Source: a virus (Duplodnaviria; Caudoviricetes). From it: a DNA stretch of 64,000 nucleotides. Positions 1-64,000 of the stretch are shown piece after piece (within the stretch, counting starts at the first letter, position 1; each line of letters begins with the position of its first letter). The stretch spans positions 1-64,000 of IMG/VR virus record IMGVR_UViG_3300038974_000417; one strand, written 5' to 3'. A program made the position numbers and the translations under genes. Under the pieces are notes generated by a model. That model worked only from the letters and a program-made list of their open reading frames with translations, had not been told where the DNA came from and did not search any database.

Positions 1-11
1 TAAATAATAAT

Positions 12-206
12 ATGAGTGATAATTCAATAAATCCTAGTAAATCAATACCGTGCATTTTTTGTAGATACTCTCCAGTTAGAGCAAGAACAACAGAAATAGA
101 GCGTACGGATAGTTATGTTATAATAGAGCATAAGTACATTTGTCCAAAGTGTCAAAACGTAGCACGAGCTGTAAGAGAGAAAAAAGAGATAAAACCCAGT
201 GAGTAA
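12..206 (+). CDS. small zinc-ribbon protein
   Basis: CIFC and CPKC pairs; TAAATA late-type motif at 1-6 just upstream. Confidence 0.6.
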   Translation: MSDNSINPSKSIPCIFCRYSPVRARTTEIERTDSYVIIEHKYICPKCQNVARAVREKKEIKPSE

Positions 207-630
207 ATTCGATGATGTAGTTAAAATATTGAACGAGTATGACGTCCGTCACTCGTCTCAAGGTATTCCCTCTGTACCAGGAGATGGATATACTGCTACT
301 GGAGATCCTAATATTGTTGGTAATAGTGCTCAATTTGCACCATTCAGAGGTAAGCAGCCTGCAATCATCAAGCCTTTTGTTGATGAATTGAATCACTTTG
401 ATAATAGTACAATATTACCATATCCTTTAGATCACGTGATTGAACGGTTAGTTATATTACAAACAACTATAATGGAAATAAAAAGCTTATTAAAGACTTC
501 ATATTCCACCGCAGATTTAAATAAGCCTCAAAGGCATATGATATCTGAATATTATAATAAATTAGATATTCAATTAAAGGACATAAAAAAGTTTATTTCT
601 GATCTTGATTCTATGTCTATTCCATATTAA
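199..630 (+). CDS. hypothetical protein with head-protein-type leader (KFDDVVKILNE)
   Basis: 143-aa ORF overlapping the previous stop; N-terminal F-x6-L-x-E motif shared with other late ORFs. Confidence 0.6.
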   Translation: MSKFDDVVKILNEYDVRHSSQGIPSVPGDGYTATGDPNIVGNSAQFAPFRGKQPAIIKPFVDELNHFDNSTILPYPLDHVIERLVILQTTIMEIKSLLKTSYSTADLNKPQRHMISEYYNKLDIQLKDIKKFISDLDSMSIPY

Positions 631-641
631 AATATATATAT

Positions 642-1103
642 ATGAAAATAGAAACCAAGGCTACTTTACAAGCAGTTATAGTTAGTTTATTATCAACATC
701 CATATTAACTGGATTAATATCTGGTGCTTTATTTTTAATTAATGGAATGATAGTAGTTAATATACTATTAACATTATCAGCAATTTTAATTATTGGATAT
801 CTATTTAATTTATATACAATACAACAATTTAATAGGTTTTTAATATCTAAACAGGTTGAAATAGATAAAGAGGCACAAAAGACATATTTTGATATTGAAT
901 GTTGTAAGTGTGGTAGAATTAATAGTGTACGAATTAATTTTGAAGAAGATATGACATTTAAATGTGAAGAATGTGAAACATCTAATAAAGTATTTTATAC
1001 TTTTAAAACGGGGTTAATAACAGACATACCCAAAAACACTAATGTCGTTGAACTTATAAGTGAGATAGTAGACAATAAGGATGCCTATGAACAATCCAGA
1101 TAA
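642..1103 (+). CDS. membrane protein, two predicted TM helices plus C-terminal zinc ribbon
   Basis: two hydrophobic stretches in aa 10-58; CCKC and CEEC motifs. Confidence 0.6.
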   Translation: MKIETKATLQAVIVSLLSTSILTGLISGALFLINGMIVVNILLTLSAILIIGYLFNLYTIQQFNRFLISKQVEIDKEAQKTYFDIECCKCGRINSVRINFEEDMTFKCEECETSNKVFYTFKTGLITDIPKNTNVVELISEIVDNKDAYEQSR

Positions 1104-1572
1104 ATCAGTTAACATAATATCACCTATAATTGATTTAGGTAATTTAGAGGAATTGTTTGATAAAATACCCACAGTAAAAAATACTGCGGATTTAAATCCT
1201 GTTATTGATGATAATGATGATGGTATTGATTTTATTTCATCGTCTAGATCGTACTGGGATAAAAATAACCCCAAGCAGCTAAGTTTTTATAATAAGGGAA
1301 TAGCCGCTGGTCGTCATGCTAAGCATGATATAGATTTAGTACAAAATAGCTGGAAGATCTTAACTACAATAAAGATGCAAGTATTAAATGATTTAGTAAG
1401 ATCGAATGAAAAATCTATTAGCGAAATAAAATATATACTTGACGTTCTTAATATTCTTGATAATAATATTCAATATATTATTAATAATAACAAAATAAAA
1501 ATTAATAATAATGAATTACTTGCATATATGCATGGATTTATAAATTCAATAGTGAATAATCAGGAGATATAA
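1081..1572 (+). CDS. hypothetical protein
   Basis: 163-aa ORF in a tightly packed operon. Confidence 0.6.
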   Translation: MPMNNPDKSVNIISPIIDLGNLEELFDKIPTVKNTADLNPVIDDNDDGIDFISSSRSYWDKNNPKQLSFYNKGIAAGRHAKHDIDLVQNSWKILTTIKMQVLNDLVRSNEKSISEIKYILDVLNILDNNIQYIINNNKIKINNNELLAYMHGFINSIVNNQEI

Positions 1573-1579
1573 TATTAAG

Positions 1580-1777
1580 ATGAAAAATATGACGGAATAT
1601 CAGGAAGCGCGTTGGATTGCTCTAATGGACTGTGTATCCCTTATAAGTGAGCAGGCAGATAAGATAAATACAGATTTTGATAAAATACAATTTAATCATC
1701 CTGCTATGATGCACTATATTGATGAAACTAGCGATCGGGTTGTGCGAGTTTTAAGCAATAAAAAACGCGTAGGTTAA
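1580..1777 (+). CDS. hypothetical protein
   Basis: 65-aa ORF ending inside a terminator hairpin. Confidence 0.55.
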   Translation: MKNMTEYQEARWIALMDCVSLISEQADKINTDFDKIQFNHPAMMHYIDETSDRVVRVLSNKKRVG

Positions 1778-1789
1778 CCTACGCGTTTT
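1762..1789. terminator. bidirectional intrinsic terminator
   Basis: perfect palindrome aaaacgcgtaggttaacctacgcgtttt between convergent ORFs. Confidence 0.75.
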
Positions 1790-1807
1790 AATCATATTAT
1801 TAACTAA

Positions 1808-2605
1808 TTACTTAGTTGTTTTATAATTTAACTCTTTAGGCTTATTAACCTTAACATTTTTGTTAGGATCAATATTAGCCTTTATAAAGTTGAGGTCCTT
1901 ATTGGCGACCGTAGGATCCATTACCTTTTGTCCCCCTCTATCTGCCTGACCTGAATTAGCCTTAGGGGCCTTATCCATATCGGTAGCTTCGCCGAGATCT
2001 TCTTCACCTTCATCGCCTAGATCTTCTCCACCAGGGTCATCACCAAGGTCATCTTCCAGATCCTCCTCATCGCCCTCTAGAGCAGCTTGGAGGACGTCGC
2101 AAAGAGTCTGTGCTGCATCGCGTGAAATGGTAAGGGTAACTTCATCAGCTCCCTCTCCTTCGATGTCACCTTCCATACCGCCACCAAGATCGTCACCCAT
2201 ATCACCCATCATTTCATCACCTGGTTCCATCTGTTCCCTTAAAGCAACCTTATAGAGTTCATCAAAACTAAATTTATGAGTAGCCATTTTCTTTTTCTCC
2301 TTATCTGTAATTGTTTTTGTATTTTTATTCTTATTCTCAGAAGAATCAACCGCGGGACTTAATTCTTTTGGAACTTCTATTGCAGGTTTTATTTCTTCAG
2401 GTATATGAGCTTTAGCATTTTGAAGTTTAGCTGGCGTAGTATTGGGATGTTGTGTATTATCCATTGCCTTGTTATATTCTTCTATAATGTTAATACTCGA
2501 TACACTCGAACCGCGTAAGTTTGCATTTATCGCTTGTTCAACCTGTTGTATGGTATTTTTAGAACCATACATATCTTCGTAAATTTTCATTAAGTTATCA
2601 TTCAT
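1808..2605 (-). CDS. acidic low-complexity protein, possible prohead core/internal head protein
   Basis: D/E/G-rich C-terminal half (DDLGG-type repeats); FDELYKVALREQ protease-site-like motif. Confidence 0.55.
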   Translation of the reverse strand: MNDNLMKIYEDMYGSKNTIQQVEQAINANLRGSSVSSINIIEEYNKAMDNTQHPNTTPAKLQNAKAHIPEEIKPAIEVPKELSPAVDSSENKNKNTKTITDKEKKKMATHKFSFDELYKVALREQMEPGDEMMGDMGDDLGGGMEGDIEGEGADEVTLTISRDAAQTLCDVLQAALEGDEEDLEDDLGDDPGGEDLGDEGEEDLGEATDMDKAPKANSGQADRGGQKVMDPTVANKDLNFIKANIDPNKNVKVNKPKELNYKTTK

Positions 2606-2638
2606 AATATTATTAAAAGTATCATTTATACTTTAATA

Positions 2639-2652
2639 TATAAATATTTATG
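2639..2652. promoter_or_regulatory. overlapping divergent T4-type late promoters
   Basis: TATAAATA on + (2639-2646) and CATAAATA on - (2645-2652) between divergent genes; gp55 is encoded in the window. Confidence 0.55.
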
Positions 2653-2674
2653 TTAATTGATATAAAAACCACAT

Positions 2675-5422
2675 ATGAGTAGTATACAAGATAAAGATAA
2701 CCGATATTTAGGTAATCCAAATTTACCAACGGTAGATACAACTTATGATTATAGCGATCCTAAGTACGCTAAAGAATTATTAAAATGTAAAAAAGACATA
2801 TCTTACTTTGCACAAAATTATTTTTATATAACTAATTTAGACGATGGTAAACAGACTATTAAACTTTATCCAGCTCAAAAACGAGTTTTAAAAGCGTCAC
2901 AAAAACATAGATTTATGGTTTTATTGGCAAGTCGTCAGTCAGGAAAAGCTCTAGCATTAGATACTCCTATACCTACTCCTAACGGGTGGATGACAATGGG
3001 TCAGTTGAAAGATGGTGATACTGTATATGGTAGTAGCGGTAGACCCGTTAAAATTATTAAGTCCTGGGATATAATGTATGATAGACGGTGCTATAGAGTA
3101 ACTTTCGATAATGGTGAACAGATAGTAGCTGATAAAGATCATAATTGGTTTACACAGAGCAAGTCTGAAAGACGTAAGGGAGTAGCGGGGTCAGTAAAAA
3201 CAACGGAGGAAATACTTAAAACCCTACGGTGTGGAGTGAGTGATAAGGAGCCTGCACATCGAATATTTAGTTTATCTAGTGGTGTATGCGGAACGACAAT
3301 GAATCTATCTATAGAGCCTTATATATTAGGCCTTTGGTTAGGTGATGGTGCTAGTGACTCTTCAGTTATAACAATAGGTAGGCGTGATATAGGTGAGATA
3401 ATCAGTATACTCAAGCAGTATGATCGATATAATCTAACAGTTAATGAGTATAAAAAAGGTGTATATAGTGTACGGCTGGAGTATAAAGATCGAATAAAAA
3501 CGGATCCTAGTCTACAGAAGTTATTAAGAGAAAATTCATTAATAGGTAATAAACATATACCAATTGAGTATATGCTTAGTGATCGAGCACAGAGATTGGA
3601 GCTATTACAAGGGTTAATGGATAGTGATGGCGATATAGACTCAAAAGGTAACGGGGTGTTTTATAATACTAATCTATCCCTCGCTTTACAAGTTAAAGAA
3701 TTAATAGAAAGTCTAGGATATAAAACTACCTACAGAACGTATATACCACAATTATATGGTGTAGACTGTGCTGAGTGTGCATCTGTAAGTTTTGTACCTC
3801 GTGAATTGGTATGTAGATTATCGTTTAAGTCGTTGAGAATAAAAATTAAAAACAATGAAGAAATATCAAAATATCGCAATCAATGGCATTATATTAAAAA
3901 CATAGAGCCAGTTGATAGTGTACCTGTACGATGCATTACTGTCGATAGTCCTGATGGTATATTTTTATGCGGTAGACAGTATATCCCTACTCATAACACT
4001 ACCGTGATGACCATTTATTCTCTTTGGATTGCTTGTTTTGAGTTCGACAAGCGTATCTTAATTATTGCTAATAAAGAAGATACAGCGATTATGATATTAA
4101 GACGTATTCGTATGGCATATGAACAACTCCCCAACTGGCTCAAACCAGGAGTTAAGCAGTGGGGAAAAACTGAAGTTATTTTTAGTAATGATAGTAGTAT
4201 AGCTATTAGCACTACAAGTAGTACTGCTGCCCGCGGTGACTCAATTAATGTACTTATTCTAGATGAAACTGCTCATATACCTAAGCATTTATTAGACGAG
4301 TTATGGGCATCCGTTATACCAGTAATTTCTAGTAGTCGTACAACTAAAATATTTTCAGTTAGCACTCCTAGTGGAAGAGATAATAAATTTTATGAATTAT
4401 ATAGTCAATCCGAAAATGGTACATTATCTGACTGGCATCATGAGCGTATAGATTGGTGGGATATACCAGGAAGAGGTAAGCTCTGGAAGAATGAAATGAT
4501 TCAGGCGTTGGGAAGCGAGGAGATGTTTAGACAAGAATTTGGTTGTGAGTTCTTGGATAAATCTGATACAGCTGTAGATGAAGAAATGTTGCGCATGTTA
4601 AAGAGTAACTGCGAAGCACCACTTTACACATTTGATGATGGTGCGTATGAGGTATGGGAGGATCCTAAGCCAGATCATTTATATGTAATTGGGGTGGATG
4701 TTGGTGAAGGTGTAGAAGAGGCAGCTAGTGTTGCACAAATAATAGATCTTACAGATTTAACAGATATACGTCAAGTAGGGTGTTATTATACCAATTCATT
4801 AGATCCTTATCATTTTGCTACTAAATTATATAGTATTGCTCATGAATGGGGCAGACCTTATTTATTAATTGAGAGAAATAACTGTGGTGGTCAGGTTATT
4901 GATAATCTACATGAAGTAAAAGGATATGAAAAAATAATAGATTATACTCCCGAAAAACAAAAATATTATAATCGATTAGGTATATATAGTCATACAAATA
5001 GTAAGTATAAGGGTGTTACTAATATGAGATATTGGATGAATGGTCTGAGAGTAGTTACCATTCGTGATATTAAGTTGGCTACAGAATTTCAAACGTTTGT
5101 AAGACACCCAAACGGTACGTGGAAGAAGCAGAGCTCTAAATTTAGAGATGATAGAGTAATGGGTATAATGTGGGGACTATTTGCGTTAGAGACTGATATT
5201 GCAGAGAAGTATTTTGATGTAGTTGAATATGATACTCAGGGTAGACCTAGTAGAATAAATAATATAGTAGTTGAAAATCCTACTTTTTTTAAGTTAGATA
5301 GCTTTTACACATCTCCGAACTCGCCACCACCAGTTCATTTAGGAATAGACCCTACTGTGGGGTTTGAAGAAGATGAATTGGGGTTTAATCAATTAATGAT
5401 GAAGGGATGGAAACCATTATGA
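2675..5422 (+). CDS. gp17: terminase large subunit (T4 gp17-like) interrupted by an intein
   Basis: Walker A SRQSGK|T, Walker B ILDE, STPSG, FRQEFGCEF, nuclease GVDVGEG and DDRVM. Confidence 0.95.
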   Translation: MSSIQDKDNRYLGNPNLPTVDTTYDYSDPKYAKELLKCKKDISYFAQNYFYITNLDDGKQTIKLYPAQKRVLKASQKHRFMVLLASRQSGKALALDTPIPTPNGWMTMGQLKDGDTVYGSSGRPVKIIKSWDIMYDRRCYRVTFDNGEQIVADKDHNWFTQSKSERRKGVAGSVKTTEEILKTLRCGVSDKEPAHRIFSLSSGVCGTTMNLSIEPYILGLWLGDGASDSSVITIGRRDIGEIISILKQYDRYNLTVNEYKKGVYSVRLEYKDRIKTDPSLQKLLRENSLIGNKHIPIEYMLSDRAQRLELLQGLMDSDGDIDSKGNGVFYNTNLSLALQVKELIESLGYKTTYRTYIPQLYGVDCAECASVSFVPRELVCRLSFKSLRIKIKNNEEISKYRNQWHYIKNIEPVDSVPVRCITVDSPDGIFLCGRQYIPTHNTTVMTIYSLWIACFEFDKRILIIANKEDTAIMILRRIRMAYEQLPNWLKPGVKQWGKTEVIFSNDSSIAISTTSSTAARGDSINVLILDETAHIPKHLLDELWASVIPVISSSRTTKIFSVSTPSGRDNKFYELYSQSENGTLSDWHHERIDWWDIPGRGKLWKNEMIQALGSEEMFRQEFGCEFLDKSDTAVDEEMLRMLKSNCEAPLYTFDDGAYEVWEDPKPDHLYVIGVDVGEGVEEAASVAQIIDLTDLTDIRQVGCYYTNSLDPYHFATKLYSIAHEWGRPYLLIERNNCGGQVIDNLHEVKGYEKIIDYTPEKQKYYNRLGIYSHTNSKYKGVTNMRYWMNGLRVVTIRDIKLATEFQTFVRHPNGTWKKQSSKFRDDRVMGIMWGLFALETDIAEKYFDVVEYDTQGRPSRINNIVVENPTFFKLDSFYTSPNSPPPVHLGIDPTVGFEEDELGFNQLMMKGWKPL
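2948..3997 (+). mobile_element. class 3 intein (350 aa) with LAGLIDADG homing endonuclease
   Basis: starts Ala (ALALDTPIPTP), ends PTHN before Thr; WCT triad (DHNW, VRCITV, PTHN); LGLWLGDG and LLQGLMDSDG motifs; inserted in the P-loop. Confidence 0.9.
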
Positions 5423-6072
5423 CGGACAGTAATATAAACAATCAAAGCTTTTTAAATAAGAATAGAAAAGATAAATTTATAATGGTACTTAGTTTACCTA
5501 AGGCATTTATAAGATCATTTAGTGATTTAAACATTAGAGAGTTACAATTAAGTGTATATGGTACCCCAGTACCTAAAATTAGTATTCCTTCAACTGAGGC
5601 TGGTTTTTTTGGTCATCAATTAAAGGTAACTACACAGTCTCGATTACCATATGATCCAATATCAGTCAGTTTCACTGTCGATAATGAATTTAAAAATTAT
5701 TGGATTTTGTGGAAGTGGTTGGATTTAATTAACGACTCTAGAGATTCTGGTATGAATGAATACTTTTCAAAATATCAGGAAATTAAAACTAAGGATAATA
5801 TTACTCAAATAGATAGTAGCGTTATAGTTAATAAAGATCAGGGAATGAGTATTTATCATGATTATATGACAGATATGACCATATATGGCTTAGATGAGTA
5901 TAATAATAAGCGTATTAAGTTTATATATAAACAAGCATTTATTACAGATTTATCAGAGTTGTCTTATAATTATAGAGACCCAGATGAAATGGAATCTACT
6001 GCCACCTTTGCGTTTAGTCAACTACATGCTGAATTAACTAGAGAATGTTCTAATACTCATTCAGCTCAGTAG
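5407..6072 (+). CDS. tail completion/terminator protein (gp3-like, tube fold)
   Basis: YDPISVSFTVDNEFKNYWILWKW motif; position before sheath. Confidence 0.65.
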   Translation: METIMTDSNINNQSFLNKNRKDKFIMVLSLPKAFIRSFSDLNIRELQLSVYGTPVPKISIPSTEAGFFGHQLKVTTQSRLPYDPISVSFTVDNEFKNYWILWKWLDLINDSRDSGMNEYFSKYQEIKTKDNITQIDSSVIVNKDQGMSIYHDYMTDMTIYGLDEYNNKRIKFIYKQAFITDLSELSYNYRDPDEMESTATFAFSQLHAELTRECSNTHSAQ

Positions 6073-6096
6073 TTTTAATGTGTTTTGCCAAAAAAA

Positions 6097-6104
6097 CATA
6101 AATA
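6097..6104 (+). promoter_or_regulatory. late promoter for sheath gene
   Basis: CATAAATA followed by AAGGAG SD before ATG 6142. Confidence 0.55.
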
Positions 6105-6141
6105 TTAGTGACGATTATAATATTTGATATAAGGAGAATTT

Positions 6142-8532
6142 ATGGCTAGAACAATTGAATCACCCGGAGTAGAGATAAATGAACTTGATTTGAGTAATAT
6201 CTCAACTCTACCTGTTGGAACAAATATACTTGTTCAGGGTTTTGCAGCTCAAGGTCCCACAGATGAATTGGTTAATGTAACCAGTATTAAAGAGTTTGAA
6301 AAGCTTTATGGTGCACCTACTGTACCAGCTGAGAGGTATTTTTATCAAACCGCAAAAGAGATTTTAAATAGCCCTGGCCGCCTAATTGTAAATCGTTTAC
6401 CATATGGTGATGGAACTGGTGCTGGAACAGCCCCTACAAAGAGTGCGTTATTTTATCCATTCGTACCAGTAATGTCTGGTATGGACACCAGTGAGCTTTC
6501 TAGCATAAACTTAGCCCCAGGTGAGGTCGCTCTTGAAAATCTACAAGGTTTTGTATTAGGCGCTCCAATAATGGTACCTAATTTAAGTTCTCGTCAAATT
6601 AATGAAATTGCAAACGGTACAGTTTTTGGAAATAATACTATATACACTAAATCCTCTGCAATTGCATTAGCTCAATATGAGTTGTCTAGCGATAGTGCTA
6701 GCGTAGAGGAGTTGTACAATTTAGGTAGTGCAGCTGGTATAATAGTAATTAATAATAACTATACTAATATAGAGGACATATATACTGGTTATTATATTGG
6801 TATAAATGATAACTATAACATACGCGATTTGACATACGATCGATTTAAAAAGTGTTATACTCGCATAGGGGACGGTGATTATACTGATATAAGTTTATTA
6901 GATTATGACGTCACATTAAAAACTCCCTTAACTGGTACTAGTACTGGTACTCAGGGTAGTATATCCGAAATAGTTGAAGTGTCTCCGTCGTTTTCTACTA
7001 GTTTTGCACGTAACAGTGGTATAGATTATCAACAGTGTCTCGAATTTAGCTTGTGGAAGGTTTATGAGAGTGTAGATGAAACTCAAGGCAGTAACGTGAT
7101 GTTACGTTCTTATTATAATGTAGCTCCGTTCATTGGAAGCTTTGATAGAAATGATGTAGATACTTTAAATGATCCCTATGGTGGTAAATCGGCTCAGTCT
7201 ATATTCATCGAAGATGTTACTAGATCAGTTCCGGGAGTAAGACCGTGGTTGAATATCGTAGTCAATCCTATGATTAAGAGAATATTTTCTAAATCTGATC
7301 ATTTTATCAGAACTTGGCAGGGCAAGACAGCATTTGAAAGTGACCCAGTTGTTACGAGTAGGATATCTGGAGCGGGTATGACTACTGCATCTAATGAATT
7401 ATCAGCTGTATTTGGTGACGTTCGAATAAACGATGGATTGTTTGCCATCGGTCCTTATGCGCCTACTAGAGGGGTTGAGTCTAAGGTTATAGGTAATGTG
7501 GTACAAAAGATTGAACGTGGATTAAGTCTTGCAGAAAATGTAGATATGTATCAGCTTGAGTTGGTACTCGATGCTGGTCTTTCAACTATTAATGCGGTGA
7601 CTACTAATGTGGCTGCTCTGAAACGATCGGGGGCAAACACCTTTGATGATGAAGTTAATTTTATAGGTGTTGAAAGTGGAGTTGGTCAGCAGGATTGGAT
7701 GAATGTGTTTAATGTGTTGAATAATTTCTGCAGCCAAACCCGTAAGGATTGTATGTGTATTGTTGATCCACTACGTCATATATTCGTTCAGAATAAAGAT
7801 AGTAAAACTCTTGACGATAATTCTAAAGTGTTCTCTATAGATATATTAGAGCCTATGAAGAATTTAGTTAATACTTGTAATAGTAGTTATGCTGCTATAT
7901 ATGGTAACTGGGTTAAGGCTTACGAAGTAGCAAGTGGTACATATTTCTGGGCTCCGTTCTCTGGATATGAAGCTGCTATAATGGCTAGAATGGATGCATT
8001 ACTACAACCATGGTATGCTCCGGCAGGGTTAAATAACGGTATTATTCGTAATATAGTTGATATAGCTATAGAGCCAAATCAACGTGAACGTGACTTATTA
8101 TATCGTTATGGTATCAATCCTATTACAGTATTCCCTCGTGATGGATTTGTAGTATTTGGCCAGAAGACTTTGCAAGCTAAACCGAGTGCATTTGATAGAA
8201 TTAATGTACGTAGATTGTTCTTATTCCTAGAAAAGGCAACTCGTCAGTTGGCTAAATACTTCGTATTTGAACCTAATACAGTGTTTACACGTAATCGATT
8301 CGTTAATGTGTTGACTCCTATATTTGAGTTAGCTAAGCGAAATCAGGGTGTATATGATTATCTAATTGTATGCGATGAGCGTAATAATGATCCAGATACA
8401 ATAGATCGTAATGAGCTTGTATGTGATATATATATTAAGCCAGTTAGAACAGCCGAGTTCATTTTGGTCAACTTCATAGCTACTCGTACAGGTGCTAATT
8501 TCGAAGAGATAATTAGCGGTACTGGAGCTTAA
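6142..8532 (+). CDS. gp18: tail sheath protein
   Basis: N-terminal SPGVEINELD; C-terminal WYAPAG, FGQKTLQ, AFDRINVRRLF, IKPVRTAEFI. Confidence 0.95.
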   Translation: MARTIESPGVEINELDLSNISTLPVGTNILVQGFAAQGPTDELVNVTSIKEFEKLYGAPTVPAERYFYQTAKEILNSPGRLIVNRLPYGDGTGAGTAPTKSALFYPFVPVMSGMDTSELSSINLAPGEVALENLQGFVLGAPIMVPNLSSRQINEIANGTVFGNNTIYTKSSAIALAQYELSSDSASVEELYNLGSAAGIIVINNNYTNIEDIYTGYYIGINDNYNIRDLTYDRFKKCYTRIGDGDYTDISLLDYDVTLKTPLTGTSTGTQGSISEIVEVSPSFSTSFARNSGIDYQQCLEFSLWKVYESVDETQGSNVMLRSYYNVAPFIGSFDRNDVDTLNDPYGGKSAQSIFIEDVTRSVPGVRPWLNIVVNPMIKRIFSKSDHFIRTWQGKTAFESDPVVTSRISGAGMTTASNELSAVFGDVRINDGLFAIGPYAPTRGVESKVIGNVVQKIERGLSLAENVDMYQLELVLDAGLSTINAVTTNVAALKRSGANTFDDEVNFIGVESGVGQQDWMNVFNVLNNFCSQTRKDCMCIVDPLRHIFVQNKDSKTLDDNSKVFSIDILEPMKNLVNTCNSSYAAIYGNWVKAYEVASGTYFWAPFSGYEAAIMARMDALLQPWYAPAGLNNGIIRNIVDIAIEPNQRERDLLYRYGINPITVFPRDGFVVFGQKTLQAKPSAFDRINVRRLFLFLEKATRQLAKYFVFEPNTVFTRNRFVNVLTPIFELAKRNQGVYDYLIVCDERNNDPDTIDRNELVCDIYIKPVRTAEFILVNFIATRTGANFEEIISGTGA

Positions 8533-8537
8533 TCGAA

Positions 8538-8575
8538 AATAAAACACGATAGTTTAAATATTACCGTGTTTTATT
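8538..8575 (+). terminator. stem-loop after sheath gene
   Basis: inverted repeat aataaaacacg / cgtgttttatt directly after the stop. Confidence 0.55.
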
Positions 8576-8617
8576 ATCTCTTTTAGTATAATTATTTCTA
8601 TAGAAGGGAGTGTTATT

Positions 8618-10441
8618 ATGTATATGACAAAGCAAGATGTAATTCAATTAAGGTGTGATTATACTAGGCACTATGTGGTAAAGCTTAAAACTCATCACAA
8701 GGGATTATTTAAAGAAATAGAAAAATATAACAATTGTATACAATGTGATTATGAAATGAGTAATAGTCAAAAAGTATATAATTGGTGTTATGATATTAAG
8801 AAGATACCAGCTTGTCCTGTTACTGGTAAACAGTTACAGTTTATTTCAAACAAGTGGGAATATAGAAAGTATGGTAAAAGGGGTGTTTTATCTGTAGAAG
8901 CTAATGATAGACGAGTTAAGACTAGAATAAAGAACGGTTGGGGATCACCTATAAAAACAGATTTTAAGAAATGTACAGCATCCACTCGTACTTTTGAAGA
9001 ATTAAAAGATATATTTACAAAAGAGCTAATTAATAATGCTGGAGCGTACATAATGAAGCTTAAATGTGTATATCCGAAAGAGCTTAAGCAGGTTTGGAGC
9101 ATGTACAATTGCTTTGAACCTGTTGGTGCTTGTGTATATTGCTTGTTGAATGGATGGAAGAGTGTTCCGATTTGTTCGGTTACTGGTAAGCCGAAGAAGT
9201 GGCTCGGCTTTAGAAGAGGATTTGCGGAATATAGTAATGATCAAAAAGTAGTTACTATGTTAAAGAGAAAACAAAGGAAATGGAGATATGAAATAGCAGA
9301 AATATACTCACGAGAAGACACTGTACAAAAATTACAAGAACAATTAAAAAACATTCCAAATAGGCAAAATCTTAAGCATATTTTATTTAAAATCGATCCC
9401 AGCTTAGTTAAGTCTATAGAACACCATACATACGGTGTACAGCTCTCTAGAAATACATTTGCAGAAAAAGCTTTTTATCTTATAAATGGAATGCCTCAGG
9501 ATAATGCTGGAAAAATTAAATATTATTTTGAATCTTTTGATACAGGATACGAGGAACGGTTCAAATATATTAATGAATCTAGGGGTGAGAATGAGGTAAG
9601 AAAATGGTTAAATGGCTTAGGTATTAGGACTGAGAAAAAGAGAATTAATAGATATCTTGAAATTGATATATATATGCCAGATTATAAAATCGGAATAGAA
9701 TATAACGGTGAGTATTATCACTCTAATTTATTTAAATCTCCTAATTTTCATTTAAATAAAACAGAACGATGTAGAGAACATGGTATAGTATTACTTCATA
9801 TATTTGATAGTGAATGGGTACAAAGACAGGAAATAATTAAATCTATTATTTTGTCAAAATTAAATTTAATTAAGAAAAAAATATATGCGAGAGAGTGTAT
9901 CGTACGTAATGTGAGTAGTGCTGAGCGAAAGTTGTTTTTGAATAATAACCATTTACAGGGAAACGACAAGTCATCAATTAGTGTTGGATTATATTATAAT
10001 GATGAATTGGTGTCAATAATGACGTTTGGTAACCGTAAGATAACAGGAAATACTCAATTTGAACTTCAGCGGTTTTGCAGTAAGCTTAATACTATAGTAA
10101 TTGGTGGCGCTTCTAAATTATTTTCATACTTTACAAAGACACATGGCAATATGAAGATTGTCACCTATGCAGATAGGAGACTAAGTACAGGTAATTTATA
10201 TCCAAAACTCGGGTTCACTTTATCTCATTATTCTCCACCTACATATTACTATTTTAAACCTGCTATGGGTGTATATATGAAATTATATCATCGATCCAAT
10301 TTTCAAAAACATATTCTACATAGACGTTTAAGTAGTTTTGACAGTGCCAAGTCGGAAAAGGAGAATATGAGTAATAATGGATATCTTCATGTTTACGATT
10401 GTGGTCATATGGTTTTTAAATATTGTGATTCTGCTCCATAG
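8618..10441 (+). CDS. Hef-like freestanding endonuclease (PD-(D/E)XK/Vsr-like core, C-terminal GNAT-like domain)
   Basis: EIDIYMPDYKIGIEYNGEYYHS; KKIYAREC, FLNNNHLQG, ELQRFC, TYADRR; two N-terminal CPVTGK/CSVTGK repeats. Confidence 0.75.
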   Translation: MYMTKQDVIQLRCDYTRHYVVKLKTHHKGLFKEIEKYNNCIQCDYEMSNSQKVYNWCYDIKKIPACPVTGKQLQFISNKWEYRKYGKRGVLSVEANDRRVKTRIKNGWGSPIKTDFKKCTASTRTFEELKDIFTKELINNAGAYIMKLKCVYPKELKQVWSMYNCFEPVGACVYCLLNGWKSVPICSVTGKPKKWLGFRRGFAEYSNDQKVVTMLKRKQRKWRYEIAEIYSREDTVQKLQEQLKNIPNRQNLKHILFKIDPSLVKSIEHHTYGVQLSRNTFAEKAFYLINGMPQDNAGKIKYYFESFDTGYEERFKYINESRGENEVRKWLNGLGIRTEKKRINRYLEIDIYMPDYKIGIEYNGEYYHSNLFKSPNFHLNKTERCREHGIVLLHIFDSEWVQRQEIIKSIILSKLNLIKKKIYARECIVRNVSSAERKLFLNNNHLQGNDKSSISVGLYYNDELVSIMTFGNRKITGNTQFELQRFCSKLNTIVIGGASKLFSYFTKTHGNMKIVTYADRRLSTGNLYPKLGFTLSHYSPPTYYYFKPAMGVYMKLYHRSNFQKHILHRRLSSFDSAKSEKENMSNNGYLHVYDCGHMVFKYCDSAP

Positions 10442-10448
10442 ATATCGT

Positions 10449-10739
10449 GTGAACAACCAGTGGCTAAAGCGCACTGGCTTCAGTTTAGAGCTTTAAGGCG
10501 CTCAAGGTGGATTCACTGCCACAGATTAACCTCTTCAGGGTACCAAAACGTTTGGTTTTATATCTTCTAGGCTTTCACCTCATCCATATACCGAAAGATA
10601 TATGTTGTTTATACCTATAATTATTTATGCTAACCAGCTAAATTTTCTTGCTTTTTAGCAAATTAATTTAATATAAACAATAAAGCTGGCAAAATTCATC
10701 CATGTGCTGAAGCATCATGGTTTTCTTTTGCAAGAAACA
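10449..10739 (-). mobile_element. non-autonomous IS200/IS605-type element, copy A (291 bp, omegaRNA-like, no tnpA/tnpB)
   Basis: identical to reverse complement of 41923-42213; preceded by TTAT, LE AAAA+bulged hairpin, RE GAAG+bulged hairpin, ends TTCAC, no target duplication. Confidence 0.85.
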
Positions 10740-10751
10740 ATAAATATTGTC

Positions 10752-11021
10752 GTGAATAGCCGTAGACGTAAATTTAAGCCAGGTGATTTGGTACGTATTA
10801 AGAAGTCAATACAGTATATATATCCGAGTGATTACGCTACTGCTATAGGAGTTATAGATGATATAGATGATTCAGATCAACTCAACACCGGTGTACTTAG
10901 TGTGCTATATGATAATGACGATGTTAGTGTTCTTATACCTGCATCCAATTTAGAACATGTCATGCCTGATGTAACCCCTGAGACTGATAAAGCATATAGG
11001 GATATATTTAAAGACCTATAA
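10752..11021 (+). CDS. small SH3/KOW-like beta-barrel hypothetical protein
   Basis: KFKPGDLVRIK motif; the ORF-track extension to 10704 lies mostly in element A, so GTG 10752 after ATAAATA is the likely start. Confidence 0.55.
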   Translation: MNSRRRKFKPGDLVRIKKSIQYIYPSDYATAIGVIDDIDDSDQLNTGVLSVLYDNDDVSVLIPASNLEHVMPDVTPETDKAYRDIFKDL

Positions 11022-11094
11022 CTGCGATGAAATCTTCCTATAATGCATAAATATTCATAGATACACACCATAAATATCTACAGGAGAAACAATT

Positions 11095-11598
11095 ATGTCA
11101 ATACAAGAATTTTATAGTACATCACAACAGAAGGAATTTGCGCGCGATTTTCAATTTCGCGTAGTAACCTTAGGACCATTTGATGCTCAGGACTTATTAT
11201 ACGTACAGACCGCGACGCTTCCCGCTAAGACGGTTCAAAATCAAACCGCATCATTTATGGGGCTAGATTTTAATGTTCCTGGTAGTGTAAAGTATGATGG
11301 TAGTTCCAGCTGGAATATTACATTTTGGTGTGATGAAGGCCTTAACATCCGTAATAAAATGGAAAATTATGTTAAGACTATTTTTGATGATGAAACAAGC
11401 ACTGGTTTATATGGAGTGCCCACTGAAATAGCAACATTAGATTTACTCGGAAAAAATCGTGAAACGCTTCGTAGATATGATTTTTACGGTCTTTATCCGG
11501 TTACTGTAGGAGAGATATCTTATGATATACAGGGTTCGGGTACTATATTAACTGTTCCTTGTACGTTTGCATATCAATTCTGGCGTTTGCGTAAATAG
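11095..11598 (+). CDS. gp19: tail tube protein
   Basis: FARDFQFRV, TATLPAK, WNITFWCDE, CTFAYQFW; two CATAAATA motifs (11046, 11069) and AGGAG upstream. Confidence 0.9.
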   Translation: MSIQEFYSTSQQKEFARDFQFRVVTLGPFDAQDLLYVQTATLPAKTVQNQTASFMGLDFNVPGSVKYDGSSSWNITFWCDEGLNIRNKMENYVKTIFDDETSTGLYGVPTEIATLDLLGKNRETLRRYDFYGLYPVTVGEISYDIQGSGTILTVPCTFAYQFWRLRK

Positions 11599-11659
11599 CA
11601 TCTCAAGTCAATCTGCGTACATTTAAATAGAGCAGCTAGCTGCTTTAGTAAATATTATT

Positions 11660-13210
11660 ATGGCAGATGTCGTTAGAGTTATAACAGCCGGCAATCCCGG
11701 AGATACCCTCACCTCTTCAGTTCGAGGAATAGGTGGGGGTGCATTAGGTGCAGCAGCTGCAATGGCTACTCGAGCTACCTCTAATATACCGGGTGCAAAT
11801 GTTGCAATCGCTGGTCTTCAGAATATAGCCGGTGATTTTCTACAGGGTGATAGAAATGTTACAGGAATTTATAATGGATTTCTTACTCAAATATTACAAG
11901 ATTATACTAGTTCCCCATCTATTATGCCCCTGTGGGTGTGTTATATAGATATAGAAGAAAGAGATAAGATACAATTAGCTGATAAGTTAGATAAAAATAG
12001 TGGAGGTAAACATGTCACCACTAGACAGGGATTGCTGGGATTAAGTAGAGGTCAGCATTCGGCGGGAGATTTGGGTAGAGGTTTGGCTTTAATGTTTTGT
12101 CAGGGTGTACAGGTACCATCTGATTCTATATCTGTTAGACGAGATTCTTATAGTAGCGCAATTGGTGGATATATACCAGGATTAATAGGAGATAATAGAA
12201 GTCTTAGTGAAGTTACTATTTCGTTTCTAGAGAATAACGCAAGCTTTACGGATTTCGTTTTAAGGCCTTGGATGATGTATAATTCATATTATGGTATACC
12301 CAACGGAATTAAATCTAATATAATAATTGAAGAATATGTACGTACGTTACCTGATAAACCGTTGAGGTTAAGAAAGAAAATTACTTTACATAAAGCATTT
12401 CCAACAACTATAGATTCATTAAATTTACGGTATAAAGATACTGCAGATACTAGACAAATTCAGTTTGCATATGAAAGTTATAATATAGAAGAGGGTGGAG
12501 ATTGGGGAATATCTCAGATTAATAAGAATCAATCATTATTGGGTAAATTGGGTGAATTAGCTTTAAATGTAGCAACTGGGCTGGTCAATAAAGAGATTGA
12601 AAAGTTTGAATCTAATTTATTCTCAATTAAGCCTCAATTAGTTAATATAGAACCACCCGCTACACCCCCATCTGAGGTAGCTAAGCAAAGTGTATCGAAC
12701 GTTAGTATTACTAGCTCAGACCATGCTACACAATCGATTAAATCTCAAATAATAAAAAATATTAAAGATGATACACCTACGTTTGAATTGGTTAATAATA
12801 ATACCAAAAAGGTTATTATACCTGCAGAGGATATGATTGATATTACTCAACTGAAAAACATATCTAAGATTGATCAAGTAATTATACCTGAAGCTGATGT
12901 TGTCACTGCATCTGAAGTTCGAACTGATTATGTAGGAGTTTATCCACCTAAGGAAGACACGCCTACTCTAGCACCATTCAGAAGACCGGATCCTGCTACT
13001 ATATTGCCACGTGATGATATGATTTCTAGATCTACTAAAATAGATAAACAATCTGCTATTATTGGTAAAGATGATGAGGCTCTTAAGTCTAGGATAAATG
13101 TACAAAAAATATCAATTAATAGTAATGATTCTCGTAGAGACAAATCATACATACCTGTTCAAATAATATCTATTGGTACTAATGATTCTCGTGAACTACT
13201 AGGTAGCTAA
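11660..13210 (+). CDS. gp54: baseplate-tail tube initiator (gp54-like) with long repetitive C-terminal extension, truncated by element C
   Basis: tube-fold N half (VTISFLEN, WMMY, AFPTTI, FAYE); last residues ELLGS* are read from an inserted element end. Confidence 0.7.
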   Translation: MADVVRVITAGNPGDTLTSSVRGIGGGALGAAAAMATRATSNIPGANVAIAGLQNIAGDFLQGDRNVTGIYNGFLTQILQDYTSSPSIMPLWVCYIDIEERDKIQLADKLDKNSGGKHVTTRQGLLGLSRGQHSAGDLGRGLALMFCQGVQVPSDSISVRRDSYSSAIGGYIPGLIGDNRSLSEVTISFLENNASFTDFVLRPWMMYNSYYGIPNGIKSNIIIEEYVRTLPDKPLRLRKKITLHKAFPTTIDSLNLRYKDTADTRQIQFAYESYNIEEGGDWGISQINKNQSLLGKLGELALNVATGLVNKEIEKFESNLFSIKPQLVNIEPPATPPSEVAKQSVSNVSITSSDHATQSIKSQIIKNIKDDTPTFELVNNNTKKVIIPAEDMIDITQLKNISKIDQVIIPEADVVTASEVRTDYVGVYPPKEDTPTLAPFRRPDPATILPRDDMISRSTKIDKQSAIIGKDDEALKSRINVQKISINSNDSRRDKSYIPVQIISIGTNDSRELLGS

Positions 13211-13260
13211 AGCTACGCTAGCTTCGAGTTTAAAGCTTTTACTCTGGTCTGATTCACATT
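13191..13260 (-). mobile_element. right-end remnant of a related IS200/IS605-type element (C); left boundary approximate
   Basis: minus strand gtgaatc..aaagctttaaactcGAAGctagcgtagctttagctacctagtagttcac aligns with the 3' part of A/B. Confidence 0.75.
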
Positions 13261-13262
13261 GA

Positions 13263-13385
13263 GACCCATTCAACACCGTAAAATATCAAAATATAACAAC
13301 ATCCAAAAATGATTCACAACGACAGGGAGATTCAATTAAAAGTAAGATAATAGAATCTCCAATCACTGATGTAAATAATAGTTGA
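13263..13385 (+). pseudogene. orphaned C-terminal 40 codons of the gp54-like gene
   Basis: frame reads DPFNTVKYQNITTSKNDSQRQGDSIKSKII, continuing the Q-x-I-x4-NDS repeat of the upstream ORF. Confidence 0.6.
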
Positions 13386-13415
13386 ACAACTTTTATATAT
13401 GTATAAGTATATTAT

Positions 13416-14273
13416 ATGAACACTACTAATATTGATATTAAATCCCTTTTAAATACATTAGATACTATTAACACTAAAAACTATGCATTTCATGTATATG
13501 TACCATCTCTACAAAAAGATATACCGTTTCTACAGATAAGTACTAGTCAGCAAAAGTCATTAATTAAATCTGTTATTGATTCACCGGTATATAATACAGA
13601 ATTTATATATACTATACGTAGTATTATAAAAGATAATTGTCTGGATAAAGAGGTTAGCATTGATGAATTAACGCTACTTGATAAATTAGTTATATGTTTA
13701 GCTCTTCGAAGTAAGAGTATTAGTAGTACGTATGAATTTTCATATACTCATGAAGGAGCAGAGTTAAAATATAATATTGAATTGGATTCGTTAATTGAGG
13801 CATCTAAATCTATAGATATTGAATTAGAGAGAGTCATAGAAACTCAAGACTATAAAATAACTACACGAGTTCCTACTATTGGTATTGAATATCAAGTAGA
13901 AAAAGAATTGAGATCAAAAAACCGCCAAAATAATGAAAATATTCAAAACAGTGAACAGCTTCGTGATATAGTAGGAGAAGCGTTTATGACTGAATTAATA
14001 AAATATATTAAATGTGTAGAAATTCCACGAGGGGATACCGAGGTATTTAAGATAGAAATGAGTAATATGTCCCCTAAGGATGGTATTAGTATTTTGGGTA
14101 AATTCCCGATTAAAGTGCTTGAGAGTATATTAGATTTTGTTAATGATTATAGTCGGAGTATTAGTAATATAACTAAGATTAAAGTTCCTGGTGGAGTAAA
14201 TACCGAAACAAATGAAGTTGAATTCATAGAACAGGAGATTCCGATTAACGGGAATTTTTTTATAATTTCTTAA
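13416..14273 (+). CDS. gp26: baseplate hub/tail assembly chaperone (gp26-like)
   Basis: VPSLQKDIPFLQIST, LTLLDKLVICLALRSKSI, ends GNFF; upstream of tape measure. Confidence 0.7.
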   Translation: MNTTNIDIKSLLNTLDTINTKNYAFHVYVPSLQKDIPFLQISTSQQKSLIKSVIDSPVYNTEFIYTIRSIIKDNCLDKEVSIDELTLLDKLVICLALRSKSISSTYEFSYTHEGAELKYNIELDSLIEASKSIDIELERVIETQDYKITTRVPTIGIEYQVEKELRSKNRQNNENIQNSEQLRDIVGEAFMTELIKYIKCVEIPRGDTEVFKIEMSNMSPKDGISILGKFPIKVLESILDFVNDYSRSISNITKIKVPGGVNTETNEVEFIEQEIPINGNFFIIS

Positions 14274-14278
14274 AACGA

Positions 14279-14509
14279 TTGTTTTATATTGATTTACACG
14301 AGATTTATCAATCTATATACTTATTAGCCAGTAAGTGTAATTTATCAGGTGATTATATAGATTCTTTACCGCCGTATGATAGAGATCTGTATTTAACATA
14401 TTATAAAGAAGAGTTAAAAATGTTGAAGGATCAGCAGCGAAAGGCTGATTCCGGCGTAAATATTTCTAGAGGGCCTATGATTGGTTCTATGCCCGATATA
14501 GGAATATAA
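14279..14509 (+). CDS. gp51: gp51-like chaperone, probably made as a -1 frameshift extension of gp26
   Basis: IDSLPPYDRDLYLTYY; only a TTG start without SD; frame open from 14249 across a T7 run. Confidence 0.6.
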   Translation: MFYIDLHEIYQSIYLLASKCNLSGDYIDSLPPYDRDLYLTYYKEELKMLKDQQRKADSGVNISRGPMIGSMPDIGI

Positions 14510-14510
14510 A

Positions 14511-17351
14511 ATGTCAACAAATACTGATATAAGTGCTCTAATAGAGCCGCTATTAAAAGATACTAATATTGCTTCCGATTTACAACGGAAAGTTAAGGAT
14601 GTATACTCTACTCTATTAGATAATTTATCCAAATCTGCCAAGGGTATTAAATTTGAGACTGGTACAGTTAATATCAGCTCGATGTTGGGGGTTGATCAAA
14701 AACAATCGTTATATACTTCACATAAGTATCAATCTTTACAGCGAACTATACTGGATAGGGTTCAAAAGTATGTAAGAACCACAGAGAGTAATATAGTATC
14801 GGAAGGTATAAATCTTGGTACTGTATTGGGTACATCTCAAAAAGAATCTTTTTTAACTTCTAGGAAGTTTCAATCCATAAAAAAATCTATTTTAGATAGA
14901 CTGCAAACTGATCTAGGACGCTATAAGGGTAATATAATTGGTAAATCCGGCATTAATTTGGGTGATATATTAGGAGGCGATCAAAAAGAATCTTTTTTAA
15001 CTTCTAGGAAGTTTCAATCCATAAAAAAATCTATTTTAGATAGACTGCAAACTGATCTAGGACGCTATAAGGGTAATATAATTGGTAAATCCGGCATTAA
15101 TTTGGGTGATATATTAGGAGGCGATCAAAAGAATTCTATATTAATCTCCATGAAATTTCAGTCTCTTAAGCGTAAAGTACTTAAGAAATTGGAGACTGAT
15201 TTAACCGATAAAAATTTAAGGTTGTTATCTACTGGCCAATTATCCATTGGTGATATAATGGGTGAGATCCCTGAAATGGGATTGTTTGAGCGTCTTAAGT
15301 TTCGTAAGCTTAGATCTAAAATGATGACTGCAATAGAGAAAAGTGTATTAGGCATTAAGGATGATAAATTAGATAAAAATGGAAACAAAGAGAGTGGTGG
15401 TCTTCGTATATTTGAGGAAGAAGCTACACCAGTTAAGTTGGTATCTATTGATGATGATATATTAAAAAACCTGTCTGGTGTGCTAGGGGCGGGTACTGCT
15501 GTGACAGCTGTTGCGGGTGGAGTTGATGCTAAGCCACCGGCAGGATTAACCAAGTGGATTGCACCGATTATTATGATAATAGCTAGTTTAGGTGCCTTAG
15601 CTACAGGATTAATGAGTACTGGTCCAGCTAAGGGTCTTATGACTATGCTTGGTAAAGTGGGTATAATGGCTAGTCTTAAAATGGTAGCCAAAATGGTGGG
15701 GAAGGTGTTAACCAAAACTCTGAAGTGGATACCACTGGTAGGTACTTTTGTGGATTTAGCGGATGCTTTTATGAGATTTAAGAATAAGGATTGGGCTGGT
15801 GGCTCAATAGCTTTAGTAGGTGGTTTATTGTCTTTGATTAATTTAGCAGCTCCAGGAGTGGGAACTGCGTTGTCTTTGGGGTGTTCGGCCTTAAATGCGT
15901 TTTTGGATTTTAAGGCTGGTGGGTCCAGTGAGGAGGCAAGTGTCAAGAAGATGGATATGATAAAGGACTTCTTACGACCATTTGGTGATGCAATATTACC
16001 TATATTAAAAGCTCTACCTCCTGTAGCATTGGGGATTGGATTATATAAAATAGCTAAGGGTGATGTTAAAGAGGGATTTGAAGCTATGGCAAAGAGTGTG
16101 TCGTGGATTCCGGTTATAGGAGAACCAATGGCTCGAGTAGCTTCATTTTTAGGTGAAAGAGCACAAGAGTGGACGGAGGCTAAATTTGGTACTGAGAGGC
16201 CTTTATGGGAATCTGTAAAAGATTATATTGTAGATAAATTCAAAAACGCTCTCAAGAGAGTTATAGCTATAGGTACTGGAATAAAAGAAATATTTACTGG
16301 GGATGTAGGTAAGGGATTTGGCACTGTTATTAGTGCTGTTTCTGATTTAGATTATATTGGTCCACCACTAGCTAAATTGGGGTCTTTCTTACAACAAAAA
16401 ACCGAGAATTTTAATGCTACTCATGGAGAACCTGGTCAGCCATTGTGGGAGAAAATAAGAGATTATTTGAGAGATAAAATCCAGGCTGCATGGAAGCGTC
16501 TTATAATGTTTGGTACAGGTATGCTTGATGTAGTTAAAGGAGATATACCTAGTGCTTTCGATAAGTTTGCGCAAGCGACTGATGGATTAGGTATAGTAGG
16601 ATCTGTATTTAATACTCTTAGGTGTTGGATGGAGGAGGCAGAGGAAGAGGCACCGACATGTCCGGGGTGTGAAGGAACAATTAATTTCTTTGCAGCGTTA
16701 AAGGATATAATGGTAGAAAAGATGTCTAGTGCTGTACAGAAGCTTCCCAGGATGGTTAGATTTGTATTATCTAAAATTCCAGGTTTTAAGGAATTCGTTG
16801 GTGATGAAAATTTTGATAATATAGGAGATGAGATATCTGATGCAATTGGTGATCTGGGAGCTGGTATTAAAGATGTTGTTGGTAGTAAGATAAAGGCTGG
16901 TAAGGATGCTGTGAGTGAGGGGTGGGGGAAATTAAAGAGTTGGAGGCCGTGGGGAGGAGATGAAGAGCAGGGTAGTCCGATACCTGTTACTGATTTTGCT
17001 GGTGTTATCAAGCCTGGTAATATTGTAGGATCGTTTAGGAATAATCCTATAGTTAATAGTGCCACAGATTATGTAATTGGTGCAAAGAGAGGTGGTCCTA
17101 TAGAGCAGAAGTTGACTGAATTAGTTGAATCTGTTAATAGTAATATGAAGGATTTAGCAATTAAAATATCTGAAAGTATTCAATCTGGTGTAGGAAATAT
17201 ACAACCAGCTTATATACCGATTCCGCCACCCGCAGTTAATATACCACCTCCGGCTCCTGCATCTATTGGATCCAGTAAAGCACCGAGTTATGCTGTGGGT
17301 AGTATATATAATCAACGTGCAAGATTTTATGCTTTATATGGAGATCAATAG
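14511..17351 (+). CDS. tape measure protein
   Basis: 946 aa, helical repeats, Gly/Ala-rich hydrophobic middle; position after chaperones. Confidence 0.8.
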   Translation: MSTNTDISALIEPLLKDTNIASDLQRKVKDVYSTLLDNLSKSAKGIKFETGTVNISSMLGVDQKQSLYTSHKYQSLQRTILDRVQKYVRTTESNIVSEGINLGTVLGTSQKESFLTSRKFQSIKKSILDRLQTDLGRYKGNIIGKSGINLGDILGGDQKESFLTSRKFQSIKKSILDRLQTDLGRYKGNIIGKSGINLGDILGGDQKNSILISMKFQSLKRKVLKKLETDLTDKNLRLLSTGQLSIGDIMGEIPEMGLFERLKFRKLRSKMMTAIEKSVLGIKDDKLDKNGNKESGGLRIFEEEATPVKLVSIDDDILKNLSGVLGAGTAVTAVAGGVDAKPPAGLTKWIAPIIMIIASLGALATGLMSTGPAKGLMTMLGKVGIMASLKMVAKMVGKVLTKTLKWIPLVGTFVDLADAFMRFKNKDWAGGSIALVGGLLSLINLAAPGVGTALSLGCSALNAFLDFKAGGSSEEASVKKMDMIKDFLRPFGDAILPILKALPPVALGIGLYKIAKGDVKEGFEAMAKSVSWIPVIGEPMARVASFLGERAQEWTEAKFGTERPLWESVKDYIVDKFKNALKRVIAIGTGIKEIFTGDVGKGFGTVISAVSDLDYIGPPLAKLGSFLQQKTENFNATHGEPGQPLWEKIRDYLRDKIQAAWKRLIMFGTGMLDVVKGDIPSAFDKFAQATDGLGIVGSVFNTLRCWMEEAEEEAPTCPGCEGTINFFAALKDIMVEKMSSAVQKLPRMVRFVLSKIPGFKEFVGDENFDNIGDEISDAIGDLGAGIKDVVGSKIKAGKDAVSEGWGKLKSWRPWGGDEEQGSPIPVTDFAGVIKPGNIVGSFRNNPIVNSATDYVIGAKRGGPIEQKLTELVESVNSNMKDLAIKISESIQSGVGNIQPAYIPIPPPAVNIPPPAPASIGSSKAPSYAVGSIYNQRARFYALYGDQ
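14837..15130 (+). repeat. exact 144-bp (48-aa) tandem duplication in tape measure
   Basis: 14837-14980 identical to 14981-15124, plus degenerate flanking units. Confidence 0.95.
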
Positions 17352-18412
17352 TGAACAAATTTAAAATAAATGATATTGATATAGTAAATGATACTCCTTT
17401 TGATATGGTATCAGAAGGGGCATATAATATAGGAGTAGCAGTATTCGATACAGCTGATGCGGCAGAGGCAGCTGAATTGAATTTAGTAGCGAATGACGAG
17501 TTAGAAGCTGCTGAGAAGAAGGGCGGTCCGGCGTTAGATGTTGTAAATAGATATAAATGGACCTTAAATAGCAGCCCCGAAGCTAGAGCGTGTGCACCAT
17601 ATATTGATATTAATTTTTTAGAGATGAAAACCGGTCAGTTGGCTCAATTATTATCTCAGACAATTAATATGTTTACTGATCCATATGATGGTATGTATAA
17701 GCTTGAAGTAGTCAGGTCGTTGAGACTTCCATATATCAGTAATTATCACCATCAAAATATGAACAATTGGGAGCCTTTATCATTGGAAGCTATAGGTAAT
17801 ATGATGAGTGGAAATACTACTGGTGGTGCAGTTGGGGCAGCGGCTGCGGGTATAATTCAAGCGGGTCGAAGTTTAATTGCAGCAGCAGCCTTACCAGCTT
17901 ATAAGACTGAAACACCAAATGTTTGGAGAGATAGAAACGAAGAATCTGTAGTAGTAGATTTTAATCTTTATAATACAGATCCAGATGCATATAAACAAAA
18001 TAAGGAATTAGTGGATGAATTAATATATTGGACTTTGCCTAAAAAGTTAAAAGCAACTTTTGCTTTACCTCCAGTATTATGTGAATATCATATTCCTGGT
18101 ATTAGACGAGGACTTATAGCCAAGGTAGATTTGCATGTGGGCACTAAGGGTCAATCAGTAATGATTGGGGGAGAAAACGTACCTGATGCATATAATATAC
18201 AGCTTACTCTTGCTGATCTATTAATGCAGACCAAAAACATACATCCGCTATCCGGACCGACAGGATTAAACAGTAGTATACGAAGTAGTAGAGCTGTTAA
18301 TATATATCAAGGTTCACCTGGAGTATCAATTAGCGATGTTATAGATGCGGGGAAGGCGATGAAGACTAAGGTGGATAACATGTTAGGGAGGATAGGCAGT
18401 GAAGCAGAATGA
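17351..18412 (+). CDS. baseplate tail tube cap (gp48-like)
   Basis: TPNVW, VDFNLYN, FALPPVLC, IQLTLADL; synteny TMP-gp48-gp53. Confidence 0.55.
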   Translation: MNKFKINDIDIVNDTPFDMVSEGAYNIGVAVFDTADAAEAAELNLVANDELEAAEKKGGPALDVVNRYKWTLNSSPEARACAPYIDINFLEMKTGQLAQLLSQTINMFTDPYDGMYKLEVVRSLRLPYISNYHHQNMNNWEPLSLEAIGNMMSGNTTGGAVGAAAAGIIQAGRSLIAAAALPAYKTETPNVWRDRNEESVVVDFNLYNTDPDAYKQNKELVDELIYWTLPKKLKATFALPPVLCEYHIPGIRRGLIAKVDLHVGTKGQSVMIGGENVPDAYNIQLTLADLLMQTKNIHPLSGPTGLNSSIRSSRAVNIYQGSPGVSISDVIDAGKAMKTKVDNMLGRIGSEAE

Positions 18413-18752
18413 TATACCAGATTCATCAGTAACCCAGCTTCGATCGACTGAATTATCTAATATATTTAATGTATATTATAATGATGAAAATCGTTATATG
18501 TATAATTTGTTAAACTCTCTTTATATACCATCTCAGTTAAATAGGTTATTATATACTGCAGTGTATCCACTTCCTGGTGAGTATTTAACTCAATTTAGTT
18601 ATAGAATGTATAAGACTATTGATTTAGCTTGGTTAATTGCGGAGACCAATAAAATATATAATATGTTGGAACCTTTAAATCCTTCAGTTCCGCTTAGAGT
18701 ATTAAGTGATGAAGTAGTAAGGGATATATTGCTTCGTATTAAATTATTATAA
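18399..18752 (+). CDS. baseplate wedge protein (gp53/LysM-like)
   Basis: PGEYLTQFSYRMYKTIDLAWLIAETNKI. Confidence 0.65.
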   Translation: MKQNDIPDSSVTQLRSTELSNIFNVYYNDENRYMYNLLNSLYIPSQLNRLLYTAVYPLPGEYLTQFSYRMYKTIDLAWLIAETNKIYNMLEPLNPSVPLRVLSDEVVRDILLRIKLL

Positions 18753-18754
18753 TA

Positions 18755-20464
18755 ATGATAAGTAACTTACCATTTCCAAATGAGATACCGTCGGATGCTA
18801 TAAATCCACAAGTTCCCACGCTTGGAATAGATACTAATAAATTTACCGGGTTTATATCCACCAACACTGCAGGTGTAGTCCCTAAAGGAGTAGATATAGT
18901 TCAAGATTTACAAAGTATTGTTAATTCAGTTCCATCACCGAAGCAATTAGAAGATGGACAAACGGAATTATCTATTATGGAGAATACTCCAGCTGCTCAA
19001 TTTTTAGATAATCAATTATGGAAAATTTCTATATCCTTAACAAATTATTCTCCACCAGTTAAGCCTGTTTTTATACCAGGTAATTATATACATGAATTAG
19101 TACTTGAACATAATATTTTAGACCCCTGTTTTTGGAAGGGTAGTATGATTATTACAAGTAATCGGTTTGGAATATTGGAGGGAGAAAATCCGGAAGATAA
19201 TTTAAACCTTGAGATGTTATTTAGAGGTGATGGTAAAGATGAAGCATTAATTGAAATTGTTCCACTTTTTTCTGATAGTATAGAATTGCCTTCCGAGACG
19301 TGGCATATTAAATCTGATTTTATTATATATGATGTTGAGGATATACCGTGGAAAAATGGCGGTGGAATGGCTAAGAAATTATATTTTTGGCATAAAGCAT
19401 ATGCACTACTTACGGAGCGTGGCACTCCATTCAGTACTGCTAAGCATGTTGATGTAGTTAATTTGCGGCGAGCTACCAATGAAGATCGAATGCTCCCCGT
19501 AGGAAGAGCTATTAAACACCTATTGGAAGATAGTAACTTGAAGCAATATATTGATTACGATGAATGGGATGATGGATCATCCAATAGTAAGATTTTTTAT
19601 AGTTCATTCGCGGGTAGTTGTGCACTAGAAAGTCTTCAAGATTTACTTTTGCGATATGTTAGTTCTGATGGTGGGCCTGGTTTATTGTACTTTAATAGAG
19701 GTAAGAATAAATTTCAATTAATTGGTCTTAAAAAGTTTTTTGAAAAAGCTGGTATGTCTGATCCAGGAGAGTATTATTATGAAACCTTTATGTTAGGTAC
19801 TGGTGATTCAGGAACTATGGATACAAATATTACTCCCAATAAAACACCTACTATAACTCAATCTAAATATGATCACGCTAACGTATTAAAGAAATATAAT
19901 ATTATAAGAGACAATAGCTATATTATTACCGAATCATCAGGGGCGGATAGTATGGAGTCTTTTATATCTCATATGATACATACTTATAATCATGGAGATA
20001 AATTATTTAGTGTATTGTATAAGGATTCAGAAATAAAGAACCATAAAAAACTATTTAAGAAAAAATATACCGATAAACTATTACCTGGTGTACGCGGTCA
20101 GCCTTTAATACTATTAAATTCGGCTAAAAAGAATCAATCACGTGTGTCGCAGAGGTTTGTATCATCTATTAATTTGACTACTGATATAATTAATAAAGTG
20201 GGTAGCAATTACCTAGTACTATGTACACTATTTTTAAATATGGGTATAAATTTTAAGGTTCAAGGTAGTACTCATAGACACGCAGGAAGATTCATAGGTA
20301 TAGAAAAAAATAAAAATTCTGATAATAAGTATGATCATCGAATGCTGGGACAGTGGTTTACTACCGCAGTTATTACAAGGTGGAGAGATAACCAATTATA
20401 TAATGAAATAGTTGCTAATAAGGTTAATAGTTTTAGTGATTTAAGGTTTAATGAGGAAGTATAA
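18755..20464 (+). CDS. baseplate hub protein (gp27-like)
   Basis: 569 aa before gp5-like gene; C-terminal VQGSTHRHAGRFIGI, LGQWFTTAV hub motifs. Confidence 0.6.
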   Translation: MISNLPFPNEIPSDAINPQVPTLGIDTNKFTGFISTNTAGVVPKGVDIVQDLQSIVNSVPSPKQLEDGQTELSIMENTPAAQFLDNQLWKISISLTNYSPPVKPVFIPGNYIHELVLEHNILDPCFWKGSMIITSNRFGILEGENPEDNLNLEMLFRGDGKDEALIEIVPLFSDSIELPSETWHIKSDFIIYDVEDIPWKNGGGMAKKLYFWHKAYALLTERGTPFSTAKHVDVVNLRRATNEDRMLPVGRAIKHLLEDSNLKQYIDYDEWDDGSSNSKIFYSSFAGSCALESLQDLLLRYVSSDGGPGLLYFNRGKNKFQLIGLKKFFEKAGMSDPGEYYYETFMLGTGDSGTMDTNITPNKTPTITQSKYDHANVLKKYNIIRDNSYIITESSGADSMESFISHMIHTYNHGDKLFSVLYKDSEIKNHKKLFKKKYTDKLLPGVRGQPLILLNSAKKNQSRVSQRFVSSINLTTDIINKVGSNYLVLCTLFLNMGINFKVQGSTHRHAGRFIGIEKNKNSDNKYDHRMLGQWFTTAVITRWRDNQLYNEIVANKVNSFSDLRFNEEV

Positions 20465-21771
20465 TGCAAACTATAAGAGATAAGATATCCTTTGAGAGTA
20501 TTAAGAGCTCTGCATTAAAACAGGTTGGTGAAATTGGAGATACTGCTGCTACCTCGTTTTTATCAACTGCCCAACAAGCGATATCTACTGTAATTGTTAA
20601 TCCTATTTTAAATACTATATCTAATATTAAAAGATTAATTGGAGCGGCAAAGAGTGAAATTAATAGTCTGATAAGTAGAATAATTGGAGATAAAAATCAA
20701 ATTTTAGATCCTGATCGCGACAACATTTTAGATGTAACCTCTAAGATACCTGATGTTCTTGTGCCGGATATTGGTAATATTGGAGACATGAAGTCTATTC
20801 TTGCGGGTATATTGACTCAGGCTAGTACGTTGGATTCATCAGCTATTAATCAACTAAATCAAATGTTTACTACTATTATGGATAATAAAGTAGTTAATAA
20901 TAGTGATGAGGACGAGCCTTTGACACCTGTTGATGTAGTAACTGATGTAGTGCAAGGAATGCCAGATTTGAATGAGTCTATTGTGACTAATAATCAGGGT
21001 GTATTAAATGCTAAAATTTTAAAGCAAAATTCTCAACTACCTGACATTAATACTCAAATTAACACATACAATGAATTAGAGGGTACTACCGTTGGGGAAA
21101 CTATGTTTGTGAGAGGTAAGCTTAAGTCTCTAGTAACAAGTGGAGATTTATATCAAAATTCTATAGATTCGAAATATATAGGCGATGTATCTAATGTAGT
21201 TGGGTTGGCTACATTAGGTCATACTATTGATACAATGTCTCTTGATCCTGAGGACTGGGGAGCAAGTGATGGGTCAACTGATGTATTAAGGGCAGGGCCG
21301 GCTAATTTATTACCATTAGTGTCTAAGTATAAATTAAAGCGTAATATTATAGAACAATTTGAATCATCATACAATCAGTTGAATAATAAAATGTATAACA
21401 ATTTATATAGAGATCGAAGAACATCTAATAGTGAACCGCAGGATTATCCAATTGCTCGTTATAGTGATGTGGATAAATATGGCATTAATATGGCTACTGT
21501 GAGCCATACAAATATGGGAGATTATAGTAGTATTGGTTTTGCTAAAAAGATTAATACATCTGAGGATGAATTAAATAGTGCTAAAGATGTTGTGGGTGTA
21601 GAGCTTATGCCGTTGATTGGCTATCTATATAATGTAAATAATTTTAATACTATAACGGAAAAGCCAATATATAAAGTTAATATACAGGGAACAGAAATTT
21701 TAGTTGATTCGCGTGGGTCTAGATTTTTGCTTCCCGCTTCAAGGCCGGATGATACAGCTGTAACAATATGA
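20464..21771 (+). CDS. hypothetical structural protein
   Basis: 435-aa ORF coupled within the baseplate operon. Confidence 0.55.
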   Translation: MQTIRDKISFESIKSSALKQVGEIGDTAATSFLSTAQQAISTVIVNPILNTISNIKRLIGAAKSEINSLISRIIGDKNQILDPDRDNILDVTSKIPDVLVPDIGNIGDMKSILAGILTQASTLDSSAINQLNQMFTTIMDNKVVNNSDEDEPLTPVDVVTDVVQGMPDLNESIVTNNQGVLNAKILKQNSQLPDINTQINTYNELEGTTVGETMFVRGKLKSLVTSGDLYQNSIDSKYIGDVSNVVGLATLGHTIDTMSLDPEDWGASDGSTDVLRAGPANLLPLVSKYKLKRNIIEQFESSYNQLNNKMYNNLYRDRRTSNSEPQDYPIARYSDVDKYGINMATVSHTNMGDYSSIGFAKKINTSEDELNSAKDVVGVELMPLIGYLYNVNNFNTITEKPIYKVNIQGTEILVDSRGSRFLLPASRPDDTAVTI

Positions 21772-24629
21772 TAAACAATAATCAATTATATGGTAACTAT
21801 GTTGGACTAGTTATTCAAAACGACGATCCTGAAAAACGAGGAAGAGTTAAGGTATTTGTACCTCATATTAATTATAGATCTTATAAGGGATGGACCGAAA
21901 TTGAGGCTGATAAGTTTTTTAATAATCTCGAGGATCCAGACGTATCAAATATATTAGCTGAATTGAGAGAGGTGCTGCCGTGGGCGGAGGTAGCTGGACC
22001 GTTGTTTGGTGGAAATGCATCGGGGAGATATAATGGGGTTAAGCGTAGAGTATATACGAGTAATTCTAATCGTTGGTTAGGGGATGACTTATTACAGGGA
22101 AATCGACCTGCTGCATCATATACAGGTGCTGGTAATGTTCATGATGGATTTAATGATGCTGGAAAAACCGGTATATTAAATCCGTATACTTTTGAATATG
22201 ACCCGTCTGATTATAGTAGTTTGGCCGCTGGTATGTTTACTATACCGAATGTCGGTGCACATGTATGGATCTTTTTTGAAAATGGTGATCACAATTGTCC
22301 TGTTTATTGGGCTAGTAGCTATAGTCAGTCTGATTATAAAAGAATATATACTACTGTTAAATTTACAGATAAAACATTATCCACTCTAGGTTCAGATGCT
22401 CTTAATAAAGCAGATGTAAGTGTGGATTATCCTAGCGAATATGAGAATAGTGATTTATCTGTTTTAACATCAGAGGCAAAAACATTTAGAGCAAAACATG
22501 TAATTAATACTAATAAAAATGTAATTGAACTAATTGATACTGATAATAGAGAGATGATTAAGCTTACTCATTTCTCTGGAAGTTTTAAGGAGTGGAATAA
22601 TTATACTACTTCAGAGTTTGCTGCAAATAATGATCAACAACTCGTTATGGGTGATCGATTTGAAACAGTAAGAAAGAGTAAAAATACATATGTAGTTGGT
22701 AACAATAGGCTTTTTATAGACGGGGATAATATTAAAAGAGTAGGTGATAGTACCTATGATGATGTAAAGAATATCGGAGATATATTATTTAAAATTAATG
22801 AATATAAGCAACTATTTGATACATGTAGGGTGGGGAGATTTATTTATCAAAGAACTTCAGGTCTACAAAGTTTATTAGATATAACGGGCGTAAATTCTCT
22901 GAGTCCGCATCAAGAGCAGAAGCCTAAGTTTGAAGGTATTAAGAGTTATGATGGTGTTCAATATAATAATGGTTTTGTGAGATGTTCAATTTGTAAAAAT
23001 ACTCCATATTCGGTCAATCCTACTAATTGGTCACTATCATATAAGGCTATTCCTGGTGAAGGTAATACCATGATATATGAGCCTATAATGCCTGAAGAGA
23101 TACCGTTATATAAAGATCTAGTAGCATTATCTAGTAGAACAGCTTTTGGCGACACCCCACCAGGAGTAGGCTTCTATGCTGGAGCTAAGTGCGATATATG
23201 TAATTCAGACTATCTTAATATTCAGTTAAGGCGTCCAGGATTCAGTACTTCTACTGAGCATGGATTGTTTGAATATGAAGAAGCTAAGCAGCGCGGTGGA
23301 GACATGTTTACATATTACGTGTCTATTCGTGACAATCTAAATAAACTATTAGCGTCGTGTGCTGGTGGAGATGAAATAATCGAGATTCATAAAAATAAAA
23401 TTGAATCAGTTGGGTTGGTGATGAATACCTCTGCGTCTTGTAGGGTTGATCCTATTGGTAAGTTGAGAGCCGAGTCGGTCTTTGTTGCACCGGAGGATGT
23501 TTATGTAGCTGGTAAGCCTAGTCCTCATGTTGAGCCAGTAGATGTAGTGGAGGTGCCGGGTGGTAGTTATGTGCTTACAGCGACCAATAAATACAAGCTT
23601 ATAGTAGGAGCTAAAGGAGTAAATATAAAGACCTTTGGACCTATTGATATGTATGGGTCGATTGTTAATTTTACTGGAGAACAAATTAATATTAGTTCTC
23701 AAAACGAAATTAATTTTGATGCAGGAGAAAAGTGTTTAATAAGAGCGCGGAAAACTACTATTGTAAGTAAGGATCATGAACCCGTATTAATAGAAAGCCC
23801 TTTGCATATATCTAGAAATCTTATTACTCGTGGTGGGTCCTATACTAATGGTGAAGTTGGGTTATTACATGTTACTACTTTGAGGGAATTTGGAGTAACA
23901 TCGGGTCCTATATCAAATGAAGTCGGTGGATTACCGGCGGCAGAGGGGGGAATGGAGGTGGCTGTTAATACAGGGACTGTGGAGTCCAGGACGGCTAAGG
24001 ATATTACGGATTCTGTTGCTAAGGCTTCTGAGGATTCAGGTGGAGCGGATATGGCGTGGCTAGCTAGTCATGTTCATTTATACGAAAGAATTCCCACCAC
24101 ATTTTTTAATTCTGCGGAGGAAGTAAGAGCATACTTGAATGATCCGAGTAATGGTCTTGGTGCAACTATTAATAGTAGAAATAATATGCTGGCAGCAGCT
24201 GCTGTAAGTCCATTTACCGGGCCATATTCTGAAATTGTTAAAGAGGCGTTGGATACGTTACAGTTTGATATTAAGGTTGATGCACTAATTAGATTATACT
24301 ATATAAGCGGTCCAGGATCAGGTACTGTGCTTCCACCGTCGGTTCCACCGCCGATGATATCTAAATATTCAATAATAAATGCAACCGTATTAGATGGTAA
24401 TTTTGTTAAAGCGTTAATACATAAAACTTATACTGTTGTTTCAGCTGCAACCAAAAAGCCTGTAATGGTAATTTTAAAAATAATGGTATCAGTACCGGTT
24501 GATAGAATTAGTGAAGGAGATAATACTGGTGGTCAATTGTATGAGTGGAATGGAGGGCCTTATATACCTGTACTAATGCCAAGTGAACCGGTTGGTGAGC
24601 CATGTGTACCTACAGCAGGTATTTTTTAA
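21768..24629 (+). CDS. gp5: baseplate spike, gp5/VgrG-like (OB fold, beta-helix), no recognisable lysozyme domain
   Basis: DDPEKRGRVKVFVP, LPWA, IPNVGAHVWIFFENGD; SHVH motif near aa 765. Confidence 0.8.
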   Translation: MINNNQLYGNYVGLVIQNDDPEKRGRVKVFVPHINYRSYKGWTEIEADKFFNNLEDPDVSNILAELREVLPWAEVAGPLFGGNASGRYNGVKRRVYTSNSNRWLGDDLLQGNRPAASYTGAGNVHDGFNDAGKTGILNPYTFEYDPSDYSSLAAGMFTIPNVGAHVWIFFENGDHNCPVYWASSYSQSDYKRIYTTVKFTDKTLSTLGSDALNKADVSVDYPSEYENSDLSVLTSEAKTFRAKHVINTNKNVIELIDTDNREMIKLTHFSGSFKEWNNYTTSEFAANNDQQLVMGDRFETVRKSKNTYVVGNNRLFIDGDNIKRVGDSTYDDVKNIGDILFKINEYKQLFDTCRVGRFIYQRTSGLQSLLDITGVNSLSPHQEQKPKFEGIKSYDGVQYNNGFVRCSICKNTPYSVNPTNWSLSYKAIPGEGNTMIYEPIMPEEIPLYKDLVALSSRTAFGDTPPGVGFYAGAKCDICNSDYLNIQLRRPGFSTSTEHGLFEYEEAKQRGGDMFTYYVSIRDNLNKLLASCAGGDEIIEIHKNKIESVGLVMNTSASCRVDPIGKLRAESVFVAPEDVYVAGKPSPHVEPVDVVEVPGGSYVLTATNKYKLIVGAKGVNIKTFGPIDMYGSIVNFTGEQINISSQNEINFDAGEKCLIRARKTTIVSKDHEPVLIESPLHISRNLITRGGSYTNGEVGLLHVTTLREFGVTSGPISNEVGGLPAAEGGMEVAVNTGTVESRTAKDITDSVAKASEDSGGADMAWLASHVHLYERIPTTFFNSAEEVRAYLNDPSNGLGATINSRNNMLAAAAVSPFTGPYSEIVKEALDTLQFDIKVDALIRLYYISGPGSGTVLPPSVPPPMISKYSIINATVLDGNFVKALIHKTYTVVSAATKKPVMVILKIMVSVPVDRISEGDNTGGQLYEWNGGPYIPVLMPSEPVGEPCVPTAGIF

Positions 24630-24631
24630 TT

Positions 24632-25639
24632 ATGAAGATTATAGAACATTTTAATAATAGTATAGAGAATAAAATAGAATTGTCGTTTATTCCTATTGTT
24701 AATTCTATGTCTCTTATGGTACGTGGTATATATCAGATAAATGGCATTGATTATGTTATTAATAATAAGGTGGTAGAATATATTGGAAGTGATTTATTTA
24801 CTGATATTAACGTTGAATATGAGTATATAACTTCTTTATCAATACCCGATCGTAGTAACTATGATGAACCACAATCACCCAGTGGATCTAATGTTGTTGT
24901 ATTGTCAGATGATAAAGAGAGAGAATATAGAACTATTAATAAAATATTGGATGATATTCAGGTTACATCAAATCCATATTCTCCATTATTAATTTCATTA
25001 CTAACTACGTCAAATGTAAACACTAAGCCTGCAAGACCACCAATTCCTCCAGATCTATGTGAGTATATACCAGAGAATTTATCGTTGTATGATTCTGATA
25101 ATTTACCCGCTGTGCCGGGTGTAGAATGGATTGATACCTTGAGTTCTAATATTGAGGGAGTATCCTCTTCGTTTTTTCCGGCAGATCAATGTATTGAACA
25201 ATATGCCGAAAACGGGGTATATGCTCAGCCCGGTGATTTGAATTATGCAAAGTGCGGAGATTTTAATGAGATTGAGGATCTATATAGTGCTGACTGGGTA
25301 GCTGCGGCGATGTTTAATTCTGCGGCAGGTATTAATCCTGTTGCAGCGTGTGAGGGTGGATCTCTGGGATCTCCATACGGTCAGTTTTTATGGAAGCCCA
25401 TAGGTGAACATAGTGGTAATTTGGTAATTTTAATACCACCGGAGCTAACTCCAGGTGGTACTTGTACTGCTAATGGTGAATCGTTAACATATACTGGAGT
25501 GGGTAACGGTGGTAGATCTCATTTTAGGGGTAACAGACCGGGAGCTGCATACGGAACTAATGTTAAGGTATCCTTTAGAGGAGGTAAGGGGTCATATACT
25601 TGGACGATTCCAGATGGGGCGTGTAGATATAACGGATGA
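24632..25639 (+). CDS. hypothetical structural protein, Gly-rich C-terminal domain
   Basis: ATG 24632 right after gp5 stop; FLWKPIGEHSGNLVILIP beta-rich tail. Confidence 0.55.
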   Translation: MKIIEHFNNSIENKIELSFIPIVNSMSLMVRGIYQINGIDYVINNKVVEYIGSDLFTDINVEYEYITSLSIPDRSNYDEPQSPSGSNVVVLSDDKEREYRTINKILDDIQVTSNPYSPLLISLLTTSNVNTKPARPPIPPDLCEYIPENLSLYDSDNLPAVPGVEWIDTLSSNIEGVSSSFFPADQCIEQYAENGVYAQPGDLNYAKCGDFNEIEDLYSADWVAAAMFNSAAGINPVAACEGGSLGSPYGQFLWKPIGEHSGNLVILIPPELTPGGTCTANGESLTYTGVGNGGRSHFRGNRPGAAYGTNVKVSFRGGKGSYTWTIPDGACRYNG

Positions 25640-25978
25640 TTAATTTAATCCGTTATATTTTTTACTTTTAATTGATATTAAATAATCAGTATAAAGCTGT
25701 TCTAAGCTATCGGCGTCTTTAGGTGATCGAGTATGAGATATAGCTATTCTAGCACCATCAATAGCATGACCTAATATAATAAAATCTTCCAAAAATTCAC
25801 TTATAAAGCTCTCCATATTAATTAATGAGTTTAATTGTTCATTATTAATTTCTTTGACAAGTTGTAGCTTTTTATAATCTTCATTAATTAGTCCCGACGG
25901 CATTGGGGACTCAGTTGATTTTAGTTTATCTGAGTTCTTACTTGTCTTTTTCTGATATTTGCGTGGTGTTGGCTCCAT
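25640..25978 (-). CDS. hypothetical protein
   Basis: 112 aa; GTAAATA late motif at 25984-25990 on minus strand. Confidence 0.55.
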   Translation of the reverse strand: MEPTPRKYQKKTSKNSDKLKSTESPMPSGLINEDYKKLQLVKEINNEQLNSLINMESFISEFLEDFIILGHAIDGARIAISHTRSPKDADSLEQLYTDYLISIKSKKYNGLN

Positions 25979-25990
25979 AAGTATATTTAC

Positions 25991-26038
25991 ACTCTTTAGC
26001 TGAGAAAGCTAGGATGGCTTAGCCACCTAGTAGTTCAC
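25991..26038 (+). mobile_element. 48-bp single-hairpin IS200/IS605-type unit (D)
   Basis: TTAC|actctttagctgagAAAG ctagg-a-tggc-tta-gcca-cctag tagttcac. Confidence 0.75.
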
Positions 26039-26358
26039 TCTATTTTATTCATTTTCAACGAACTACCGGTAATATTTAATTTCGTTAAATAATTGGTAAT
26101 GACTTCTATGCTACTAGTTTGAATTATTAGTTTGCTTGGAATAAACTGACCACCATCATATAATTCAAAAAATGAATCACCGATTTCGTCCTTGTTGACA
26201 TAGCACGTACAAAATATACTGGCATTGCCCGGATCGATTATAATTGTCCATATTCTAGAATCTCGTTGATTAAAATTTTTATATACTTCTATACAATTAT
26301 ATCCACAATCTCTCAACCTCTTGCGAAAATATCCTAAAGTTGTGAGTTTATTGGCCAT
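26035..26358 (-). CDS. hypothetical protein
   Basis: 107 aa downstream of clamp; its TGA stop is supplied by element D. Confidence 0.6.
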   Translation of the reverse strand: MANKLTTLGYFRKRLRDCGYNCIEVYKNFNQRDSRIWTIIIDPGNASIFCTCYVNKDEIGDSFFELYDGGQFIPSKLIIQTSSIEVITNYLTKLNITGSSLKMNKIE

Positions 26359-26359
26359 A

Positions 26360-27085
26360 TTATTTTACTAAACCGGATATAATATACTTTAATTTACACA
26401 TATTGGTATCAATTTGGAATAATAATATTTTTAAATCAGTATGAATGCTAACTACTACTTCCTCGCTTTTACCTAAGTGGAGTAATTTAAACGTATTAAT
26501 GTTAATAGGTAATTCAGTCTTTAGGCTATCACCCTGGAACACATCGGAGACCTTGAATCCGATATTATCTGATTGTGGTATGGTATAGTCTGTTAAATTA
26601 ACGTATACTGCATTATCTTTAGTATAAAAATATAGTTTATTAGTCTCCGTTGCAAAGCTGGTGGCTCTTAATATTTTCTGTACACTATTGGAGTTGAGTG
26701 TAAATGAAGTGTTAAACGTGAGGTTATTTATTTTATTTATATCTATAGTGTGTCGTTGTATTATTCCAGACTGAAGGAGATGATATTTAAATATAACATC
26801 ATCCGTTTCATATGATATGTAGCCTGGAGATAAGTTAAACTCTACTTCATCTTGATCAACACAATCGAGAGCTCTCATTAATTTTTTTATATCACCAATG
26901 TTTAGATCTATATTTTCTGATGATACTATTGGAGATGAAATATATAAAATTATATTATTTTCTGTATTGTTAACTATACTAGTAATTCCCTCCGGAGATA
27001 TTGATACTACAGCTCTTTCAACTAAAGTACTAATAGGAGATAGTATATTTTGAATAAAGGTAGATTTTTTTAATTTAAATTTCAT
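26360..27085 (-). CDS. gp45: sliding clamp
   Basis: 241 aa with clamp-like duplicated pattern (FSYHL-type FKYHLL, KYIISGL end); replication cluster. Confidence 0.75.
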   Translation of the reverse strand: MKFKLKKSTFIQNILSPISTLVERAVVSISPEGITSIVNNTENNIILYISSPIVSSENIDLNIGDIKKLMRALDCVDQDEVEFNLSPGYISYETDDVIFKYHLLQSGIIQRHTIDINKINNLTFNTSFTLNSNSVQKILRATSFATETNKLYFYTKDNAVYVNLTDYTIPQSDNIGFKVSDVFQGDSLKTELPININTFKLLHLGKSEEVVVSIHTDLKILLFQIDTNMCKLKYIISGLVK

Positions 27086-27086
27086 A

Positions 27087-27269
27087 TCATATCATATTCT
27101 TGGAGAATTTTGTGTTCATATATGTTTGAACCATTTTAGTTTCTAGTCTATTTATACCATTTGAAATCTCATTGATCTGCTTTCGCATTTCTTTGATATG
27201 TTGCTGAATTTCTTTGGTTTGCTTTCCTATATCATCTAAATCAGATTTAAATTGTTTTAATTCATTCAT
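27087..27269 (-). CDS. small coiled-coil protein
   Basis: heptad pattern, 60 aa, tightly packed. Confidence 0.5.
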   Translation of the reverse strand: MNELKQFKSDLDDIGKQTKEIQQHIKEMRKQINEISNGINRLETKMVQTYMNTKFSKNMI

Positions 27270-27276
27270 TTTAATA

Positions 27277-27669
27277 TTATTCTACATACTTGCTAGTTTT
27301 GTTGTTAAAATATTTTTGCATGCTAGTCATTTTTTTGTTTATTTTACTTAGACTGGATGCTATATCAGCCATATATTTAATAATATCATCAATGTAATTA
27401 GTGGGTACTAATGTTGGTTGAGCAGGTGGTGGACTTGGTATAGCTGTAGGGTGGTTTGGGGATGCTGAGGTAGATGGAGATATCTGAGGTGAGAGAGCCT
27501 CGGTGGGAGGCGAGTTACGCTTCACCACCGAGGGAGTATTGACAAATTTTTTAACATCTATACGATTAGCGGGTCCGGACGATGTAGGGGTCAACATTGA
27601 TTTATCTACCTTATTAAGGTTAGAACTTACCATTGCCGCCAATTGTGTTATTTCATCAATACTATTCAT
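27277..27669 (-). CDS. hypothetical Pro/Ser-rich protein
   Basis: 130 aa; GGAG SD upstream. Confidence 0.55.
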   Translation of the reverse strand: MNSIDEITQLAAMVSSNLNKVDKSMLTPTSSGPANRIDVKKFVNTPSVVKRNSPPTEALSPQISPSTSASPNHPTAIPSPPPAQPTLVPTNYIDDIIKYMADIASSLSKINKKMTSMQKYFNNKTSKYVE

Positions 27670-27694
27670 GATATTACACTCCTTCTGTAATAGA

Positions 27695-28546
27695 TTATAA
27701 ATCTTTTAATAGATCGTCTATTTCATCATCAGTAATAGCTACTTCCTCTGAAGTCTCCGGTACGGATGGACCCATAGGAATATCATCTTCATCTTCCACT
27801 GGTTTATCTATAGAGGATTCATCAACTACTGAGTGTGTAGATGTTTTTAATAGATGAACATCAATAATCTTTTTAATTTCTTCATTTGAGTGAACCATTA
27901 TTATTTTACTGAGATCAAAGGTTGAATTGTATATTTCCTTTGATTTCTCATCAGTAATTCCTGGCAAGCTACCAGCTTTAATAAACTTACTACTTATATA
28001 GGTTGGATATCCACCCTCATTAGTTTCAACCTTAATTCTTAAATTATTACCATTTTTAGATAAATCGAATATACTAGGTCCAAAGTCTTCAGAATCATCT
28101 CCGCTAATGGCATCAGCAATAATCTTATGTAGTTGTTTACCGAATCGAATAATCTTTACTTGATTCTCAGTTTCCGGTGCAGTCGGGTTATTTACTACAT
28201 AACAATTTACGAGCCATTGATTGTTTCTTTTTATGGTTTTAGCTAGCTCCTTTTCTCTTTCGCTTCCCTGATATAATTTAAATCGAAGCTCGTTGAGTGG
28301 GCATCGTTCACCGAATGTAATCGGACTTACTACTGATATATATTGACCGGTTGCAAGACTAGTCCATCCAAATGTTGTATATGGAAAGATTGTATTATCC
28401 GGGTCGTGTATATTAGGAAGAAGCCGAACTACATATGTGTTGTTTTTTGTGAATCTCAGAATATCCTTAAATCCTGAGTTTGTATTCTTTTTGTTTAGAG
28501 ACTCTTTAATCTTCTCAAACATGGATGCTGTGTATGTACTATTCAT
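27695..28546 (-). CDS. gp32: single-stranded DNA-binding protein
   Basis: VVRLLP, GERCPL, WLVNCYVVNNP, KIIRFGKQL, FDLSKNG, acidic tail ending DDLLKDL. Confidence 0.85.
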   Translation of the reverse strand: MNSTYTASMFEKIKESLNKKNTNSGFKDILRFTKNNTYVVRLLPNIHDPDNTIFPYTTFGWTSLATGQYISVVSPITFGERCPLNELRFKLYQGSEREKELAKTIKRNNQWLVNCYVVNNPTAPETENQVKIIRFGKQLHKIIADAISGDDSEDFGPSIFDLSKNGNNLRIKVETNEGGYPTYISSKFIKAGSLPGITDEKSKEIYNSTFDLSKIIMVHSNEEIKKIIDVHLLKTSTHSVVDESSIDKPVEDEDDIPMGPSVPETSEEVAITDDEIDDLLKDL

Positions 28547-28618
28547 TTCATTTTACCTTTCTTGTGGTTTGTGGTTTATTTATTATTAATAATATATGCT
28601 TCATAACATATATCAACA

Positions 28619-29266
28619 TTATTTATTAGACTTTTGGATTATCTCCAGCCCTTTATTGATTAATAATTTTGCTTTGGAACTATTGTTAAATTTTAATATA
28701 TTACTATAAAAGTCTGTGTAGAAATCTGGTATTAGTATGTCAATAATATCTCGGTCTATTTTTTCAATTATGCTCCTGATGTTTGTAAATCCAAACATTA
28801 TAAAGGGATCAATATATCGATTCTTTATGTGAATAAGCCAGTCTGGATGCACTCCGTTAGATGAATGAATAGAATATTTTGCAACTGGTATTTTGGTATT
28901 AGTACAATAGTTTTTAATAAATTTTAAGCTTTGTTTGAGAAATTGTAGGTGATATATATTATCACACGGTAGTGATTGAAGAGCTTTTATATATAATGAA
29001 TAGCATTTAACTGCTCTTAAAGTAGTGAAAAATTTTAAATCGAATGATTCCCCTGGATGTAGAGCAAAGGGTGCCTTGAAGAATAATTGTATATCTATCT
29101 CGGGATGCTGATTAAATATTCTCTCCAACTTAGTAGTATACGTATAGTATTCAGTTTCATTAAATTTAGAGAAGTCCTGGCGAAGTTTAAACGGTTTATT
29201 ATGGGACGTTCGAGAGGTTATTAAATATGTATTATATATGAATTCTTGTTTTTTTGTTGTGGACAT
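28619..29266 (-). CDS. helicase loader (gp59-like), tentative
   Basis: 215 aa immediately upstream of gp32 as in T4; only weak motif recall. Confidence 0.45.
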   Translation of the reverse strand: MSTTKKQEFIYNTYLITSRTSHNKPFKLRQDFSKFNETEYYTYTTKLERIFNQHPEIDIQLFFKAPFALHPGESFDLKFFTTLRAVKCYSLYIKALQSLPCDNIYHLQFLKQSLKFIKNYCTNTKIPVAKYSIHSSNGVHPDWLIHIKNRYIDPFIMFGFTNIRSIIEKIDRDIIDILIPDFYTDFYSNILKFNNSSKAKLLINKGLEIIQKSNK

Positions 29267-29576
29267 TTTGTTTCCAATATCTAATACTATCTTTAACTGC
29301 TTTACTTTTCGTTAAACTGGGATTATAATCAAAAATTAAACATAACGCAACACTAAAGTTTTCACATGAAAAATATTCACAAAATTCCTGTTGTATTATT
29401 GGATCCTTTATTATTTCCACAGCAAGAGCAACTTGATTAAGTTGTTTATTCTTTAAAATGGATATATAACTCCCGAATTTTAGCATGCATATATCCAGCT
29501 CCTTAGCTAACATGTCTGTGCGGGGATTGTGATCTAAGTGTTCTATTAAAGTTAGTACATTACTTTTATTGGACAT
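29232..29576 (-). CDS. hypothetical protein at the T4 gp33 position
   Basis: 114 aa; TATAAATA at 29582-29589 on minus strand. Confidence 0.5.
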   Translation of the reverse strand: MSNKSNVLTLIEHLDHNPRTDMLAKELDICMLKFGSYISILKNKQLNQVALAVEIIKDPIIQQEFCEYFSCENFSVALCLIFDYNPSLTKSKAVKDSIRYWKQNVHNKKTRIHI

Positions 29577-29612
29577 GCAATTATTTATAATAATTTATAA
29601 TAATCCAACTAG

Positions 29613-30521
29613 TTATATATTATTTAATGGTTTAGCCTTTAGGGATTTACTCATTTCTATAAAGCCTTCTGATGCCGGACAACCTCCCGCAGCTTCATGA
29701 CCACCACCACCCCATGATTCACATAGTTTACCCACATTTAAATCACACGATTTATTTCTCCTTATATATACCTTATTGAGTTTGTGATTATATAAAATTA
29801 CAACATCAGCCTGTTCTGAGATAAAGAATATATCTGATAAATCATTTATGTATTTATCTGCTAATAGTGAACATACTTTATATGATTTATCATCAATACA
29901 AATTTCTCCAACATATATTTCATTAATATTATTGTAATAGGTATTGAGAGAGTCTTGATATATTTTGATCATAGATTGCTGTTGAATAGAGAAACCGAAA
30001 AAGCCTCTTTTAAATATTTTACAAAAAGTGTTAAAATTATCTGTTAAGCTCCAATATACTGTATTCAGATTTTTACTTAATGGTGATTTGAGAGTGTATG
30101 AATCATAATCATCTGTTAGGGCTATTAAGGTCTTTTGTTGAGGCGTAAGTTGGGTACTGGGAAATTTAGCAGATAGGATTTTATATATGAGTTTGCAGGC
30201 GCTGGTATACTTTTTAACAAAGGCTTTTGCGTGTTTATATTCTGTTTTTTCGTGAGTAGAATGATGATCTATTATTATAAAATTTGAATTATCTACAAGA
30301 TCCTCGTTACCACTTACATCTAAATCTAATATATAAATTCTTTCGTATTCATCGGGTTTGTGATTTAAGCACCAATTTAAATATATTTGACGAAATTCGT
30401 ATGCGCTTCTAACAGGTACTATTTCAAATGGTATATTAGGATAGAACCACGTAGTAGTTAGATAAGATACTACCCCGTCTAGATCTAAATGGGTAAATAT
30501 GCATGTTTTTTTATCAGTCAT
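29613..30521 (-). CDS. DHH-family phosphoesterase/exonuclease with DHHA1 domain
   Basis: THLDLDG, YILD, IIDHH, DDYD, GGGGHEAAGG. Confidence 0.85.
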   Translation of the reverse strand: MTDKKTCIFTHLDLDGVVSYLTTTWFYPNIPFEIVPVRSAYEFRQIYLNWCLNHKPDEYERIYILDLDVSGNEDLVDNSNFIIIDHHSTHEKTEYKHAKAFVKKYTSACKLIYKILSAKFPSTQLTPQQKTLIALTDDYDSYTLKSPLSKNLNTVYWSLTDNFNTFCKIFKRGFFGFSIQQQSMIKIYQDSLNTYYNNINEIYVGEICIDDKSYKVCSLLADKYINDLSDIFFISEQADVVILYNHKLNKVYIRRNKSCDLNVGKLCESWGGGGHEAAGGCPASEGFIEMSKSLKAKPLNNI

Positions 30522-31848
30522 TCTGTAGTTCCTCTAATACTGTCTTTGCGGTGGATATATTATTATTTATAAACACATCTTCAGTTTCTGTTACATGTAA
30601 TGTATCATAGTCTATTTTTAGACAAGTGCTACCGAAATTCGGACCGTATCTGTTTTTTTGCATGCCCATTCTCAATATTCCTAATTCTTTATCAGTGTCA
30701 TCGGCCCATAAGCTCAATTGTACATCGGCTGTATGAGCTAGTCCCATGCTTTCACTAGTAGTTTCTAGACCTGGATCGGATTGATTATAACCAGACCTGT
30801 TAAGTTGGGTTGCACTCCAGACTGGTATACCACCAAAGCTATATGATAAACCCCTTAGATCTTCTGTAATAGATTTAATATCTATATATGAATTACCAGT
30901 GGTAATAACGGGTCTAAGAAGATTAATATAATCTACTATTATTAGGTCTGGCTTGAATTGTTTCTGCTGTACTAATTTGGTTAAATATGCTCTTAAAGTA
31001 TTTACTGTGGCTGTTTTTGTAGGATATTCTTTTATTAATAGTTTACTACCTGGATGTATATTTTTATATTCTTTTACACTTTGAACTAAATTGTCTGAAT
31101 GTTCTTTTAGCATTTTTAGAGGTATTTTTGTAATACAGCTACTCACTCTTTTTGCATACATTTGCTCAGACATTTCGAGAGTAAATATGACTATCTTTTT
31201 ATTTTGAGCGAGTACATTACTCGCCAAATTAGTAAGCATTACACTTTTACCTACGTTTGTAGCGGCGCTAATTATATATAGAGATTTACCATCGTTTACT
31301 ATTCCACCATCTAACATTTTATCCAACCATTTAAAACCAGTACTGAAAGTGGAATTTACTGTATTGAGAGTCTTAATATATTCATCAATTCGATCTATAT
31401 AATCTAGTCCAAAGTTATCTATTAGAGTTATACCACAGGCATTTTCAAACAATTTTAATGTTTTAGATAAATCTACTTCTTTATTTTGCCCTATTGTATT
31501 TGCTGTATTTAATACTGCATTATATACAGCTTTTGTTTTGAGAAAATATTCAGTATTTTTTATAAGTTCATCTTCATTATATTCAGTGTCTAGCTTTTGA
31601 AACTCTAATAATAACTGCTTAAAATGTTGTTTTTCTTGATCGTTGGCTAATCTAGATTTTATCTCTGTAAGATTTGGTACTGTTTTGTGCTCATTGTAGA
31701 ATTCTTTTATCTTAAATAGTATAGTTTTAATACATCCATTATCAAAATAAGATGGATTAATATGCTCTACAATTGTAGAAAAATATGTAGATCTTTTTAT
31801 AGAATTATAGGTCAATATATATTCAAAGAAATTGAAATCGAAGTTCAT
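30514..31848 (-). CDS. gp41: replicative DnaB-like helicase
   Basis: AATNVGKS, TLEMSE, IKEYPT, IIVDYINL, WSATQLNRSG, KNRYG. Confidence 0.95.
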   Translation of the reverse strand: MNFDFNFFEYILTYNSIKRSTYFSTIVEHINPSYFDNGCIKTILFKIKEFYNEHKTVPNLTEIKSRLANDQEKQHFKQLLLEFQKLDTEYNEDELIKNTEYFLKTKAVYNAVLNTANTIGQNKEVDLSKTLKLFENACGITLIDNFGLDYIDRIDEYIKTLNTVNSTFSTGFKWLDKMLDGGIVNDGKSLYIISAATNVGKSVMLTNLASNVLAQNKKIVIFTLEMSEQMYAKRVSSCITKIPLKMLKEHSDNLVQSVKEYKNIHPGSKLLIKEYPTKTATVNTLRAYLTKLVQQKQFKPDLIIVDYINLLRPVITTGNSYIDIKSITEDLRGLSYSFGGIPVWSATQLNRSGYNQSDPGLETTSESMGLAHTADVQLSLWADDTDKELGILRMGMQKNRYGPNFGSTCLKIDYDTLHVTETEDVFINNNISTAKTVLEELQND

Positions 31849-31849
31849 A

Positions 31850-32938
31850 TTATATCTTTAAATAATTATTAACACTTCGCACGCGTTCTTCCACTGTACC
31901 ATCTATTGTGGTTACTAGATCCGGTATAAAGAGGCTAGCACACTGAATTATATTGTCAAATACACTGATTATATGTTTTCTAAACTCCGGTTCAGTACTC
32001 CGAAGTCCATCATTTACCATTTGTAGGGTTGGTGGTAGGTAGAATATCTTAGTGTATCTATTCATGAATTCTACATTTAATAAACCTTTAGCGTATTTCA
32101 TTACAGTATCGCTAATATTGCCACTCTCATATAATATTTTAGTATATGTATATCCGTCTATTATACTTCTATCTAATACACACGGTTTAGTTGCTACAAG
32201 ACGTTCAAGATGTTTATTTAGTATATAAAGCTGAGTCTCATCATTCCCTTGTTCGTTAATTTTATATCCTAACTGCTGTGCTTCTCGAGTCATACTAGTA
32301 ATATACATGTACTTGCCAAAAATATCTTTATCTTGAAGAGCTTTTACTAAAGTAGTTTTTCCTGTACAATGGGATCCTGATATTGCATATCTTAAGTTAT
32401 ACGGTCGAGTGAATTGTCTGGTAAAGAATAATTTCCATGATAATAAACTGGTATATCTTAGTCGATCATATATAGTACCTAAATCACAATTTTTAATAGA
32501 TGTTATAACTCTATATTTAATCGGGCCATCATCTACCTCAGAAGTCACTTTATGTATTATTGATCCACTTATAGGCAATTTAAGATCATATGCTTTTTGC
32601 TGAGGATTAAACCCCTTTAATTCTGGATATTGAACTACATCACCTGGGTGACCATTGTATATATTAAGTGTATTACATACTATTTCTGGAATTATTCGAA
32701 GCCAGCCGTGAAGAGTTACTAGAGTACAGTCTGATAGATATTTTAATAAAACGTATGGAGACTTGCTATCCTCTAGAGGAATATATATAAAGTCTGTCTG
32801 ACTGGCTATTATTTTGAGATCATCACATAAATTTTCATATGGATTGGTACTTAATATTACGCTGGGGATAATATTAAGATCATTACATATTGTTGCAAGT
32901 TCTCTTCCAGTTTGAGATAATAAGGCTCCCCATTTCAT
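31850..32938 (-). CDS. formyltransferase (PurN/DpdN-like) fused to P-loop nucleotide kinase-like domain
   Basis: NGHPG...PELKG, IHKVTSEVDDGPI; then GSHCTGKTT and LDRS. Confidence 0.8.
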   Translation of the reverse strand: MKWGALLSQTGRELATICNDLNIIPSVILSTNPYENLCDDLKIIASQTDFIYIPLEDSKSPYVLLKYLSDCTLVTLHGWLRIIPEIVCNTLNIYNGHPGDVVQYPELKGFNPQQKAYDLKLPISGSIIHKVTSEVDDGPIKYRVITSIKNCDLGTIYDRLRYTSLLSWKLFFTRQFTRPYNLRYAISGSHCTGKTTLVKALQDKDIFGKYMYITSMTREAQQLGYKINEQGNDETQLYILNKHLERLVATKPCVLDRSIIDGYTYTKILYESGNISDTVMKYAKGLLNVEFMNRYTKIFYLPPTLQMVNDGLRSTEPEFRKHIISVFDNIIQCASLFIPDLVTTIDGTVEERVRSVNNYLKI

Positions 32939-33765
32939 GTTCCGTATCCTTTATTTACAAATTGTCTAAACATTTTAACATTATAGTAGATTGTTTTAAG
33001 CTGTTCAACACTAATATTTTTCTCTATTAGATCAACTAATTTTATAGAGTTCTTGGTTTTCAATCCATGTCTTGAATTATATTTAATTCCATGGATGCCG
33101 TGAACTATTGGACTGCTGGTATCTACGGACTCAAACATGTATTTGGTAAAGCCAAAGAGTCCGGCCATTTTTAATTCTTGGGGTAATGAGCAACCTAATA
33201 GGTGATATTTTTTATTTCTTGGAAGCGATATATCCTCTTCTAGTCTTTGAATAAAGAGGTTTCTCCCGATACAAAATCTTTCCCATTTGTTTAGCTTGTT
33301 TATGGGTTTATCTTCCGTTGACGATAAATAGTAACTATAATCAAAACTTATACCTATTTTTTCAATTGATTTTTTACTAGCTATAAATTGTATACATTCT
33401 TTTAGATCTTTATATGTTTTACCTTGTAAGACGGCAATTTTTCTTCCTGGTAAATCATTATAATTTTTTAACCAATTTTCTATACTATTACATGTTTCAA
33501 TTGTATCTTCTAATGTATCAGGAATTATATATTCATCCGGCCTAAGTTCGTCTATATATTTTGCAAATTTAACATGATTAAAACTTTTTCCTAATTCAAA
33601 TATTGAATTATCTAATAATACCCGTCTACCTATTTGTTTTTCCTGTAAATAAAAATGGTAGTATTGTGGATATAATTCAAATAAATGAACTAATGCATAT
33701 GAGTAATCGTTAAAATTACGGGATTCTTCTAATAGGCTTATAGGTACTTCGTGGGATATTATCAT
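32935..33765 (-). CDS. TGT/DpdA-like TIM-barrel protein (7-deazaguanine insertion candidate)
   Basis: LLDNSIFELG, IPD, AVLQG, HLLGC, SVDTSSP; queD and queE in window. Confidence 0.65.
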   Translation of the reverse strand: MIISHEVPISLLEESRNFNDYSYALVHLFELYPQYYHFYLQEKQIGRRVLLDNSIFELGKSFNHVKFAKYIDELRPDEYIIPDTLEDTIETCNSIENWLKNYNDLPGRKIAVLQGKTYKDLKECIQFIASKKSIEKIGISFDYSYYLSSTEDKPINKLNKWERFCIGRNLFIQRLEEDISLPRNKKYHLLGCSLPQELKMAGLFGFTKYMFESVDTSSPIVHGIHGIKYNSRHGLKTKNSIKLVDLIEKNISVEQLKTIYYNVKMFRQFVNKGYGT

Positions 33766-33768
33766 ATA

Positions 33769-34845
33769 TTACTCTTCGGTTAAGGGTGATAGATCTATTT
33801 TATTATAACATAATTCTTTTTGCAACATGGGCTCTAGTTTTTCTATTATAGAGTTCCATACTTCTTCGTTGCTTTTCCATGTCTTAAAATATCCTAACTT
33901 TTTCTCACCGAGAGAATATGTAGATCCGTTCTGCTGTACTATATCATATCCAATTGCCATATCTAGCAAGCCTGCATATTTATATAATCCAGATTTAAAG
34001 TTTAAATATAATTCTGTTTCTAAGAAGGGTGGTATAAATCTATTTTTAACTGTAAGTGCTCGAAGGGTTACTCCACTAACTTTATTGGCCATAGGTATTT
34101 TTATATCATCATCATTTTTCTCATCATGCTTTTCATTACGAATAGCTAATTGTACTAAAAGACTGGCCAGATATAAGGGGCCTTTACCTCCCGATTGACT
34201 TTTAACTAGACTGGGAAACATAGCCATTGGATCGTCATAAATATGATTTGCAAATATTACAGATACACCAGCTTTAGCAGCCTTGTATGTAATTGTACGC
34301 ATCATACTTTTTAATCCCTTAGCTCTTTGTCCTAGATCGCTTGCAGTTTTATCTTTAGCGGCATCAGTCATTTCTTTTTGGCTGGCAAGGTTGCCTAGGC
34401 TGTCGATTGCTACAATATATTTTCCATACGTTTTTTCACCACCAGCGATAACGTTATCTAGAAATTTAGATATTTGATTTCTACACTCTTCAATAGTTTC
34501 AACTGGGAGTATTTTAATACGCTCAGGATTGACACCTACGTTTTTGATTGTATTTTTATCTGTTGCAGCCTCTGTATCCCATATTAGACCCCAGTGATCT
34601 GAGCTGAGAGATTGAAAGTTTCCAATTATTTTATTGATAATAAGACTTTTTCCGCTTTGTGCTGGACCCACGAAGCCAGTGATTCTACCCTTAGGTATTC
34701 CCTTATATAAACTACCGGAGCATATTGCATTTAATGCATAGCTTCCGGTATCAATCCATTCATTTACAGTGCTTAGATTGTGATCACTAAGCGTAGCAAA
34801 ATCTGGATTAAGTTTATCGAGTCCTTCAAATACTCCGGTAGTCAT
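33769..34845 (-). CDS. uvsX: RecA-like recombinase
   Basis: WIDTGSYALNAICSG, GPAQSGKS, WDTE, AIDSLG, SGGKG, KNRF. Confidence 0.95.
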   Translation of the reverse strand: MTTGVFEGLDKLNPDFATLSDHNLSTVNEWIDTGSYALNAICSGSLYKGIPKGRITGFVGPAQSGKSLIINKIIGNFQSLSSDHWGLIWDTEAATDKNTIKNVGVNPERIKILPVETIEECRNQISKFLDNVIAGGEKTYGKYIVAIDSLGNLASQKEMTDAAKDKTASDLGQRAKGLKSMMRTITYKAAKAGVSVIFANHIYDDPMAMFPSLVKSQSGGKGPLYLASLLVQLAIRNEKHDEKNDDDIKIPMANKVSGVTLRALTVKNRFIPPFLETELYLNFKSGLYKYAGLLDMAIGYDIVQQNGSTYSLGEKKLGYFKTWKSNEEVWNSIIEKLEPMLQKELCYNKIDLSPLTEE

Positions 34846-34853
34846 ATATCTCC

Positions 34854-35243
34854 TTATTGTTCGTCAAATAACTTAATTACTTCAGGCGGCGAAGCCGGGG
34901 ATTCATTAGGTGTAACTATATTACCTGTACCACTTTGGGGTAACACTAAGTTAGAGAACATCTGCTGATATTGAGCTTTAATTCTGAAGTCCAGTTCAAA
35001 TCCAAGATTTTCCGTAATTGAATTACGGTTGAATAGCCATACTATACTTTCATCTTTAGCGGCCTGAAATTCTTTAAATATAATAGGGATCATTCTTAAT
35101 TGGAGCTGATTGGTCTGTTGGTTTGGAACTATATCTAAAATAACTGGGTTTTTTACAGCTAATTTATCAGTTGTATTCTGATCGGGAACAGCTTCTCCTA
35201 AAATGGTTCGGCTTAGTGTATCTAAAAACATTATTGTGTTCAT
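34854..35243 (-). CDS. hypothetical protein
   Basis: 129 aa with GGAG SD; operonic. Confidence 0.6.
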   Translation of the reverse strand: MNTIMFLDTLSRTILGEAVPDQNTTDKLAVKNPVILDIVPNQQTNQLQLRMIPIIFKEFQAAKDESIVWLFNRNSITENLGFELDFRIKAQYQQMFSNLVLPQSGTGNIVTPNESPASPPEVIKLFDEQ

Positions 35244-35245
35244 TT

Positions 35246-35965
35246 TTATTCTCCTTTGTTTGTTATGTTTAATATTAATGGGTTATATTTTATATCATAT
35301 TGTTCGTCTAATAAACTAACGTTATACATATATACTTCTCGTCCCTCACGGGAGTCATGACACCATTTCATTCGATCATGATTACCCGAATGGATGTGTC
35401 CAAAAACTACATATTTTGGATTTTTCATTTTGATTTCATCCATGAGCCATTTATTTCCTAAATTTTCCGTTTCGTTATATTCTAAAATAGTATCTCCGTA
35501 TCCATAAGGAGGGCAGTGTGATATTAATACATCTATATCGTTATCTATTTTAGAATAATATTCCTTTGCATATTCAGGACCTTTATTATTAGGAATATTA
35601 AATGCCCAATTACGAAGATGGGTGACCCATGGAGTACCATGAAATTTCACTCCGTCTAAAACTATATTACTATCTCTTAGATAAAATATATTATTAGGCA
35701 ATTTTGATTTAAATTCATCCTCTGCTTGATCTTTAAATATATCCTGAAAATAGAAATCATGATTTCCGGCAATCAATATTTTATATTTAGCTGGAATAAG
35801 ATTAAGATATGGAATGAAAGAATCCCAAAACCATTGTTTTTGAAGCCGTCCGCTACCCAATTCAAAATCTGGGAGTACATCTCCACCCATAACAAGAACA
35901 TCACATTCTGGAATCTTATCGGCAAAATTTTTACCGTGAGTATCACTGACTGCTACTATTTTCAT
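35246..35965 (-). CDS. calcineurin-like metallophosphoesterase
   Basis: SDTHG, GGDV, GNHD, SHCPP, FGHIH. Confidence 0.9.
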   Translation of the reverse strand: MKIVAVSDTHGKNFADKIPECDVLVMGGDVLPDFELGSGRLQKQWFWDSFIPYLNLIPAKYKILIAGNHDFYFQDIFKDQAEDEFKSKLPNNIFYLRDSNIVLDGVKFHGTPWVTHLRNWAFNIPNNKGPEYAKEYYSKIDNDIDVLISHCPPYGYGDTILEYNETENLGNKWLMDEIKMKNPKYVVFGHIHSGNHDRMKWCHDSREGREVYMYNVSLLDEQYDIKYNPLILNITNKGE

Positions 35966-35983
35966 TTATATAATAATAATAAC

Positions 35984-38578
35984 TTAACTGAATAATGCAA
36001 GTAGATTATTTGCATATGTTATATTAAAGTCTTGGATAGGCCATCCAATACAATCATATAATCGATCAACTGCGGGCCTAATAATCTTGTTAAACATTTT
36101 TACATAATCCGGTTTAATATTGAATTCCTCGGGTAGATTAGCTATATAACTTAAACACTTAATATCGTATTTATTAGCGTCACAATAAAACCATTTAATT
36201 TTATTTCCGGATGTAATAGATTCGTATTTATTATCTAATTTTAATATTTTAATTAAATTATTATAGTATATAGACCCCTTTACATGAGCGGGTGTACCTT
36301 TACCTATTCTAAACCCCTCACTACTATTTTCGTATTTACTGTAGTTATTAATACTAGATCTAAAGCAAATTTTATCTATATCTAAAGTTTTAAACTGTTC
36401 AAATATATCGTGATATATTTCATTTGTTTTGTTTATATCTCTAGTTTTAATTATAGTATTAATAACACTTCGTATAAGTACCTTTACTTCTTCAGATATT
36501 ACACTCCGAGCAATCTCAACCCCCACAAACTTTAATTTATCACATGGTATACCCTCATCATCTAATATATGAAGAATATAGCGTTTCTTTTGCTGAAATA
36601 TTCCTACATCGCATATCGCTTCTCTCTTAAATATAAATCTACTATTAATTGTGTTAAGTGTGCTTGTCGCCCAACTAGTAATATGGTTATTAAGATATTC
36701 ACCCAATTCGTTTATTATATCATGAGATTGTTGAGATATATCATTACCATCAAGTAATTTGATATTAAGTTTATCCAATATTGGTTTAATAGTAATATAA
36801 ACCGAATCTGTATCATTATATATAGTTAAATCGGTTGATATGTCGTATTTTTCTTTAGCAAATTGTCTTACTATTTCGCTTGATTGCTTTACAGTGGCTT
36901 GACCTGTGAGAGTAATACTACTAGCTGCATCGATATCATAGAATGGGCTATGTCTGTTCCCGAATGTACCGTATATACTATTCAGTAGAGTTTTGATAGC
37001 ACGTTGAGACATATCAAGTTTTAATATTTCTCGTTCTAATTGTATACGCTCGTTTATACTATCAGTATCTTTATTGTTTTCATTTTGATTCTTAGCCATT
37101 AATTTATTTAATTGAGCTAGTTGACGCTTTTTACTCTTCATATTCTTTTGAATGCCTACTCGCTCTTTATAGAGGTTTTCGATCATTTCTGGACAAAATC
37201 CCATAGTCTTTTGAGAATATAATACTTTGGCTTTGCTAATACTGAGTTGTTCTTTTTTAATGAATGCGGTTAGCTTCTCTGGGGATAGTGTGTATTTTTC
37301 ACCAGAAACTAGTTGGACTGTTATTCCATTGCTATTCTTGCTCAGTATTTTACCCACCTTGGTTTCTGGACTAATATTGAGAGTAATTATTGTGTTGGGA
37401 TATAGACTATTTGCATCAAAACTTACTACTGACTCTTTTATACCTCTGCTTGGGTCTTTTACAAATCCCCCGGCGTAGTCGGATTTAATACTATGCTTAA
37501 ACGTTGGTATTATTAATTTCTTCCTGCGAGCTTGTTGTGCCATTGCGCCTGTTACTATACTGATAGTACCAAGTGCTGCCTCAAAATTAGTCAGTCCTTT
37601 ATATGCAATAGCTCTAACAAAGTTGATAAATTGAAGTTTATCATCAAGTTTTACTACAATTGAAACATCTTGGATGTTATAGTTAACAAAGGTTTCCCAG
37701 TCGCTGTCAGCCAACTTACTTAAATCTGTAGCATTATATTTGATTTTACCTTCACCAAGCTCTAATTCACCTATGAAGTTTAAATTATAGCTTTCTCTAT
37801 CACCTCGAGAGAACTTTTTATATATATCTAAATAATCAATACAACTTACGCCGTTTATATACCATCTACCCATTTCCTTGCCGAAATCAGTTGGTATTCC
37901 TGGACGAAACCATATATTACCTACAGGGCTCAATTTAGAGGCTTCCTCTTCTCCAAGTAAAGCGGTTATTCGATTAATTATATATGGTATATCAAATCCG
38001 ATAATATTCCACCCAGTAACAATGTCGTATTCTTCTGCTTGCCAGTGAGTTATAAATGAATTAAGTAGGGATTGTTCGCTATCACATTTAATATATATCA
38101 CATCTGGATTTTTAGATATGTAGTTATTTTTTAATCCCCAAGAATAATACTTCTTTTTTATACTGTTATATATGGTGATAATATTAACTGGATGTTTTGC
38201 TTCTTCTGGTTTAGGAAATTCGTTAGCATATACTTCAATATCTATAAATCCGATCTTTAACTCATCTTTAGCAAAATCAGGAGAGTTATTTAAGTCGCTA
38301 TAGTGATCAATTAGAAATTGTTGATCTGGCGCTATATTATAAAATAATCGTGATATTCCACCTTCATTGGCAAACTTGCGACGTTCATATTGATTTGTAA
38401 ACTCTATCTTTTTAAGGTCTGTATTGTATATACTTTTTCCGTCTTTACCATTTCGAGATTCTACATATAGATATGGCTTAAATGGAATTTTTTCATATAT
38501 TCGATCTCCTGATTTATTCCATTTCCATAGATGAATAGCTCTCGCTCTACTATCATAATATACATGCCTATAACTCAT
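35984..38578 (-). CDS. gp43: family B DNA polymerase
   Basis: DIEV exonuclease, GWNIIGFD, DANSLYP, KTLLNSIYG, YNDTDS; uninterrupted. Confidence 0.97.
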   Translation of the reverse strand: MSYRHVYYDSRARAIHLWKWNKSGDRIYEKIPFKPYLYVESRNGKDGKSIYNTDLKKIEFTNQYERRKFANEGGISRLFYNIAPDQQFLIDHYSDLNNSPDFAKDELKIGFIDIEVYANEFPKPEEAKHPVNIITIYNSIKKKYYSWGLKNNYISKNPDVIYIKCDSEQSLLNSFITHWQAEEYDIVTGWNIIGFDIPYIINRITALLGEEEASKLSPVGNIWFRPGIPTDFGKEMGRWYINGVSCIDYLDIYKKFSRGDRESYNLNFIGELELGEGKIKYNATDLSKLADSDWETFVNYNIQDVSIVVKLDDKLQFINFVRAIAYKGLTNFEAALGTISIVTGAMAQQARRKKLIIPTFKHSIKSDYAGGFVKDPSRGIKESVVSFDANSLYPNTIITLNISPETKVGKILSKNSNGITVQLVSGEKYTLSPEKLTAFIKKEQLSISKAKVLYSQKTMGFCPEMIENLYKERVGIQKNMKSKKRQLAQLNKLMAKNQNENNKDTDSINERIQLEREILKLDMSQRAIKTLLNSIYGTFGNRHSPFYDIDAASSITLTGQATVKQSSEIVRQFAKEKYDISTDLTIYNDTDSVYITIKPILDKLNIKLLDGNDISQQSHDIINELGEYLNNHITSWATSTLNTINSRFIFKREAICDVGIFQQKKRYILHILDDEGIPCDKLKFVGVEIARSVISEEVKVLIRSVINTIIKTRDINKTNEIYHDIFEQFKTLDIDKICFRSSINNYSKYENSSEGFRIGKGTPAHVKGSIYYNNLIKILKLDNKYESITSGNKIKWFYCDANKYDIKCLSYIANLPEEFNIKPDYVKMFNKIIRPAVDRLYDCIGWPIQDFNITYANNLLALFS

Positions 38579-38613
38579 ATTATTATGGTATTATATAAAC
38601 AGTAAGAATTCAA

Positions 38614-39900
38614 TTATATAATTTCGGGATTTAATCTTTTTAGCGCTGGACGAGGTTCGTTAGCTGATTTAAAATACATTTCACAGTGTTCGTCTATTCT
38701 GTCTTCTAGCCACATGGAATCAGCGTATTTACGGACCTTTTTACACATGTTAATGTATTGACTCTGGTCTTTGAGTAGATACTCTATTTGAGATATCATT
38801 TCTTCTCCAGTTTTAAATTTGATGGGGCAGTCTTTGTATGTCACCATGTCTTGACATATTGCTGGAATTCCCAACATTGCAGGTTCGAGATATTTAATAT
38901 TACTTTTTGCTCTATTAAATTCACAATCTATTAATGGTGCGATTACACAGTTTACGTCTAAGTTATCTATACCAACTGGATATTCAAGAATGGGGCTCCA
39001 GTTTACATATTCCATTATACCTCTATCAATAAACGGTTTAACTTTAAGAGGAAAACCACCCATAAATACCCACTTAAACTTATTTCTAGTTGATATAATA
39101 TAATCTACTACGTGTGCAAAATCATCTATTTGATTCGTTTTGTTTTGAATGTCAAAATGAGTACCAGATCCACAATAACCTATTCTGGGTCGTTTTTTAT
39201 GAATATTATATCGTTTACCCAGTTTATTAATGTCATATAACCTATCTCCCCAATACCGAGGAGGGTAGTTAGGTATTACTCTAATATTACTGTTACCTGT
39301 TTTCTTGATATAATATTGTTTCATGTATTCGCATGTAACAGTGATTTCATCTGCAATATTCATCATTTCTAATACACTGGCTACTATTCGATCATCTAAA
39401 AATGCTTCCTTACATCTATTAAAGTCTGGAATATCATCTTTAAAAATAATATCATCTACTTCGTATACTACTTTACCTCCAGTATCATTCATTACCTTTT
39501 TAACACACTTAAAAAAATCAAGCTGCTGTGGTGTAGCTTGACGTTGAAACTTAACGCATTTTAGGCCGTTTTTGTAATAGTTAGCATCACCGATCATACT
39601 GGTCATTCCCATGATAACACCTTTTTGGTATCCGTTTATCACAGTTTCTGGCCAAATCATTCTCCAGAAGCCACATCCACCATAATCAGCATGGTAGTTT
39701 AAGGCCCTGGGTAGACCGTGACCCGGAAGAGGTATCGGGGGAGGAGTAAAGTTGTGAATTACAGGGATTATTTTGTTAATTACCGGTTGAGATCCAGGAA
39801 TACCTGGGACTGAGAGACCTAGGGTCGCCGGCTCATATCTGATGGATGGTTTATTATCAGATGTTATTTGACAATTATGTTGATTTTTAAATTTTAGCAT
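38614..39900 (-). CDS. GT-B glycosyltransferase upstream of DNA polymerase
   Basis: GCGFWRM, YEVDD, IGYCGSGTH, APLIDCEFNRAKSNIKYLE; ATG 39900 follows TTGATT-N17-TATAAT. Confidence 0.75.
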   Translation of the reverse strand: MLKFKNQHNCQITSDNKPSIRYEPATLGLSVPGIPGSQPVINKIIPVIHNFTPPPIPLPGHGLPRALNYHADYGGCGFWRMIWPETVINGYQKGVIMGMTSMIGDANYYKNGLKCVKFQRQATPQQLDFFKCVKKVMNDTGGKVVYEVDDIIFKDDIPDFNRCKEAFLDDRIVASVLEMMNIADEITVTCEYMKQYYIKKTGNSNIRVIPNYPPRYWGDRLYDINKLGKRYNIHKKRPRIGYCGSGTHFDIQNKTNQIDDFAHVVDYIISTRNKFKWVFMGGFPLKVKPFIDRGIMEYVNWSPILEYPVGIDNLDVNCVIAPLIDCEFNRAKSNIKYLEPAMLGIPAICQDMVTYKDCPIKFKTGEEMISQIEYLLKDQSQYINMCKKVRKYADSMWLEDRIDEHCEMYFKSANEPRPALKRLNPEII

Positions 39901-39941
39901 GTATATTATTATATATATTAATTTGTTAAAAATCAACGGCT

Positions 39942-41738
39942 ATGAAGAAGATAATTTTTAAGAACATAAGAGTGTGTAATTTTTTATCTATTGGATCTAG
40001 AGAGATTAAATTAGATTTTACTCCTGGTATAAATTTAATAACTGGTATAAATTTAGATAAAGAAGATACTGGAAACGGGAGTGGTAAATCAAGCTTAGTC
40101 AATTCTATATATTTTGCTTTATATGGCAGAACTTTGAAGGATTTAAAGGTAGATAAAATTCCTAATAGTTTTACTAGAGGACCATGTCGGGTGACTCTGG
40201 ATTTTGATGTATGTCATAATAATAATTTTACTTCTTATTCGGTTATTAGATCTCTCCGCCCTACTAAATTAAAAATATTAAGGGATGGGGAGGATATTAC
40301 TAAGAGTACTATTATTCAGACTACCGAGTTATTGCAGGATATTATTAGTTGCTCTAGTACGGTTTTTGAAAATAGTATAGTAATGGATGCTAATAGTGCT
40401 ACCAATTTTATGTCCCAGAAGAAGGTAGAAAAGCGTAAATTCTTAGAGGGTATTTTAAATCTTACAATATTTGGTGAGATGTTGAGTATTGCTCGAGCTG
40501 ATTATAATGATGCACGATATCAGTTTGATATAGAAAACGCAAAGCTTCAGTCTGAGGTTTCAGCTCTTGATAATTATAGGAAACAATTAGACAGACAGAA
40601 GAGCGTAAGGGACGAGAGACGTGAGGAATTACAGGGTAGAATTAATGAGATATCTAAGGAGATGGAGTCTTTAAGTAGTAACATTAAAAGCATTCCATCT
40701 GATGAAGAGTTGGGGGTTATAAAATCTAAATGTAGTAAATTGGATGATGCTCTGTCTACCAATCGATTAAATTATAAGAAGTTAATCAAGTTGGAGGCTG
40801 AGGTGAATCAGTCCAAGAAGCATTTGATGGAGAGGCTTGATAAGTTAATTAATTTACCTAATGAGTGTGTGGAGTGTGGTCGTTCATTTTCTGACGAGGA
40901 TCGAAGGGTGGTGGGGGATGAGTGCGCGAAGATGAGGGTTGATATATCGGATATCACTAATAAAATTTCGGACGTTAGGAATCAAATTGGTGTAATTGAG
41001 GATCAATATAAAAAAATAGAACAGGGTAAGTTGTTATTATCTCAAAAGCAGAATAATATTAAGGCCTCTGAGAAGCATAATGAAACCGTTAATTGGCGAA
41101 TTATGCAATTATCTAAAACTCTTGATACTTTGCATAAGGATTTGATTGCAGTTGATAGGGACGATTCTGGGTTGACGGATACTATATCTAGTATATCTAA
41201 AAAGGTAGATGGTATACGGGAGACGGTCAACCGGTTGAATGTTAAGATGGATATATTAAAATCTTCTAAATTTATTTTATCAGAAGAGGGTATTCGTAGC
41301 TTTATAGTTAAGAGAATTTTACGAATACTTAATAGTAAGTTGAATATGTATTTAGCCAAGTTAGATGCTAATACTAGATGTGAATTTAATGAATACTTTG
41401 AGGAGTCTCTTTGGGATATATCTGGTAATGAGAGAAGTTATTATAATTTTAGCAATGGGGAACAGCGCCGAATAGACTTGGCTATTCTTTTTGCATTTCA
41501 AGATATTCGTCGTTTACAGGCTGATGTGGATATGAATATTAGTATATATGACGAACTGTTGGATAGTAGTTTGGATAGGAGGGGGTCAGAGCTGGTGATT
41601 GCTTTGTTAAAAGAGCGGGCTGATAAAAATAAGGAGTGTGTATATATAGTTAGTCATCGTAAGGAAGCTCAATCTAGTTATACTAATAAAGTTGTTACGT
41701 TACAGAAGAAGAATGGTATAACTACTCTGGTAGACTAG
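39942..41738 (+). CDS. gp46: Rad50/SbcC-like recombination ATPase
   Basis: GNGSGKS, coiled coils with CVEC hook, FSNGE signature, IYDELLDSSLD, SH. Confidence 0.95.
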   Translation: MKKIIFKNIRVCNFLSIGSREIKLDFTPGINLITGINLDKEDTGNGSGKSSLVNSIYFALYGRTLKDLKVDKIPNSFTRGPCRVTLDFDVCHNNNFTSYSVIRSLRPTKLKILRDGEDITKSTIIQTTELLQDIISCSSTVFENSIVMDANSATNFMSQKKVEKRKFLEGILNLTIFGEMLSIARADYNDARYQFDIENAKLQSEVSALDNYRKQLDRQKSVRDERREELQGRINEISKEMESLSSNIKSIPSDEELGVIKSKCSKLDDALSTNRLNYKKLIKLEAEVNQSKKHLMERLDKLINLPNECVECGRSFSDEDRRVVGDECAKMRVDISDITNKISDVRNQIGVIEDQYKKIEQGKLLLSQKQNNIKASEKHNETVNWRIMQLSKTLDTLHKDLIAVDRDDSGLTDTISSISKKVDGIRETVNRLNVKMDILKSSKFILSEEGIRSFIVKRILRILNSKLNMYLAKLDANTRCEFNEYFEESLWDISGNERSYYNFSNGEQRRIDLAILFAFQDIRRLQADVDMNISIYDELLDSSLDRRGSELVIALLKERADKNKECVYIVSHRKEAQSSYTNKVVTLQKKNGITTLVD

Positions 41739-42217
41739 AGATTGCCCAAAAAATCTTTAAAGCTGTCGAATGTTTTAGATGAAGTATTTTTAATAGCTTC
41801 ATATTCATTTGACTTTTTAATAAATGCACTATTTGCTTCATGTTCACCCATTTTTTTACCTATTTGAGTGGGTAACCATTCATTCAATCTATGTTGTAGT
41901 TCTTCTAATATAACCGACTTATTGTTTCTTGCAAAAGAAAACCATGATGCTTCAGCACATGGATGAATTTTGCCAGCTTTATTGTTTATATTAAATTAAT
42001 TTGCTAAAAAGCAAGAAAATTTAGCTGGTTAGCATAAATAATTATAGGTATAAACAACATATATCTTTCGGTATATGGATGAGGTGAAAGCCTAGAAGAT
42101 ATAAAACCAAACGTTTTGGTACCCTGAAGAGGTTAATCTGTGGCAGTGAATCCACCTTGAGCGCCTTAAAGCTCTAAACTGAAGCCAGTGCGCTTTAGCC
42201 ACTGGTTGTTCACTCAT
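41735..42217 (-). pseudogene. 63-aa gene interrupted after its 4th base by element B
   Basis: removing 41923-42213 gives AAGGAG-N10-ATG AAT AAG TCG GTT..., MNKSVILEELQHRLNEWL...DFLGNL*. Confidence 0.75.
41923..42213 (+). mobile_element. non-autonomous IS200/IS605-type element, copy B (291 bp)
   Basis: TTAT 41919-22; AAAA 41938-41; hairpin 41942-62; GAAG 42181-84; hairpin 42185-205; ends TTCAC; identical to copy A. Confidence 0.85.
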
Positions 42218-42230
42218 TGTATTAATACTC
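42045..42230 (+). ncRNA. putative TnpB-type omegaRNA scaffold plus flank-derived guide; ends approximate
   Basis: UUCG- and GAAA-capped hairpins then RE hairpin; CATAAATA at 42033-42040; function inferred from IS200/IS605 biology. Confidence 0.45.
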
Positions 42231-42273
42231 CTTGTACGGCCTTTTATTATATTTATATATTCTAAATATTTGA

Positions 42274-42561
42274 ATGAAGAGGAAGTATAGGAGATTGCTT
42301 AATCGATCTGGATTAGAGAAATGTGAGATATGTGGTAGAGAGGGAATTTTAGTACAGCATCATATCCGTGGTAGGAATATCCCTAATGCCAATCATCCGA
42401 GCAATTTAGCTAACATATGTCCCAACTGTCATGCTGATATACATAATGGTATTATTATATTAGAAGACTGGGTGATGACCACCGGTGGATATGAATTATT
42501 ATATCATCATTACAAAGAACCTAGTTTAACTGGTAATGATGCTAAGCCTTGGTTAATTTAA
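42274..42561 (+). CDS. small HNH endonuclease
   Basis: CEIC..HHI..N...CPNCHADIH. Confidence 0.85.
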   Translation: MKRKYRRLLNRSGLEKCEICGREGILVQHHIRGRNIPNANHPSNLANICPNCHADIHNGIIILEDWVMTTGGYELLYHHYKEPSLTGNDAKPWLI

Positions 42562-43539
42562 GTTGGTTATATCTATTGAATGTCTTATAGCTTGCCACAT
42601 ATCAAGGTATTTATATGTAGCTAGTCTCCCGGTGAATATAACATTTTTTTCATCTTTAGCAAGATTAGCATATTTTTGATATATTTCTTTACCTGAGCCA
42701 AACGGTATTGGATAGAAGGGTATATTATTGTTATCATGTTCAATGGGATATTCTTCAGTAATAATAGTGCTGCCGGAGTGATTATAGGTGAAATAGCTAT
42801 GATCGTATACTCTAGTATATGGAATATTTTTTATATTTTGATTTATTATAAATGTATTCATTTTTTCTTTATTTTGTTTATGTTTAAAATTTAGTGATCT
42901 ATAGGGTAATCTACCGTACTGAAGGTTAAAGTATTCATCTATTTTACCGGTATATACTAATAAGTCACATTTTACATTTTTCCACTCGTTATTATCAACG
43001 CATAGGTTGTATTTAATACCGTCTAACATATTAGTCATCATATTAGTATAGCCGTATTTAGGTATACATTGATACTTTTGACCTTCAAACCAGGTGGGAT
43101 CTTCATGTTTTGCTACTTTAGGTATTCTGTTAATAATTTCTGTGGGTATTTGATTAAATTTTACTCCCCATTGTTTTTCTGAATATCCCACAAATATATA
43201 TTTTAAAATTTCATCTTCTGATAATTCCCTACCAATTTCCTTTATAGTTTTTTTACTATATGGAAGCGACAGTAGTCCCAGTTTAGTATTACCCTTCGGC
43301 TTAAGTTGAAATGGGATCCACTCAGTATATCTACTAAGTAGTAAATATACCTCTTCATCATCAGTGTGAAATATATGTGGGCCATATAGATGAACTAAAG
43401 TATTCTTTATTTTTTCATCATAACAATTACCACCTATATGTGATCTATTTTCAAAAATTTCTATATTATGTCCTTGTTCTTTAAGTTTTATAGCACATAC
43501 AATACCCGATAAGCCGCAGCCAATAATATTAATTTTCAT
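42553..43539 (-). CDS. glf: UDP-galactopyranose mutase
   Basis: IIGCGLSG FAD motif, HIGGNCYD, YGPHIFHT, GRLATYKYLDM. Confidence 0.93.
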   Translation of the reverse strand: MKINIIGCGLSGIVCAIKLKEQGHNIEIFENRSHIGGNCYDEKIKNTLVHLYGPHIFHTDDEEVYLLLSRYTEWIPFQLKPKGNTKLGLLSLPYSKKTIKEIGRELSEDEILKYIFVGYSEKQWGVKFNQIPTEIINRIPKVAKHEDPTWFEGQKYQCIPKYGYTNMMTNMLDGIKYNLCVDNNEWKNVKCDLLVYTGKIDEYFNLQYGRLPYRSLNFKHKQNKEKMNTFIINQNIKNIPYTRVYDHSYFTYNHSGSTIITEEYPIEHDNNNIPFYPIPFGSGKEIYQKYANLAKDEKNVIFTGRLATYKYLDMWQAIRHSIDITNLN

Positions 43540-44354
43540 ATCGTTTGTATTAACCGATTTATTTCAACCAAAGCACTGTCGCGTGATAAGCATATGTTGT
43601 CTAATTTTCTTTGGTTATGAATGATATATTTTTGTAGTTCTTTATCTTTTTCGATTCTTTCATAGTTAATTAATAAATCAGAAAGATCGCGCTTTACTGG
43701 TATGAAGTTTTCCCATGGTTTAAGGTACCTATAAAACCATTCATACCACGGACGCGATACTATAAATACAATGCGTTTTGATGACAGTAGATATTTAAGT
43801 CTACCTGAATAACCGACACCTTCTACGTCTATTAAATATTTCCATTTTTTTATCTGTTCTTCGTAATTCAAGTATTGTCCACCTATAATACAATCTGTGT
43901 TAATTCTGTCCCAGATGTTAGATCTTATATCAAGTGTATCTGTATTAGATTGTCCTAATTTATATAATGTCTTTCGAGTTGTAATACTATCTGTACCTGC
44001 CCCAATCCACCCTATCTTATTAGTCTCGGGAGTTACGTCGATTTTATTAATTAATGAGCGAACGTCTTCATAGTCCTTATATCCCACATGGCGATAGCAG
44101 TCATAGTTAAAGTCAGGGAATGTTTCGTTAAAATTTTGAGTAGTAGTTGAATATTTGAAGGTTTTAGCGCTACCTATATCATATGGTGAGTCATCTACAT
44201 TAACGATAAATTCAATTTGTTTTCTAATTTTAAATTTGTCAATGGTGCTTCTTATGAGTTTAATAGTACTTAAGCATCTGTCTTCATATCCATTTTCAAT
44301 AAAGTAGCGCTGGTTGCTATTATTTAGCATGCATTTTACATACTGTATATTCAT
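43536..44354 (-). CDS. glycosyltransferase, GT90/CAP10-like
   Basis: KYLIDVEGVGYSGRLKYLL, WFYRYLKPWENFIPVKRDLSDL. Confidence 0.85.
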   Translation of the reverse strand: MNIQYVKCMLNNSNQRYFIENGYEDRCLSTIKLIRSTIDKFKIRKQIEFIVNVDDSPYDIGSAKTFKYSTTTQNFNETFPDFNYDCYRHVGYKDYEDVRSLINKIDVTPETNKIGWIGAGTDSITTRKTLYKLGQSNTDTLDIRSNIWDRINTDCIIGGQYLNYEEQIKKWKYLIDVEGVGYSGRLKYLLSSKRIVFIVSRPWYEWFYRYLKPWENFIPVKRDLSDLLINYERIEKDKELQKYIIHNQRKLDNICLSRDSALVEINRLIQTI

Positions 44355-44369
44355 ATTATTGTACTTTCA

Positions 44370-45323
44370 TTATGTATTAATTGATTCAATCAATTGTATA
44401 TATCTATCAACCACCACGTTCCAGTCAAATTTACTAAGTACGTATTCCCTGATTTTGTCGCGCATATTAATAGAAATTCGTTTATTCTCGTCTATTACAT
44501 TTCTGATATATTGTTTGTCTGATATTTTATTTTCAGGTATTACTGCAATAAATGGTTGATCTACGTCTAAGTTTTGGCATGCGTATTCCGATAGCACTAA
44601 TCCTAGACCTGCACACATGGCTTCCATGCAAACTAGCGGATGTCCCTCACCGTCGCTTAGTAGTACTAAATTTGCATAATCCGTCAGCTTAGTATAAATC
44701 TCTTCCTTAAATAGCGTACCTTTGTAGTATTGTAAAAATCTATCCATCGTAGAGTCTTTTCGGACGCCATAGAAATCTATGTCCTGTGATATATCTTCAA
44801 GTATATATTGTCTTTTGCGAAACTCAACTGATGCTAAATATATTGATTTATTGGAATTACAAGTGCTGGAATATTTAATTTTTTCCTTATTGACTCCATT
44901 ATATGATAGGAAGAGTCTTTTTTCATCAAAACCTGCGTCTCTATATACTTTCATTGCTTCTGGAGATAGACAAAATATATTACCTGAATACGAAAGAAAT
45001 TTTTGAAATATATATGGATACGGTCTGAATACCGGGTGATATTTTGGTCGATCTAGATATCCATAGTGAGATGTGACAGCCTGTTTTTTGCAGTTTATAT
45101 ATTTCATTACATCGATATGTTGATCGTGATGCAGGTGTACGAAATCCGGTGAAAACTCGTTTACATTTTTTACTATAGTACTAAAATCTTTTGTATTAGT
45201 AATCAATACCTTGTGACCCTTGTTTTTTAGAGTGTTAGCTACGTCCCATATTAATATTTCCGTTGCTCCCCAGCCTCTGGGTGGTATTTCTATTTCCCCT
45301 GGTCCTATTAGTGCTATTTTCAT
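44370..45323 (-). CDS. glycosyltransferase, GT4-like
   Basis: IPPRGWGATE, EGHPLVCMEAMCAG. Confidence 0.85.
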   Translation of the reverse strand: MKIALIGPGEIEIPPRGWGATEILIWDVANTLKNKGHKVLITNTKDFSTIVKNVNEFSPDFVHLHHDQHIDVMKYINCKKQAVTSHYGYLDRPKYHPVFRPYPYIFQKFLSYSGNIFCLSPEAMKVYRDAGFDEKRLFLSYNGVNKEKIKYSSTCNSNKSIYLASVEFRKRQYILEDISQDIDFYGVRKDSTMDRFLQYYKGTLFKEEIYTKLTDYANLVLLSDGEGHPLVCMEAMCAGLGLVLSEYACQNLDVDQPFIAVIPENKISDKQYIRNVIDENKRISINMRDKIREYVLSKFDWNVVVDRYIQLIESINT

Positions 45324-46087
45324 TGTTTTAATAAATCCCTATCAAATGGTATGTTATAATAATCCTTGACATAGTGCATTAACGACTCTCCGTTAAATTC
45401 GTGATCTGGGTCTGGCGCTCTTCTGGTTTTTTCGCTATGATTAAGCGATGGACCGTAGTTGAGACCTATCATTAAAAAAGTTGATGTTAAAAAGCAATCG
45501 GTATAACAAAATCTATTTTCTATATTTTTCATAATATATTCATAGTCATAATTTCTGAAGAAATTATCTATTGCCTTGACTAGAGACGATTTCTTTAAAA
45601 TAGTACCCCCACACCCACCGTATCCCACATCACTTACGGATATATTATTTTTTGCTTTTATATATTTTGCCATAGAGTATAATCCTCCTCGCATACCGTG
45701 AGGCCCGGCAATATCAGTACTCCATCTCTTATATATAGGTCCTCTTAATATTAAATCGTCCTCAGCGAAAAGTATAATCTCTGTAGATGTTAATCTGCAG
45801 GTAGTCTTTAATCTTGCACAAAATGATACATAGTTATCATAGTTCAATAATAGAGGAGACGTATCTCCGGGTCTCATACTAAATGTGGATTTAATATGAT
45901 GTATATATGTTATATTTTTAAAATATTCAACTAAATCATTATAGTCATCACCATTGTCAGAATGGAGAAATATCTGTACCTTTGGATAGTATAATCTTAT
46001 TGATTCAATACATTTAAAGGTGGCGTATTTTTGCTTATAACAATTTAAAAATACACAGAACTCGTTATCTTGTAATATTTCTGTCAT
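45320..46087 (-). CDS. GT-A glycosyltransferase
   Basis: FLHSDNG, FAEDD, YGGCGG. Confidence 0.65.
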   Translation of the reverse strand: MTEILQDNEFCVFLNCYKQKYATFKCIESIRLYYPKVQIFLHSDNGDDYNDLVEYFKNITYIHHIKSTFSMRPGDTSPLLLNYDNYVSFCARLKTTCRLTSTEIILFAEDDLILRGPIYKRWSTDIAGPHGMRGGLYSMAKYIKAKNNISVSDVGYGGCGGTILKKSSLVKAIDNFFRNYDYEYIMKNIENRFCYTDCFLTSTFLMIGLNYGPSLNHSEKTRRAPDPDHEFNGESLMHYVKDYYNIPFDRDLLKQ

Positions 46088-46103
46088 AAATTATCCTCTA
46101 TAT

Positions 46104-46910
46104 TCATGTAGATAATATATCATTTAGTTTACTGTATCTATTATATTGATGTATGATGGAGGGTAGTAAATTGTTGTAGTATATTTTATTGTCTCGTATA
46201 GTAATGGCTTCAAATATGTTATTCAGTTCAACGTCTTGCGCCAGGTGTGCACATGTGTTGTTTGGCATTAAATGTAGTGTGACGTTTCGCCAGTCGAAGA
46301 AATAGTTATTATAGCAGTATGTAGCTACTGCTTGATCTGATTGTTTTGCGCCACTTTTTATTATTATGCTTTGCAATTCATTTACAAATAGTTTTAGATA
46401 TAGTAGTATATCGCTATGTTTAATTATTATGACACCGTTATTTATTATTGGCTTATCATAATCTATAGAGAGTTGCTTGTATCCGTAGCATTGAGCATAC
46501 CAGAGTGCATTTGTTATACACTGTCCGATTTTGAGTTTTTCTGCAAAAAGGTTTATGTCGTTTAATTCGGTCTTAAATGGATCGCTCTGTACATATACGT
46601 CATTAATATCACTGAGTAATATATAATCGTATTGATCTTTTAGATGATACTTAATATACAGATATATAATAAAATATTTTACATTATATATTGATAGACT
46701 AGTATTAATTTTGTATTTTATATAATAGCTTGAATAGTCAACTAGCTTTACGTTGGGATAGAATTTTTTTATATTATCTATTATGTCGGTTCCTACGTCT
46801 TTGTATAAAACGTGTATATCGGTATGAATTTTTGCTATAGAACTTATAAAGACTTTTATGTTAGTAAAGTCTTTATATCCACTCATCAGAGCTATTGTTA
46901 AATTTTTCAT
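46104..46910 (-). CDS. GT-A glycosyltransferase
   Basis: LLSDINDVYVQSDPF, INNG, SDQA, IHQYNR. Confidence 0.7.
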   Translation of the reverse strand: MKNLTIALMSGYKDFTNIKVFISSIAKIHTDIHVLYKDVGTDIIDNIKKFYPNVKLVDYSSYYIKYKINTSLSIYNVKYFIIYLYIKYHLKDQYDYILLSDINDVYVQSDPFKTELNDINLFAEKLKIGQCITNALWYAQCYGYKQLSIDYDKPIINNGVIIIKHSDILLYLKLFVNELQSIIIKSGAKQSDQAVATYCYNNYFFDWRNVTLHLMPNNTCAHLAQDVELNNIFEAITIRDNKIYYNNLLPSIIHQYNRYSKLNDILST

Positions 46911-47719
46911 AGTACCTTTCTGGCGTATGTAGCTTTTAGTCTCTCTAACGATTCAATTACTTTGGGCTCATCAGTCGGTGGTATTTGAGTTGGAACACAT
47001 CCGTATTTACGCGTGAATATTCCAATGGCATTTTGCATATTCTGTTGCCATTTTACTACGTCTTTACGAATTTCACTACCTTCAAAATTTTGTTTTATAT
47101 CAGATATGTCTATATGACTGTTGTGTGCATCTGCGAACCACCAGAATGGTGGATGTAGACCAGCCTTTATAATGTCGTACGTGTGAGCTACGTGCTCGAA
47201 CGCATTTATAAATCTTTCATCCATGTAGCCTACGTTCTTAATTACACCTTTATGATAATAGCTAAATGCACCTAGAATGTTGTGATAAAAATCAACTGTA
47301 ATGCTATCTTCATATTCAATTTGGTTTTTAATGTTAATTGCACCAGTTTGTGGATCTCTATTATAAGATCCGTGACCACCATAGTTCAAATGCCATATAC
47401 CCGAAACCTCTGCTGTTTTAATATATTTTATGAAGATATCTGGATTATTAATTTTTATATCATCCTCTATTAAAAATAGATGATCACATCCATCTTGAAT
47501 GAGGTATCTTAAAGCCTCGTTTTTACTTACCCCTACGCTCTTGTTTTTAGTATGTTGAATTATTTCTGTTATATTAGATGTATAAACATCTGGGGCATAG
47601 GGTGCGCCATCATTTACAACTACCAGGGTATCAACTGAGGGGATAGACTTGATACATTCCTTGAAGAATGAATCACGATTGCATGTTATAACACCTACTC
47701 CTATTTTATTTTTCATCAT
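46907..47719 (-). CDS. glycosyltransferase, GT2-like
   Basis: VITCNR, VVNDG, LIEDD, GYMDERF. Confidence 0.85.
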   Translation of the reverse strand: MMKNKIGVGVITCNRDSFFKECIKSIPSVDTLVVVNDGAPYAPDVYTSNITEIIQHTKNKSVGVSKNEALRYLIQDGCDHLFLIEDDIKINNPDIFIKYIKTAEVSGIWHLNYGGHGSYNRDPQTGAINIKNQIEYEDSITVDFYHNILGAFSYYHKGVIKNVGYMDERFINAFEHVAHTYDIIKAGLHPPFWWFADAHNSHIDISDIKQNFEGSEIRKDVVKWQQNMQNAIGIFTRKYGCVPTQIPPTDEPKVIESLERLKATYARKVL

Positions 47720-48753
47720 GATACCTTTTTGTATGTTTCTATTATATATGTCTCTACCTCTGATTTATAGGGTATGTCGATGTTTTCAATGTACTCATGG
47801 ATACTTTTTACTGTATCTACTCCGGTTATATTTAAATCATCACCTGGAGATATATCAGCTGAATCGGTTATATAGTCAATTTTTATATCTAATGGATTTA
47901 GTATTTTCAGTTTTTCAGTTATGGCAATTAGAGCGTCAGGATTTACTTTTATATCTACAATTATTTTTATCCAATTATTGGGAATGATTTGTTTAATATC
48001 GTTAGTTAATCCGTTCTTTTTAATGTCTGATACATATATTTTTTTATGTTTTGGAGATATAGTATTCTCGTAAAATTTATATGAGTTGTCTGTAACGTCT
48101 ATAATATAGTATCCCTTATCGGAGCTGTAGTCTCCCCAGTACAATTCAAAAGCACAGCCGGTGTATAATATTGTTTTATTATTAAACGTCCGTTCGTCCT
48201 TCCCATGGAAGTGACCTGAGATGGTTAGATCAGCTTTATCGAGTATGTTAATGGGGCTTAATCCGGATTCACATACTCTTTCTTTGGTCATATTGAACCC
48301 TTGAATTTCAAAATGACCGAATATTATATCACTCTTTGGTAGATTGGATGGATCTGACGCCCACGGGCAGAATGATATGGTTTTACCGAAGAATTTATCC
48401 GAGTATATGGAGTCTACAACTGTAATATTGTCCCAGTTTTTAAGCATTTCTAAGCTGTGTACATCACTACGCTCCTTGTAATAACTGTCGTGATTCCCTA
48501 CAACAATTATAATGTTAAATTGCTTCAGTGATTCAAACATCCTGGATACTACTGATAGAGTGGCTACGTTAACCTCATTTCGTTCATGAAGTATATCTCC
48601 TGGAATGATGATATCCGCTATATCATGTTTAATGCACTCTTGCTTAAACCACTCACTCCACGATATTAATATATCGTGCCACTGAGTACTGTTTTGATGG
48701 ACGCCCGCGTGTATGTCGCTGACTACTGCAACTTTAGGTTTTAGTATTTTCAT
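47716..48753 (-). CDS. gp47: Mre11/SbcD-like nuclease
   Basis: SDIH, PGDILH, GNHD, FGHFE, SGHFH. Confidence 0.93.
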   Translation of the reverse strand: MKILKPKVAVVSDIHAGVHQNSTQWHDILISWSEWFKQECIKHDIADIIIPGDILHERNEVNVATLSVVSRMFESLKQFNIIIVVGNHDSYYKERSDVHSLEMLKNWDNITVVDSIYSDKFFGKTISFCPWASDPSNLPKSDIIFGHFEIQGFNMTKERVCESGLSPINILDKADLTISGHFHGKDERTFNNKTILYTGCAFELYWGDYSSDKGYYIIDVTDNSYKFYENTISPKHKKIYVSDIKKNGLTNDIKQIIPNNWIKIIVDIKVNPDALIAITEKLKILNPLDIKIDYITDSADISPGDDLNITGVDTVKSIHEYIENIDIPYKSEVETYIIETYKKVS

Positions 48754-49499
48754 GTATCTGTCGATCCTCTGGAGTTGCTTCCTGTATCTATTCCCTTTTG
48801 TAGTAGATTCTGATACACATCTTCTTGATATTTTGATATAGCTTCTCGATTGCGCGCTTCTATTTTAATTCTATTAATAAATGCATTTTCGGCAATCTTT
48901 GTAAAATATAAAAACGCATTACCCTTTTTACCATTTTTTCCTATCTTATCAGGATTGTATTTATATACCCTATTATTTAAAGCGAATATCATTCGTTCTA
49001 TTGCATCACCAACCATTTCCTCACGAAAGCTGTAGTTGACAAAATTGGGTCTATAACTAAGCCTATTGGCTATTTTATATACCCCTTCACAAAGTTCATC
49101 CGTTAATATACCCTCCTTGTAGTAGTTTTCTATTTGAGCCTCAAATTCCACTGGCCTGACGTAGTGCTTATTTTTATTCCCTCGAGCATTTAAATCATCG
49201 TCAATCGTGCTGGTGACATTAGCCCCCTCGATTTCTTCATTTTCACCTTCTTCGTTTTCTTCATTTTCTTCATCTTCACCATTATCTTCATTTTCTATTA
49301 AGTGGTGGAGTGTTCCCGGTAAACTCGGAAGATCCTGAGATCTCTCAAACTCATCAATATATTCCTCCTCATTTAATGTGTCATCAGCTTCCAATATACT
49401 ATAATCATCATCGTCATAATTACTCTTTTTGAATCTCTTCCTAGCCACTTTTCGGCTCGGTGATTTGTTTAATTTTATACTTGATTTTTTCTTTCTCAT
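48750..49499 (-). CDS. gp55: late sigma factor with long basic/acidic N-terminal extension
   Basis: HYV, RPNFVNYSFREEMVGDA, NAFLYFTKIA; ATG 49499 has AGGAGG SD lying inside uvsW. Confidence 0.85.
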   Translation of the reverse strand: MRKKKSSIKLNKSPSRKVARKRFKKSNYDDDDYSILEADDTLNEEEYIDEFERSQDLPSLPGTLHHLIENEDNGEDEENEENEEGENEEIEGANVTSTIDDDLNARGNKNKHYVRPVEFEAQIENYYKEGILTDELCEGVYKIANRLSYRPNFVNYSFREEMVGDAIERMIFALNNRVYKYNPDKIGKNGKKGNAFLYFTKIAENAFINRIKIEARNREAISKYQEDVYQNLLQKGIDTGSNSRGSTDT

Positions 49500-50889
49500 A
49501 AAGGGATATCCTCCTTGTGTGATGTCGTTCACTGTATTTTAAGTTATCAGATATATCAAATATAACTAATCTCTTTTTATCATTATGCAACCGGAGACCT
49601 CTTCCTATACTTTGAACGATTTTTACCTTGGCCTTACCTCCAGCTGCGAAAAATATGTAATGTAAATTTTTTATGTTTATTCCTGTACTGAATATTGACG
49701 ATATAGCTATACATATAGAATTATTATTCTGCTCTAATATAGTCTTTATTCGCTCTCTCTCTATAGTATCAACAGCTCCCTTAATATAAAACGTTGATTT
49801 ACCGGGTATACCGCTCAGGTTATTGAATAGTATTTCACCATGCTCTATCCTGTCTACTAGAATTAATATGTTATTATCACATTTAGCTGATATTTTATTT
49901 ATAATGTTGGTTCTAAATGTATTATGCATTAAGAAGTCTTTTTCTGCGACATATTGGCTGGTGAGACTTGACGGATTAGATGGTTCTGGACGAGATCTAT
50001 ATTTGATTTTTAATATTTGAACGATTACATCGGATATGTATTTTTGATTTCTCAATTCTATACTCTTCTTCTCCATTATAACCGGACCTATCAGACCCTT
50101 TACTGTCCATCTATCCAGTGGATCTTCCGGCATTGTGCCAGTAAATCCGAATCGGTAATTTGTTTTGAACTTTTTTATTAACTTGTTTATTTTGTTAGAA
50201 TGACGCAGAGTATGGACTTCATCTACCATCAGGACGTCGGCGTCTGTAAGCCATGTAGTGTCTTGTATTTTGCTTAATGCTATATTGGATCCTACTATTA
50301 TTACATTACATTCTTTATCAGGTAGATGTTCTCCCGTCCACCACGTTAGAGTCCATCTCGGATTATAGGATATAAATTCGTCGTATGTTTGTTTTGCTAG
50401 ATGGGTTGGCAGTAATAGCACTATCTTTTTAAATTTATTATTAGCAATTAGTGTGGATATAAGGGAGCTCATTATTATAGTCTTACCGCCAGCTGTTGCT
50501 ATCACAGAGATACCTCTACCTCTCTCCATACACATCTTCACCGCTTCCTCCTGGTAGGGTCTAAGAGTGTATGACGAGGTGTTTATAACATCATCTCCAG
50601 CGTTCAGCTTGGGTGATATTTTACGCTTTATTGGTGAAGTTATCTGTATTGTTCCGTCTGGATCAATTTGACGTATTTTCTTGTATATATCTGGTACTAG
50701 CCCTACTTCAAATCTACCAGATGGGGTTATTGCAAACTTGCGAATAGATATAAAACTACCTCTTATTTTTCTTGCAATTTTGGCTCCTACATCTTCTACG
50801 CTAAACTGCTCCCTGATGAGGTCCAGGTTATTGCTAATTAAGATAGCAACGTTTTTTTTGGCGTCATAATCTATGATATAAGAACTCAT
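49441..50889 (-). CDS. uvsW: SF2 DNA helicase
   Basis: LRPYQ, ATAGGKT, VDEVH, FTGT, FSTGINI, QSIGRGLR. Confidence 0.93.
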   Translation of the reverse strand: MSSYIIDYDAKKNVAILISNNLDLIREQFSVEDVGAKIARKIRGSFISIRKFAITPSGRFEVGLVPDIYKKIRQIDPDGTIQITSPIKRKISPKLNAGDDVINTSSYTLRPYQEEAVKMCMERGRGISVIATAGGKTIIMSSLISTLIANNKFKKIVLLLPTHLAKQTYDEFISYNPRWTLTWWTGEHLPDKECNVIIVGSNIALSKIQDTTWLTDADVLMVDEVHTLRHSNKINKLIKKFKTNYRFGFTGTMPEDPLDRWTVKGLIGPVIMEKKSIELRNQKYISDVIVQILKIKYRSRPEPSNPSSLTSQYVAEKDFLMHNTFRTNIINKISAKCDNNILILVDRIEHGEILFNNLSGIPGKSTFYIKGAVDTIERERIKTILEQNNNSICIAISSIFSTGINIKNLHYIFFAAGGKAKVKIVQSIGRGLRLHNDKKRLVIFDISDNLKYSERHHTRRISLYEKEKIKYKIKQITEPKSG

Positions 50890-50893
50890 TGTA

Positions 50894-51298
50894 TTATGAT
50901 GACTCCAGTTTGATTATATCTGCCAGGTTGCGAATATCGTATGTCATGCTTCGGGTTATTACCTCTACTTTAGTTAGATATTCGATTATAGTTTCGAGTT
51001 GAGATATCTGTTTATCTATTTTAACTATTGCTGATTGTTTAGTTGCAGCCTCGTCTTTTAATTTATTGGGTAGCTGAATTGGAGGAGCGGCTTGCCCTCT
51101 GAGTCTCTCAACCGCTAGTCGTCGAATGGATTGAAGCTTTTTTAAATCACTTTTAGCCTGAATAAGTCGTGCTACCCATTTGTGTTTAATGGCTGGTAGT
51201 CTCATCTGAACCTCCTTGATGTTTATTTCATCAAGAGCAATATCCAGTTCGATTTCTTTTTTATATTTTTCAAATATATCTACTTCAGGATTATTCAT
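50894..51298 (-). CDS. uvsY: recombination mediator
   Basis: LPAIKHKW, C-terminal DIRNLADIIKLE; adjacent to uvsW. Confidence 0.75.
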   Translation of the reverse strand: MNNPEVDIFEKYKKEIELDIALDEINIKEVQMRLPAIKHKWVARLIQAKSDLKKLQSIRRLAVERLRGQAAPPIQLPNKLKDEAATKQSAIVKIDKQISQLETIIEYLTKVEVITRSMTYDIRNLADIIKLESS

Positions 51299-51354
51299 AA
51301 TGATATTATGTATTATATAATTAATATTGCAACTTGATGTTATGCGGGCTTTGG

Positions 51355-51362
51355 TATAAATA
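51355..51362 (+). promoter_or_regulatory. late promoter with near-leaderless start
   Basis: TATAAATA 5 nt before ATG 51368. Confidence 0.6.
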
Positions 51363-51367
51363 TTATT

Positions 51368-51616
51368 ATGAATTTCAGGGACATGTTTAATTTAATTATA
51401 GGTGAGGATAATACAGCCGGGGGTGGGGACGTATTTGGTCCTGGTTCTGTTAATACTGGACAATCGATGCAGGGAGATAATATATATAATCCGGGAGATT
51501 ACCGGTTGGCGACTGGGCGCGGCGTTGTGTCGAGGCGAGGGGCTGTTGGAGGTAGGAGGAAGCGTCGTGGTGATCGTGGGCGGAGGAGATCGAAGAATCG
51601 AAGGAGAGTTAAGTGA
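51368..51616 (+). CDS. small Arg-rich protein with head-protein leader
   Basis: FRDMFNLIIGE leader; RRKRRGDRGRRRSKNRRRVK tail. Confidence 0.6.
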   Translation: MNFRDMFNLIIGEDNTAGGGDVFGPGSVNTGQSMQGDNIYNPGDYRLATGRGVVSRRGAVGGRRKRRGDRGRRRSKNRRRVK

Positions 51617-52050
51617 ATTTAGGTCATTGGAGTGGTGCTCCTCCGCTATCGGGTGATGATATGCCATACGGCTTCGTATATCTAATCACTAATAAATTGA
51701 ACGGTAGGAAGTATATCGGTAAAAAGCAGGTATTGACTGTTAGGAAGCGGCCCCCTCTTAAGGGTAGGAGAAACAGGCGACTTAGTGTTGTGGAGACCGA
51801 TTGGAGAGAGTATACATCATCATCGAATGAGGTTAATGGTGATATAAAAGCTTTTGGTAAGGACAATTTTATCTTTGAAATATTAAGATGGTGTAGTAAT
51901 AAGGCGGAGCTGGGATACTTTGAAGCTAAGGAGCAGTTTGATAGAGATGTACTATTAAGGGAGGATTATTATAACGGAATAGTGAATCTTCGACTTTCTC
52001 GCTTTACTCCTGGAAAGAAACTTATAAATATAAAAAATGAATACAAATAA
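51613..52050 (+). CDS. GIY-YIG family nuclease
   Basis: GFVYLITNKLNGRKYIGKK, FIFEIL, YYN. Confidence 0.85.
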   Translation: MNLGHWSGAPPLSGDDMPYGFVYLITNKLNGRKYIGKKQVLTVRKRPPLKGRRNRRLSVVETDWREYTSSSNEVNGDIKAFGKDNFIFEILRWCSNKAELGYFEAKEQFDRDVLLREDYYNGIVNLRLSRFTPGKKLINIKNEYK

Positions 52051-52669
52051 GAAGTCTTTATGTATATACTGCGGTCTGCCTACGTACGGCAGGGGGTGTA
52101 AATTTGCTCCACACGGAATACATGTTCATCCAACTCCCGATAAATGTATGTATTGCGGACTTAAGTCCATTGGTAGGGGGTGTAAGTTTGCTCCTGGTGG
52201 CATACACGTCAGGTTTAGTGATTTTGGCTTTATACAGCGTGAAGATATAAATACTGGATTTATAATAGGTTATATACTTAATGAACTATCTATTCCAATA
52301 ATTAATCATCCTGCGTATAAGATTGGTTTAATAAATGAAGAGGGTAAATTATTAAGAGTACCATCAACTGATCAGGAGAAGCAGGTATATACTCCAATTG
52401 ATTCACTAATAATAGATCTCAAGAGAAGATTTAAGAGACCCATTGATTTAACTGTTAATGAATCACTATTTAAGTGTTCAATGAATGAAGCTGATAAATT
52501 TAATCCACAGCAATATTCCGATGAAATTGATTTTAAATCAGCTATTGAACATATAGCCGAGCAATTCTATAATATAATTGAACTTTACAGTGATAAGCTG
52601 TCAAAAGAAAAAATGGATCAATATATTACAGAAAGCTTTATTAACAATGGACAATCCAACAATCGTTGA
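52037..52669 (+). CDS. hypothetical protein with duplicated Cys/His metal-binding motif
   Basis: CxYCG-x4-GRGCKFAPxGIHV twice. Confidence 0.65.
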   Translation: MNTNKKSLCIYCGLPTYGRGCKFAPHGIHVHPTPDKCMYCGLKSIGRGCKFAPGGIHVRFSDFGFIQREDINTGFIIGYILNELSIPIINHPAYKIGLINEEGKLLRVPSTDQEKQVYTPIDSLIIDLKRRFKRPIDLTVNESLFKCSMNEADKFNPQQYSDEIDFKSAIEHIAEQFYNIIELYSDKLSKEKMDQYITESFINNGQSNNR

Positions 52670-53117
52670 TTTCACTGAAATAGTGAGAACGGCTATAGAT
52701 TCATCTAATCGAGATGCTGACTTGTATAATATTAGTATAAAATCTAAATATTATATGAGATTGTTATATCATTATACATTTAAATGTATATTCGATATTA
52801 AAAAATCTAACATAAATACCATATTTACATTAGATAATATTGACGATATAATTATTCTTCCGGACAATATTAAAACTAAATATATTAAATTTCTTAAATC
52901 TCTCCAACGATATATACCATCTATTATAATTACTAATTATACCGGTACATACCAATGTCCAAATCTCTTTAATATTTTAACAAATTTATCCGAGAAATCA
53001 ACTAAGAAAAATAAAAATTTTTACAGTCTTAGGAAGTTTTGTGACCACCATGGATTAGTGGATATATTAAATGTATATATTGAGGATTTAAACATTAGAT
53101 ACATCTTAGGCGCCTAA
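52578..53117 (+). CDS. hypothetical protein (true start probably near 52647)
   Basis: ORF overlapping previous gene. Confidence 0.5.
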   Translation: MNFTVISCQKKKWINILQKALLTMDNPTIVDFTEIVRTAIDSSNRDADLYNISIKSKYYMRLLYHYTFKCIFDIKKSNINTIFTLDNIDDIIILPDNIKTKYIKFLKSLQRYIPSIIITNYTGTYQCPNLFNILTNLSEKSTKKNKNFYSLRKFCDHHGLVDILNVYIEDLNIRYILGA

Positions 53118-53133
53118 TTATATCAACTTAGAC

Positions 53134-53162
53134 AGATCAATCGGTTTTCCCAGCTGATGAAT
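53134..53162 (-). mobile_element. degenerate single-hairpin unit (F)
   Basis: TTAT|attcatcagctgggAAAAccgattgatct, 25/29 identical to unit E; 3' end decayed. Confidence 0.65.
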
Positions 53163-53174
53163 ATAAATAATTAC

Positions 53175-53489
53175 ATGAATAAATTTAATACACTTTTTAA
53201 TCGCATTTTATCAGAAGCCGGACTAGCTGCAGGTGGTGATCCCGGTGCTACTATTGGTAAAGGATTTACTGAACTAACACAAGGAATACAAAATACAGCC
53301 CAAGCTCAGATTGAGGTACTAACAAAGCAGAGTGATCAGCTTAAAAAGCAGCTGGAGGCTATACTAGCGCAAATTGCACAGTTGCAGAAGGCCGCCACTA
53401 CTCAACCCACTACTAATACTCAATCCACTACAACTCCCACATCTACACCCACTTCTGTCACCACTGGAGTTACACCAGCTATACAATAA
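53175..53489 (+). CDS. hypothetical internal head-type protein
   Basis: TATAAATA 53162-69; leader KFNTLFNRILSE; coiled coil and Thr-rich tail. Confidence 0.6.
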   Translation: MNKFNTLFNRILSEAGLAAGGDPGATIGKGFTELTQGIQNTAQAQIEVLTKQSDQLKKQLEAILAQIAQLQKAATTQPTTNTQSTTTPTSTPTSVTTGVTPAIQ

Positions 53490-53499
53490 AGGAGCTATA

Positions 53500-53964
53500 A
53501 TGATAATAACACCATTTAACAGGCAACTAATAGATGAATTTAAGAGAGTAAATAGTACTAAATTCGATGAAGCATATGATCAATACGTCAGAATAATTGA
53601 ACAGGGTGCCCCACCTCCAGACGCAGCTGCCTCTACACCACCTCCACCGCCCCCCGACATGGGTGGTGCTCCAGCAATGCCGCCCGACGCCGGTGGTGCG
53701 CCACCACCTCCCGAGGTAGTGCCTAATAAATCATATCCTGAAATATTGGAAATTATAGCAAAGGCACTAACTCTTAATTTGAATCAATCACCATCCGACG
53801 CATCACCTGAAAATGTAAAAAATATTGAACATCTCAAGGACTTCGTAGGTGAAGTATTAGAGGGAAGTAAAGTAAAGCAAATGGATAATTCAAAAGCACT
53901 TCGCATGTTGGATTTGGTAAGGCGCAGTATTAATAGTGTAGTGGGTGGGATCGAGGAGATTTAG
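53500..53964 (+). CDS. hypothetical Pro-rich internal head-type protein
   Basis: AAGGAG SD before ATG 53500; FDEAYDQYVRIIEQ. Confidence 0.6.
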   Translation: MIITPFNRQLIDEFKRVNSTKFDEAYDQYVRIIEQGAPPPDAAASTPPPPPPDMGGAPAMPPDAGGAPPPPEVVPNKSYPEILEIIAKALTLNLNQSPSDASPENVKNIEHLKDFVGEVLEGSKVKQMDNSKALRMLDLVRRSINSVVGGIEEI

Positions 53965-55058
53965 TGAATTTCAGTGAATACATCGAATTAATTAACGAAG
54001 GCGGCGCTGCTGGTCATATGGCTCACCCCTTTGATATACAGACTGTGCGATCAGGTAAAAATTTAATAGAAGTATTTGAAAAAACTGTTAATAGTATAAG
54101 AGTTAATCCTCCAGCGGTTAAGATAGACGGTGTAAATGCATCAATTAGATTGGTTGATATTGATGGAATTAAGCAGTTCGTGATCGATCGTGGTAGTAAA
54201 AAGGACTTAGATGTTCGTGGAGTTACAGAAGGTGACCTATTGGCCAGATTCGGTCCAGGTCATGGAATGATTCAGATAGGAACGGAAGTATTACGTATAT
54301 TTAATGAATCTATGAATTCCATTATTACAGAGCTAAAAGACTTAGGTGTGTGGAAGAATTCTAATATTATGTTTAACATGGAATATGTTGCTGGTAAGAC
54401 TAACGTTCAGCAATACAATAAAAAATTTCTAGCAATACACGGTCTATTACAGATATCCACGGAGGCAGTTCAGGGAAAGCGATCAATGCTAATTAATAGA
54501 GTAACTAGAGAGATAAATTATAAAGAAAAGGTGATGGAATCTTTAATTAATAAGATATCTCCTATTGCGAGAAAATATGGGTTCGAGATATACGGATCAA
54601 TTCCCGCGAGCTTGAGTGCATCCCCTGATTTTACTTCGGTGCTAGGTAAAATATATACTATTAATTTTTCCGATAGACAAGAATCTCGTACTCTGAGACA
54701 GTGGCTGATGGGGATTAGAAGTATACCTAAAAATTCTACAGTAGATATGATAGTAGATGGTGTTAAGAAGACATTAGGTGCAGTCAGTAAGCAAGTATAC
54801 TTTTCCGTTATTGGTGGTGAAGTTGTGGATAACATAGTCGTAAATTCCAATCAAGTTAATACTGCTATTGATGGTGCGATTACTTATCTAGCAACAGAAA
54901 AAATGGGAGATGCTATATTAGATTGTCTAGATTCACCATTAGGTAAAGTAAGTGAACACGAAGGCATTGTAATTAGAGACAGTAAAATATCATCAAGACC
55001 ATTCAAAATAACCGGTAGGTTTATTACGACAGGAGTTGAATCTCAATTTAGGAAATAA
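53964..55058 (+). CDS. RNA/DNA ligase-like nucleotidyltransferase-fold protein
   Basis: GGAAGHMAHPFD, KIDG (KxDG), FNME, EGIVIR, FKIT. Confidence 0.6.
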   Translation: MNFSEYIELINEGGAAGHMAHPFDIQTVRSGKNLIEVFEKTVNSIRVNPPAVKIDGVNASIRLVDIDGIKQFVIDRGSKKDLDVRGVTEGDLLARFGPGHGMIQIGTEVLRIFNESMNSIITELKDLGVWKNSNIMFNMEYVAGKTNVQQYNKKFLAIHGLLQISTEAVQGKRSMLINRVTREINYKEKVMESLINKISPIARKYGFEIYGSIPASLSASPDFTSVLGKIYTINFSDRQESRTLRQWLMGIRSIPKNSTVDMIVDGVKKTLGAVSKQVYFSVIGGEVVDNIVVNSNQVNTAIDGAITYLATEKMGDAILDCLDSPLGKVSEHEGIVIRDSKISSRPFKITGRFITTGVESQFRK

Positions 55059-55059
55059 T

Positions 55060-56241
55060 ATGAGTTTAAGTAAGACTTATGAACAATTACAGGGCGCTGG
55101 TCGCACGTTTATTACTTTAGCAGAAGTGTATGACACTATGTCCCTTAAGCCTCTATCAGAAGAAGTAGATGTATTGATGCAACACAAGCCAGCCGGTAAA
55201 GTTGAGGAGTTTGAAATTTCAAACTCTCTTGCATCTAAATTTAAAAGAGAGATTCAACTCGAAAAACATTCTCTATCAGAAATAATAGAAAAATGGGTAA
55301 AATCAAGTGGGTGGACATCTCCTCATGCACGGAAACATCTTCCCGCAGCAATAGAATCTATAATATTAAATAGTGGCCTGGATCTATCAGACGATACTAC
55401 TATTACCAATATAGTAGAGGGTATAACTGCACTAATAACAAATAAAGAAAACATCGGTACCCTTTCACAGGCATTAGTAGATAAATCACCGAATCTAACT
55501 AGCTTTTTACTTAATACAATAAAGAAGTATGAGCCCGTCTCGGTACTAAATAGGCCAGATATTATAGATATAATGATTAAAGAATTACACTTTACAGAGG
55601 GTAATGTGGCAGTGGGGCCGGGTGAAGTATTTATCACTTTATTTAGTGAGGCAATTAATCCCTCAAAGGGAGATTTACAGATTAAGAATCCATTAACTGG
55701 TGATGAATTTAAAATTGAATTAAAAAGTGACGATGGTAGAGTTAGTAAAGAGGCCGCAATAGGAATTACTGCAGGTATGAAGGCCTTGGAGTCTGCTGTT
55801 GGAGGATTTAGTAAAATGGCCAGAGGTAGCTTTACCGAGCATTTCAATAAAATGCTGGAAGGACGCAATAAGATGACCAATATAAACAAGGCTATAGATA
55901 TTATATTATCATTTACAAATAATACCGATCGAGTGCCTGCAGATATTATAGAAAATTATATGCGTTCTTCTACTATATACGGAAGTGAATTAGCAGCCTC
56001 AGTAATAGGGGCTATACAAATCGCAGATTATCAATCAATTGAAGATTTTAAATATATAGTATATTTTAAGAGCAGTTCACCATATAGTCAGGTAGTACTA
56101 GGTCCGTTTACTGAAAATTATAATAACAACTTACAGGTAATATTAGACGATATTCATAAGCTAAAAATTATTCCTAATACCGGAGGTACAGGTAAGTATG
56201 GAGAGGGTGGGAGAGGAGGATTCCCCATGAGGGTCAAGTAA
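55060..56241 (+). CDS. putative PD-(D/E)XK nuclease-domain protein
   Basis: GPGEV...GDL...IELKS. Confidence 0.45.
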   Translation: MSLSKTYEQLQGAGRTFITLAEVYDTMSLKPLSEEVDVLMQHKPAGKVEEFEISNSLASKFKREIQLEKHSLSEIIEKWVKSSGWTSPHARKHLPAAIESIILNSGLDLSDDTTITNIVEGITALITNKENIGTLSQALVDKSPNLTSFLLNTIKKYEPVSVLNRPDIIDIMIKELHFTEGNVAVGPGEVFITLFSEAINPSKGDLQIKNPLTGDEFKIELKSDDGRVSKEAAIGITAGMKALESAVGGFSKMARGSFTEHFNKMLEGRNKMTNINKAIDIILSFTNNTDRVPADIIENYMRSSTIYGSELAASVIGAIQIADYQSIEDFKYIVYFKSSSPYSQVVLGPFTENYNNNLQVILDDIHKLKIIPNTGGTGKYGEGGRGGFPMRVK

Positions 56242-57110
56242 TGAAGACTTTTGAACAATATATCAAAGAAAATTTAGACGGTTTAGCGGTCGGTAAATCA
56301 ATTAAAGATTTTTATAATAAATACTATCCTACTAAAAAGATCAGCTTCGATAGTTTTAAGGACGATTTCAAGTGTAAGGTAGAGGAGGGTATATCTGTTG
56401 AATACGAACATACTCGTGAGAAAGAAATTGCCAGGAAAATAGCACTAGATCATCTATGGGAAGACCTAAATTACTATTACAAGCTCAAGAAGTTTGTTGA
56501 ACAAGCTCAAAAAACTGCAGTTATATCGTACGGTAGATTTAATCCACCGACAATAGCGCATGAAAAGCTTATTAGGACTCTATCAGAAACAGCTAAAGCA
56601 AATAACGCAGATGCATACCTAGTGCCCTCGCACAGCGACTTCTACACAGCCAAGGCCAAGGTCGACAGAGAAAAAAACCCACTGACCTTAAGAGAGAAGA
56701 TTAAGATATTATCTAATATAGTACCTAATAATGTTATTATATCAAGCGATGGTCGTACTCTAATAAACATATTGAAGATTCTATCTGAACAAGGATATAC
56801 AAATATAATTCAATTAGCAGGTTCGGATAGAATAGAGGAATTTAGAAATTTAATTAATAAATACAACAATGTTCCGGATAAAAGAGGTATAATAAATTTT
56901 GGATTTAAAGGATATGAATTAATTTCATCTGGTGATAGAGACCCCGACTCAGAGGGTACAATAGGAATGAGTGCCTCTAAGCTGAGAAAATTAGCTCGCG
57001 AAGGTAACTATGAAGAATTTGTAAAAGGTATGCCCCAATCACTTCAATCAAACGAATCCTTACTTAAAGAAATCTATAATATAATTAGAGAAAGATCTGC
57101 TAATAAATAA
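56241..57110 (+). CDS. HIGH-superfamily (cytidylyltransferase-like) nucleotidyltransferase with extra N-terminal domain
   Basis: YGRFNPPTIAH, KNPL, GSDR, MSASKLR; N-terminal GISVEYEH..IALDHL. Confidence 0.8.
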   Translation: MKTFEQYIKENLDGLAVGKSIKDFYNKYYPTKKISFDSFKDDFKCKVEEGISVEYEHTREKEIARKIALDHLWEDLNYYYKLKKFVEQAQKTAVISYGRFNPPTIAHEKLIRTLSETAKANNADAYLVPSHSDFYTAKAKVDREKNPLTLREKIKILSNIVPNNVIISSDGRTLINILKILSEQGYTNIIQLAGSDRIEEFRNLINKYNNVPDKRGIINFGFKGYELISSGDRDPDSEGTIGMSASKLRKLAREGNYEEFVKGMPQSLQSNESLLKEIYNIIRERSANK

Positions 57111-57164
57111 TTCGTGTTGAATACCTGAATGTCTTATAATATTATATAGATTAGGAGATATACG

Positions 57165-57782
57165 ATGATTATAAGAAAATTATTTAAATTTGAGGGTGCT
57201 CATATTGTTCGCGATTGTTCGTCTGATAGATGTAAGAAATCCATCCACGGTCACAGCTACATTGTAGAAGTTAAGCTTAAGGCCAGTCACTTAGATAACG
57301 CCGGAATGGTTTTGGATTTCGGTCTGATGAAGGGTACCATTAGAGATGTGATTGATTCATTCGACCATGCATATTCGCTATGGACTAAGGAGAATAATGA
57401 TTATAAAGAATTCATTAAAGCTCATAGCGAGCGGTGGATTGAAATGCCATGTTCGCCGACGGCCGAGCTATACTCGGTAATGTTTTATGCTATTATATAT
57501 AATATAATTAATAAAACACAATTTAATAATGGTGAGAAAAACATAATATTAGACTCTGTAAGAGTTCACGAGACGGACACAGGCTGGGCTGAAGCTGATT
57601 ATGATGATTATATTAATATATGGCTTCGTGGGGGGTATAGTATAAAACATATATTCTTTAGTCAGCAAATAAAGATGGAGTGGAAAGATACCAAAATGTG
57701 GGATAAACTTTTAGATGAAGATCCTAAATCCCCAGAAATGCCATTTATTAATCCTAAAATAACTCTATTATATAATAGTTGA
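57165..57782 (+). CDS. queD: 6-carboxy-tetrahydropterin synthase
   Basis: AH..C..HGHSY, VLDFG, FDH, PTAE, VHET. Confidence 0.88.
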   Translation: MIIRKLFKFEGAHIVRDCSSDRCKKSIHGHSYIVEVKLKASHLDNAGMVLDFGLMKGTIRDVIDSFDHAYSLWTKENNDYKEFIKAHSERWIEMPCSPTAELYSVMFYAIIYNIINKTQFNNGEKNIILDSVRVHETDTGWAEADYDDYINIWLRGGYSIKHIFFSQQIKMEWKDTKMWDKLLDEDPKSPEMPFINPKITLLYNS

Positions 57783-57810
57783 TTAAACTCCTGTACAGTT
57801 AAATATCTGT

Positions 57811-58092
57811 ATGAAAATTAATAGATATATAATTAGACTACCCAACTCAACACACCTTGAAACGATGAAGTTAGGTCAATTAATATTTTCAAACGAAGAA
57901 AATTTAGACGACTCACAATTAAGAGGATTTATAAGTAATATATTTACCAAAACTAAGTCAATAGAAATATGTTTATTTGAATCAATTACATTAGAAGAGT
58001 TGAAAGAACAAAAATGTGATATATTATATTATGAAGAAGATTACGATGTTCAGAAAAGATTTAAAGAAATAGGACCGTTTACAAGGAATTAA
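57811..58092 (+). CDS. hypothetical protein
   Basis: 93 aa between queD and queE. Confidence 0.5.
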   Translation: MKINRYIIRLPNSTHLETMKLGQLIFSNEENLDDSQLRGFISNIFTKTKSIEICLFESITLEELKEQKCDILYYEEDYDVQKRFKEIGPFTRN

Positions 58093-58093
58093 T

Positions 58094-58831
58094 ATGTTAA
58101 AACTAGCACCAGACAGCCCATTTTACTCAATTCAAGCGGAGGGTATATCAACTGGTATGCCTGCGGTTTTTATACGTACAACAGGTTGTAACTTCCAGTG
58201 CGGTCTCGATAGAAGTTCCCCAGGCACTTGGGTATGTGATAGTGAAAAGCTGTGGAAAAAAGGAACTGATTATACAAATGAGCAATTGGAACAAAAAATT
58301 ATTGACCTAGGTGAGTTACCTTCTGTACTTCTAGGCAAAACACATCTTGTGTGGACAGGTGGAGAGCCCACGCTACCCCCTAATTCTGCCGGTATACAGG
58401 AATTTTTGAGATACATTGATTTAAATCATCAAAATAATATGATATTTAATGAACTTGAAACCAATGGTAGCTTATTTTGTGAAGATTTAATACAAAAGAT
58501 TCAGCAGATTAATTGCTCTCCCAAGCTTTCCAATTCAGGAATATCAAAAGATCGAAGAATTAATACGGAATCAATTAAACAAATTATGAATCATAAGAAT
58601 TTTTGGTTTAAATTCGTAATAAGTACTGAGGATGACGTTCAAGAAATGATTAGAGACTATATATTACCCTTTAATATGCCTGCCGATAGAATAATTTTAA
58701 TGCCTGGGGTTGATAGACAGAGTGAAATAATAGAAAGAACCCAGTTCGCCATCGAGATGTCAAAGAAATATCACTATAGAATGTGTACGAGAGTTCAGAT
58801 TCTTTGCTATGACAAGGAAATAGCGAGGTAG
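58094..58831 (+). CDS. queE: 7-carboxy-7-deazaguanine synthase (radical SAM)
   Basis: SIQAEG, AVFIRTTGCNFQC..CDS, TGGEP, ETNG, SPKL, KFV. Confidence 0.9.
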   Translation: MLKLAPDSPFYSIQAEGISTGMPAVFIRTTGCNFQCGLDRSSPGTWVCDSEKLWKKGTDYTNEQLEQKIIDLGELPSVLLGKTHLVWTGGEPTLPPNSAGIQEFLRYIDLNHQNNMIFNELETNGSLFCEDLIQKIQQINCSPKLSNSGISKDRRINTESIKQIMNHKNFWFKFVISTEDDVQEMIRDYILPFNMPADRIILMPGVDRQSEIIERTQFAIEMSKKYHYRMCTRVQILCYDKEIAR

Positions 58832-58834
58832 TTA

Positions 58835-59308
58835 GTGAACAGACTCACTAAAATAGAGTATGGATGTCTAATAGCCTTGGCGGCTAGTGCAAGATCAGAG
58901 GATTTTACTACTAAAGTAGGGTGTGCAGTAGAAGATTATAGTGGAAAAATCATATCCACCGGGTATAACGGCCTGAAAAGTGGGTGTGACATGCAAAACA
59001 CACCGATTTTTACGCGAGAAGACAAACTAAAATATTTTATTCACGCAGAAACCAACGCTTTAAGCGAAATAGTTAAGAATCAAATCAAAACAATCTATAT
59101 AACTCACTCTCCCTGTCAATATTGTGCACAAAACATAGTAGCACACGGTATAAAAGAAGTAATTTATCTACAAGAGTATAATAACTGTAGTGCTTTTAAG
59201 GAAATATTTACTACTTTTGGTATTTTTCATCGAAAAATTACTGAAATCGAGAAAAATAATATATTAAATCATATGAATCAGTTAGTTTCACAGTTAACAA
59301 AGGAGTAA
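58835..59308 (+). CDS. dCMP deaminase
   Basis: RSED..KVGC, GYNG, HAE, PCxxC. Confidence 0.9.
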   Translation: MNRLTKIEYGCLIALAASARSEDFTTKVGCAVEDYSGKIISTGYNGLKSGCDMQNTPIFTREDKLKYFIHAETNALSEIVKNQIKTIYITHSPCQYCAQNIVAHGIKEVIYLQEYNNCSAFKEIFTTFGIFHRKITEIEKNNILNHMNQLVSQLTKE

Positions 59309-59311
59309 TTA

Positions 59312-59959
59312 ATGAGAATTGCAGTATCTGGTACATCTAATGTAGGTAAATCTACTTTTATACAGGATTTCATAAAGGAATTTCCAATGTACACAGCGAG
59401 TAAGGTGAATTATAGAGAACTAGTAAAAAGTAAAGGGCTCAGACTCAACAAAAAAGGATCCGAAGAGAGTCAAGAGATAATTCTCAATAGCCTGCTCGAC
59501 GAAGTAATGAATACCCCAGGTAATTGTAATATAATATTTGATAGATGTACGTTAGATAATATAGTTCATACGCTATGGATTAAGGAAAAGTATCCCAAGC
59601 GTATATCAGATGATTTTATACGTAAGTGCTTACATTTACATAAGCAAGCTACTAAATTTTATGATATTATATTTTTTATCCCAATAACTAAATACGACAA
59701 CATACCAATAGAATCAAAAGAGAATAGAGAAACTGATTTGATATACAGGGATGAAATAAATAATATTTTTAATGCAATAATAAAGACATATCACCAAAAA
59801 AGCTCTGGTTTTTTTGATATGAGAGACTGCCCCGCCATTATAGACATATTTGGATCCAGAGAAGAGCGTATTCAAATGACCAAATTTTATGTTAATCCTG
59901 ATACTGGTGATCAATATGATGAAAAAGACGACCTGATATCCAAGGCTATTATACAATAA
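59312..59959 (+). CDS. P-loop nucleotide kinase-like protein
   Basis: SGTSNVGKST, FDRC, YDIIFF; paralog of the kinase domain at 31850-32400. Confidence 0.75.
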   Translation: MRIAVSGTSNVGKSTFIQDFIKEFPMYTASKVNYRELVKSKGLRLNKKGSEESQEIILNSLLDEVMNTPGNCNIIFDRCTLDNIVHTLWIKEKYPKRISDDFIRKCLHLHKQATKFYDIIFFIPITKYDNIPIESKENRETDLIYRDEINNIFNAIIKTYHQKSSGFFDMRDCPAIIDIFGSREERIQMTKFYVNPDTGDQYDEKDDLISKAIIQ

Positions 59960-59962
59960 TTT

Positions 59963-60011
59963 GTGAACTACTGTTTGACTAAAGATCAATCGGTTTTCTC
60001 AGTCGAAGAAT
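59963..60011 (-). mobile_element. 49-bp single-hairpin IS200/IS605-type unit (E)
   Basis: TTAT|attcttcgactgagAAAA ccgattgatctttagtcaaacag tagttcac. Confidence 0.75.
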
Positions 60012-60042
60012 ATAAATATTCTCGGAGACTATAACCCGAGGA
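60011..60042 (+). promoter_or_regulatory. late promoter plus SD-sequestering hairpin
   Basis: TATAAATA 60011-18; ttctcgg 60019-25 pairs with ccgagga 60036-42, which contains GAGGA. Confidence 0.5.
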
Positions 60043-60050
60043 AACTATAT

Positions 60051-60965
60051 ATGAAATTTCACAAAATCTGTAATTTAACTATTAATGAAATGGCACGCGT
60101 CCCCAAAAGCGAGCAGTTTAATAAAGTGGAAATAAACACTGATATAGAGGTTACACCAGAAAAGGTAACCAATATTAAGATGTATCCCCCGCTAGATCAA
60201 TTCGATGATAATATTAAAGCAAAAATATTTAATTTTATTATCAAAGAATTAAAAGACGCAACCTTTGACGGGTACGAAGAACTATATAAGTTTGTCTCAG
60301 ATAAGATTAAAGAAGGTATTACAGCAGAAGGTGGTAAATATAATTCAACTAATTTACAATATACCACTCGAGTAGTGTTTAATATGCTAGGTCCCAATCG
60401 TCTGAAGGTAATTACTCCAGTAAAGGGTGATAAATCAGCTGATTTTGTGCAGCCTGCAGATGGAGATGTGGTAAGTCCAACGGATACAGCGGAAGTTGAA
60501 CCAGTGGACTCCGGAAATAAACGAGGTTTATATGTAATAGACAATGATATGTTTTTATCAGACGGCATAGATCGGCTACAGGGTCTTCACCCTGCAGTGC
60601 TTGAGGCACTCACAGTGTTTTTTGAAAATCATCATGGCGAAACCATGCCAGATATGAAGCTCAGATTAAGTATAGCCAGGGAAGTAGAAGATTCTCTCGG
60701 TGGAATAGATGAAAACATTAAAGATAAAATAATGAAAAGACTCAAGCAGGACAACATGGCTGGTCTTATAATAAATCTTAGAGCATCAAAAGCTATACAC
60801 TCCCCTAACGATAAAAAGAGGTCAGAAGACGAAGAGGTTCCGTTATTAGACATAGGAGAAGATGAACCAGAGGACATACTTTCGGCTGATGTTGAAAGAT
60901 TGACGGGTGGATATGGTCCGCGCCACGACGACTACGAAGTAAGTCGGATGAGTGAGTTTGAGTAG
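60051..60965 (+). CDS. hypothetical acidic protein with head-protein leader
   Basis: KFHKICNLTINE leader. Confidence 0.6.
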   Translation: MKFHKICNLTINEMARVPKSEQFNKVEINTDIEVTPEKVTNIKMYPPLDQFDDNIKAKIFNFIIKELKDATFDGYEELYKFVSDKIKEGITAEGGKYNSTNLQYTTRVVFNMLGPNRLKVITPVKGDKSADFVQPADGDVVSPTDTAEVEPVDSGNKRGLYVIDNDMFLSDGIDRLQGLHPAVLEALTVFFENHHGETMPDMKLRLSIAREVEDSLGGIDENIKDKIMKRLKQDNMAGLIINLRASKAIHSPNDKKRSEDEEVPLLDIGEDEPEDILSADVERLTGGYGPRHDDYEVSRMSEFE

Positions 60966-60977
60966 AGGAAAGTAACT

Positions 60978-62270
60978 ATGAATAATATATATCTAAAAGA
61001 ATTACAACTACAAGATCACCTAATAGAGCAAGCACCTCCCGTTACTCCACCTGCACAGCCTGCAGCTGCACCCGCTGCTTCACCATCGCCCGCAACACAG
61101 CCAGCCCCAGCAGCCAACCCCCCACCAGCCCCAGGACCAGAATCGACAGAGGAACCGACAGAGGCACCACCCATTCCTGAATCCACTAAAGCAGCTCTAT
61201 CAACACCTGATCCTACCTTCAATATGGACAAGCGTTATTATTTAAACATAGCCGGCAAGGATATGTCTCGTAAATTCGAATGGAAAAAGCTAAAAGATCA
61301 AGAACTAAGAGCAACCTTTGCAAGTACTTCTAATATAGCAAAAGCTATTCAAAACCTACAAAGATATGTAGACTCCATAGCCCCGGAAGGTGAAGATCAG
61401 TCAGCTGCTGAGTATCCAACCTCACCAACACCTCCACCGGCTCCCGCAGAAAGCTATGATATATACGCAGGCGGTAGTTTTACATCCTTGTTTGAGTATA
61501 TAATGTACGAACAAGCTCAAACAGAATCAGTTATTATTGACAATAGAAACGTTACAAAGCCACAGATACTACAAGGAGTATCTTACGTACTAAGTGATCC
61601 CGATAACGTCAAATCAGGTGTTTCAATAGATGAAGTACTAGATCAAGTAGTTGGTACAAATGAGTATTTCTTGAAGCTAAAAGAACAATTTGATCAAATA
61701 TATAGAGGTCAAATTAAAAATGTTATAAACAATAAGTTTATACCTGGTATAGGTACCATAGATCTTAATAAGCAAACCATTACCCCTGAAGCTCCTGCCG
61801 GTCAACCCGCGCCAGCTCCTATAACAATTAACATAGACGGCTTCATAACCACTCTCGGAGCAACAATGACAGAGGCGATAAGAAACGCAAATACCTCCGA
61901 TGAAATGATGAACGCCATAGATCCGGAGGTGTTTATAACTAAGCTGTATAACGACAAAGTAATAACTTCACCACCAGCACCCGCAGTAGCAGACATATTC
62001 AAGGATAAAGAAGGTACGGCTAAGTCCTATAGAATGAACTTCTTCAAGCCTATCTGTGATGCTCTAGGTAAAACTCAGAAGACTTCTCAGAGGAAGGTCA
62101 ATATTGAGCAGTGGTCTAATGTACACAAGATGATATTTGATAATCTATGTAATCCACCTAACGATTACGTGTTGTATCTTACAGAGGATCAGTGGAACGA
62201 TATTCTTCTAGGCGGGTCAAAGGTAGGATCAATTCTAGGCGCACTTACTGCAATAGCAAAGAACTTCTAA
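60978..62270 (+). CDS. hypothetical Pro/Ala-linker protein with head-protein-type cleavage motifs
   Basis: HLIEQ and FTSLFEYIMYEQ motifs; Pro/Ala linkers. Confidence 0.6.
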   Translation: MNNIYLKELQLQDHLIEQAPPVTPPAQPAAAPAASPSPATQPAPAANPPPAPGPESTEEPTEAPPIPESTKAALSTPDPTFNMDKRYYLNIAGKDMSRKFEWKKLKDQELRATFASTSNIAKAIQNLQRYVDSIAPEGEDQSAAEYPTSPTPPPAPAESYDIYAGGSFTSLFEYIMYEQAQTESVIIDNRNVTKPQILQGVSYVLSDPDNVKSGVSIDEVLDQVVGTNEYFLKLKEQFDQIYRGQIKNVINNKFIPGIGTIDLNKQTITPEAPAGQPAPAPITINIDGFITTLGATMTEAIRNANTSDEMMNAIDPEVFITKLYNDKVITSPPAPAVADIFKDKEGTAKSYRMNFFKPICDALGKTQKTSQRKVNIEQWSNVHKMIFDNLCNPPNDYVLYLTEDQWNDILLGGSKVGSILGALTAIAKNF

Positions 62271-63274
62271 AACTTAATACTACTCAACAAAGCTGAGACG
62301 GTATTAGTATTAGAGTTATTCAAAATAATATTATAGTCAAACTCATTAATATTATTCATTGTACAATATTTGTTGAAATCCTTGTATAATATATTATCAG
62401 GCCAGATAAACACCTTATAACCTTCAGATAATATTTCAAGAGTTTTCTTTTTGCTAGTAGCATCAACATGTTGATTATCCAAGCACCAGATAATTTCATG
62501 AGCAGGGAATTGCTGTAATTGCTTGAGCTGTAATTTGGTCATAGATGTACCACATACAGCTACTCCATTCTTAACAAACATAGCATCAATCGGTCCCTCT
62601 ACAACAAAGATATAAGGAAAATCTACATCAATACTATTTAATCCGAATACAGTCTTATCACTATATTGCTTGCTGAGATATTTAGGAGAATTATCATCCA
62701 ATATCCTTCTTGTTTGATAAAATGTAATATTATTATTTATATCATAAAATGGTATGCATAATCTATTTTTATGTATAAAATCATTCAGACTGACGTATAA
62801 TGCTATGGGCTTATTAATTGCTCTAGATAATCTTCTTTGTTTTATAATCTGTAAACATCTTCGAACTACTGGATTACTTTTATAAAACTTTACCTGATTT
62901 TTATCAAATAAATTAATACTATCTAATGGTAGAGATGGTATATTACGAGATGGCTTAGTATCTACTATAGAGTTTACATCCAAAACTGGCTTACCACTAT
63001 ATCCAGAATTAATTTCAGCTCTTATATCTTTATAAGACAAACCACAAACTTGTTTTATCCATCCCAAAGGGGACCAACCCTTATTACAATTATGGCAATA
63101 GAGTTGTTCCTTTTTAGGAAAATAAAATAATCTCTTCTTTCTACCCCAACTATTACCTTCTCTGCAGATCGGGCAGCACGCATTATAGGCCTTAATTCCT
63201 GGCTTATATACAGGAAACCCGGTATATTGAAAAAACTTAGTAATTACATACTGCTCCGGTACCCTAAAATTCAT
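62267..63274 (-). CDS. gp61: DNA primase
   Basis: CPIC..CHNC zinc finger; TOPRIM VVEGPIDAMF, LDN, KDFN. Confidence 0.92.
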   Translation of the reverse strand: MNFRVPEQYVITKFFQYTGFPVYKPGIKAYNACCPICREGNSWGRKKRLFYFPKKEQLYCHNCNKGWSPLGWIKQVCGLSYKDIRAEINSGYSGKPVLDVNSIVDTKPSRNIPSLPLDSINLFDKNQVKFYKSNPVVRRCLQIIKQRRLSRAINKPIALYVSLNDFIHKNRLCIPFYDINNNITFYQTRRILDDNSPKYLSKQYSDKTVFGLNSIDVDFPYIFVVEGPIDAMFVKNGVAVCGTSMTKLQLKQLQQFPAHEIIWCLDNQHVDATSKKKTLEILSEGYKVFIWPDNILYKDFNKYCTMNNINEFDYNIILNNSNTNTVSALLSSIKF

Positions 63275-63321
63275 ATTATTATAATATGCGATTATGAAGG
63301 AAATTCAATAAATATTTAACG

Positions 63322-63903
63322 ATGAATAAAACTGTATTGCTATCAACCAGAAGAGGTCCTAAGAAGCTGATTGGTACAAGGGTACATAAATCTAAAAAGG
63401 GACCAGGAAGTTACAAGAGATCTAAAGGAAAAACATTTATGAAACAAATGGATGAAAATAACAAGTATCGCAAATTCTTTAATATGCTATTAGAGCAAGA
63501 GAGTGATCCAACCGCATCAGAGGTACCGGCTGTAGATGCTACGCCAGAAGAAGATGAGGCTGCTCTTGAAAAGGGGCTGGATCCCGGAACTGCTCCTGAG
63601 GAATTTGACGTAAAGCCTGTTGATATAGGGATCCAATCTGGTATAGTCAATAAGATTAAAGAATTTATTACGAAGATTGAAGAATTTTCTAAGTTTCTTA
63701 ATGATGAAGCTGGTGACAGTGTTAATAAATTTATTAATGAAGCTGATAAAGAAGGTAGTATAGTAAAAGGTATATCTAGTGAGTCTAGTAAAGTTACTAC
63801 TGTTGCAGAGACTTTAGCTGGTCTAGCAGAAGCGTTTAAGGGTAGATTATTAGTAAGTCTTAGAAAGCATCGCGAGAATCAGGCGGCCATTCAAGAATTT
63901 TAA
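63322..63903 (+). CDS. hypothetical protein with ArfA-like basic N-terminus and head-protein motif
   Basis: RVHKSKKGPGSYKR; KFFNMLLEQ; AATAAATA 63307-14 upstream. Confidence 0.55.
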   Translation: MNKTVLLSTRRGPKKLIGTRVHKSKKGPGSYKRSKGKTFMKQMDENNKYRKFFNMLLEQESDPTASEVPAVDATPEEDEAALEKGLDPGTAPEEFDVKPVDIGIQSGIVNKIKEFITKIEEFSKFLNDEAGDSVNKFINEADKEGSIVKGISSESSKVTTVAETLAGLAEAFKGRLLVSLRKHRENQAAIQEF

Positions 63904-63924
63904 AAATAAATAAGGAGATACAAT

Positions 63925-64000
63925 ATGAATAAAGATGAAAAGATGATAATTGAAGCTTATTTAAATAGTAAAAAAGCTATTAATGAAGACCATAAAGAAG
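63925..64000 (+). CDS. partial ORF running off the window
   Basis: AAGGAG SD; MNKDEKMIIEAYLNSKKAINE. Confidence 0.55.
   Translation, partial: MNKDEKMIIEAYLNSKKAINEDHKE

Follow-up and report, generated by a model that had tools for sequence, protein, structure and literature searches.

Palindrome-associated transposable elements (PATEs) are gene-less derivatives of the IS200/IS605 family made of both ends. T4-type phages have early promoter stem-loop cassettes, and the T4 late promoter needs nothing further upstream of its octamer. IS608 of Helicobacter pylori, an IS200/IS605 element, pairs TTAC with AAAG and TCAA with GAAT (PMC5934647). Elements of this family also occur in T4-like phages, as ISCaje1-4 of the Campylobacter phages CP220 and CPt10 are mostly tnpB-only and one of them has tnpA (PMC2853527). 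According to the description of the T4-type late promoter, a short octamer from -13 to -6 is all that it comprises, and the T at -13 is weakly conserved in T4-like phages (PMC1524935).

The window analyzed here is a 64,000-nt stretch from a 73-kb contig of an uncultivated T4-like phage. It holds six copies of the element family, A to F (Table 1). A, D, E and F lie at the late-promoter motif and B and C inside genes. That the former four adjoin this motif read backwards had been proposed from the sequence alone, and all statements made there about the sequence were confirmed. Positions 10449-10743 form a repeat of 295 nt with 100% identity to 41919-42213 on the opposite strand. The last four nucleotides of the repeat at A, ATAA, are the complement of TTAT and hence the target, which leaves a body of 291 nt that abuts ATAAATA at 10740-10746. 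This body has no open reading frame of its own and consists of a left end and a right end with a subterminal hairpin in each.

Table 1 Elements, targets and associated features in the window.
Feature	Position	Strand	Description
Element A body	10449..10739	- (left end -> right end)	291 nt, non-autonomous IS200/IS605 derivative
A target tetramer TTAT (ATAA on +)	10740..10743	-	kept on left flank; late-promoter octamer positions 2-5
Occupied promoter AATAAATA-ttgtc-GTG	10739..10754	+	upstream of 89-aa gene 10752-11021; first base element-derived
A right-end hairpin CCAGTG..CACTGG	10458..10482 incl. CTTC	-	hairpin 10458-10478; CTTC (+ strand) is the complement of the GAAG guide
A right-end cleavage site TCAC	10449-10452		
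A left-end hairpin CCATG..CATGG	10700..10724 incl. TTTT	-	hairpin 10700-10720; TTTT (+ strand) is the complement of the AAAA guide
Element B	41923..42213	+	identical inverted copy of A; after ATGA in second codon of - strand gene
B target TTAT	41919-41922		
Element C	13191..13277	-	right-end fragment, left end missing; inside 3' part of tail gene
Element D	25991..26038	+	48 nt, one hairpin; L042-type left-end leader fused to right-end tail
D target TTAC	25987-25990		promoter complement TATTTAC 25984-25990
Element E	59963..60011	-	49 nt, one hairpin; terminal T is first base of TATAAATA at 60011-60018
Element F	53118..53162 (start approximate)	-	decayed E-type left-end fragment; terminal T is first base of TATAAATA

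Similarly to IS608, the family displays imperfect subterminal hairpins at both ends and lacks terminal inverted repeats. It inserts on the 3' side of a tetranucleotide, which is not duplicated, and has a guide of four bases located 5' of the hairpin at the left end, with about 19 nt from the cut to the hairpin foot. The right end repeats this pattern with its own guide and cleavage site, the combination TTAC/AAAG is identical, and a full-length relative has Y1 TnpA and TnpB. With hairpins, insertion mode, guide tetranucleotides that match the cleavage sites and a Y1 HUH TnpA in the autonomous member all as in the IS200/IS605 family, A is a non-autonomous IS200/IS605 derivative. In contrast to IS608, the window copies lack genes, a single hairpin serves both ends in D and E, the right-end cleavage site is TCAC instead of TCAA and a lytic T4-like phage serves as host replicon. 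A further difference is a natural guide switch (AAAA with TTAT) inside one close family. The elements resemble PATEs in being short, non-coding and hairpin-bearing, in keeping the ends of the parent and in presumably being moved by TnpA in trans. They differ from them by residing in a phage, by a parent element that occupies the same position in a related phage (L004 compared with L046 and L030) and by presence/absence polymorphism among 97-100% identical genomes. With the stem-loop cassettes they share the order of hairpin then promoter, repeated in intergenic gaps, but here the promoter lies outside the repeat, which is itself a transposon, has empty alleles and obeys a target rule of the TnpA type. 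ISCaje1-4 are likewise IS200/IS605 elements of T4-like phages that occupy different sites in closely related phages, although they are full-length with genes, are reported to target ATTTT and have no described link to late promoters (PMC2853527).

The right-end motif was found in more than 115 viral contigs, and its hairpin covaries across at least 89 unique sites. A related phage contig, L004, contains a full element between ends homologous to those of A, encoding a Y1 TnpA (L004:2856-3272, match to Y1_Tnp with E = 1.3e-39) and a TnpB (match to Cas12f1-like_TNB with E = 1e-20), while L042 and L028 have tnpB-only forms. Identity of TnpB to any isolated phage is at most 27%. Compared with the complete element of L004, A has approximately 75% identity in its left-end half and approximately 93% at its right-end tip. 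A retains about 145 nt of the right end, the part that in a TnpB guide-RNA (omega RNA) cassette encodes a structured RNA which overlaps the 3' end of tnpB and is bound by TnpB. A folds well (z = -3.4 to -3.7), and of its right end no more than the final 43-45 nt can be aligned with those of L004 and L028. Rfam searches with gathering and E-value thresholds yielded no family for A itself or for the right ends of L004 and L042, and no isolated phage matched A in a blastn search. C shares 96% identity with the right end of the L042 element, a tnpB-only form, E has a relative of 91% identity at a different site in L004, and F matches E over 32-36 nt at 88-89% identity. A 16-base pattern search for E-type copies returned mostly chance matches, with real copies only in L004 and L135.

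The target tetramer is set by the four bases just 5' of the left-end hairpin and follows the rule of IS608. As evidenced by 34 of 34 independent sites, elements with an AAAG guide sit at TTAC (20/20) and those with AAAA at TTAT (14/14). The AAAA guide of A pairs with its TTAT target, and TTAT directly precedes the left end in A, B and L091 alike. At the right end a GAAG guide goes with the TCAC cleavage site, which fits the GAAT/TCAA pairing scheme of IS608 (PMC5934647).

Four of the copies, A to D, have empty alleles in near-identical genomes from other samples. Empty and occupied alleles of these four differ by exactly the element body after TTAT or TTAC, with no target-site duplication. L141 has 97.6% identity with the window. 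Its empty A site is ttTATAAATAttgtcGTG and reads TATAAATA-ttgtc-GTG, so that the insertion point falls exactly between T and ATAAATA. Computed removal of A gives cgTATAAATAttgtcGTG, and the prediction of the sequence-only reading that removal rebuilds the promoter agrees with this natural allele. The empty D allele in L143 is an 8-nt gap between two genes, gaATAAATAtacttATG, where aaa ata gaa taa overlaps ATAAATA-tactt-ATG, whereas L142 is occupied. As had been expected, the upstream protein thus ends in K-I-E-stop over the promoter without D, and with D present it stops at the TGA of GTGAAC. B is empty in L152, where ..aaggagtattaatacaATGAATAAGTCGGTT.. lies in an ORF that continues without interruption for at least 122 aa. 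In place of C, whose original target was ggTTTTAC, L141 has 126 nt of coding sequence, and its tail gene encodes 589 aa compared with 516 aa in the presence of C. Occupied and empty alleles thus coexist among 97-100% identical genomes, and the comparison with relatives that had been proposed shows that A and D are not fixed elements devoid of empty alleles. For F no empty allele was found and the copy is identical in four other contigs. For E none was found either, as the contigs with the preceding gene, L148 and L149, break off within E; an exact search for the gene that follows gave no match. A search via the tail-tube protein detected no close relatives in viral or metagenome contigs, and homologs of the flanking small proteins were absent from the fetched loci. 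Joint travel of A with the neighboring 607-aa homing endonuclease gene was rejected, since L141 has the 3' end of that gene without A.

RTAAATA is a real gene-upstream motif in this phage. Within 45 nt upstream of starts TAAATA is present in sense orientation for 25 of 82 genes and in antisense for 7, where about 5% is expected. This sense enrichment is that of a T4-type late promoter, an TATAAATA-like octamer upstream of late genes; the link to gp55 made in the sequence-only reading is putative. The arrangement TAAATA-N4-7-start occurs in 12 genes, and the motif precedes the tail sheath and tube genes. Its first base varies at unoccupied promoters, which read AATAAATA, CATAAATA, AGTAAATA or TGTAAATA, the first of these upstream of five unoccupied genes. 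All four promoter-associated copies are cut between promoter positions 1 and 2. Insertion of A turns the first base into A and thereby keeps identity at 7 of 8 motif bases. The occupied D promoter is TGTAAATA (25983-25990). The proposal that E and F supply the first T of the octamer was borne out at 60011-60018 and at 53162-53169, the latter followed by attac-ATG. Because position 1 is variable, occupied promoters plausibly survive and may still fire.

These observations are probably best explained by a four-base target rule combined with survivorship at promoters and no recognition of the promoter as such. On the IS608 model, A would have entered by single-strand 'peel and paste' catalyzed by a Y1 (HUH) TnpA acting in trans, integrating 3' of TTAT on the bottom strand without target duplication. 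Mobilization by TnpA, putatively through a single-stranded circle, is suggested by the presence/absence polymorphism and the identical copies; counted against a supply in trans is that neither tnpA nor tnpB is present in the 73-kb contig, which is about 35% complete. The guide would read the tetramer, AAAA specifying TTAT and AAAG specifying TTAC. As stated in the sequence-only reading, TTAT and TTAC are contained in the reverse complement of the promoter core RTAAATA, and insertion occurs 3' of the tetramer on the opposite strand. Since this complement is TATTTAY, every such promoter (-13 to -6) offers a target. No more than one motif base would change its identity on insertion there, and the T would even be supplied where the element is of the E type. 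In this tightly packed genome nearly all other TTAY sites are genic and insertions into them would mostly be lost, so copies at promoters would accumulate. F, at a promoter, is invariant in four other contigs and B and C lie in genes, which we counted in favor of selection. We infer that selection and not preference shapes the distribution, as survival of harmless insertions suffices to explain the promoter pattern.

The alternative is true promoter targeting, in which the integration mechanism itself favors the late promoter and the family is adapted to T4-type promoters as a landing pad. We consider this unlikely, even though several statistics point in its direction. TATTTAY makes up 4 of the 5 left-end targets of this contig, compared with 3.2% of all TTAY sites (P = 5e-6), and all four intergenic copies sit at RTAAATA. 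Among left-end targets of the family TATTTAY accounts for 11 of 38, where its background share of the TTAY sites of these loci is 3.7% (P = 9e-8), and the enrichment over all TTAY sites is 6-8-fold (P = 2e-4 to 9e-8 in the wider sample). The size of the effect depends on the null, since of 2603 TTAY sites 131 are intergenic and 20 of these (15%) are TATTTAY. Against this intergenic null the 4 of 5 represent a modest enrichment (P = 0.0024), and with intergenic TTTAY as null the excess is gone (P = 0.17). The enrichment for which the sequence-only reading had proposed a genome-wide count thus holds relative to all TTAY sites, shrinks in the first of these comparisons and vanishes in the second. 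Including relatives, RTAAATA holds about 11 of 20 clearly intergenic insertions by hand count, compared with the 15% null, which counts against survivorship alone. T is somewhat enriched at -5 (20/34 versus 37%, P = 0.007), so some intrinsic flank preference is possible. The element is moreover antisense to the downstream gene in 11 of 11 judgeable cases (null 61%, P = 0.004), a uniformity that simple survivorship does not obviously predict. Such an orientation rule was rejected for the whole right-end family, because at the right-end flank the broad set leans the other way (34 vs 7); the antisense bias is accordingly specific to this subfamily or to left-end contexts.

Two routes to targeting may be envisaged. 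The left end may pair additionally with bases upstream of TTAY, and extended left-end/target pairing can indeed be used by engineered IS608 (PMC5934647). Alternatively, open complexes or clamp-loading sites may keep the promoter single-stranded, but the target appears to lie on the template strand and not on the free strand of the transcription bubble. Covariation of the guide is limited to the fourth base of the target, and the guide specifies only four bases in all. In the wider sample TATTTAY is found at 7 of 34 sites, and the other 27 include many in coding sequence. B and C, two of the four polymorphic copies, are both in genes, and the sites of the E-type copies in L004 and L135 read ATAAAAG, a non-promoter sequence. 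The earlier suggestion of a built-in targeting of promoters is not supported as it stood, while the caveat that accompanied it, selection without targeting, is the better-supported half. It is doubtful that the family is adapted to T4-type phages in a stronger sense, with a guide tuned to the invariant part of the promoter complement, a terminal base restoring -13 and integration perhaps favored at unwound promoters. If this were true, each of dozens of late promoters would be a neutral landing pad for the transposon and the viral promoter its built-in safe harbor, with uniform antisense orientation as signature.

A coincidence of composition is improbable. TTAT and TATTTAT are common in an AT-rich genome (GC content 33.7%) and the octamer TATAAATA occurs in the window no more often than expected (17 versus 24 times), which would make four promoter-adjacent copies meaningless, but both the contig's own left-end targets and the wider sample exceed the frequency of TATTTAY among all TTAY sites. 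Fixed regulatory cassettes, that is a conserved intergenic module of hairpin plus promoter with the hairpin as terminator or stabilizer and a resemblance to the early stem-loop cassettes of T4-type phages, are barely credible: E and F have 36 nt in common including the octamer, F is invariant and the hairpins closely follow stop codons, but this reading is contradicted by the empty A and D alleles in near-identical genomes, by the same elements at non-promoter sites (B, C and the E-type copies), by a similarity among copies that ends at the target tetramer and by the TnpA and TnpB encoded in full-length relatives.

Gene-less IS200/IS605 derivatives are documented here in an uncultivated T4-like phage whose natural population is polymorphic for them. 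The pairs AAAA/TTAT and AAAG/TTAC represent a natural reprogramming of guide and target, earlier shown by engineering in IS608. As the target complement lies inside a promoter of the short-octamer type, insertion would cost little, and such low-cost sites offer a simple reason for the persistence of these elements in dense phage genomes. The pattern also calls for caution, as selection alone can yield an apparent site preference among surviving copies. The head GTGAACWAC occurs five times compared with 0.59 expected, and L067 carries a 232-nt copy in an intergenic region that is empty in the window.

Four of the six IS200/IS605-type copies (A to D of A to F) have empty counterparts in related contigs; these match the element boundaries drawn in the sequence-only reading, which were therefore correct. 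In L141 (JGI 3300010350), 97.6% identical to the window across 10740-13195 and 13278-13494, the site of A reads gaatt-TATAAATA-ttgtc-GTG, and C is replaced by 126 nt of tail-gene coding sequence, giving ggTTTTAC as its original target. D is present in L142 and empty in L143, where the flanking genes lie 8 nt apart and aaa ata gaa taa runs over ATAAATA-tactt-ATG. The empty B site in L152 reads ..aaggag..ATGAATAAGTCGGTT.., followed by an open reading frame of at least 122 aa. L067 carries a 232-nt family member in a divergent intergenic region that is empty in the window (2606-2674). For E and F no empty alleles were found, F being identical in four other contigs. As judged from these alleles, the elements are mobile insertions and not fixed promoter parts.

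Coordinates of the element copies and of features discussed in the text.
Feature	Position (strand)	Length	Description	Octamer after insertion
A	10449-10739 (-)	291 nt	Ends-only derivative	AATAAATA
B	41923-42213 (+)	291 nt	Ends-only derivative	
C	13191-13277 (-)	87 nt	Right-end fragment, 96% identity to L042 right end	
D	25991-26038 (+)	48 nt	L042-type left-end leader and hairpin fused to right-end tail	TGTAAATA
E	59963-60011 (-)	49 nt	Single-hairpin plan as D; 91% copy at different site in L004	TATAAATA
F	53118-53162 (-)		E-type left end, decayed	TATAAATA
TAAATA close to start	51355-51370, 53162-53177, 29576-29589, 11646-11662, 25979-25990		Examples among others	
Region of tail gene hit by C	11660-13390	516 aa	589 aa in L141	
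Gene split by B	41735-42217 (-)		At least 122 aa in L152	
SbcC-like gene	39942-41738		Beside gene split by B; orientation opposite to neighbours, unlike relative L003	
Homing-endonuclease-like gene	8618-10441	607 aa	phrog_3339, E = 8e-101; between tail sheath and tail tube genes	
HNH gene	42274-42561	95 aa	Adjoins B	
Tandem duplication	14805-15092	144 nt	90% between copies; within 946-aa gene 14511-17351	

A degenerate pattern of head, hairpin loop and GCTTC matched over 115 viral contigs, among which the stem of the hairpin shows clear compensatory changes. L004 has the two ends of A, head and tail, at a distance of ~1.7 kb; between them are genes for a Y1 transposase (138 aa; Pfam Y1_Tnp, E = 1e-39) and for TnpB (372 aa; Cas12f1-like TNB and OrfB_IS605), while L042 and L028 carry tnpB-only versions. 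In L046 and L030 the place of the L004 element (1726-3439) is taken by an ends-only copy of 292 nt; the shared site, ..taataaTTAC, is 13-16 nt upstream of an ATGAGTGA.. start, consistent with internal deletion in place. In transposon orientation (window minus strand), A consists of TTAT, a 15-nt leader, an AAAA guide, the left-end hairpin, the body, GAAG, the right-end hairpin and TTGTTCAC. Five matches to the head GTGAACWAC were counted where 0.59 are expected, one in each of A to E; F has lost its head and shares 32-36 nt with E. No further copies, and no tnpA or tnpB, were found in the window's own contig.

The target is read by the element itself. In IS608, the guide AAAG 5' of the left-end hairpin reads the cleavage site TTAC, and GAAT at the right end reads TCAA (PMC5934647); similarly, GAAG goes with TCAC here. 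Scans for left-end hairpins in viral, metagenome and genome contigs yielded 34 independent sites, at which guide and target were compared with no alignment fitted. The guide is AAAG in 20 elements, every one of them at TTAC, and AAAA in the other 14, every one at TTAT, so the element itself dictates four bases of its target.

Both tetramers are contained in TATTTAY, the complement of the putative late-promoter core RTAAATA. Of the 82 predicted starts, 25 have a sense TAAATA in the 45 nt before them, compared with 7 in antisense and ~5% expected by density. In twelve genes it is separated from the start by 4-7 nt, mostly as N5-ATG. With the spacing of the T4 late-promoter octamer (-13 to -6; PMC1524935), TAAATA-N5-ATG would place the transcript start at the A of ATG, i.e. 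a leaderless late mRNA, which is unusual for a T4-like phage. Insertion cuts between octamer positions 1 and 2, which vary at unoccupied promoters (TA, CA, AA, AG, TG); the -13 T is also poorly conserved in T4-like phages (PMC1524935). Since the octamer forms left by A, D, E and F all recur at unoccupied promoters, the occupied ones plausibly keep their function.

The observation that insertions abut the late-promoter motif was confirmed. Its interpretation is half right: the overlap of target and promoter and the position of the insertions are real, but the data do not establish built-in targeting. Most simply read, insertion follows a four-base target rule and purifying selection then filters the copies in a genome that has only ~2.7 kb of non-coding DNA. 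Of the four polymorphic copies, A and D lie at promoters and B and C damage genes; F is at a promoter. TATTTAY makes up 83 of the 2603 TTAY sites on both strands of the contig (3.2%), 20 of the 131 intergenic ones (15%) and 45% of the 44 intergenic TTTAY sites. Four of five copies in the contig sit at TATTTAY (P = 5e-6 against all TTAY, P = 0.0024 against intergenic TTAY), as do 7/34 in the wider sample (3.7% expected, P = 2e-4) or 11/38 when D, E, F and L089 are added (P = 9e-8). A T at -5 was found at 20/34 sites compared with 37% expected (P = 0.007), and under an intergenic TTTAY target no clear excess of TATTTAY was seen (6/9 vs 45%, P = 0.17). There is room for a real insertion bias beyond the four-base rule: among intergenic insertions promoter sites seem over-represented, and the element is antisense to the downstream gene in 11/11 cases (null 61%, P = 0.004).

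Gene-less IS200/IS605 derivatives are known in cellular genomes. IS200/IS605 elements have also been described in T4-like Campylobacter phages (ISCaje1-4; PMC2853527), and the TnpB of the present family is at most 27% identical to those of isolated phages. New are a phage-borne set of ends-only and single-hairpin derivatives together with the corresponding empty alleles, a guide switch that occurs naturally, and a target that overlaps the late-promoter core. Left-end-like hairpins with the same loop (CTTTAG/CTTCAG) and adjacent TTAT were also observed in Woesearchaeota genome bins (L259, L262, L275, L276, L278); the range of the family, or that of its hosts, may thus extend far past these phages.

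Insertion of C and a later internal deletion, with its junction within a GTAAAATAT microhomology, shortened the tail gene, whose lost C-terminal coding part persists untranslated further downstream. If B were removed, the gene that it splits would still have just 63 codons here, and window and L152 diverge after ..LPTQI; together with the reversed SbcC-like gene beside it, this suggests a further rearrangement around this gene. In D (26035-26038) and in the L012 (2457-2460) and L091 copies, the upstream gene takes its TGA stop from the GTGAAC right-end tip. In L186 an A-type copy directly adjoins the 3' end of an apparent tRNA gene (..TGGTGGACCGAACGAGAATCGAACTCG, opposite strand).

The viral source contig, whose first 64 kb make up the window, is 73,311 nt long and has a GC content of 33.7% and an estimated completeness of ~35%. 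The stretch 10449-10743, which starts with GTGAACAAC and a hairpin and ends with AACAATAA, has an exact inverted second copy at 41919-42213. Recombination between these identical 295-nt copies, 31 kb apart, would flip the whole intervening segment, and assemblies from other samples (L148-L151) end at the repeats.

Follow-up and report, generated by a model that had tools for sequence, protein, structure and literature searches.

The closest described counterparts of the short units treated here are found in Haloquadratum walsbyi. The element HqIRS46 is 390 bp long, and its two near-terminal palindromes form a 22-bp direct repeat (Dyall-Smith et al. 2011, PMC3119063). ISHwa23, an IS1341-type element of 1500 bp, has a 19-bp repeat (PMC3119063). 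Deletion of the core, mediated by these repeats, shortens both elements to 52-bp forms that consist of the termini only, and complete and deleted forms can be found at one position in two strains (PMC3119063). Six 52-bp insertions are strain-specific, and the short form is perhaps mobilisable (PMC3119063).

Similar units occur in the genome of a phage. The window, which is the whole stretch of 64,000 nucleotides that was analysed, makes up the first 64 kb of a 73.3-kb IMG/VR viral contig with 33.7% G+C and a completeness of about 35% (CheckV). Its gene content is that of a T4-like myovirus: large terminase, sheath, tube, baseplate parts, a family B DNA polymerase and a gp46-like SMC protein. 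A gp32 homologue is found in relatives, and close relatives come from anaerobic-digester metagenomes. The window holds the units D and E and a partial unit, F (Table 1). All three are probably "terminal-only" relics, left by core deletion from IS200/IS605-family elements of this lineage of T4-like phages, a reading to which a probability of about 0.75 can be given.

According to this reading, the parent elements insert 3' of TTTAY, end in TTCAC and carry one imperfect hairpin near each end, the two hairpins being direct repeats of each other. A deletion between the hairpin repeats, presumably by slippage or short-homology recombination, would remove the core together with one copy of the hairpin. 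The residue would consist of a left-end leader with its guide, one hairpin that is sometimes chimeric, and an 8-nt right-end tail. Such a product would keep both transposase cleavage motifs and hence resemble a minimal transposon.

Table 1. Positions of the one-hairpin units, their target motifs and the longer related elements in the window.
Feature	Position	Strand	Remarks
TAM of D, TTTAC	25986-25990	+	five related contigs have TTTAC joined straight to the right flank
Unit D, 48 nt	25991-26038	+	probable core-deleted (terminal-only) derivative of a 1634-nt IS605
D leader, 18 nt, ends in guide GAAAG	25991-26008	+	
D bulged hairpin, 22 nt	26009-26030	+	
D tail TAGTTCAC	26031-26038	+	
TAM of E, TTTAT	60012-60016	-	unoccupied in a relative with 78% protein identity
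Unit E, 49 nt	59963-60011	-	leader ending GAAAA, chimeric imperfect hairpin, tail TAGTTCAC
Unit F, partial	53134-53162	-	E-type leader and hairpin 5' arm, without 3' arm and without tail
TAM of F, TTTAT	53163-53167	-	adjoins F
Element A, 291-nt gene-less two-hairpin IS605 derivative (PATE)	10449-10739	-	100% identical to C
Element C, 291-nt PATE, second copy	41923-42213	+	100% identical to A
Element B, about 96 nt, 5'-truncated right end of the D-parent family	13191-13286	-	right-end hairpin as in L138 and L145

D and E share several properties with the terminal-only PATEs of Haloquadratum. In both cases, IS605-type termini are concatenated around a single near-terminal palindrome in a unit of about 50 bp; the deletion lies between near-terminal palindromes, which in Haloquadratum are direct repeats of 19-22 bp; and strain-specific differences are seen. 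The host, however, is a T4-like digester phage here and a haloarchaeal chromosome there. The parent here is an autonomous element with TnpA and TnpB, and empty, full and collapsed alleles are found at one site in population contigs. The repeats here are also imperfect (21/23 for D; 8 nt contiguous for E), and because of this the chimeric hairpins record the crossover point.

The first-pass annotation, which was made from the sequence of the window without database searches, knew of no description of such units in phages. The kind of unit itself has been described: 52-bp terminal-only IS605-type derivatives were published in 2011 (PMC3119063). For phages, full-text literature searches turned up no report of terminal-only units. 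D and E, which are of the Haloquadratum terminal-only PATE kind, are apparently the first to be noted in phages.

An analogy can be drawn to solo LTRs, in which recombination between the directly repeated ends of an element deletes its body, and one hybrid end stays behind where the element was. With 23 nt, the repeat here is much shorter than an LTR, which has hundreds; chemistry and class of element are different too, and target duplications are absent here. A second comparison is offered by ISGst2 of Geobacillus stearothermophilus (Meers et al. 2023, PMC10055086). It has the same TTTAT and TTCAC motifs, DNA guides 5' of the hairpins that covary with these motifs, and gene-less PATE relatives; scarless excision and a flexible spacing between motif and guide are likewise shared (PMC10055086). 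In contrast to the units described here, the ISGst2 substrates were all two-ended, the loss of either end abolished excision, and a one-hairpin form is not reported there. Free-standing IS605 stem-loops on Borrelia plasmids (Delihas 2009, PMC2775950) are also end hairpins without a transposase gene that adjoin genes. Unlike D and E, they are dispersed left or right motifs and not fusions of leader and tail bounded by cleavage motifs.

The plan that the first-pass annotation gave for D, E and partial F (a target motif, an 18-nt leader ending in a guide, one bulged hairpin and a tail, decayed in F) was recovered from the sequence together with its positions. Shuffles gave an expectation of 0.00 for the composite motif (CTGAGAAAR C, gap, TAGTTCAC), of which the window has two copies. 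D and E have one hairpin each, and separate left and right subterminal hairpins are absent. When folded as single-stranded DNA, D reaches -7.5 kcal/mol, E only -1.8 kcal/mol, and F forms essentially no structure; the chimeric hairpin of E is mismatched. F stops in the hairpin loop and matches E over 36 nt at 89%, and the leaders of E and F differ at 4 of 18 positions. The 73 kb contain these three units, without doublets, and each occupies a short spacer flanked by genes of the same direction.

Elements A and C align without a difference (295/295). Internally they are 91-94% identical to an element in contig L046, from which their end hairpins differ; the right-end hairpin of A and C is shared, without any change, by an autonomous IS605 in L068. 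The ends of A and C thus appear to be exchangeable modules. The right-end hairpin of element B is identical to the variant in L138 and L145.

Genes for putative nucleases adjoin some of these elements. The gene for a 607-aa protein (8618-10441, +) with matches to 'homing endonuclease/HNH' families of phages stops 8 nt short of element A, and a 95-aa HNH protein (42274-42561, +) starts 61 nt past element C. The large terminase ORF (2675-5422, +) encodes 915 aa with a LAGLIDADG-type domain inside, which is probably an intein or an inserted endonuclease.

The 73-kb contig has neither a Y1 transposase nor TnpB (no PF01797 match there). Pattern scans of viral contigs found the ends of these units also on full elements with TnpA (PF01797) and TnpB (PF01385, PF07282), in other T4-like contigs. 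These elements have a common insertion rule, lying 3' of TTTAY or sometimes of NTTAY, and their right terminus is TTCAC, or once GTCAC. In six element types, the guide varies with the motif: at the left end GAAAA goes with TTTAT and GAAAG with TTTAC, and at the right end xGAAG goes with TTCAC. The units themselves follow a specific target motif of 4-5 nt, without target duplication and with seamless empty sites. A matching target motif, end motif and covariation rule have been reported for ISGst2-type elements (PMC10055086).

Protein-anchored look-ups led to the parent of D, an autonomous IS605 of 1634 nt in which tnpA (134 aa; L137:3001-3405) and tnpB (376 aa) are divergent; it is present at five or more sites in related phages from digesters. 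The D-type leader and hairpin are reproduced exactly at its left end, and TAGTTCAC follows its right-end hairpin. The two end hairpins are 23-nt direct repeats with 21/23 identical positions that differ only in a 2-nt internal loop. D itself matches a full element exactly in both parts, its leader and hairpin being those of the left end and its last 8 nt those of the right end; the proposed fusion of a left-end leader to a right-end tail is literally true. Hairpin-specific scans also found left ends of longer elements in which the D leader and hairpin are followed by ATGAAT instead of the tail. An alternative identity, a right end with a short internal deletion, had been suggested by CTGAGAAAC upstream of several right-end hairpins, and was dropped when left ends identical to the leader and hairpin of the unit were found. 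The parent type of E is a two-hairpin element of about 300 nt (L046, 5405-5710), whose left and right hairpins differ.

Evidence that this IS605 family is active in these phages is provided by a pair of contigs (L016 and L019) that are 99.97% identical, one of which contains a seamless 1880-nt IS605 with TnpA and TnpB (L019:6987-8866) after TTAT. It is located 16 nt upstream of an E-type unit, in the spacer between uvsX and gp23. The target motif of that unit differs by two bases between the two contigs, TTTAT versus TTCAA.

Searches of wider scope were made with the same sequences. Neither the D region nor element C had a BLAST match among 50,697 phage records. With Rfam, 0 families reached the gathering score over the window, and around element C there were chance-level matches only. 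GTDB genomes searched with the D-type left end gave two matches, both by chance, and in IMG/VR the 18-nt D-type leader belongs to a real element only in L043. Related loci were also sought in IMG/VR by means of the flank proteins, and these searches returned none and one distant relative. A regex and folding screen of 148 sequences (0.96 Mb) for one-hairpin units of other subfamilies returned the D-type copies and one E-type copy (L019) only; the remaining E-type copies score below its folding threshold.

Allelic differences were recovered at the sites of the window itself, the empty alleles by exact-protein look-ups. D is an exact 48-nt presence/absence polymorphism between contigs that are >=99% identical over 6 kb. 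Besides the empty alleles with TTTAC (Table 1), two read TTTAT. Filled alleles occur on two flank haplotypes, and one variant has a shorter loop. E is present elsewhere (L079), and a contig of 98.7% identity has it with a somewhat different leader; it is absent from the more distant relative listed in Table 1. For F no polymorphism was found, the same 39-nt spacer being present in all contigs in which both flanking genes were called. Empty alleles in relatives, whose absence would have spoken against the units being mobile, were thus looked for and found.

The ends of assembled contigs give a further indication. In one run, two contigs are interrupted within D, which is how repeats behave in short-read graphs, and Logan short-read contigs (L077, L087, L146 and L147) start or end about 30 nt inside D and E. 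The sequences are therefore repeated, or polymorphic, in those samples.

In filled alleles, the 107-aa gene upstream of D ends at a TGA that the unit provides, inside GTGAAC (26035-26037), and in empty alleles at a TAA; the protein is unchanged. An equivalent stop replacement is seen at the L101 site. The target motif TTTAT is contained in the T4-type late-promoter-like sequence TATAAATA when this is read as its reverse complement (60012-60019 and 53163-53170; cf. 25984-25990). Because E and F begin with A, the promoter-like motif is intact after their insertion. At the corresponding place, GTAAATA or ATAAATA is found in the empty D allele.

These neighbourhoods recall the PeSLs, which are repeated promoter/stem-loop cassettes of T4-type phages (PMC2839356, PMC4122927). 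The units could accordingly be regulatory cassettes of the phage, made of a terminator or RNA-stabilising hairpin and a late promoter, or relics kept for such a role. The spacers are short and the flanking genes co-directional for all units in the window, each shows in gene-strand order a hairpin, a pyrimidine-rich run and a TATAAATA-like motif ahead of the next start, and D provides a stop codon. A cassette origin is nevertheless contradicted by the variable orientation of the units, which differs in this from PeSLs: they are same-sense in L002, L003 and L004, and in L043 and L016 the genes on either side of them are divergent. Scoring for terminators gave no site of this kind, and even the empty D allele possesses a stop and the promoter-like motif. 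The overlap with TATAAATA is explained by TTTAT being within its reverse complement, and the sequence of the units, again unlike PeSLs, is completely identical to IS605 ends. Cassettes are therefore a very improbable explanation.

Evidence for an origin by collapse between the end hairpins can be provided by reconstructing the product from the parent. The 49-nt sister of D equals a prefix of the parent joined to a suffix, with any break from position 24 to 41; the shared stretch that contains the break is 17-18 nt long in the D type. E is a chimera of the 5' arm of the L046 left-end hairpin and the loop and 3' arm of the right-end hairpin, and its crossover falls in 8 nt that both L046 hairpins share. 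The mismatches in the E hairpin arise because E joins two hairpins that differ.

The crossover does not always lie at the same place. In L003, the entire left-end hairpin is kept. The right-end 3' arm is carried by L002 (minus strand), L043 and D, and the 5' arm of the E-type hairpin starts with CCGA in some copies and with CCGT in others. The differing crossover positions mean that collapse occurred more than once.

A probable example of collapse in place is the L043 site, one TTTAC beside a 155-aa gene in a single phage population. This motif is empty in L115, L116 and L119, is followed by the unit in L114 and L118, and is followed by a full element in L117, L120, L137 and others. The left end of the full alleles is the same as that of the unit. 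In the right flanks, full and unit alleles have 4/1437 differences, and unit and empty alleles 0/1437. TTTAC occurs about 277 times per 73 kb, which makes independent insertions into this one TTTAC unlikely. The economical reading of these sequences is that the unit would have been derived in place, by deletion between the hairpin repeats.

The same TTTAC (L115-L120, L111-L113 and L137; the phage of L043, L045 and L102) also hosts different IS605 subfamilies, three in all: the parent of D, a TnpA and TnpB element with another left end, and a TnpB-only variant. It is an insertion hot spot or a place where elements replace each other.

If the units were scars only, relatives should hold a full element at the sites concerned. 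The first-pass annotation had named this, at each site and with TnpA inactive on the unit, as grounds for calling them scars; a full element was found at the same site for one of the four D-type unit sites and not for the other three. At the D site of the window, none was found among about 15 contigs, short-read assemblies tending to break at 1.6-kb repeats. Its absence there is weak evidence and is compatible with insertion of the unit itself. Full elements were presumably once also at the D, L100 and L101 sites.

Three origins had been put forward in the first-pass annotation. Collapse is borne out by the parents, by the prefix and suffix composition, by the tri-allelic site and by the crossovers. 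A REP-like intermediate was not supported beyond analogy, and a mobile minimal unit is not proven by the sequences, in which no unit-specific mutation marking the copying of units was found.

Mobility of the unit has, even so, several points in its favour. The one-hairpin unit would then be a working non-autonomous transposon, with TnpA binding its single hairpin in trans. One guide would direct cleavage at both the upstream TTTAY and the downstream TTCAC, and 48-49 nt would be moved by peel-and-paste; the first copy would arise by collapse and later ones by transposition. Exact polymorphisms of 48/49 nt are found at the D site and the L100 site, where the full element is unseen. One identical 49-mer occurs at four distinct flank pairs, in each case 3' of TTTAC. 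The guide fits the target motif (GAAAG with TTTAC, GAAAA with TTTAT), and the D guide differs at one paired position from what the right end requires. Mobilisation of the 52-bp forms was, moreover, suspected by the authors of the Haloquadratum study (PMC3119063), and REP-associated Y1 enzymes cut on either side of a single hairpin (PMC3333891).

All the features cited for mobility, however, are inherited from the left end of the parent, and none is specific to the unit. Identical units do not prove that units were copied, because any break within the shared 17-18 nt gives one product, and independent collapses would give the same sequence. Within the contig, no two units are identical, whereas the A and C PATEs are, from which it follows that no recent copying of units took place in it. 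The E hairpin is mismatched, and its guide has two mismatched positions against TTCAC. The stub would probably be a poor right-end cleavage substrate, because it has the left-end guide (GAAAG or GAAAA) and not the xGAAG required at a right end. Excision of ISGst2 depended on the presence of both ends and on guides that match their motifs; it was lost when either end was scrambled, and a change from target motif to end motif was not tolerated (PMC10055086). The tri-allelic site also favours derivation in place. Transposition of the unit itself is thus unlikely.

REP sequences bear on the same question. Like the units, a REP has a single imperfect hairpin with a conserved short motif at its 5' foot, and REP singlets have been viewed as remnants of two-hairpin mobile units (PMC3337134). 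Unlike the present case, REPINs are inverted doublets and not direct repeats; a domesticated RAYT gene and a high copy number, which define the REP/RAYT system, are absent in this contig; and REP cleavage needs only CT.

A different kind of rearrangement is seen at the L101 site, where L128, L127/L101 and L121-L126 can be compared. In one allele, the unit follows the second of two TTTAC. In another, it follows the first TTTAC, and the intervening segment of 185 nt, with a 51-aa gene on it, is missing. This deletion, exactly between two TTTAC and beside a unit, also counts in favour of mobility, as it suggests TnpA cleavage guided from the unit or the left end. It is the outcome expected of two left-type cleavages with strand exchange, though slippage on the 5-nt repeat may also have produced it.

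It is doubtful, but conceivable, that the stub continues to act on both sides of the system. As a complete left end, it may still be a TnpA substrate, giving rise to motif-to-motif deletions and to occasional mobilisation of 49 nt, and it may at the same time shield its site against homing by TnpB.

Single-nucleotide differences at unoccupied target sites are relevant to the latter. In the unoccupied alleles of the four unit sites, SNPs affect 5/24 positions in the target motif or at +1, compared with 11/1458 elsewhere within ±200 nt (Fisher p = 3e-6, from few and partly non-independent alleles). The SNP alleles are L078 and L089 at the D site, L119 and L115 at the L043 site, L132 and L135 at the L100 site, and L125 and L126 at the L101 site. 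A change of C to A at +1 is seen twice among unoccupied alleles. The positions in question are those on which a TnpB would depend if its guide had been copied from the flank concerned. As far as sequence comparison goes, this pattern hints that full elements may once have been at all four sites and that phage genomes may escape homing by mutation; it points to full elements because only a full element supplies a guide that matches the flank in question. Other possible causes of the clustering are selection against TnpA insertion, imprecise excision, and a cut shifted by one base.

If the clustering of SNPs in the target motif and at +1 is confirmed, it would be field evidence of selection arising from TnpB homing. 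Protection, if it is true, would work by the stub parting the target motif from the sequence that the guide RNA of a full copy recognises. The price of keeping TnpB-driven homing away from a site would then be 49 nt and not 1.6 kb. Taken with the SNPs, protection would, if true, mean that phage genomes escape a guide-RNA nuclease in the wild. A 49-nt stub that is mobilised would, for its part, be the smallest natural peel-and-paste transposon.

The identity of the units is settled by way of a process already described, and they are accordingly not to be reported as a new class of element. What phage populations add is a natural series at a single site, consisting of empty, full and core-deleted alleles. 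Further gains are chimeric hairpins that map the crossover and a cognate, evidently active TnpA/TnpB element. With a defined allele series and a cognate transposase, the question raised in 2011, whether a Y1 transposase can cut and move a one-hairpin stub, becomes directly testable.

Follow-up and report, generated by a model that had tools for sequence, protein, structure and literature searches.

The window analysed here, a stretch of 64,000 nucleotides from an uncultured T4-like phage (IMG/VR record IMGVR_UViG_3300038974_000417), carries two adjacent hypermodification genes embedded in a string of replication genes on the minus strand. ORF calls give the order polB...uvsX-DpdA3-DpdN::kinase-gp41, and two further genes of 7-deazaguanine synthesis lie on the opposite strand:

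35984-38578, minus strand: gp43-type family B DNA polymerase, the first gene of the string (Pfam DNA_pol_B and DNA_pol_B_exo1)
33769-34845, minus strand: UvsX/RecA recombinase, directly upstream of DpdA3 (Pfam RecA, 1.6e-17)
32935-33765, minus strand: DpdA3, 276 aa, P0001 (homology to the DpdA3 of phages immuto and CP220; AF2 fold)
31850-32938, minus strand: 362-aa fusion ORF, P0002 (Pfam Formyl_trans_N at residues 73-161 and AAA_28 at residues 183-335)
32414-32938, minus strand: DpdN domain, residues 1-175 of P0002 (identity to immuto DpdN; PurN-like structure)
31850-32395, minus strand: kinase domain, P0002 residues 182-362 and the stop (Pfam AAA_28, 1.1e-14)
30514-31848, minus strand: gp41/DnaB-type replicative helicase (Pfam DnaB_C, 5.2e-26)
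57165-57782, plus strand: QueD-like 6-carboxytetrahydropterin synthase (Pfam PTPS, 8.6e-24)
58094-58831, plus strand: QueE-like radical-SAM 7-carboxy-7-deazaguanine synthase (weak Pfam Radical_SAM and Fer4_12; phmmer match to immuto QueE)

The uvsX, 276-aa, 362-aa and gp41 ORFs are translationally coupled: 3 nt separate the UvsX stop from the ATG of the 276-aa ORF, an ATGA overlap at 32935-32938, confirmed in the sequence, joins the 276-aa and 362-aa ORFs, and the gp41 ATG lies 1 nt past the stop of the latter. The original prediction had described just this arrangement, a TGT-like gene and a PurN-like formyltransferase fused to a P-loop kinase held tightly between uvsX and gp41, and the ORF coordinates, Pfam matches and overlap bear it out. 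A promoter and terminator scan of 27-40.5 kb performed no better than shuffles and returned no terminator within the gene string. The locus is a DpdA3-type 7-deazaguanine DNA-hypermodification module, expressed together with the replication genes of a T4-like phage.

The placement of queD and queE at 57-59 kb likewise holds, and the QueD-like protein has the motif HGH, as against the HRH of DpdL. FolE, QueC and QueF, stated earlier to be lacking in the window, were not found in the whole 73,311-nt contig (~35% of a genome) either; nor did this contig yield any of the dGTP-clearing enzymes (MazG, PRA-PH, dUTPase, HD).

The DpdA3, DpdN and kinase domains

The 276-aa protein shows 44% identity over 269 aa to the DpdA of Flavobacterium phage immuto (6e-73) and 45% identity over 274 aa to gp056 of the Campylobacter Firehammervirus CP220 (4e-64); it is matched by PHROG 19058 at 2.6e-57, and the phiST DpdA3 matches its family profile with 98.5% probability. 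It has no NCBIfam hit and no Pfam hit, the TGT family PF01702 included, a search of the family profile against PDB sequences found no TGT, and aligning it with E. coli TGT in hhalign yielded just 4.5% probability. As the sequence profiles find no TGT, the relationship to this superfamily rests on structure and motifs. The AF2 model (pLDDT 92.4) matches TGT in Foldseek (2.5e-8), and its VIA neighbours are ArcTGT (Z 17.3), the bacterial DNA preQ0 insertase DpdA (7ui4, Z 16.8) and TGT (Z 15.5). Two invariant, putatively catalytic residues, Asp52 (LDNSIFE) and Asp215 (DTSSP), parallel D89 (TDSGGFQ) and D264 (DCVMP) of E. coli TGT in a mapping made at the motif level rather than by residue-by-residue structural alignment. 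The protein is a stripped-down TIM barrel, without ~140 residues of TGT and bacterial DpdA, including the CxCxxC...H zinc subdomain, and the chain ends soon past the barrel. A tRNA-guanine transglycosylase (Tgt/ArcTGT) was rejected, there being neither a PF01702 match nor a CxCxxC motif; the proposed DpdA/TGT-like identity stands, with the protein grouping with the DpdA3 of fully G-replaced phages and not with tRNA TGTs. The isoelectric points of DpdA3 say nothing on DNA binding, E. coli TGT being likewise acidic.

The N-terminal domain of the fusion ORF is 41% identical, across its residues 3-173, to the full length of immuto DpdN (1e-38), and its top structural matches are GAR transformylases (Foldseek 1.5e-11, VIA Z 19-20.6). 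Its invariant N95, H97 and D136 align with N106, H108 and D144 of E. coli PurN, and it retains an equivalent of the PurN SGNGSN loop, which presumably binds the GAR phosphate. These features identify it as an orthologue of DpdN that retains the catalytic Asn/His/Asp of PurN, in agreement with the formyltransferase originally proposed. Being short (~175 aa), PurN-like and located beside DpdA3, it fits DpdN group 1 of Hutinet et al.

The C-terminal domain has a Walker A motif (GSHCTGKT), a DRS motif and an NDGLRS lid. Walker A, the DR motif and a (D/N)DGxRS lid are conserved across its family, in which 30/30 members contain Pfam AAA_28. It is 32% identical to immuto gp68 ('thymidylate kinase') and 29% identical to CP220 gp057. 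Only small-molecule kinase families match it by profile, Pfam or structure: the profile finds NadR ribosylnicotinamide kinase (6.8e-7) and TMPK (8.6e-6) in the PDB, T4 gp1 not being among these matches, while in VIA the deoxyadenosine, deoxyguanosine and Dm-dN kinases score Z 15.3, a lead of ~1 over the TMPKs that the aligner treats as a tie. Thus, the domain is a predicted AAA_28 P-loop nucleoside/nucleotide kinase. Its invariant residues outside the P-loop sit where dNK/TMPK enzymes have acceptor-binding motifs and probably bind the acceptor. Membership of the DpdB-like ATPases was considered and rejected, as no ParB-like domain and no likeness to DpdB could be detected; a DNA-binding domain was likewise not detected. 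AAA_28 proteins resembling the kinase are found in 89 Streptomyces phages as well, and the single region inspected there (Samisti12) is without DpdA3, so the fold is not exclusive to the DpdA3 pathway.

Pairing of the kinase with DpdA3 and the domain fusions

A survey of 80 independent DpdA3-seeded IMG/VR loci placed a kinase homologue ≤1.5 kb from DpdA3 in 74; the six without one have <800 nt of contig left downstream. The association thus extends, across unrelated phage types, to 74/74 loci with enough downstream sequence, on which ground we rejected a housekeeping dTMP kinase that hitch-hikes with the module. QueF follows the kinase in 65/80 of these loci, and a small phosphoribosyltransferase is present in 18 of the loci surveyed and in immuto. 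Conversely, a search of 50,697 phage records turned up no kinase homologue in any of the many DpdA1 and DpdA2 phages among them. In phiST, an AAA_18 P-loop protein adjoins DpdA3 with a MazG-like gene close by; hhalign of the kinase profile against this protein (CGPG_00066) was not significant, though Pfam assigns it to AAA_18. Bacillus BSTP12-like phages encode a P-loop protein remotely similar to the kinase family directly upstream of a DpdA3-like gene. Our literature searches found no paper linking DpdA3 to a kinase. The kinase thus emerges as a universal partner of DpdA3 that goes unmentioned in the paper defining this subfamily, and here it is fused to the formyltransferase.

The same pairing is seen in both phages with known DNA composition to which the locus is most readily compared. 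Immuto encodes orthologues of DpdA3, DpdN and the kinase in the same order, as well as QueD and QueE. However, its DpdN and kinase are separate, adjacent genes rather than one polypeptide, QueF follows its kinase, and its polymerase is PolA, whereas the genes described here are flanked by the uvsX and gp41 genes of a PolB replisome of T4 type and, unlike in immuto, have no MazG-like or PRTase gene nearby. CP220, with 100% dADG, has DpdA3 (gp056) and, directly following it, the homologous AAA_28 kinase (gp057); it differs in the absence of DpdN, in its end product, dADG, and in an HD-phosphohydrolase/AAA_33 protein upstream of DpdA3.

The feature specific to the window is the DpdN::kinase fusion. 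It is shared by P0002 and ~10 more metagenomic protein clusters (P0003-P0011 among them) with 45-74% identity in syntenic contigs and hence is no sequencing slip. The protein is a gene fusion of two neighbours from the canonical DpdA3-[DpdN]-kinase-QueF cassette. Throughout the fused lineage, each of the three domains keeps its catalytic residues unchanged, and gene tables list no QueF at the locus in any fused-lineage contig seen. Other fusions, some of which come from single contigs, join DpdA3 to DpdN (P0165 and P0176, each with the kinase next door) and dUTPase to DpdA3 (P0050). Screening for longer DpdA3 fusions yielded a single protein, which has an unassigned N-terminal domain of 320 aa, and no DpdA3::kinase fusion. 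The locus hence represents the already published fdPreQ1-type system, newly arranged, with DpdN and the kinase fused and no QueF at the locus.

The predicted modified base and a proposed route to it

For phages, DNA with 7-deazaguanines is a major means of countering restriction. The DNA of immuto is 100% fdPreQ1, and all three tested DpdA3 phages are fully substituted, whereas DpdA1, DpdA2 and DpdA4 reach 0.1-30% replacement (PMC10516641). This completeness lacks an explanation so far, and DpdA3 has not yielded to reconstitution: on its own it failed to modify DNA in an E. coli assay (PMC10516641). The homology of both DpdA3 and DpdN to those of immuto argues that the DNA of the present phage most likely contains fdPreQ1, in line with the formylated 7-deazaguanine that had been predicted. 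QueF (the source of DpdN's amine), QueC and FolE are missing from the partial contig, and for this reason the product is one that we infer.

As the best full explanation of these observations, to which we give a probability of about 0.55 based on the sequence comparisons and models, we propose that the modified base arises at the level of nucleotides ahead of replication and is then incorporated by the polymerase. FolE, QueD, QueE and QueC, together with QueF, would make the preQ1 base, with QueD and QueE encoded on the contig and the rest either encoded in the ~65% of the genome that is unsampled or supplied by the host. DpdA3 would then use its TGT-like Asp pair to exchange guanine for preQ1 in a free deoxynucleotide, dGMP being the likeliest, and the DpdN domain would formylate the aminomethyl group of the nucleotide using 10-formyl-THF, as PurN does with GAR. 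The fused kinase would phosphorylate the product, which host Gmk probably does not accept, in parallel to T4 gp1 acting on hm-dCMP. Finally, host Ndk would form the triphosphate, and gp43 would incorporate it in place of dGTP, resulting in complete replacement of G by fdPreQ1. The exchange and formylation steps could occur in either order, and the acceptor could be a nucleoside or a nucleotide.

The principal argument for such a route is that phosphorylation by a kinase requires a sugar hydroxyl or a phosphate as acceptor, whereas the intermediates of the published model are free bases until their insertion into DNA. Further, the three fusion types (dUTPase::DpdA3, DpdA3::DpdN and DpdN::kinase) chain the activities of the proposed pathway; DpdA3 is without the zinc subdomain; the nearest folds to DpdN act on a 5'-phosphorylated ribonucleotide, GAR; and no kinase homologue turned up in the DpdA1 and DpdA2 phages of the 50,697 records. 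The inactivity of DpdA3 alone and the ADG nucleoside reported in CP220-infected cells (PMC10516641) point the same way. All this support is comparative or comes from structural prediction. Against it stand the post-replicative role assigned to DpdA3 in the literature (PMC10516641), the want of a dGTP-clearing enzyme on the 73-kb contig and the presence of the AAA_28 fold outside the pathway. Moreover, we know of no TGT-superfamily enzyme that acts on a mononucleotide, the known substrates being tRNA, DNA and protein (Cap10). The pre-replicative route that the original prediction drew from the fused kinase has thus gained the universal DpdA3-kinase pairing, the dNK/TMPK-type fold and the three kinds of fusion, yet it contradicts the published model and is not accompanied by a dGTP-clearing enzyme on the contig. 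More tentatively, and with slightly less than even confidence, we suggest that DpdA3 is not a DNA transglycosylase at all, but the first TGT-fold base exchanger of free deoxynucleotides, which together with DpdN and an obligatory kinase feeds a 7-deazaguanine dNTP to the polymerase; this would account for 100% G replacement being found in DpdA3 phages only. If true, the nucleotide-level route would overturn the post-replicative model for the DpdA3 subfamily, add a new reaction type to the TGT superfamily, and open up the enzymatic synthesis of 7-substituted 7-deaza-dGTPs, compounds of value as reagents.

In the published model, DpdA3 acts post-replicatively, swapping G in DNA for preQ1 or formyl-preQ1, and DpdN formylates either the base while it is free or the dPreQ1 already in DNA; under this model, the kinase-like protein would be an ATP-hydrolysing insertion helper (DpdB-like in function) or a tuner of the nucleotide pool. 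The precedent is the bacterial Dpd system (DpdA, the DpdB ATPase and DpdC), in which a DpdA of TGT fold likewise works with a partner that uses ATP and 7-deazaguanine in DNA is handled: DpdB is ParB-like and its ATPase activity is reportedly needed by DpdA. In that system, the 7ui4 chain of DpdA counts 413 residues as against 276 here, DpdB is not a dNK/TMPK-type kinase, and <0.1% of G is modified, post-replicatively (level quoted in PMC10516641). The DNA preQ0 insertase DpdA is among the structural neighbours of DpdA3, and the DpdA3::DpdN fusions are as compatible with this model as with the nucleotide-level route. Nevertheless, we consider it rather unlikely. The phage kinase is a 180-aa domain of dNK/TMPK/NadR-RNK type with invariant residues at acceptor positions, and neither a DNA-binding domain nor a likeness to the ParB-like DpdB was detected in it. 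Full replacement would be unusual for post-replicative exchange, given the levels reached by DpdA1, DpdA2 and DpdA4. The model has no role for the dUTPase::DpdA3 and DpdN::kinase fusions or the MazG and HD neighbours, and sits poorly with the inactivity of DpdA3 alone.

Other nucleotide-level chemistries appear improbable to us. The kinase might be a deoxynucleoside (5'-OH) kinase, with DpdA3 making or using a deoxynucleoside (dG + base -> modified dN + guanine) or with modified nucleosides being salvaged. This would suit the deoxynucleoside kinases as best structural matches, the ribonucleoside kinase NadR RNK as best profile match and the ADG nucleoside of CP220. However, those structural matches are tied with TMPKs, which the DR motif and overall profile match too, while the intermediates suggested by PurN-type enzymes and by the T4 precedent are monophosphates. 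In a second variant, a PRTase/RNR ribonucleotide route, DpdA3 would only repair residual G in DNA; the phosphoribosyltransferase genes noted above would fit, but they are far from universal, unlike DpdA3 and the kinase. We give very little credence to a product other than fdPreQ1, made by a DpdN::kinase acting on another amine substrate after loss of the cassette QueF or left by a decaying module: QueF, QueC and FolE were indeed not found in the 73 kb, and QueF is absent at the locus in the fused lineage, but the contig is only part of a genome whose pathway is already dispersed, QueD and QueE being 24 kb off, the catalytic residues remain invariant, and many hosts make preQ1 themselves.

The proposed nucleotide-level route shares its logic with the hydroxymethyl-dC pathway of T4, namely clearing the canonical dNTP, modifying the dNMP, and using a phage kinase on the modified dNMP. 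In T4, these steps are carried out by the gp56 dCTPase, gp42 dCMP hydroxymethylase and gp1 dNMP kinase, with full replacement during replication. The enzymes belong to unrelated families, and the base is derivatised in T4, whereas it would be exchanged here. PurN, on the one hand, and NadR ribosylnicotinamide kinase and the deoxynucleoside kinases, on the other, have the same folds and catalytic motifs as the two domains of the fusion, at an identity of only 12-23%; unlike those enzymes, the fused domains presumably act on 7-deazaguanine (deoxy)nucleotides.

Replication gene string and its DpdA3 and DpdN::kinase products

The IMG/VR viral contig has 73,311 nt and is estimated to be ~35% complete, the window covering its first 64 kb. 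P0001, the TGT-fold DpdA3, and P0002, the DpdN::kinase fusion, are encoded on the minus strand within a T4-like string of replication genes.

Replication gene string and precursor genes in the window
35984-38578, minus strand, family B polymerase (polB)
35246-35965, minus strand, 239-aa calcineurin-like metallophosphoesterase, between polB and the 129-aa ORF
34854-35243, minus strand, 129-aa ORF
33769-34845, minus strand, UvsX/RecA
32935-33765, minus strand, P0001, 276-aa ORF
31850-32938, minus strand, P0002, 362-aa ORF
30514-31848, minus strand, gp41/DnaB
29613-30521, minus strand, DHH-family phosphoesterase, overlapping the end of gp41
27695-28546, minus strand, gp32
57165-57782, QueD
58094-58831, QueE

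The tight coupling of uvsX, the TGT-like ORF, the fusion ORF and gp41 noted in the original prediction is seen in successive junctions reading TAA-TAT-ATG, ATGA (the overlap at 32935-32938) and TAA-T-ATG. That description was right on all checkable points, including queD and queE at 57-59 kb and the lack of folE, queC and queF in the window; FolE, QueC and QueF are likewise missing from the whole 73,311-nt contig. The metallophosphoesterase has no counterpart at the corresponding position in syntenic contigs of the lineage with the fusion; it could represent an insertion, a nucleotide phosphatase or a small nuclease of the Mre11 type. The DHH phosphoesterase is kept beside gp41 in that lineage as the sole conserved phosphohydrolase near the module, and is, speculatively, a candidate for nucleotide clearing.

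P0001 has no match in Pfam or NCBIfam. Its AF2 model (pLDDT 92.4) matches tRNA-guanine transglycosylases in Foldseek (2.5e-8), and VIA-align recovers archaeosine TGT (Z 17.3), the bacterial DNA preQ0 insertase DpdA (16.8), bacterial TGT (15.5), QTRT2 (14.8) and Cap10 (14.2), generic TIM barrels ranking below these TGT-type matches (Z <=13.3) except for PdxJ (Z 15.2, rank 4). The DpdA3 invariant D52 (LDNSIFE) and D215 (DTSxP) parallel D89 (TDSGGFQ) and D264 (DCVMP) of E. coli TGT, and its QG and HLLG motifs parallel IIQG and YLMG; P0001 lacks the zinc subdomain. The DpdA3 subfamily as defined by Hutinet, Cui et al. includes DpdA of the Flavobacterium phage immuto and of the Campylobacter phage CP220 (gp056) (PMC10516641).

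P0002 is modeled by AF2 as a confident two-domain unit (pLDDT 94.7, pTM 0.92). Residues 3-173 share 41% identity with immuto DpdN gp67 and have GAR transformylases as their nearest folds (Foldseek 1.5e-11; VIA Z 19-20.6), with N95/H97/D136 aligning to N106/H108/D144 of PurN. Residues 183-361, a Pfam AAA_28 domain, are 32% identical to immuto gp68, the 'thymidylate kinase' whose gene follows DpdN there, and 29% identical to CP220 gp057. By profile this domain matches the NadR ribosylnicotinamide kinase (6.8e-7), with which it has a DDGxRS lid in common, thymidylate kinase (8.6e-6) and deoxynucleoside kinases; in the structural comparison (VIA) the deoxyadenosine, deoxyguanosine and Drosophila dN kinases score Z 15.3 and the TMPKs Z 13-14.3.

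A kinase as the constant neighbor of DpdA3

The DpdA3 family is very large: at 90% identity it forms 1,781 clusters, and at 50% identity it has 3,749 representatives (E<=1e-3). When 80 IMG/VR loci were seeded on DpdA3 alone and a kinase homologue was sought within 1.5 kb, 74 had one, directly after DpdA3 or after DpdN; in each of the other six, <800 nt of contig remained downstream. In the surveyed loci no further gene family neighbors DpdA3 constantly; 15 loci have MazG-like genes and 18 a small PRTase. The canonical order is DpdA3-[DpdN]-kinase-QueF, with DpdN in 34 of the 80 loci and QueF in 65. About 40 loci place this cassette within a T4-like replication module, most commonly as polB-DpdA3-DpdN-kinase-QueF-x-uvsX-gp41, and three have all or part of polB-x-uvsX-DpdA3-DpdN-kinase-QueF-gp41; the window presents a third arrangement, with DpdN and kinase fused and QueF gone. 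In a variant of the cassette (IMG/VR loci L067, L073, L077 and L078) the formyltransferase is long (302-309 aa) and the kinase has 228 aa; the L067 kinase carries a Cys-rich tail at its C terminus, and upstream of the cassette L067 and L078 encode a dCMP deaminase and a PRTase.

Among cultured phages, kinase homologues occur in every Firehammervirus and immuto record and in 89 Streptomyces phages, and were not found in DpdA1/DpdA2 phages. The Streptomyces homologues are distant (22-25% identity), and DpdA3 is absent from the one such region inspected, that of Samisti12. There the homologue (L083:7046-7615; 88 related records) lies in a replication/recombination region with a MazG-like gene, and in many related records it adjoins a methyltransferase. 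In the Cellulophaga phage phiST, whose DNA is 100% dDG, CGPG_00066 was called unknown and without homologues (PMC10516641). This gene (L168:16382-16861) abuts DpdA3, with a MazG-like gene two genes beyond, and codes for a P-loop protein of 159 aa with a Pfam AAA_18 match (29.8 bits) and the Walker A sequence GEICSGKD; thus, phiST also has a kinase-like neighbor. A distant DpdA3-like protein (23-28% identity) is encoded by the 55-kb Bacillus/Weizmannia phages BSTP12 (L084:4336-5684), BSP7, BSP19 and Youna2, preceded by a P-loop protein that distantly resembles the kinase and with Gat-QueC, QueD and FolE close by, a gene set that predicts an uncharacterised 7-deazaguanine DNA modification; record annotations in this group appear shifted.

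Fusions within the module

The DpdN::kinase fusion is real and rare: among 164 loci (157 with DpdA3) only the window has both in a single ORF, and the same architecture recurs in ten more metagenomic protein clusters (45-74% identity). Synteny is seen in two larger contigs, whose genes run RNR, SMC-like, polB, 128 aa, RecA, DpdA3, DpdN::kinase, DnaB, DHH, gp32. In immuto 2 nt separate the DpdN and kinase genes, so that losing one stop codon suffices to create the fusion. DpdA3::DpdN proteins of 447 aa come from two independent samples (P0165, L170:2262-3605; P0176, L171:554-1897), each adjoined by an AAA_28 kinase gene. P0050 (L165:1150-2376), from a phage that encodes a DnaE polymerase, fuses an N-terminal dUTPase to DpdA3, with the gene order dUTPase::DpdA3-QueF-309 aa-DpdN-kinase-QueC-DnaE. 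These three fusion types link the activities. In P0132 (586 aa, Logan) DpdA3 has at its N terminus an extra domain of 320 residues that matches nothing in Pfam.

Proposed nucleotide-level route and precursor genes

Kinases of the dNK, TMPK and NadR types phosphorylate a sugar 5'-OH or 5'-phosphate. We favor, at a probability of roughly 55%, the pre-replicative nucleotide-level route of the original prediction, here read as analogous to that of T4 hm-dC. This reading draws jointly on the obligatory kinase beside DpdA3, its fusion to DpdN, whose nearest relatives act on a ribonucleotide, the fusion of DpdA3 to dUTPase, the pyrophosphatase or HD neighbors in immuto, phiST and CP220, the stripped-down DpdA3 barrel and the 100% G replacement in exactly this subfamily. 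Against it count the lack of a recognisable dGTPase on the 73,311-nt contig and that no TGT-fold enzyme is known to use a mononucleotide.

The strongest competitor, less probable, keeps to the published model of insertion at the DNA level and makes the kinase a helper ATPase. DpdA proteins are reported to put the free 7-deazaguanine base into finished DNA, with no sugar- or phosphate-bearing intermediate between CPH4 and DNA, a scheme extended to DpdA3 by homology alone; in E. coli the DpdA3 proteins tested showed no activity, and that account nowhere uses the word 'kinase' (PMC10516641). No DNA-dependent ATPase is among the listed structural matches of the P0002 C-terminal domain. Nucleoside-level or salvage variants appear less probable still, and a product other than fdPreQ1 very improbable. 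Orthology with immuto predicts fdPreQ1 as the product. The PTPS gene in the window has the QueD-type HGH motif, not the DpdL-type HRH. The module is a member of a published system with a new architecture; the mechanistic implication of DpdA3-kinase pairing was not found in the searchable literature.

QueF, QueC and FolE would be supplied by the host or by the two thirds of the genome that lie outside the contig. Downstream of QueE and a dCMP deaminase (58835-59308, plus strand) lies a second, stand-alone AAA_28 kinase (59312-59959, plus strand), which shares 29% identity with the kinase domain of the fusion but has no DDGxRS lid, and a DUF5661 plus cytidylyltransferase-like protein (56241-57110, plus strand) precedes QueD. 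This kinase and the cytidylyltransferase-like protein could together act in NAD salvage as a split counterpart of NadR, or could be additional enzymes of the pathway that work on nucleotide pools.

Follow-up and report, generated by a model that had tools for sequence, protein, structure and literature searches.

A protein-less IS605-type mini-element with a candidate omegaRNA module in T4-like phage genomes

Results and discussion

We found two copies of a 291-bp protein-less element (hereafter referred to as the mini) in the window, the whole 64,000-nt stretch of DNA analysed here, and interpret it, with a probability of about 0.65, as a non-autonomous, PATE-like deletion derivative of an IS605/IS1341-type transposon in T4-like phages, whose RNA would act as a guide for a TnpB supplied in trans. 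The window corresponds to the initial 64 kb of a 73.3-kb IMG/VR record (label G000; CheckV completeness about 35%) and derives from a distant T4-like myovirus, with a sheath gene at 6142-8532, a homing-endonuclease-like gene (607 aa) at 8618-10441 and a tube gene at 11095-11598 (~27-30% identity to T4-group gp19). Homing-endonuclease genes adjoin both copies of the element. A 95-aa HNH endonuclease ORF (42274-42561, +) starts 60 nt 3' of the right end of copy B on the same strand and would be covered by read-through from the promoter of that copy. Megablast and blastn searches with the element and its surroundings gave no match in cultured phage records. Elsewhere in the window, two tandem 144-nt copies with 90% identity (14805-15092) lie within a 946-aa ORF (14511-17351).

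Copies, boundaries and insertion sites

The two copies are inverted and 100% complementary over 295 nt (10449-10743, minus strand; 41919-42213, plus strand). Because the first four shared nucleotides, TTAT, are target flank, the element proper measures 291 bp, lying at 41923-42213 (+) in copy B, after the TTAT target or transposon-adjacent motif (TAM) at 41919-41922 (+), and at 10449-10739 (-) in copy A, with TTAT at 10743-10740 and the promoter motif at 10629-10622. The initial annotation had described a 291-bp element with both transposon ends, no tnpA or tnpB and different flanks at its two copies; the exact inverted copies and the homology of the ends to TnpA/TnpB elements uphold this description, and the flanks read ACGATATCTATGGAGC at copy A and TCATTGTATTAATACT at copy B. 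The sense strand of the element contains no ORF of at least 40 aa, the only ORF being an antisense one of 41 aa, and no remains of tnpB were detected in the mini beyond the non-coding 3' module.

Using short patterns from the element, we retrieved loci from viral and metagenome contigs and obtained 25 further distinct element-plus-flank stretches in public contigs, which together with the exact repeat exclude chance. Comparison of the junctions revealed that TTAT or TTAC and the bases onward are the only sequence common to independent insertions, and five viral records behind the loci share the element alone with positions 39000-45000 of the window. All insertions, long and short, lie after TTAT/TTAC and end in GTTCAC. 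An empty/occupied pair was provided by L031, which matches G000 70018-72715 at 99% identity apart from a mini placed exactly after TTAT: the site is uninterrupted in this genome between 72437 and 72438 (...ATTTAT/CAAATAC...) and reads ...ATTTAT-element-CAAATAC... in L031, which shows insertion directly after TTAT without target-site duplication. Such insertion 3' of a conserved tetranucleotide, with no duplication, is that of the IS200/IS605 family, and the element ends (TGTTTC... and ...GTTCAC) are not inverted repeats, with subterminal hairpins present at both. Exact patterns for the empty forms of sites A and B, plus a pattern for the flank of site A, were absent from viral contigs, and the empty sites of both window copies were therefore not found there.

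Full-length relatives and TnpB in the phage lineage

The left end of the mini is ~75% identical over 146 nt, and its last 44 nt are 91-93% identical, to full-length elements carrying TnpA and TnpB. One such element (L005) encodes a 138-aa Y1 transposase TnpA (PF01797, 1.3e-39) and a 372-aa TnpB (PF07282, 1.2e-20), while a long form with the same ends (L007) encodes TnpB alone. Other TnpB-bearing relatives occur in L018, L019, L024 (56% identity), L025, L027, L032 and L033, and the ends of the mini are homologous to those of L005 (TnpA and TnpB), L007, L019, L027 and L033. Since full-length relatives carry the same left and right ends, we regard the mini as a deletion derivative of an IS605-type element. 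The left-end subterminal hairpin (CCATGATGC-TTCA-GCACATGG; 41942-41962, +), which folds and aligns with full-length left ends, is presumed to be a TnpA binding site, and GAAAA just 5' of this hairpin (+) is the presumed DNA guide for TTAT; among the elements, GAAAG at this position occurs together with TTAC targets and GAAAA with TTAT targets. The right-end subterminal hairpin (AGCCAGUG-C-GC-UUUA-GC-CACUGGUU; 42183-42207, +) likewise folds, is 91-93% identical to L005 and L007 and has outer pairs that covary among end types; it presumably serves both as a TnpA binding site and as the last omegaRNA stem.

We further examined the TnpB proteins of these relatives. In the alignment of six related TnpBs, none departs from the RuvC residues D186, E262 and D340. 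The nearest solved structures are TnpB/Cas12f-like proteins, and ISDra2 TnpB is matched at E = 9e-8. Minis and a TnpB element occur on one contig in L010, L027, L032 and L033, and the L007, L027, L032 and L015 contigs are syntenic with this phage (35-65% protein identity); the TnpB nuclease is therefore present in the phage lineage. Within the 73-kb record, which covers about 35% of the genome, we detected no match to TnpA, and the only TnpB-family match (11.4 bits) fell below the cut-off. A TnpB profile search of genome contigs gave no relative and hence no host lead, and a search starting from the divergent L024 TnpB gave no new relatives. The earlier proposal of a trans-encoded TnpB thus stands as far as intact TnpBs with matching ends exist in the lineage, whereas none is present in the 73 kb of this phage.

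A T4-late-promoter-like motif shared with full-length elements

The T4 late promoter has the consensus TATAAATA. The mini contains the T4-late-promoter-like octamer CATAAATA at 42033-42040 (+), and, as noted initially, the same octamer precedes both the sheath gene (44 nt before the ATG) and the tube gene (48 and 25 nt before the ATG). All eight full-length relatives carry (C/T/G)ATAAATA at a distance of 12-38 nt before the ATG of their first IS gene, tnpA or tnpB, a position that is kept also in long forms with an unrelated sequence farther 5'. Minis and long forms align collinearly at their left ends as far as ...CATAAATAATTATAG, which is situated just before the tnpA/tnpB ATG, and in the left-end alignment of the mini with long forms collinearity ends at ...GCATAAATAATTATAG. 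The octamer shows no variation among the mini copies that extend to it, whereas neighbouring bases vary. Across the window, 14 of the 49 ATAAATA sites lie at most 80 nt upstream of a gene start; YATAAATA is not enriched overall (26 matches vs 36 expected), and a scan of ten ORFs yielded no late sigma factor. On our reading of these sequences, the ATAAATA of the mini would be the parent element's own T4-late-type promoter, kept by the deletion. The notion that the cassette had been wired to a phage late promoter consequently needs revision: a promoter-like ATAAATA is indeed kept, but it would be the parent's tnpA/tnpB promoter rather than new wiring.

A conserved putative RNA module at the right end

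We then analysed the sequence downstream of the promoter motif. The sense strand folds better than shuffled sequences (z = -4.3) and than the antisense strand (z = -2.6), and the UUCG- and GAAA-capped hairpins reported previously are present (tips CUUUCGG and GGU-GAAA-GCC). The first hairpin, H1 (CAUAUAUC-UUUC-GGUAUAUG; 42058-42077, +), folds and is probably the counterpart of the long stem directly 5' of H4 in TnpB-bearing elements, an assignment that follows from shared 11-12-mers (the 12-mer TATCTTTCGGTA in the long stem of L007 and TATCTTACGGT in that of L019); MAFFT and the covariance model place the long stem of the TnpB elements at the H2/H3 region rather than at H1. A mini-specific structured block of ~62 nt (42078-42139, +) follows, with a GAAA-capped hairpin, H2 (ACCAAACGUUUUGGU), which shows compensatory variants among minis (A-U / G-C / U.G), and H3 (CCU-GAAG-AGG). 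The TnpB-bearing relatives all lack this block, and scanning metagenomes for it recovered minis only. A hammerhead-like reading of CUGAAGAG / GAUGAG within the block was considered and dropped for want of an Rfam ribozyme match. Further downstream lie H4 (GUGG-CAGUGAAU-CCAC; 42140-42155, +), whose five kinds of stem keep pairing around a conserved loop, and H5 (GAGC-GCCUUAAA-GCUC; 42159-42174, +), whose closing pair is G-C, G.U or A-U among minis. The module ends, after the right-end hairpin, in GUUCAC (42208-42213, +), which is at once the transposon right terminus and the predicted 3' half of a pseudoknot, directly before the guide.

An alignment with the 3' ends of tnpB elements covers the final 75-105 nt of the mini and extends to the common terminus GTTCAC. 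In the long forms, the long stem, which is tipped by UUAC or UUUC and covaries among L005, L007, L019, L024 and L033, abuts H4, whose loop holds GUGAAUC. H4 itself varies in its stem (GGTCT/AGACC, GCCTA/TAGGC, GGCCT/AGGCC and GGCTG/CAGCC, with GTGG/CCAC in minis). RNAalifold on four long forms predicted that the H4 loop GUGAAU (42146-42151 in copy B, +) pairs with the terminal GUUCAC, and complementarity between loop and terminal hexamer is full in 16 of 16 modules from minis and full-length elements. Both sides are changed in L024 (AUGAAU/GUUCAU), and this single compensatory event supports the predicted pseudoknot. Pairing of guide-adjacent bases with an upstream segment into a pseudoknot characterises both the ISDra2 omegaRNA and Cas12 guide RNAs (PMC10097598), and the modelled pairing of the H4 loop with the terminus would correspond to this typical feature of TnpB guide RNAs.

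A covariance model (R1) built from four TnpB-bearing long forms only, with no minis, matched both mini copies in the window (36 bits, E = 2e-5; 10449-10554 in copy A), with the first stem poorly aligned. In Rfam 15, by contrast, neither the gathering score nor E-values up to 10 gave a match for the element, although Rfam may hold no model for this clade. The proposed similarity to omegaRNA models accordingly holds for a model from the cognate TnpB elements and not for any Rfam family, and the wider claim of a protein-less IS200/IS605 derivative that keeps its omegaRNA end is borne out by the R1 match, the shared terminus and a guide position that abuts differing flanks.

Among nine mini variants, all 40 pairs of the structure are always paired, and five of them show compensatory change. 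The eight variable columns of the core fall in two hairpin loops, one linker and five stems, the pair being kept in all five stem cases, and none of 500 shuffles reached either the observed covariation score or the observed percentage paired. This covariation is supportive rather than conclusive because the sequences are few and close, with a handful of events. The core is at least 95% identical across minis, while the ends are of three types that are only ~75% alike.

These patterns bear on an alternative that we consider unlikely but not negligible, in which the mini is a passive MITE or PATE, a recent deletion relic moved by TnpA in trans, with no functional RNA and conserved merely through youth. 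The copies are 90-100% identical, leaving little time for decay; smaller relics that lack the core occur in the same genome (for example, a 48-bp stub at 25991-26038); and no TnpB is encoded in the 73 kb. However, a passive relic would hardly conserve its core more than the ends that TnpA needs, nor would it be expected that five stem substitutions all keep pairing, one of them via a G.U intermediate on the sense strand, that the promoter motif stays invariant amid varying neighbours, or that forms without the left-end hairpin retain the promoter, the core and the right end.

A second alternative, which appears improbable, is that the core is an RNA or single-stranded DNA structure with another role, such as antisense or regulatory action on neighbouring genes or a fold needed in transposition, instead of a TnpB guide. 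The 62-nt block shows no relationship to the 3' end of any TnpB element, read-through from copy A would be antisense to the endonuclease-like gene at 8618-10441 and that from copy B antisense to the start of a split 63-codon ORF, and the top strand is also the strand on which TnpA acts. Yet the neighbours and the orientation differ at every insertion site, which leaves no common regulatory target, and it is precisely the omegaRNA stems and the pseudoknot that are shared with TnpB elements. As regards the preferred guide reading itself, the lack of a counterpart of the 62-nt block in TnpB elements and the poor alignment of the first stem in R1 may speak against compatibility with TnpB.

Predicted guides and their targets

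By its position relative to the right end and by analogy with TnpB omegaRNAs, the predicted 16-nt guide of copy B is the flank sequence UCAUUGUAUUAAUACU (42214-42229, +), and that of copy A is ACGAUAUCUAUGGAGC (10433-10448, -), which overlaps the stop codon of the endonuclease-like gene at 8618-10441. Neither guide has another match in the window, which agrees with homing to the site of the element itself rather than with a regulatory target. The element-free target site in the 99%-identical genome pair is consistent with the suggestion that element-free co-infecting phages are cut.

Several observations concern the insertion sites themselves. At site A, the empty form (10740-10760, +) and, for the L031 site, G000 72430-72445 restore NATAAATA on the strand opposite the element, and insertion took place at the first base of the restored NATAAATA motif at both sites. 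On the other strand, the empty L031 site reads G/ATAAATA, and the empty form of site A would read T/ATAAATA. A small GTG-started ORF (to 11021) begins five bases after the NATAAATA motif at site A. The association of insertion sites with ATAAATA is explained by TTAT being part of its reverse complement. Copy B splits a 63-codon minus-strand ORF (41735-41922 and 42214-42217) right after ATGA; the start of this ORF reads AAGGAG, 10 nt, ATG A / AT AAG ..., the remainder is stop-free to ...FLGNL and the stop codon, and the interrupted start opens a 41-aa ORF that runs into the element.

The initial annotation had also raised guidance of a TldR-like, nuclease-dead relative of TnpB for the repression of phage late promoters, a scenario we judge very improbable. 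The empty sites of copy A and L031 do restore NATAAATA and place the guides beside late-promoter-like motifs, but the occurrence of TTAT within the reverse complement of ATAAATA accounts for this association, the guide at an occupied site is not flanked by a TAM, and the window offers no second target for either guide. Because the related TnpBs keep the RuvC D-E-D residues (six of six aligned), there is no sign of a nuclease-dead relative or of repression at promoters, and neither part of that proposal finds support. Finally, although a compact structured RNA, homing-endonuclease genes beside both copies and a small ORF interrupted by copy B might recall a group I intron or an IStron-like self-splicing element, this reading was rejected as almost certainly wrong, given that no Rfam intron model matches even at E = 10, ~145 of the 291 nt are transposon left end with IS605-type boundaries, the endonuclease-like protein beside copy A is full length and copy B is antisense to the ORF it splits.

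Remnants and variant forms

A third omegaRNA module was detected at 13191-13286 (-; 13191-13296 in the R1 search) as a right-end-only remnant of an L027-type TnpB element (R1, 77 bits, E = 7e-14). This module shares 99% identity with the L027 TnpB element at the 3' end of the latter and retains a tblastn trace of TnpB residues 349-370, with no 62-nt block, promoter or ATAAATA motif, or recognisable left end; the guide taken from its flank would read GAGAAUCAUUAGUACC. The 48-bp stub mentioned above (25991-26038, +), located after TTAC at 25987-25990, joins an L033-type left start (ACTCTTTAGCTGAGAAAGCTAGGATGGC) to a right-end tail (..GCCACCTAGTAGTTCAC) and is a one-hairpin relic without the core.

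Short minis without the left-end hairpin were found in L026, L027, L028, L038, L041 (6669-6897) and the L037/L009/L012 group, and these forms retain promoter, core and right end alike. Their first bases, ATTAAATTAATTTGC or TGTTTATATTAAATT, immediately follow TTAC/TTAT, with at least five different left flanks, and the junctions of these forms correspond to two internal TTAT sites of the full mini. L035 (1152-1267) shows a nested insertion, in which a mini interrupts the left end of a different element at the TTAT within CATAAATAATTAT, immediately following that element's promoter motif. L026 (916-1149) and L041 (12471-12766) have the same right flank (AGTATTAGTAAGGAAAG...) and different left flanks, one being a full mini and the other a short form, which suggests recombination between element copies. 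Several minis also lie between or just after tRNA genes in phage tRNA clusters (L034, L039, L040 and L026), with left flanks that close with ...CCA and then TTTAT; the minis of L034 and L039 have the left flank, left end and core in common and differ in right-end type and right flank.

A proposed mechanism and its implications

Taken together, the comparisons suggest the following route for the favoured reading, a PATE-like derivative with guide function in trans. A deletion would have removed the tnpA/tnpB coding sequence and fused the left end and the ATAAATA promoter of the parent to the 3' omegaRNA module, with the mini-specific 62-nt structured block placed between the promoter part and this module. 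During infection, the motif would drive an RNA of ~170 nt across the right end into the flank, and a TnpB from a full-length relative, encoded in the unsampled part of the genome or by a co-infecting phage, may bind the scaffold of the mini. With 16 flank bases as guide, TnpB could then cut TTAT-plus-guide at the corresponding locus of genomes without the element or in which it has been lost, and recombinational repair from an occupied copy would restore or spread the element in a homing-like manner, while TnpA acting in trans would move the mini to new TTAT/TTAC sites. The many distinct insertion sites and the one presence/absence pair are indirect signs of such mobilisation.

A bolder version, to which we assign a low probability, is that minis are guide-only hyperparasites of phage TnpB elements, in which a late promoter and the 62-nt domain allow them to load TnpB from the same or a co-infecting phage and to spread by RNA-guided homing. 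Forms without the left-end hairpin are presumably not excisable by TnpA and, if minis are such hyperparasites, would persist and spread by homing alone.

If the RNA is made and used, the phage lineage would carry many small guide genes that borrow one nuclease, each mini marking its own insertion site for RNA-guided homing between co-infecting genomes. T4-like phages would then offer a simple system for measuring the share of TnpB-type homing in the spread of protein-less elements. Independently of this, the natural variants, which combine a conserved core and an additional RNA domain with three types of ends and include minis lacking the left-end hairpin as well as stubs made of ends only, constitute a ready deletion series for the needs of TnpA and of TnpB.

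Comparison with known systems

Free-standing homing endonucleases of T4-like phages cut the element-free allele of a co-infecting genome, which is followed by recombinational copying. The outcome predicted for the mini is the same, but its specificity would come from a flank-derived RNA guide and the nuclease from another element. IS608 of Helicobacter pylori inserts 3' of TTAC without duplication and has subterminal hairpins, with AAAG 5' of the left hairpin matching TTAC. The mini follows the same scheme with AAAA and TTAT; it differs in having no genes and in the shift of the target to TTAT in the subfamily of the window. The TAM of ISDra2 is TTGAT. As in the ISDra2 TnpB omegaRNA resolved by cryo-EM (PMC10097598), the predicted scaffold of the mini ends at the right end, takes its guide from the flank and contains a pseudoknot and several stems, whereas the two show no sequence similarity, the TAM of the mini is TTAT/TTAC and its pseudoknot partner lies in a hairpin loop ~60 nt upstream.

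The closest parallels are found among bacterial elements that lack proteins. PATEs often encode omegaRNAs that need TnpB in trans (Meers et al., 10.1101/2023.03.14.532601), and the PATE-like IS200/IS605 elements of Geobacillus stearothermophilus described there resemble the mini in being protein-less, in sharing their ends with TnpB/TnpA elements of the same family and in keeping the omegaRNA, with TnpB and TnpA needed in trans, as would be the case for the mini. Unlike them, the mini resides in lytic-type T4-like phage genomes, has a T4-late-like ATAAATA promoter from phage-adapted parents, contains a 62-nt block foreign to those parents and occurs in forms without the left hairpin. According to PMC10691335, stand-alone omegaRNAs function in trans, and those of the OMEGA systems (Altae-Tran et al. 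2021, as related there) are likewise mobilised guide loci without effector or transposase in effector-bearing genomes; they are located on bacterial chromosomes with trans function shown, whereas the mini is in phage, with TnpB in related contigs only and a function predicted from sequence. Stand-alone omegaRNA elements acting in trans are thus already published for bacteria and are here documented in phage, and since the concept is already in the literature, the value of the present case lies in the system and not in a new principle.
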